Part shown: in pieces, positions 1 through 15,981 of the stretch
Layout of the letters: every line of letters starts with the position of its first letter
How positions within the stretch are numbered: the stretch's first letter is position 1
Assembly: GCA_003221005.1 (NCBI GenBank)
Contig: QHTZ01000025.1
Span: forward strand, 1-15,981
DNA length: 15,981 nucleotides
From: Gemmatimonadota bacterium
GTDB taxonomy: Bacteria; Gemmatimonadota; Gemmatimonadetes; Gemmatimonadales; GWC2-71-9
Direction of reading: 5' to 3'
Position numbers and translations under genes: made by a program
Notes under the pieces: model-generated
What the model saw: only the letters and a program-made list of their open reading frames with translations
Databases searched by the model: none
Told to the model about the DNA's origin: nothing

Positions 1-2
1 CC

Positions 3-713
3 GCCCACTGGCGCCTCACCAGCACGCCATTCCGTACGCCGGACGAGTGGGCGGCGGCCATAACCGCCTACCTCGGCCAGGCGGGCCACTCCACCCAGGA
101 AGTGCGCGCGGCAGTGGTCGCGTCGGTGGTACCGCAGGTGACGCAGAGCGTGTGCGATGCCGTCGAGCGCGCGACCGCGACTCGGCCCCACGTGGTGGAC
201 GCTCGCTCGCGGCTGCCTATCACCCTCGACGTGGACGAGCCCCTCACCGTCGGCGCCGATCGCATCGTCAACACCCTCGCTGCGTCGCAACTGTTTCACC
301 GCGACACGATCGTGGTGGACTTCGGCACCGCAACGACGTTCGACTGCATCACCGGGGACGGGCGCTTCATCGGGGGCGTGATCATGCCGGGGGTCCGGAC
401 CGCGTCCGACGACCTGGTGCGTAAGACGGCGAAACTGCCGGCCACCGAGCTCACGCCGCCGCAGCACGTGATCGGGCGCCGTACGGAAGACTGCATCCGC
501 TCAGGCGTGCTGTGGGGCGCGGCGGACGCGGTCGACGGTTTGGTGCGCCGCATCAGGGCCGAGTGGCCGAACAGCGGGAAGCCGCACGCGATCGCGACCG
601 GGGGCCTCGCTGGCCTCATCGTGCCGCTCACGCGCGAGATCGAGTCGGTGCATCCGGATCTCACCCTCACCGGGCTCCGGCTCGCGGCCGGCGCGCTCGG
701 CCTCAGCTGGTGA
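3..713 (+). CDS. coaX: Type III pantothenate kinase (5'-truncated by window edge)
   Basis: Frame is open from position 3 (AHWRLTSTPFRTPDEW...). CoaX motifs SVVP, VGADRIVN, VVDFGTATTFD, GGVIMPG and ATGG are present. Stop TGA 711-713. Confidence 0.95.
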   Translation, partial: AHWRLTSTPFRTPDEWAAAITAYLGQAGHSTQEVRAAVVASVVPQVTQSVCDAVERATATRPHVVDARSRLPITLDVDEPLTVGADRIVNTLAASQLFHRDTIVVDFGTATTFDCITGDGRFIGGVIMPGVRTASDDLVRKTAKLPATELTPPQHVIGRRTEDCIRSGVLWGAADAVDGLVRRIRAEWPNSGKPHAIATGGLAGLIVPLTREIESVHPDLTLTGLRLAAGALGLSW

Positions 714-1639
714 CAGAAGCCTCCGCTCGCGCCCTCAACGCCTGGCGCCGCTGGGGCTATCGCGTGCTTCCAGGCGACCTGTTCTCCTACGTGTTGCACC
801 TGCGTCCGGCCGAGTGGCCCATCATGGCGGGGCACACGGCGCTCGGGTATGTGCTGGCCGTCGGGATCACCGGCGTGGCGCGTGGCGCCTGGCTGCCTCA
901 GGCGCTGACGGGACTCGTGATATGGGTGGTGTTCCTGAACGGCGGCACGCTTGCGATCAATAGCGTATTCGACCGGGACGAGGGAGACATCGGGTACCTC
1001 ATCACGCCCCCCGCGCTGCCGCGATACCTCTTGGCCTTCAGCCTCGCGTTGCTCGCGGGAGGCCAGCTGCTCGCGCTCTTCCTGCCGCGGACCTTCCAGC
1101 TCGACTATGCCGTCTGCTTCCTGCTCTCGATCCTCTATTCGGTGCCGCCGTTCCGCTTCAAGGCCGTGGCCGGCGTTGACTGGATCATCAACATGTGGGG
1201 CTTCGGGACGCTCACGCCCCTTGCCGGCTGGGCGGCGACGGGGCGGCCGCTGGATCTGGGGCATGCGCTGATCCTCGTGGCGTTCTGCCCCCTGTTCGCG
1301 GCATTGTATCCGCTTACGCAGCTGTATCAGTTCGACGAAGACCGGCGCCGCGGCGATCGCACGCTGGCGCTGATCCTCGGAATGCGGACCAGTCTCGCGC
1401 TCGCAATCGGCTCAACACTCGTGGGGTTCGCGCTGTTCACGTGGGCCGCCGCCCGGCTCGATGTGGGTGCCTGGGGGCTGGCGCTCGGCGTCCCGCTCGC
1501 TGCATGGCTCGCCGTCCTGCTGCCGTGGTACCGCGGGCACCGCGCGTGGACGCCACGGGAGCATCAACGAGGCATGTACCGCGCGCTAGCCGCTTGGGCT
1601 CTCACCGACCTCGTGGTCCTGTTGGTGTTTGCCCGCTGA
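710..1639 (+). CDS. UbiA-family membrane prenyltransferase (~309 aa), substrate unknown
   Basis: GTG 710 overlaps the coaX stop (GTGA). Many TM helices, first Asp-rich motif NSVFDRDEGD, YSVPPFRFK motif, second motif YQFDEDRRRGDRT. Confidence 0.85.
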   Translation: MTEASARALNAWRRWGYRVLPGDLFSYVLHLRPAEWPIMAGHTALGYVLAVGITGVARGAWLPQALTGLVIWVVFLNGGTLAINSVFDRDEGDIGYLITPPALPRYLLAFSLALLAGGQLLALFLPRTFQLDYAVCFLLSILYSVPPFRFKAVAGVDWIINMWGFGTLTPLAGWAATGRPLDLGHALILVAFCPLFAALYPLTQLYQFDEDRRRGDRTLALILGMRTSLALAIGSTLVGFALFTWAAARLDVGAWGLALGVPLAAWLAVLLPWYRGHRAWTPREHQRGMYRALAAWALTDLVVLLVFAR

Positions 1640-1656
1640 AGCGGCTGCTGTAGATT
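1629..1656 (+). promoter_or_regulatory. Putative sigma70-type promoter (TTGCCC-N16-TAGATT) for a leaderless transcript
   Basis: TAGATT 1651-1656 lies 6 nt before ATG 1663. No Shine-Dalgarno sequence. Confidence 0.35.
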
Positions 1657-1662
1657 GACAGC

Positions 1663-2280
1663 ATGTCCGCCACCGTCGCGCCGCAAACGACAGATCGCTC
1701 CGATTTCCGTACCGTCATCACTGGTGGGACGAAGTTGGGTCTCATCACGGCAGCGGCGGTCGTGCTCTACCTGCTTGCCTCGAAGCACCTTCCCGGCACC
1801 GGCGGGGTACGGAGCGGCGTGGAAACGCTCGTCGTTCTGGCGGCGGGGGTCACGGCGGCCTTCCTTCCCGGTCTGTGGTGTGCCGCGCGCAACGCCGAGG
1901 GCATTGCCGGCGCCGCCGCGATGGGGTTGTGGGGTACAGTCGTGTTCTCGGTGATCGACATTGTGCTGCTGCGACCCGTCAGAGCGTATCCTTGGACCTG
2001 GGACGCGGTCGGCGGCGGCACGACGTGGTGGTACCTGCCGATGTGGTGGATCCTCGGAACGTTCCTCGCCTGGATGGGCGGCACGCGCATCGCGCTGAGC
2101 GCCTCTCGCGGTGAGGCGACCGGGCTGCGGGTGGCAGTGCTGCCGCTTGCCGGCGCCGTCGTCGTCGCCGCGCTCGCGAAGGTCGCGGGTCTGGCCGTGG
2201 TGTTGCCGGTTGCGGCGGGCGCGGGCTTTGCCGTCACCCTGTCGGCGCTCGCCGTCATCGCCCTCGCCCGCAGCGCGTAG
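1663..2280 (+). CDS. Hypothetical integral membrane protein (205 aa, ~6 TM)
   Basis: Fills the gap between genes, has hydrophobic helices and GC3-biased codons. Trp-rich motif YPWTWDAVGGGTTWWYLPMWW. Confidence 0.8.
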   Translation: MSATVAPQTTDRSDFRTVITGGTKLGLITAAAVVLYLLASKHLPGTGGVRSGVETLVVLAAGVTAAFLPGLWCAARNAEGIAGAAAMGLWGTVVFSVIDIVLLRPVRAYPWTWDAVGGGTTWWYLPMWWILGTFLAWMGGTRIALSASRGEATGLRVAVLPLAGAVVVAALAKVAGLAVVLPVAAGAGFAVTLSALAVIALARSA

Positions 2281-2292
2281 CAGGAGGGGGCG

Positions 2293-2577
2293 GTGCCCCG
2301 CTGGCTGGCTCACCTACTGGTCGTCTGCGGATGGCTCCTCACGCCGGTCCTGGCGTGGGGAGCTTCGTATGTGGGCCTGTGGCTTGGCGCGCGCGTCGCG
2401 CTGCGCTTCGCGCACCCGCTGACGATGCTTGGCGTGGCGGGGCTCGTCGCGGCGGTGTGCGGGTTGGCCGCGCTCGCCATCTGGGTGCGGTTCATGCGCC
2501 GCGTCCCGCACCTCCTGTCGCATCTCATGGCCGCGCGCACGTCAGAGGAACCTCGCGCGGCGACCGCCGCCGACTGA
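2293..2577 (+). CDS. Small hypothetical membrane protein (94 aa, 2 TM)
   Basis: AGGAGG RBS at 2282-2287 before GTG 2293. Two hydrophobic segments. Confidence 0.75.
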   Translation: MPRWLAHLLVVCGWLLTPVLAWGASYVGLWLGARVALRFAHPLTMLGVAGLVAAVCGLAALAIWVRFMRRVPHLLSHLMAARTSEEPRAATAAD

Positions 2578-2582
2578 CGGTC

Positions 2583-3542
2583 GTGCGGCTTCCGCTGCTC
2601 GCCCTGTGGCCCGCGCTGCTCGGCGCCCAGGGGCGGGGGCGGGACCTCGAGCTCCACCTCGGGAGCTGGTACGGCGACAATCGCGCCCACACGTACGAAT
2701 TCCGCACCAGCTCCCCCCTCTCGGGCGCGCTCACGCACGGCTTCACCGCGGCGGTGCTGTTGAACGACAGCCTCGGGCGCCGGCGCGCCTTCTACGGCGC
2801 CGGATACGAGATCCAGGCCTTCCGTGGTCGCCGGGCGCTCGCGCCGTACGCCCTGGTGGGCGCCGCGCTTGGTCTCTCGACCGACACGGCGAAGCAGCAG
2901 CTCGGCGTCATGTGGAGCCTCGGCGGGGGAGTCGAATGGCGGCCGGCGACCTGGTTCGCCATCGGTGCGGAAGGGCGCTACCGTCTGGAGGATCGCGGAC
3001 CCCGGGGCTTCTGGCGCCCCGGCCCCGACGCTCGCAGCGGGCTCGGTGGCTCGCTCGGCATCTCCGTCGGCATCGGGAGGCGGGAGCCGAGAGGCGGGAG
3101 CGCAGCGTATCCGCCTCCCGTCTTCGCTCTCCCGCCTCCCGGAACGCTGAGCGGCAACGCCGGCGACGTGGTCGAGACCGCGCTCGACGTCCTGGGAACA
3201 CCCTACCAGTGGGGCGGTACCGCCGACAACGGCTTCGATTGCTCCGGGCTGATCCAGTATGCCTACGGGCAACACGGGATCCGCCTGCCGCGCCGCAGCC
3301 GCGATCAGGGGCAGGTGGGCGCCGAGGTCACGCCGGCAGTCGAAGCCCTTCGCCCGGGGGACATCCTGCTGTTTTCCATGCGCTCGGGCGCCGGCGTCAC
3401 GCACGTCGGGCTGTACGTCGCCGACGGGAAGTTCATCCACAGCACCAACAACGGCGTGAAGCTGTCGCGGTTGGAGCCGCATGATCCCGAGGGCGCCTAC
3501 TGGCTCGCCCACTGGGTGGGGGCGCGGCGGGTGATACCGTGA
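2583..3542 (+). CDS. Outer-membrane beta-barrel-like domain fused to NlpC/P60 (C40) peptidoglycan peptidase (~319 aa)
   Basis: GTG 2583 gives the signal-peptide-like MRLPLLALWPALLGAQ. Alternating strands (APYALVGAALG, WSLGGGVEW, FAIGAEGRY, GGSLGISVGI), a Pro-rich linker, then GTPYQWGG, GFDCSGL, HVGLY and FIHS (Cys-His-His triad). Confidence 0.85.
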   Translation: MRLPLLALWPALLGAQGRGRDLELHLGSWYGDNRAHTYEFRTSSPLSGALTHGFTAAVLLNDSLGRRRAFYGAGYEIQAFRGRRALAPYALVGAALGLSTDTAKQQLGVMWSLGGGVEWRPATWFAIGAEGRYRLEDRGPRGFWRPGPDARSGLGGSLGISVGIGRREPRGGSAAYPPPVFALPPPGTLSGNAGDVVETALDVLGTPYQWGGTADNGFDCSGLIQYAYGQHGIRLPRRSRDQGQVGAEVTPAVEALRPGDILLFSMRSGAGVTHVGLYVADGKFIHSTNNGVKLSRLEPHDPEGAYWLAHWVGARRVIP

Positions 3543-3547
3543 ATCAC

Positions 3548-3636
3548 CGTTATACGTCGCCACGTCGCTACGTTTTACGTATGCATCGCAGTCTCGTACA
3601 ACGTAGCGACGTACAACGTAACGTCGCCTTAGCGAC
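3548..3636. repeat. ACGT-based short-period repeat forming an inverted repeat/hairpin
   Basis: ACGTCGCTACGTTTTACG (3562-3579) pairs with CGTACAACGTAGCGACGT (3595-3612), 17/18 matches. Eight ACGT copies in 3554-3624. Small hairpin GTCGC-CTTA-GCGAC at 3623-3636. Confidence 0.8.
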
Positions 3637-4024
3637 CTGTCTCGCCTCCGCCGCCTGCCTCTTCGGCTCCCGCCCCCCCTCACCCATCCGCGGCTACCGC
3701 GTGCTGATCGAGGCGCACGACTCCCTCAGTGAGTACCTCGCCGACGTGCTCTCGCACCGGGGGTTCACGGTCCGGCGCCGGATCGAGGGGGGCAGCGCTC
3801 CGACGGCCGCCGTCATCACGTACACGTACCACTACCACGACGGGGGAGCGTCCCCGGTCACGTGGTTCAATGTGGTCCTGGCGGATACCCGCAGCGGCGC
3901 AGTCGTGGCGACGGTCTCGGCGCCGATCGATTCGCTCGGCGCGACCCCCCGGGCCCGCGCCCACAGCCTCGCCGACTCACTGGCCGCCCGGCTGGAATCA
4001 CGCACGCCAACACTCCCCCCTTGA
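3581..4024 (+). CDS. Putative lipoprotein (alternative start GTG 3539)
   Basis: Hydrophobic stretch ending LASAAC (lipobox-like). The mature part has an alpha/beta pattern ending in VVLADTRSGAVVATVS plus a helix, reminiscent of CsgG/TolB-N-like domains. Stop TGA 4022-4024. Confidence 0.65.
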   Translation: MHRSLVQRSDVQRNVALATCLASAACLFGSRPPSPIRGYRVLIEAHDSLSEYLADVLSHRGFTVRRRIEGGSAPTAAVITYTYHYHDGGASPVTWFNVVLADTRSGAVVATVSAPIDSLGATPRARAHSLADSLAARLESRTPTLPP

Positions 4025-4049
4025 CACTGCCGCCGCGCGTGGAGAGATT
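4021..4049 (+). promoter_or_regulatory. Sigma70-type groESL promoter, TTGACA-N17-GAGATT
   Basis: Consensus -35 at 4021-4026, 17-nt spacer, -10-like GAGATT 4044-4049, directly upstream of CIRCE. Confidence 0.75.
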
Positions 4050-4061
4050 GTCCCCGGCGCG

Positions 4062-4088
4062 TTAGCACTCACCTGACAAGAGTGCTAA
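4062..4088 (+). promoter_or_regulatory. CIRCE element (HrcA operator)
   Basis: Perfect TTAGCACTC-N9(acctgacaa)-GAGTGCTAA upstream of groES. Confidence 0.97.
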
Positions 4089-4142
4089 TAACATAAGAAG
4101 TAATCGCTTAGGTGAACACGCACCGAGGTGGAGGTTCCTACC

Positions 4143-4457
4143 ATGGCACCGGGGACTGCATCGAAAACCAAACTCAAGATCTTCCCGCTGGCCGACCGCG
4201 TGGCGATCAAGCCGCTCGAGGAGACCGAGACGATGAAGGGCGGTCTCTACATCCCTGACACGGCGAAGGAGAAGCCGATCCAGGGCGAAGTGATTGCCGT
4301 TGGAACTGGACGGCGGGAAAAGGGCGAAGTCGTGCCGATGGAGTTGAAGGTCGGCGACCGGGTGGTCTACGGCAAATACAGCGGTACGCAAGTCGAACTC
4401 GAAGGGGAAGAGGTCATCCTGATCAAGGAATCTGACGTCATTGCCAAACTCGCCTGA
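4143..4457 (+). CDS. groES: Co-chaperonin GroES (104 aa)
   Basis: GGAGG 4130-4134 before ATG 4143. Motifs [38 protein letters not shown]. Confidence 0.98.
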
Positions 4458-4487
4458 GGCGTCGCCTCGAGGCAGGAGGAATTGCAG

Positions 4488-6122
<1,635 letters not shown>

Positions 6123-6150
6123 GGCTAGACTGGTAGACGGCTAGTAGACG
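6123..6150 (+). repeat. Short degenerate TAGAC/GGCTAG repeats after the groEL stop
   Basis: TAGAC at 6126, 6134 and 6145. GGCTAG at 6123 and 6139. Confidence 0.5.
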
Positions 6151-6162
6151 TGTGGACCGACG

Positions 6163-6195
6163 GCGCCCCGGGAGCAATTCCGGGGCGCTTGTCTT
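6163..6195 (+). terminator. Rho-independent terminator of groESL
   Basis: Stem GCGCCCCGGGA / TTCCGGGGCGC with a GCAA tetraloop (6174-6177), followed by TTGTCTT. Confidence 0.8.
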
Positions 6196-6231
6196 GAGCC
6201 AGGGCCTTCTGGACGTGAGTATCTTGTCGGT

Positions 6232-6525
6232 GTGAGCCGTGTCCTGGCCGCAGTCACCTGGTTACTGCTCCTCGGCGAGCGCCTTCCCGCCCAGAGTAGC
6301 GGGCCGCGGCGGCTCCACCTCCTGGTGGGTGACAGCCTGTGGCTCACGTTGGGCGACGGCGTGTGGATGGTCTACGGCCTGCGGCTGGGAGGCGACAAGC
6401 TCACGATTTCTGGCGGCGATCTCGACAAACCGGTAACGCTGCGGCGCGTGGGTCCCGCCACGGCCCGCCCCGACACCCTCGCGATTCCTCCGAGCCCACC
6501 CGACACCGCGCGGGCTTGGGATTGA
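6232..6525 (+). CDS. Small hypothetical exported protein (97 aa)
   Basis: Signal-peptide-like N-terminus (MSRVLAAVTWLLLLGERLPAQ), beta-rich core and Pro-rich tail. TATCTT -10-like hexamer 6 nt upstream. Convergent with the kinase gene. Confidence 0.6.
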   Translation: MSRVLAAVTWLLLLGERLPAQSSGPRRLHLLVGDSLWLTLGDGVWMVYGLRLGGDKLTISGGDLDKPVTLRRVGPATARPDTLAIPPSPPDTARAWD

Positions 6526-6528
6526 CGG

Positions 6529-8409
6529 CTACCGCTTGAGCTCCTGCACGCCGGCCACCCGCCAGCCGGTCGGCGTCTTGGTGAACCGCATCGTCAGGAG
6601 CGCGTGCTCTTCCCGCTGTGAGCCGCCCCCCTCCGGCACGAAGCGATAGTCGGCGAGCACCCTCGCCCGGGCCACCGTGTTCTCTACCCGGAGCGACTCC
6701 GCCGCATAGCTCGCCGCGAGCTGGGTGGCGCGGCGGAAGAAGCTTTCCCAGCTGGCCGCGTCGCGCGCGGTCATCGACGGGAACACCAGTCGCAAGTTGG
6801 CCACGCGCTCGCTCGCGACGGCGCGCTCGAGGTCGAGGAGCAGGACGCCGATGGCGGCGCGCGGCTCGGCCGGCTGGGGACTGGGCGGCGCGACCCCGGC
6901 TGCTACTCCCACCTGCTCGGCATCGTGCGCCGCGAGGGTCGCGAGGGGGTAATCCATGGCCGCGAAGAGCGATTCCGCGCGTGCCAGCGACGTTCCCGCC
7001 CGGGCGGCCTCAGGGCGCGTGGCCAGGCCTTGGACGACCGGCGTGGCCCGCTCGATCGCGCGCCGGGACTCGTCCCGCAGCTGCTCCGCTTCCTGGCGGG
7101 CCTTGCGATACTCAGACACCGCCCCCAAGTAGCCACTCGACGCCCGCGCCTGGTCCCCGGTGCGGAGGGCCACCTCGGCCGTCTGGAGCATCGCATCCGC
7201 GAGGACGATCGACCGCACGTTGTTCTTCGCTGCGCCCACTCGGCGGGCGCGCTCCCGCACCGCCAGGGCGGAGTCGCGGAGCGCGACGAGCGCCAGGTTG
7301 ACACGCGGCGGCAGCCTGGTGGCGAGCAGCTGATCCAGGGCCGTCGGCGCGTCGGTTGGGTGGTCCGATGTGACGCCCGGAAACGGACCGCCGGCCTGGG
7401 GGGGCAGCAGCGCGGGCTGGACCGCGCCGCGCGACACGTAGGACAGGGCGAGCACCACCGTCGCGAGCGCCGACAGCACCACCACGCGCCACTTGAGGGG
7501 TGTGTGGGTGATGAGCCGCAGCAGGGGCAGGGGGATCGGCGTCCACCGCGGGGACAGGCGCTGCGTGGTGTCCGACGCTCCCGACAGCGCGGCGCGGATC
7601 CCGAGCAACGTGTGCTGCATCTGCCGCGCCGACTGGTAGCGGTCTTCCGGAACCTTGTTGAGCGCCTTCCCGACGACGCGCTCGAGTCCCGCGGGAATGG
7701 ATGGCGCCATCGTGCGCAGGGGTTTCGGATCCGTCGTGAGCACCTGATACAGGACGCCGTGGACCGTCTCGCCTTCGAACGGCTTCCTATAGCTGAGGAG
7801 CTCGTACAGCAGGCAGCCGACCGAAAATAGATCGGTGGCGGGGGTGATGGGCCCGTTCGTGACCTGCTCCGGGGCCATGTAGTTCGGCGTGCCGACGATC
7901 GCTCCTGATCCCGTCACATCGGCCGACTGCAGGCGCGCGATCCCGAAGTCCATGATCTTGACCCGCCCGTCGGCGGCCACGCGCACGTTGGAGGGCTTGA
8001 TGTCGCGGTGGATCACGCCACGCTCGTGCGCATAGGCGAGCCCTTCCAGCAACTCGATCACGATGTCGAGCTTGCGCTCGAGCGCGAGCGGCTCGTTTGT
8101 CGCGATGAGGCTGCTCAGGTCCCGGCCCTCGACCAGCTCCATCGCGATGTAGAGCTGGTTTTCGGCTTCGCCGAGGTCGTACAGGGTAACGAGGTTGGGG
8201 TGTTGCAGCACGCCCGCGGCGCGCGCCTCTCGCAGGAATCGCAGGCGCGCGTCGCCGGTTTTGCCGATGCGGGTGCCCAACAATTTGAGCGCGACGTACC
8301 GGCGGATGACGGTGTCATACGCCTTCCACACGACACCCATCGCCCCTTCGCCGATGAGGTCGTGCAGCTCGAACTTGCTGACACGGCGGAATCGTTCCGT
8401 TTTCGTCAT
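6529..8409 (-). CDS. Hanks-type Ser/Thr protein kinase with one TM and an extracytoplasmic helical plus NTF2-like region (~626 aa)
   Basis: Motifs GEGAMGVV, VALK, HRDIKPSN, DFG, GTPNYMAPE and DLFSVG. TM segment VVVLSALATVVLALSYV. ATG 8409 (MTKTERF) is the likely start. Confidence 0.93.
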   Translation of the reverse strand: MTKTERFRRVSKFELHDLIGEGAMGVVWKAYDTVIRRYVALKLLGTRIGKTGDARLRFLREARAAGVLQHPNLVTLYDLGEAENQLYIAMELVEGRDLSSLIATNEPLALERKLDIVIELLEGLAYAHERGVIHRDIKPSNVRVAADGRVKIMDFGIARLQSADVTGSGAIVGTPNYMAPEQVTNGPITPATDLFSVGCLLYELLSYRKPFEGETVHGVLYQVLTTDPKPLRTMAPSIPAGLERVVGKALNKVPEDRYQSARQMQHTLLGIRAALSGASDTTQRLSPRWTPIPLPLLRLITHTPLKWRVVVLSALATVVLALSYVSRGAVQPALLPPQAGGPFPGVTSDHPTDAPTALDQLLATRLPPRVNLALVALRDSALAVRERARRVGAAKNNVRSIVLADAMLQTAEVALRTGDQARASSGYLGAVSEYRKARQEAEQLRDESRRAIERATPVVQGLATRPEAARAGTSLARAESLFAAMDYPLATLAAHDAEQVGVAAGVAPPSPQPAEPRAAIGVLLLDLERAVASERVANLRLVFPSMTARDAASWESFFRRATQLAASYAAESLRVENTVARARVLADYRFVPEGGGSQREEHALLTMRFTKTPTGWRVAGVQELKR

Positions 8410-8437
8410 CGAGCCTGTGACCCAGGGGCGCAGGTCC

Positions 8438-8466
8438 AATGTGCACCCGCGGGCCGTGACCGGCAA
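8438..8466 (-). promoter_or_regulatory. Possible kinase-gene promoter, TTGCCG-N17-CACATT
   Basis: On the minus strand, -35-like at 8466-8461 and -10-like at 8443-8438 with an exact 17-nt spacer, in the 78-nt intergenic gap. Confidence 0.35.
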
Positions 8467-8487
8467 CGGGTTGTGGGCCCGTGCTCG

Positions 8488-9663
8488 TCAGCGTGTGGCC
8501 CAATCGTAGATGCGGCCCAGCATGGCACGCGTTGCTGCGTCCGGAGTTACGTCCCGGCGTGGCAGCACGCGCTCGGCGGTGCGGAGAAAGCCCTCCCGGC
8601 TCATCCGGGCGTCGTCCGAGCCGCCCCACGCGAACGGGGGCACGTACTTGGGCGGCCGCACCGCGCCGAACACGCTCGCGCCCGTGCCGATCACCGTCGC
8701 GGTGCCGAGCAGCGTCCCGATCGCCGTCTTGGCATGGTCGCCGATGAGGCTGCCCAGATTCAGGAGACCGGTTTCGATGGCCGTGGACCCGACCTCGAGG
8801 CGGGCGGGGCCGTACGTGTTCTTCAGGTTGGACGTGATCGTGCCCGCGCCGAGATTCGCCCAGCGTCCCACGACGGAGTGACCGACGAAGCCGTCGTGGG
8901 CCTTGTTCGCGAAACCCAGGAACACGCTGGTCACGAGCTCGCCCCGGATCACGCACCGGGGCCCGAGCGCCGAGCCGCGAATCGGCCCGCCCAGCACGCG
9001 TGTGCCGGCGCCGATCCAGAGCGGGCCCTCGAGTCGCGTGCCCGCCCGCACCTCCACCCCCGGCTCGAGCACCACCGGACCGGCGCGCGTGTCGAACACG
9101 ACGCCGGGCTCGACGGCCGCGTCCCGGAGCAGCACCGCCGCGGGATCGCCAATCACACTGCTGCCGCGCGGAATCGCGTCCGAATCTCCGCCTCCGAGCA
9201 GGGCCGCGAGGTCTTGGGCGAGCAGCTTCTCGAGCGTGCGGATCAGATCGAACACGCCGTGCAGGACCACGCCGCGCACCTCGATCGCCATCGCGCCGGG
9301 CTGCGGCGCATCCCACGTCGCGCCCGGTCCAATGCCCCAGCCGACGGTGACGCCTTCGCAAGTGAGCCGGAAGGCGCCGGTGGGGAGAGCCGGCGCCACG
9401 CCCTGGGGCGCGAAAGTAGAAGAGCCGATGATCGCCGGTCCGGTAACGGCGTGCCGCGCCGAGACCGGCGGCACTCCCGGCTCCACGAAGGCAGCGAGAT
9501 GGGGGAGCGCGAAGATTTCCTGCGCCGCGGTGCCGGCGAACCGCTCCCACCGCTCACGCACGAGATAAGCGCCAGCGCGGAGCTCCGAGAGCGGCCGCGC
9601 CCCGGTAAACGGCGCCCACGCCGGCGCCGGGTCCGGGTCCAGCAGATAAAGCGCGCGGGTCAC
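8488..9663 (-). CDS. GlmU-like protein: degenerate nucleotidyltransferase-like N-domain plus hexapeptide (LbH) acetyltransferase (~391 aa)
   Basis: GTG 9663 overlaps the upstream stop (GTGA). N-terminal PFTGARPLSELRAGA, FDTRAGPVV, NKAHDGFVGHSVVGRWANLGAGTITSNLKNTYG, GDHAKTAIGT. Confidence 0.85.
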   Translation of the reverse strand: MTRALYLLDPDPAPAWAPFTGARPLSELRAGAYLVRERWERFAGTAAQEIFALPHLAAFVEPGVPPVSARHAVTGPAIIGSSTFAPQGVAPALPTGAFRLTCEGVTVGWGIGPGATWDAPQPGAMAIEVRGVVLHGVFDLIRTLEKLLAQDLAALLGGGDSDAIPRGSSVIGDPAAVLLRDAAVEPGVVFDTRAGPVVLEPGVEVRAGTRLEGPLWIGAGTRVLGGPIRGSALGPRCVIRGELVTSVFLGFANKAHDGFVGHSVVGRWANLGAGTITSNLKNTYGPARLEVGSTAIETGLLNLGSLIGDHAKTAIGTLLGTATVIGTGASVFGAVRPPKYVPPFAWGGSDDARMSREGFLRTAERVLPRRDVTPDAATRAMLGRIYDWATR

Positions 9664-10670
9664 AGGTGCTGCACGAGCTGCTTCAACTGATCGGCGCGCC
9701 CGGTCGGCATCACCAGGGTGTGGCCGTTGGCGCGCACGACGATCATGTCCTCGACCCCGGCAACCGCGACGTGCTCGCTCTCGGCCCAGATCACGCAGCG
9801 CTTTACATCGTCCGCCACGGTGGCGTTCCCCACCACCACGTTGCCTCGCGCATCGGTCTTGCGAATGCGCAGCAGCGCATCCCAGGACCCGATGTCGTCC
9901 CACCGGAATGCTCCCGTGACGACCGCTAGGCGCTTGGTGCGCTCCAGCACGGCCACGTCCACGGCGGCCGGACGCACGCCGGCGAAGAAGCCGCTCGCGT
10001 CTCCTGCGGCGAGGGCGGGCCAGCCGCCCTTCAGCTCACGCGCGTAGGCGCCGGCCTCTCCCAGAAAGCGCGCGACCCCCCAGGCGAACAGCCCAGTGTT
10101 CCAGAGCGCGCCGCGCTGGCGCAGCAGAGCGGCGCGGGCCGCGCTCGGTTTCTCCACGAAGCGGCGCACCGTCCGCCCGGCGCCGAGCGGCTTGCCCGGG
10201 ACGATGTAGCCGTACCCCGTGTCGTTGCGCGTCGGCTTCACGCCGACGGTCACGAGAACGTCGTAGTCTTCGGCCACGCCCAGCGCGGTGCGGGCCGCGC
10301 TGCGGAAGGCCCGCTCGTCCCCCACGGCCCAGTCGGCGTGGAGCGACAGCATTTGGGCGCCTGGGTCCTGCCGCGCGATCCAGTGCGCCGCCCACGCGAG
10401 CGGGGGTGCGGTCGAGGCCGCCCGCGGCTCCGCGAAGACTTGCGCCCGCGGCACGCCCGGGACGAGCCCGGCGACCTGGTCCACCAAGAAGGGCCCGGTG
10501 AGGACCACGACCCGCTCCGGCGGCACGAGACCCTCGAGGCGATTCACCGTCTGGGTAAGGAGCGGGCCCTCCCCCGCGAGCGCGAGTAGCTGCTTGGGAC
10601 GCGCCGGTGTGGACAGGGGCCAGAAGCGCGTCCCGGACCCGCCGGCGAGGATCGCCGCCCAGACGCTCAC
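9660..10670 (-). CDS. manC: Mannose-1-phosphate guanylyltransferase, monofunctional (no PMI cupin domain) (~336 aa)
   Basis: GTG 10670. Motifs ILAGGSGTRFWPLS..RPKQ, EP..ASTAP, TGYGYI, FVEKP, WNTGLF, WDDIGSWDAL. Confidence 0.88.
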   Translation of the reverse strand: MSVWAAILAGGSGTRFWPLSTPARPKQLLALAGEGPLLTQTVNRLEGLVPPERVVVLTGPFLVDQVAGLVPGVPRAQVFAEPRAASTAPPLAWAAHWIARQDPGAQMLSLHADWAVGDERAFRSAARTALGVAEDYDVLVTVGVKPTRNDTGYGYIVPGKPLGAGRTVRRFVEKPSAARAALLRQRGALWNTGLFAWGVARFLGEAGAYARELKGGWPALAAGDASGFFAGVRPAAVDVAVLERTKRLAVVTGAFRWDDIGSWDALLRIRKTDARGNVVVGNATVADDVKRCVIWAESEHVAVAGVEDMIVVRANGHTLVMPTGRADQLKQLVQHL

Positions 10671-11071
10671 GGAGGAGAGGCGCCGTCCCGCGGCGCGTCG
10701 CCCAGCATCGCGGCGACGCGCGCGGTCAGCTTGGTCGGGCTGAAGGGCTTGGTGAGCAGTGTGGCGTCGAGGCTCTTGGCGGCAGCGAGCACGCCCTCGG
10801 CGCCTTCGGCGGTCAGCACTATGACAGGCAGGGCGCGGGTGGCCTGGCTGGAGCGCAGCTCGCGCAGCAAGTCGAGTCCGGACCCGTCGGGGAGGTGCAG
10901 ATCGAGCAGCAGGCCGTCGCACGGTGCGGTGAGGGCGGCGCGGGCCTCTGCCAAGTTGCGCGCGATGCTCACGCGGTAGCCGAGCTCCTCCAGGTGCGGG
11001 CGCAGCAACAGCCCGATGTGCGGCTCATCGTCGACGACGAGGAGGTGCCGCGGCACAGGCGGGGGCGCCAC
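10667..11071 (-). CDS. Single-domain response regulator receiver (CheY-like, 134 aa)
   Basis: LVVDDEP, LLLDLHLPDGSG (phospho-Asp), VIVLTA, TKPFS. No output domain. Confidence 0.92.
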   Translation of the reverse strand: MAPPPVPRHLLVVDDEPHIGLLLRPHLEELGYRVSIARNLAEARAALTAPCDGLLLDLHLPDGSGLDLLRELRSSQATRALPVIVLTAEGAEGVLAAAKSLDATLLTKPFSPTKLTARVAAMLGDAPRDGASPP

Positions 11072-11086
11072 GCGGTCAGCTCCGGA

Positions 11087-11440
11087 TCAGAGCAGGCCGG
11101 CGATCGCCGAGCGGTGGCGGCGGAGGTCGTACAGCAGCGCGCCCACGTTGGTGGACGGCTGCACCAGGACGACGAGCAGCGCATCGGCGTTCAGCACGGA
11201 GACCACCGCGAGCCCGCCGCCGAATTCGAGCACACCGGTGCCGAAATCGCCGCGGCCGCCCGCTTCGCCGAGCTGCGTCATGCCGTTGATCACCGAGGGG
11301 AGCAGGGCGGCGACGTTTTCGGCGTCCACGCCGTCCTTCGTGCGGGAATCGATGGGGAGCCCGTCCCGGCCGACCACGACGACGGCGTCGACGCCGGCGC
11401 GCCGGCTGAGCGCCTCGACCACGTCCCGGATCGTCGCCAT
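11087..11440 (-). CDS. Roadblock/LC7 domain protein (MglB/MglC-like, 117 aa)
   Basis: GVDAVVVVGRDGLPID, ENVAAL, VLEFGGG and NVGALLYDLRR fit the roadblock/LC7 pattern. Confidence 0.88.
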   Translation of the reverse strand: MATIRDVVEALSRRAGVDAVVVVGRDGLPIDSRTKDGVDAENVAALLPSVINGMTQLGEAGGRGDFGTGVLEFGGGLAVVSVLNADALLVVLVQPSTNVGALLYDLRRHRSAIAGLL

Positions 11441-11449
11441 ACGGCGGCC

Positions 11450-11478
11450 AAGCTAGGACGCGCGAAGGTCGAAGTCAA
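11450..11478 (-). promoter_or_regulatory. Sigma70-type promoter, TTGACT-N17-TAGCTT, for the roadblock operon
   Basis: Minus strand -35 at 11478-11473 and -10 at 11455-11450. ATG 11440 follows after 9 nt. No SD. Confidence 0.7.
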
Positions 11479-11492
11479 GCAGTGACCGCGGG

Positions 11493-11522
11493 TTGACCCG
11501 CTCCCGCCGGCGCTGATATTTT
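11493..11522 (+). promoter_or_regulatory. Sigma70-type promoter, TTGACC-N18-TATTTT with extended TG, for the lipoprotein-serS unit
   Basis: TTGACC 11493-11498 and TG-a-TATTTT 11514-11522. ATG 11531 follows after 8 nt. No SD. Confidence 0.65.
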
Positions 11523-11530
11523 CCCGCCGG

Positions 11531-12109
11531 ATGCGCTCCCGCCTCTGGTCTCTCGCGCTCGCTCTCGGCTTCACTGGCCTCACTCTGCTCGCGGCGTGCA
11601 ACACCTCGCCGCTGCCGCCCGCGGCCTTCGTGAACGTCATCGACACGGTGACGTTGTACGCGCTCGACGGCACGCCGCTCGGCACGCCGTCGGCCTACAG
11701 CATGAACGGACGCCGTCTGGTCCGCACCGAAACCTCGATCGTGTTCGATTTCGCCTTCAACTTCGACTCGCTGGGCCGGCCCGTGTTCCTGCCCAGCGGC
11801 GCGATCCGCTTAGGCACCGGCAACGCCAACACGGACCCTGGCTTTCAGTCGTCGTCGGCGACGTTCGCCAACGTCACCATCGCACCCACCGATGGCTACG
11901 AGGCCGACAAACCGTTCCTCGCGGTAGTGGGGAACGTGACGGTGGCGCGCTCGCGCGTGCAGACGTGCGCGGACGGCAACACCCTACCGCTCTACGCGAA
12001 GTTGCAAGTCCTCGCGGTCGATGTCACGGCGCGCACGATCCAGTTCCAGATCCTGGTCAACCAGAATTGCGCGTACCTCGGGCTCGCTCCCGGAATCCCC
12101 GACCGCTAG
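11531..12109 (+). CDS. Lipoprotein (192 aa), possibly HmuY-like fold
   Basis: Signal peptide with lipobox LAAC. Beta-rich body with FDFAF, FANVTIAPTDGY and YAKLQV. Confidence 0.8.
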   Translation: MRSRLWSLALALGFTGLTLLAACNTSPLPPAAFVNVIDTVTLYALDGTPLGTPSAYSMNGRRLVRTETSIVFDFAFNFDSLGRPVFLPSGAIRLGTGNANTDPGFQSSSATFANVTIAPTDGYEADKPFLAVVGNVTVARSRVQTCADGNTLPLYAKLQVLAVDVTARTIQFQILVNQNCAYLGLAPGIPDR

Positions 12110-12113
12110 CCGC

Positions 12114-13400
12114 GTGATCGACGTCCGGCGGCTGCACTCCGCGCCCGGCGAGGTGCGGGCGGCGCTCGCCCGGCGCGGAGATCCGACCCTCCCGAAGCTA
12201 CTGGACGAGCTCGAGGCGCTGGACATGCGGCGCCGCGCGTTAGCTGGCCAGCTCGACCAGCTCAATGCCCAGCGCAACGAGGCGGCGCGCGCCGACGGCC
12301 GCGTCATCAAGGACAAGGGCGCGTTGCCGCCGGCAGTGGTGGAGCAGCGGCGGCAACTCGGCGCCCGGATCAGCGCGCTCGAGGCCGAGCTGCGCGAGGT
12401 CGAGGCCGGCGTCGACGAGAAGGCCCTGTTCGTGCCCAACCTCCCGCTGCCCGAGCTTCCCGACGGTGACGCGGCATGTAACGTCGTCGTCCGCGCCTGG
12501 GGCGAGCCCGCTCCCGCGGGGGGCGTGCCGCACTGGGAGATCGGCGAGCGGTTCGGCATCTTCACGTCGGCCCGCAGCGCGAAGCTCGCCGGGTCGGGCT
12601 TCCCGCTGTTCGTGGGTCAAGGCGCGAGGCTGGTGCGCGCCCTCATCGCCTTCATGCTCGAGCTGCACACCCGCGAGCACGGCTACGTCGAGGTGGAGCC
12701 GCCCTTCGTGGTGCGGCGCGACATCATGCAGGGCACCGGCCAGCTCCCCAAGCTCGAAGCAGACATGTACCGCACCGAGCAGGACGACCTGTTTCTCATT
12801 CCGACGGCCGAGGTTCCGCTGACGAACCTGCACCGTGACGAAATCGTCGACGGCGCGGCGCTGCCGCTCGCCTACACGGCTGCCACGCCTTGCTTCCGTC
12901 GCGAAGCGGGGGCCGCGGGGAAGGATACGCGCGGGCTGCTGCGCGTGCACCAGTTTGACAAGGTGGAGCTCGTGCGGTTCTGCCGTGCCGCTGACTCGCC
13001 CGCCGAGCACGAGAAGCTCACCGGGCACGCCGAGGCGGTGCTCCAGCGGCTGGAACTGCCGTACCGGGTGGTTCTGCTCGCCGCCGGCGACCTCGGGTTC
13101 GCCAGCGCCAAGACCTACGACCTCGAGGTGTGGGCGCCCGGGGTGGGCCAGTGGCTCGAGGCGTCGAGCTCGAGCACCTTCACCGACTTCCAGGCGCGGC
13201 GCGCCAGCATCCGGTGCCGCCCACGCCCCGGCGACAAGCCTGAGTTTGTGCACACGCTGAACGCGTCCGGGGTGGCGCTCCCGCGCACCATCGCGGCGCT
13301 GTTGGAAAGCCGCCAGCAGCCCGACGGCTCCGTGACGATTCCCCGGGCGCTCGTCCCACATCTGGGAACCGACCGCCTGGTTCCCGCCGGTGGCGCGTAA
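12114..13400 (+). CDS. serS: Seryl-tRNA synthetase (~428 aa)
   Basis: GTG 12114 (MIDVRRL). N-terminal coiled coil, LIPTAEVPL, FRREAGAAGKDTRGLLRVHQFDKVEL, TYDLEVW, DFQARR, HTLNASGVALPR. Confidence 0.97.
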   Translation: MIDVRRLHSAPGEVRAALARRGDPTLPKLLDELEALDMRRRALAGQLDQLNAQRNEAARADGRVIKDKGALPPAVVEQRRQLGARISALEAELREVEAGVDEKALFVPNLPLPELPDGDAACNVVVRAWGEPAPAGGVPHWEIGERFGIFTSARSAKLAGSGFPLFVGQGARLVRALIAFMLELHTREHGYVEVEPPFVVRRDIMQGTGQLPKLEADMYRTEQDDLFLIPTAEVPLTNLHRDEIVDGAALPLAYTAATPCFRREAGAAGKDTRGLLRVHQFDKVELVRFCRAADSPAEHEKLTGHAEAVLQRLELPYRVVLLAAGDLGFASAKTYDLEVWAPGVGQWLEASSSSTFTDFQARRASIRCRPRPGDKPEFVHTLNASGVALPRTIAALLESRQQPDGSVTIPRALVPHLGTDRLVPAGGA

Positions 13401-14562
13401 CGTCGTACGGCGCTGGGCCGGTCCCCCCGCCGTCGCGGGTCTCGCGCTGCTCCTGGGCGCGCTCTCGGCGGGCTACACCTGGATCATGGTGCGACACCTA
13501 AGAGAGGACGCGCGCGAGACCAGCCGCCTGCTGGGGCGGGTGTTCGTGGGGCTCAACGACCCCCGGCCCGACGCGGGCACCGACGCCCTGCTCGAGCTCG
13601 CCACCCAGGTGCGCACGCTGGGCATCCCCATCGCCGTTACCGACACGTCGGGCCGGGTCACGGCCATGGACAACGCGCCGCCGGGATTGGGCCGCGGCGC
13701 TGACAGCCTGCGCCTGCGGCAGTGGATCGGGCAGCTCGACGCCGTCAACGACCCGATCGTCCAGCCCGGCGTCGGCACCATCCACTATGGGGCGCTCCCG
13801 GAAGCGCGGCGCTTCATTCTCCTCGCGGCGCTCCAGGGCGTCGTGTTCGTCTGTCTCGTCGCCATCGCCGTCTGGGCTTACCGGGCCCAGGTGGAGGCGC
13901 TGCGGGACCGGGTCTGGGTCGCGATGGCGCGAGAGGCGGCGCATCAGCTCGGCACCCCGCTCATGAGCCTCACGGGATGGATCGGCTACCTGCGGGAGAA
14001 TCCCGATACACCTGGCCGCGACCTGATGACTCATCTTGAGGCGGACGCGGAACGACTCGAGCGAGTGGCGAAGCGCTTCGAGCGCATCGGCCTGCCGTCC
14101 CGGACGGAGCCTGTGGCGCTGGGGGCCGCGGCGGAGCGGGTCGTCGGCTACTTTCGCCCGCGGCTCCCCACCCTGGCGAATCCGGTCGCGCTGCAGCTTG
14201 CAGCGGCGGGGCGGGGGCCGATGACGCGCGGCGACCCCGTCCTGGTCGAGTGGGCGCTCGAGGCGTTGATCAAGAACGCCCTCGACGCCCTGAGCGGGCG
14301 CGGCGGACGGATCGAAGTCCGCGTCGAGTCCGTGGGCCAGGTGGCCCGCGTCAGCGTGAAGGACGACGGACCCGGCGTGCCTCCGGACGTGCGGGCGCGC
14401 CTGTTCCAGCCCGGCGTGTCCACCAAACCGGGAGGGTGGGGGCTGGGCCTCGCGCTCACGCGCCGCATCGTCGAGCAGCAGCACGGTGGACGGGTCCTCT
14501 ATCGTCCGGGCCCCGTCGGGAGCGAGTTCGTGATCGAATTTCCCCTGGTGGCCGCGTCGTGA
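13390..14562 (+). CDS. Membrane sensor histidine kinase (390 aa)
   Basis: Two TM helices. H-box MAREAAHQLGTPL, N-box IKNALDAL, DDGPG, FQPGVSTK, GWGLGL. Overlaps the serS end by 11 nt. Confidence 0.93.
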   Translation: MARNVVRRWAGPPAVAGLALLLGALSAGYTWIMVRHLREDARETSRLLGRVFVGLNDPRPDAGTDALLELATQVRTLGIPIAVTDTSGRVTAMDNAPPGLGRGADSLRLRQWIGQLDAVNDPIVQPGVGTIHYGALPEARRFILLAALQGVVFVCLVAIAVWAYRAQVEALRDRVWVAMAREAAHQLGTPLMSLTGWIGYLRENPDTPGRDLMTHLEADAERLERVAKRFERIGLPSRTEPVALGAAAERVVGYFRPRLPTLANPVALQLAAAGRGPMTRGDPVLVEWALEALIKNALDALSGRGGRIEVRVESVGQVARVSVKDDGPGVPPDVRARLFQPGVSTKPGGWGLGLALTRRIVEQQHGGRVLYRPGPVGSEFVIEFPLVAAS

Positions 14563-14580
14563 GAGCTCGGGGACCCTAAC

Positions 14581-15981
14581 GTGAGCCTGGCGCTCAATCC
14601 CGCCCAGGAGGCAGCGGTGCGCCATGCCGGCGGGCCGCTGCTCGTGCTTGCCGGGGCCGGGTCGGGAAAGACGCGTGTCCTCACCGCGCGGATCGCCCAC
14701 CTCATTCACGAGCGCGGTGTGCCTCCCGAGCGCGTGTTCGCGGTCACGTTCACCAACAAGGCGGCGGGCGAGATGCGCTCGCGCATCGCCGGGCTGCTGG
14801 GCGCGGACCCCCGGGGCCTCTGGATCGGCACCTTTCACGCCCTCGCCGCCCGGCTGCTGCGGCGCGAAGCCGCGCGGCTCGGCTTCGGTTCCAACTTCAC
14901 GATCTACGATTCAGACGACTCGGAGTCCTTCATCAAGCGGTTGCTCGACCAGCGCGGACTCTCCCCCAAGGCCAATCCACCCCGCGCCATCCACGCCATC
15001 ATCTCGGGCGCCAAGAACCGCATGGTCTCACCGGAGGAGTTCGCCACGACCGCCGACGGGCCGCTGGCGCGCGCCGCGGCCGAGGTGTACGCCCTGCTCG
15101 GGCCCGCCCTGCAGCAGGCCAATGCCATGGACTTCGACGATCTGCTGTTGCATCCCCTGACGCTGTTCGCCCGCTTTCCCGACCGCCTGGCGTACTGGCA
15201 GCGGCGCTTCGAGCACGTGCTGGTGGACGAGTTTCAGGACACGAACGCTGCGCAGTATCGCATGGTGAAGCTGTTGGCGGCGGAGCATAGGAACCTCTGC
15301 GTCGTGGGGGACGACGACCAGGCGATCTACGGCTGGCGCGGCGCCGACGTGCGACACATGCTCACGTTCCAGCAGGATTTCCCTGGGACCACGCTCGTCA
15401 AGCTCGAGCAGAACTACCGCTCGACCCAGGTGATTCTGGACGCCGCAAACGGGGTCATCGCGGAAAACGCAGAGCGGCTGGGCAAGACGCTGTTCACGGC
15501 GCGCCAGGGGGGCGACCCCGTGATCCTGCTGACTGCGGCGGACGAGCGGGACGAAGCGCAGTGGCTCGCCGCGGAGCTGGCGCGGGTCGCGGCGGAGACC
15601 GACATCCCGTACGAGGGGATGGCGGTGCTGTACCGCACAAACGCCCAGTCGCGCCCGCTGGAAGAGGCGTTCCGTCACCGCGGCGTGCCCTACCGCCTCG
15701 TCGGGGCGGTGAGCTTCTACGAGCGGCGCGAGGTAAAGGACCTGCTTGCGTACCTGCGGCTCATCGTGAACCCGGCGGATGACGAGGCGTTCTTGCGGGT
15801 GGTCAACGTCCCCCGGCGCGGTCTCGGCGAGGCGTCGCTCGAGGTGCTGGTCCGCACCGCGGCCCACTGGCGCATGCCGTTATGCGAGGCGGCGCGCGTG
15901 GCCGATCGCATCCCCGAGCTGCGCCCCAATCTGCGGGAGACGCTCCAGGGCGTCGCGGGGTTGCTGGCGCGGTTACGCGAC
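14581..15981 (+). CDS. uvrD: UvrD/PcrA superfamily 1 DNA helicase (3'-truncated by window edge; absent from ORF track)
   Basis: Translated by hand from GTG 14581: LNPAQ, LAGAGSGKT, TFTNKAA, VDEFQDTN, VGDDDQAIYGWRGA, LEQNYRST, LYRTNAQSR, FYERREVKD. No stop seen before the window end. Confidence 0.95.
   Translation, partial: MSLALNPAQEAAVRHAGGPLLVLAGAGSGKTRVLTARIAHLIHERGVPPERVFAVTFTNKAAGEMRSRIAGLLGADPRGLWIGTFHALAARLLRREAARLGFGSNFTIYDSDDSESFIKRLLDQRGLSPKANPPRAIHAIISGAKNRMVSPEEFATTADGPLARAAAEVYALLGPALQQANAMDFDDLLLHPLTLFARFPDRLAYWQRRFEHVLVDEFQDTNAAQYRMVKLLAAEHRNLCVVGDDDQAIYGWRGADVRHMLTFQQDFPGTTLVKLEQNYRSTQVILDAANGVIAENAERLGKTLFTARQGGDPVILLTAADERDEAQWLAAELARVAAETDIPYEGMAVLYRTNAQSRPLEEAFRHRGVPYRLVGAVSFYERREVKDLLAYLRLIVNPADDEAFLRVVNVPRRGLGEASLEVLVRTAAHWRMPLCEAARVADRIPELRPNLRETLQGVAGLLARLRD

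Follow-up and report, generated by a model that had tools for sequence, protein, structure and literature searches.

The gene at positions 2583–3542 of the window, the whole 15,981-nucleotide stretch of DNA analysed here, probably encodes a periplasmic peptidoglycan peptidase that is tethered to the outer membrane through an integral β-barrel, analogous to the lipid-anchored MepS/Spr. The product of 319 amino acids has four parts, namely a short signal peptide, an N-terminal domain (N-domain) of about 145 amino acids, a Gly/Pro/Ala linker of about 30 amino acids and an NlpC/P60 domain, and we infer that it is inserted into the outer membrane and is active as an enzyme. The hydrolase gene, its parts and its neighbours are as follows.

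512–1639, plus strand: UbiA-family prenyltransferase, conserved upstream neighbour
1663–2280, plus strand: membrane protein of 205 amino acids, conserved upstream neighbour
2293–2577, plus strand: membrane protein of 94 amino acids, conserved upstream neighbour
2583–3542, plus strand: hydrolase gene, 319 residues by translation, GTG start, TGA stop
2583–2630, plus strand: signal peptide, residues 1–16, with the GTG start, one Arg, a hydrophobic core and AQ at the end
2640–3074, plus strand: predicted eight-stranded β-barrel, residues 20–164, from the AF2 model, structure matches and strand pattern
3075–3167, plus strand: flexible Gly/Pro/Ala-rich linker, residues 165–195, including AAYPPPVFALPPPG
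3168–3539, plus strand: NlpC/P60 (MEROPS C40) domain, residues 196–319, Pfam PF00877
3240–3242, 3402–3404 and 3438–3440, plus strand: catalytic codons of Cys220, His274 and His286 (codons checked)
3581–4024, plus strand: probable lipoprotein of 147 amino acids, of a family without a match, downstream of the hydrolase

Reading frame and gene neighbourhood

The start codon, GTG, follows the stop codon of the preceding gene by 5 bases and agrees with public gene calls, where an identical protein of 319 amino acids is on record, and an Atlas entry with the same sequence also begins at residue 1. The signal peptide noticed in the preliminary description is present, with hydrophobic residues 1–16 and AQ at the end, and an N-terminal segment ending in AQ is retained in the alignments of 36 close and 27 distant relatives (A1 and A2, respectively); cleavage should take place near residues 15–17. 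The sole cysteine of the protein is Cys220, located within a DCSG motif, and the hydrolase is therefore without a lipobox. A longer frame of 403 amino acids, starting from an ATG at 2331, was rejected because the relatives begin at the signal peptide and because it overlaps the conserved upstream gene for 94 amino acids, which is read in a different frame. On the minus strand, a frame of 457 amino acids (2310–3683) overlaps the hydrolase gene. The homologues known are those of the plus-strand gene, and we take the minus-strand frame to be a by-product of the G+C content of 72%.

A scan of positions 1–4600 for promoters and terminators gave one promoter-like site, on the opposite strand, and one terminator-like site, within the gene, numbers no higher than in shuffled sequences, and an Rfam scan of the whole window gave no matches. 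Identical matches to positions 3150–3300 and 3358–3589 occur in short contigs of RNA libraries from soil. They hint weakly at expression, since DNA may be present in libraries of this kind, and the lack of cover elsewhere in the gene is without meaning.

The order of the upstream genes is kept in the loci of relatives in which the identity of the hydrolase is as low as 35%. The open frame of the downstream lipoprotein begins at 3539 and has a 4-base overlap with the hydrolase stop, but translation probably begins with the ATG at 3581. This protein adjoins the hydrolase gene in all five close loci (L002, L003, L004, L005 and L009), with 38–54% identity, and is confined to close relatives among the loci compared. 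It has no match in Pfam or NCBIfam, and its Atlas neighbours are hypothetical proteins of Gemmatimonadota and one cluster with the lipoprotein motif LPAM_1.

The predicted outer-membrane barrel

The N-domain is predicted to form a closed antiparallel barrel of eight strands with a hydrophobic outer face. Modelled alone by AF2 it gives a closed 8-stranded barrel with a pLDDT of 91.1 and a pTM of 0.84, the fold that the preliminary description had expected; a soluble β-sandwich, which would have spoken against that description, is not what the model contains. The predicted strands comprise residues 20–30, 34–47, 50–61, 69–79, 86–100, 105–122, 125–138 and 151–164, and the stretch of about 150 amino acids in amphipathic strands described earlier does run to GGSLGISVGIG at residues 155–165. 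In both alignments all eight strands alternate, residues of one parity being hydrophobic and those of the other parity polar or glycine. Since AlphaFold can make barrels from any amphipathic strand pattern, the fold evidence and this alternation are not independent.

Among the Foldseek matches listed (ranks 1–50) all are natural or designed transmembrane β-barrels, with NspA at the top (E 2.7e-6), and the transmembrane domain of OmpA (1bxw) aligns with a TM of 0.73. When the model was compared with 48,161 chains by VIA-align, the top nine rows were transmembrane β-barrels with Z 17.5–12.3, eight of them natural outer-membrane proteins and one, in row 6, designed. The best was NspA (Z 17.5, rmsd 2.3 over 140 residues), and other matches were OprF (Z 16.3), PagL (Z 16.0) and OmpA (Z 15.7). 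OmpW and OmpX are also among the best structure matches, and NspA, OprF, PagL, OmpA and OmpW lie within Z 14–17.5. The highest-ranking soluble barrel scores Z 12.1 and aligns over only 107 residues.

The sequence links between the N-domain and known outer-membrane proteins are weak or indirect. The N-domain of the window matches no Pfam family at E <= 10, and PF13505 (OMP_b-brl) is weakly matched by 3 of 14 N-domains, with a best E of 0.0068. When a profile of the N-domain was run against the PDB at E <= 10, OmpX accounted for four of the five matches listed, the best three with E 0.04–0.07 and the fourth with E 0.7, tied with an unrelated chain. The profile also leads to two stand-alone outer-membrane proteins in Acidobacteriota, with hhalign probabilities of 91% and 88%, one of which is above the cut-off of PF13505 (46 vs 28.7 bits) and also above that of the OprF membrane family. 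The Atlas neighbours of the N-domain are clusters of outer-membrane β-barrels (0.94–0.95). The small outer-membrane proteins (PF13505; OmpX, NspA and Ail) thus provide both the best structure matches and the only sequence-level links of the N-domain, but their chains end with the barrel, as do both Acidobacteriota proteins directly after the last strand, whereas the chain of the window runs on into a linker and an enzyme.

It is very unlikely that the N-domain is instead a soluble periplasmic β-barrel or sandwich, for example a ligand- or wall-binding one, and the whole protein a soluble periplasmic hydrolase. Such a reading would fit the missing Pfam match of the window's N-domain, and soluble 8-stranded barrels (designed ones and avidins) also align, with Z 9–12, but over only 98–114 residues, compared to Z 14–17.5 over 127–146 residues for the outer-membrane barrels. 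The last strand of the window has no terminal aromatic residue; it ends in Ile-Gly, while in 12 of 21 diverse N-domains it ends in F or W followed by GG, GA, RK or RP. Against a soluble domain, all eight strands are 11–18 residues long with a continuous hydrophobic outward face, and the profile links reach OmpX and members of OMP_b-brl and no soluble family.

The barrel lumen and the periplasmic turns T1 and T2 are the most conserved elements across the 21 N-domains, and the conserved positions facing the lumen are Tyr89, Glu130, Arg132, Arg134 and glycines. The predicted surface loops L1–L4 have 3, 7, 4 and 12 residues and are the least conserved elements. The suggestion in the preliminary description that surface loops could gate wall cleavage was not borne out, L1–L3 being predicted to have only 3–7 residues and all four loops being less conserved than the rest of the domain. 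An enzymatic barrel was also considered, as PagL is found among the Atlas neighbours as well as among the structure matches. Catalysis in PagL depends on a His-Ser pair. Among the positions that reach at least 70% conservation in the 21 N-domains there is no His and a single Ser, Ser112 (81%), and a PagL-like enzyme was rejected for this reason.

Both ends of the barrel should be periplasmic, because the number of strands is even and an N-terminal signal peptide precedes them. This predicted topology bears on the least likely of the readings considered, which we hold to be highly improbable, namely that the barrel is a device for export or display and that the hydrolase is displayed on the surface or released, attacking the walls of other bacteria. 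NlpC/P60 domains do act as antibacterial effectors in other systems, and autotransporters provide an example of barrel-linked passenger display, but known passenger-carrying barrels have 12 or more strands, while an 8-stranded barrel after an N-terminal signal peptide sends the chain back to the periplasm, and the lumen is narrow and packed with conserved polar residues. An immunity-like pairing is not conserved in the whole family, as the downstream lipoprotein is limited to close relatives, and the gene belongs to the single-copy core and lies among housekeeping genes.

The catalytic domain, the linker and known counterparts

The preliminary description had called the NlpC/P60 domain intact, and this is well supported. 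The Pfam profile NLPC_P60 (PF00877) matches residues 205–316 with E 5.6e-27 and 94.2 bits, compared to a cut-off of 23, and covers 105 of 105 profile positions. Cys220, His274 and His286, which we take to be the catalytic triad from what is generally known of the NlpC/P60 family, are invariant in the 36 close and the 27 distant relatives, the latter down to 26% identity, and share columns with solved NlpC/P60 relatives. At E <= 1e-10 the domain finds 23 NlpC/P60 chains of solved structure, among them Spr/MepS (E about 1e-16) and LytE, and an NlpC/P60 endopeptidase of M. tuberculosis (8idc) matches with E 8.8e-21. As to the papain-like alpha+beta fold expected of NlpC/P60 enzymes, Foldseek matches the catalytic domain to Spr, MepS and LytE with E values of about 1e-5, using a model in which pLDDT is under 50 at residues 203–218 and 237–243; in the full-length model the residues just before Cys220 are included in a stretch of low pLDDT. 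None of the equivalog cut-offs of NCBIfam was reached, RipC giving 90 of 425 bits and the MepS-type PRK10838 (NF008096) 71.6 of 186 bits. The partial matches include the inactive, binding-only RipD and PRK10838, a bifunctional DD-endopeptidase/LD-carboxypeptidase, and all of them stay below cut-off.

The Pro-rich linker pointed out earlier is found between the two domains, with AAYPPPVFALPPPG at residues 174–187. Residues 169–194 have a pLDDT under 50 in the full-length model, and the linker varies between 26 and 41 residues in close relatives and between 16 and 62 in distant ones, and is rich in G, P and A.

OmpA consists of a barrel, a Pro linker and a periplasmic peptidoglycan-binding domain, and NlpC/P60 enzymes are usually lipoproteins or carry SH3 or LysM domains. 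The proposal of the preliminary description, an OmpA layout in which an enzyme takes the place of the binding domain, gains support from the barrel model, the matches to outer-membrane barrel structures and the predicted hydrophobic, lipid-facing stripe. The protein resembles OmpA and OprF in domain order, predicted topology, barrel fold and Pro-rich hinge, but its C-terminal domain is the hydrolase PF00877 and not OmpA_C (PF00691), and its predicted surface loops are much shorter. OmpA_membrane (PF01389) is matched neither by the whole protein at E <= 1 nor by the N-domain at E <= 10, and as both OmpA_membrane and OmpA_C are without a match the protein is outside the OmpA family in the Pfam sense. 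MipA, which serves as a scaffold for the lytic transglycosylase MltA, is likewise an integral outer-membrane protein that keeps a wall hydrolase at the outer membrane; MipA does so non-covalently, with another class of enzyme and another barrel family, whereas barrel and enzyme are here parts of one polypeptide.

A lipoprotein version of the hydrolase is found in L019, another Gemmatimonadales locus, where the gene order is UbiA, two membrane proteins, hydrolase and groES-groEL. The slot of the hydrolase is there occupied by an NlpC/P60 protein of 193 amino acids that has no barrel but carries a lipobox (LLLGAC) and a linker of about 50 amino acids, and a search of the whole L019 genome for the N-domain barrel gave no match. 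Its catalytic domain is 53% identical to that of the window and groups with 18 barrel forms in the tree (support 86/92). According to PMC11211486, MepS has a lipidated Cys1 and a disordered N-terminus of about 36 residues followed by the NlpC/P60 domain. MepS/Spr of E. coli follows the same plan as that predicted for the protein of the window, in which an anchor in the outer membrane is joined by a disordered linker of some 30–40 residues to a C-terminal NlpC/P60 domain with Cys-His-His. The anchor is here a predicted integral 8-stranded barrel of about 145 residues instead of an acylated cysteine, and the protein has no lipobox cysteine, does not reach the NF008096 equivalog and is not known to be regulated in the manner of NlpI/Prc. 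By analogy with the L019 lipoprotein in the same slot and with the plan of MepS, barrel and lipid may be equivalent anchors.

An alternative that we consider unlikely is that the protein is anchored in the outer membrane but has a main job other than cleavage for growth, either as an OmpA-like tether that grips peptidoglycan or by cutting a different amide, as in trimming of stem peptides by an LD-carboxypeptidase, release of wall-bound envelope proteins or processing of turnover products. The layout is exactly that of OmpA, the host genome has just two genes with an OmpA_C domain, and RipD and PRK10838 are among the partial NCBIfam matches, none at cut-off. For a protein that only binds, loss of the Cys-His-His residues would be expected, yet they are invariant in the 27 relatives; and the plain lipoprotein in the same slot of L019 is built as growth endopeptidases such as MepS usually are.

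According to the reading that we prefer, an outer-membrane-tethered peptidase, the hydrolase would be exported via Sec as a two-domain envelope enzyme. Its first approximately 145 mature residues would fold as a barrel of the small outer-membrane protein type (OmpX, NspA, OmpA-N or OprF-N) and would be inserted into the outer membrane by the BAM machinery. The disordered linker of about 30 residues would then suspend the Cys-His-His peptidase beneath the outer membrane with peptidoglycan within reach. The barrel would replace the N-terminal lipid of MepS/Spr-type endopeptidases, and a housekeeping wall-cleaving enzyme would be held at the outer-membrane side of the sacculus; its bond specificity and physiological role are presumptive.

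The host genome, which is 94% complete, has eight matches to the Omp85 family, two to OmpA_C and one to Lgt, and judged by this gene content the host is a diderm with both anchoring routes, barrel and lipid. The hydrolase is the only NlpC/P60 protein with a signal peptide found in this genome, the one other NlpC/P60 protein being of the SH3_16 dipeptidyl-peptidase type.

Distribution and biological meaning of the family

Among 8000 candidates scored, 1184 proteins match the hydrolase at E <= 0.001. The best 120 homologues all have 295–339 amino acids and, apart from the self-match, show 64–82% identity over 83–100% of the query, and these numbers put the architecture far beyond chance. Where names are given, the homologues are called "C40 family peptidase", NlpC/P60-family hydrolase or hypothetical protein. 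Of 165 genomes sampled from the window's family within Gemmatimonadales, 163 have the barrel-hydrolase fusion as a single copy, and it is also found in three other families of Gemmatimonadota; five weaker or out-of-family matches were inspected and all are the same fusion. In Acidobacteriota the N-domain profile matched 2 of 201 genomes, both with stand-alone outer-membrane proteins and not the fusion, and when the genomes of 185,579 species were scanned, coverage of the N-domain among the best 80 of 599 confirmed relatives was confined to records with labels beginning in "Gemmatimonad" and one labelled Bipolaricaulota, both scans being blind to independent fusions on unrelated barrels. A full-text search of the literature for a fusion of a barrel with NlpC/P60, judged by the listings and the openings of abstracts, found nothing relevant.

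A further suggestion, which we regard as doubtful, is that the barrel does not simply stand in for a lipid tail, and that its insertion by BAM at sites of new envelope growth positions the wall-opening enzyme where outer membrane is newly made. Taken together with this, the barrel might hardly move after insertion, like other outer-membrane barrels, and the length of the linker (16–62 residues) might be a ruler that restricts cuts to the outermost layer of the wall. Control might be exerted at an F-R-G motif in T2, at an ED-x4-GFW loop specific to a subclade and by the downstream lipoprotein, which is co-inherited. If this were true, growth of the outer membrane would be coupled directly and physically to expansion of the wall.

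How wall-cutting enzymes are kept in place in Gram-negative bacteria is an active question, and lipid anchors, adaptor lipoproteins such as NlpI and proteolysis are among the means. The family described here would add a third kind of anchor, a predicted integral outer-membrane barrel in one chain with the enzyme. In a large family of soil bacteria, most of them uncultured, the barrel-hydrolase gene is fixed in the core genome as a single copy. The lipoprotein at the same locus in L019 is a natural control, and the effect of the type of anchor is therefore directly testable. At least 1184 database proteins are predicted to carry a barrel that is invisible to Pfam; these entries can be given a better annotation, and a new family model could be built from the N-domain profile.

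The hydrolase gene and its catalytic domain

The hydrolase gene (2583–3542, + strand) translates into 319 residues and a stop, and its GTG start is located 5 bases past the stop of the 94-aa gene upstream. An identical 319-aa protein is already in the databases. Scoring of 8000 candidates gave 1184 proteins with E ≤ 0.001; the top 120 are all 295–339 aa long and, apart from the self-match (100%), show 64–82% identity with 83–100% query coverage. Where named, the matches are called "C40 family peptidase [Gemmatimonadales bacterium]", "cell wall-associated NlpC family hydrolase", "NlpC/P60 family (protein)" or "hypothetical protein", and PF00877 is their sole precomputed Pfam domain. The G+C content across the window is 62–75%, and a long antisense frame at 2310–3683 is therefore taken to be a presumed by-product of base composition. 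Short contigs from soil RNA libraries are identical to window 3150–3300 and 3358–3589, a weak hint that the hydrolase gene is transcribed.

An intact NlpC/P60 domain had been proposed in the preliminary description, and this is borne out by the Pfam search and by the conservation of the catalytic residues:

residues 205–316, + strand: NLPC_P60 (PF00877), E 5.6e-27, 94.2 bits against a cut-off of 23

Cys220 (in DCSG), His274 and His286 do not vary among 36 close relatives (alignment A1), nor among 27 relatives whose identity falls as low as 26% (A2). At E ≤ 1e-10 the catalytic domain has 23 matches among solved NlpC/P60 chains; these include E. coli Spr/MepS (about 1e-16), B. subtilis LytE and an M. 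tuberculosis endopeptidase (8idc, E 8.8e-21). Scores stay below every NCBIfam equivalog cut-off (RipC 90/425 bits, MepS-type 72/186 bits). Judged from sequence, the enzyme class of the C-terminal domain is clear, and the barrel-hydrolase is a member of NlpC/P60.

A predicted outer-membrane barrel at the N-terminus

No Pfam or NCBIfam family is recognized in residues 1–190. The full-length model has eight long strands with pLDDT of about 90, and residues 169–194 are disordered. Folded alone from an N-domain-only alignment made from DNA references (A3, 14 sequences, 23–66% identical to that of the window), the domain is predicted with pLDDT 91.1 and pTM 0.84 as eight strands of 11–18 residues. 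Ranks 1–50 of a Foldseek search against PDB are all natural or designed transmembrane beta-barrels, including NspA (E 2.7e-6), OmpA 1bxw (TM 0.73), Ail, OmpX, OprF and PagL. A second structure comparison, independent of Foldseek and run against 48,161 chains, is also headed by NspA (Z 17.5, rmsd 2.3, 140 residues), followed by a Legionella porin, OprF, PagL, OmpA, a designed transmembrane barrel, a Thermus OMP, OmpW and CarO, the rows from NspA to CarO spanning Z 17.5–12.3. Soluble 8-stranded barrels rank below the OMPs, with Z of 12 or less and 98–114 residues aligned. Hydrophobic positions alternate with polar or glycine positions along all eight strands, in close and distant alignments alike, and the predicted periplasmic turns are 2, 6 and 2 residues long. 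In 12 of the 21 N-domains compared, the final residue of the last strand is aromatic and GG, GA, RK or RP comes next; the window's own N-domain lacks the terminal aromatic residue. The models uphold the proposal that the N-domain should be an 8-stranded, OMP-like barrel.

Links to known barrels at the sequence level are weak and agree in direction. With the A3 profile, PDB sequences give five chains at E ≤ 10; OmpX is present in four, of which three lead at E 0.04–0.07 and one follows at 0.7, tied with an unrelated chain. PF13505 is touched by 3 of the 14 N-domains (best E 0.0068), and in the same Pfam search the window's own N-domain has no match to it. Searched against 201 genomes from the phylum to which a Vicinamibacterales record belongs, a profile of 21 diverse N-domains (A6) gives two matches, both stand-alone OMPs (177 and 209 aa), one of them above the PF13505 and OprF-membrane cut-offs; their hhalign probabilities to the N-domain are 88% and 91%. 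OMP beta-barrel clusters are found among language-model Atlas neighbours at 0.94–0.95. By predicted fold and these weak profile links, the protein probably belongs to the small-OMP barrel group.

The preliminary description had also suggested that surface loops could gate wall cleavage, a notion that gains no support here. The predicted loops on the presumed outer side have 3, 7, 4 and 12 residues and are the least conserved parts of A6 (mean top-residue frequency 0.25–0.32), below turns T1 (0.76) and T2 (0.51). Conserved positions in A6 (Tyr89, Gly93, Trp111, Ser112, Gly114, Gly116, Glu130, Arg132, Arg134 and Gly153) are all in strands 5–8, mostly with inward parity. The longest predicted surface loop, L4 (residues 136–144, window 2988–3014), carries an ED-x4-GFW motif that is kept in a deep subclade spanning members of the window's family and of family f5 (e.g. 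loci L007, L008, L090 and L091); the other subclade is without the motif and has an L4 shorter by about 10 residues.

The locus and a probable exchange of the anchor

The hydrolase is located between the following genes:

512–2577: UbiA-family prenyltransferase and two unannotated membrane proteins (205 and 94 aa), their synteny with the hydrolase conserved throughout the family
3581–4024: probable 147-aa lipoprotein of no known family, directly downstream of the hydrolase
4128–4457: groES, followed by groEL

The order prenyltransferase, membrane proteins, hydrolase, groES-groEL is retained at loci with hydrolase identity down to 35–40%. The best NCBIfam matches of the UbiA-family protein are partial, to archaeal-type geranylgeranylglycerol-phosphate geranylgeranyltransferases (E 8e-7, far under the cut-offs). 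The downstream lipoprotein (about 147 aa, with conserved GG[SA]-x-PTA and LADTR motifs) adjoins the hydrolase in close relatives only, and is a candidate regulator or partner of it. On one MAG contig (L003:3-1441) both genes have in-frame stops, reflecting either sequencing errors or joint decay. Between the hydrolase stop and the downstream lipobox (3545–3630) the sequence is AT-richer by eye and ACGT-rich, with two copies of the direct repeat CGTACAACGTA; this stretch could have a regulatory role, or just encode the n-region of the signal peptide.

A perfect inverted repeat, TTAGCACTC-N9-GAGTGCTAA, is located at 4062–4088, 40 bases upstream of groES, and a TTGACA at about 4022. The repeat had no match in 200 shuffles, and it is the CIRCE/HrcA heat-shock operator consensus, indicating that groESL is driven from a regulated promoter of its own and lies outside the hydrolase operon.

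In one Gemmatimonadales genome (locus L019) the same gene order surrounds a 193-aa NlpC/P60 protein that has an LLLGAC lipobox and about 50 residues of linker; a barrel search of this genome gives nothing at E ≤ 0.001. When 27 catalytic domains are placed in a tree, L019 falls among 18 barrel forms, with which it makes up a clade of 19 rows (support 86/92). The tree left out L003 for its in-frame stops, L005 and L020 (cut at contig ends), L006 (masked bases), the long barrel-less forms L083, L084, L087 and L089 (Pfam SH3 confirmed in L083 only), and loci outside the phylum save L078 and L080. The placement fits a lipid anchor secondarily swapped in for the barrel; branching order inside the clade is not settled, and the tree does not fix the direction. 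Whichever the direction, barrel and lipid anchors are interchangeable at this locus.

Distribution and predicted function

The N-domain is found at E ≤ 1e-5 in 171 of 401 sampled genomes of the phylum, nearly always as a single copy.

Genomes with an N-domain match, by family
f1 (the window's own family): 163/165
f2: 4/94
f5: 2/2
f8: 1/4
remaining eight families: 0/135

The f1 count includes two genomes flagged unpublished (G057 and G182), and is 161/163 without them; of its two misses one has a catalytic-domain fragment at a contig end and the other only a 38% match. All five weaker or out-of-family matches inspected are the same fusion. Five f2 genomes that look complete gave no barrel match; in three of them NlpC/P60 genes were found, at 6 places in all, as short signal-peptide forms or long barrel-less forms. 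Named records covering the N-domain are all labelled Gemmatimonad* save one, Candidatus Bipolaricaulota CP070725.1 (L006). The DNA of L006 is about 90% identical to that of a Gemmatimonadota MAG (L007) with the same gene, and either the phylum label or the binning of this 1.7-Mb record looks doubtful.

The window's genome (G000) has one N-domain copy and two NlpC/P60 genes, the second being:

contig C120, L083:1426-2823, − strand: NlpC/P60 gene with an SH3_16 dipeptidyl-peptidase domain

No signal peptide is seen in its sequence, and the product is probably a cytoplasmic recycler of wall peptides.

The genome encodes Omp85-family (8 matches), OmpA_C (2) and Lgt (1) proteins, indicating a diderm host with both anchoring routes. 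The barrel-hydrolase would be exported by Sec and its signal peptide cut near residues 15–17; BAM would insert the barrel with both ends periplasmic, and the tethered, active peptidase would work on the wall. The linker is G/P/A-rich, with 26–41 residues in close relatives and 16–62 in distant ones. MepS, according to PMC11211486, has a lipidated Cys1, with about 36 disordered N-terminal residues ahead of NlpC/P60, and the barrel-hydrolase shares this plan of anchor, disordered linker and NlpC/P60. Unlike OmpA it is without PF01389 and PF00691, and unlike MepS it has no lipobox and stays under the equivalog score; it has an OmpA-like layout and should work like MepS. Each part is familiar, whereas their combination, an OMP barrel and NlpC/P60 in one chain, is new; the listings and abstract openings returned by full-text literature searches contain no description of such a fusion. 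Within a large uncultured lineage the barrel-hydrolase is conserved as a core gene, and its natural lipoprotein counterpart at L019 makes it experimentally tractable.
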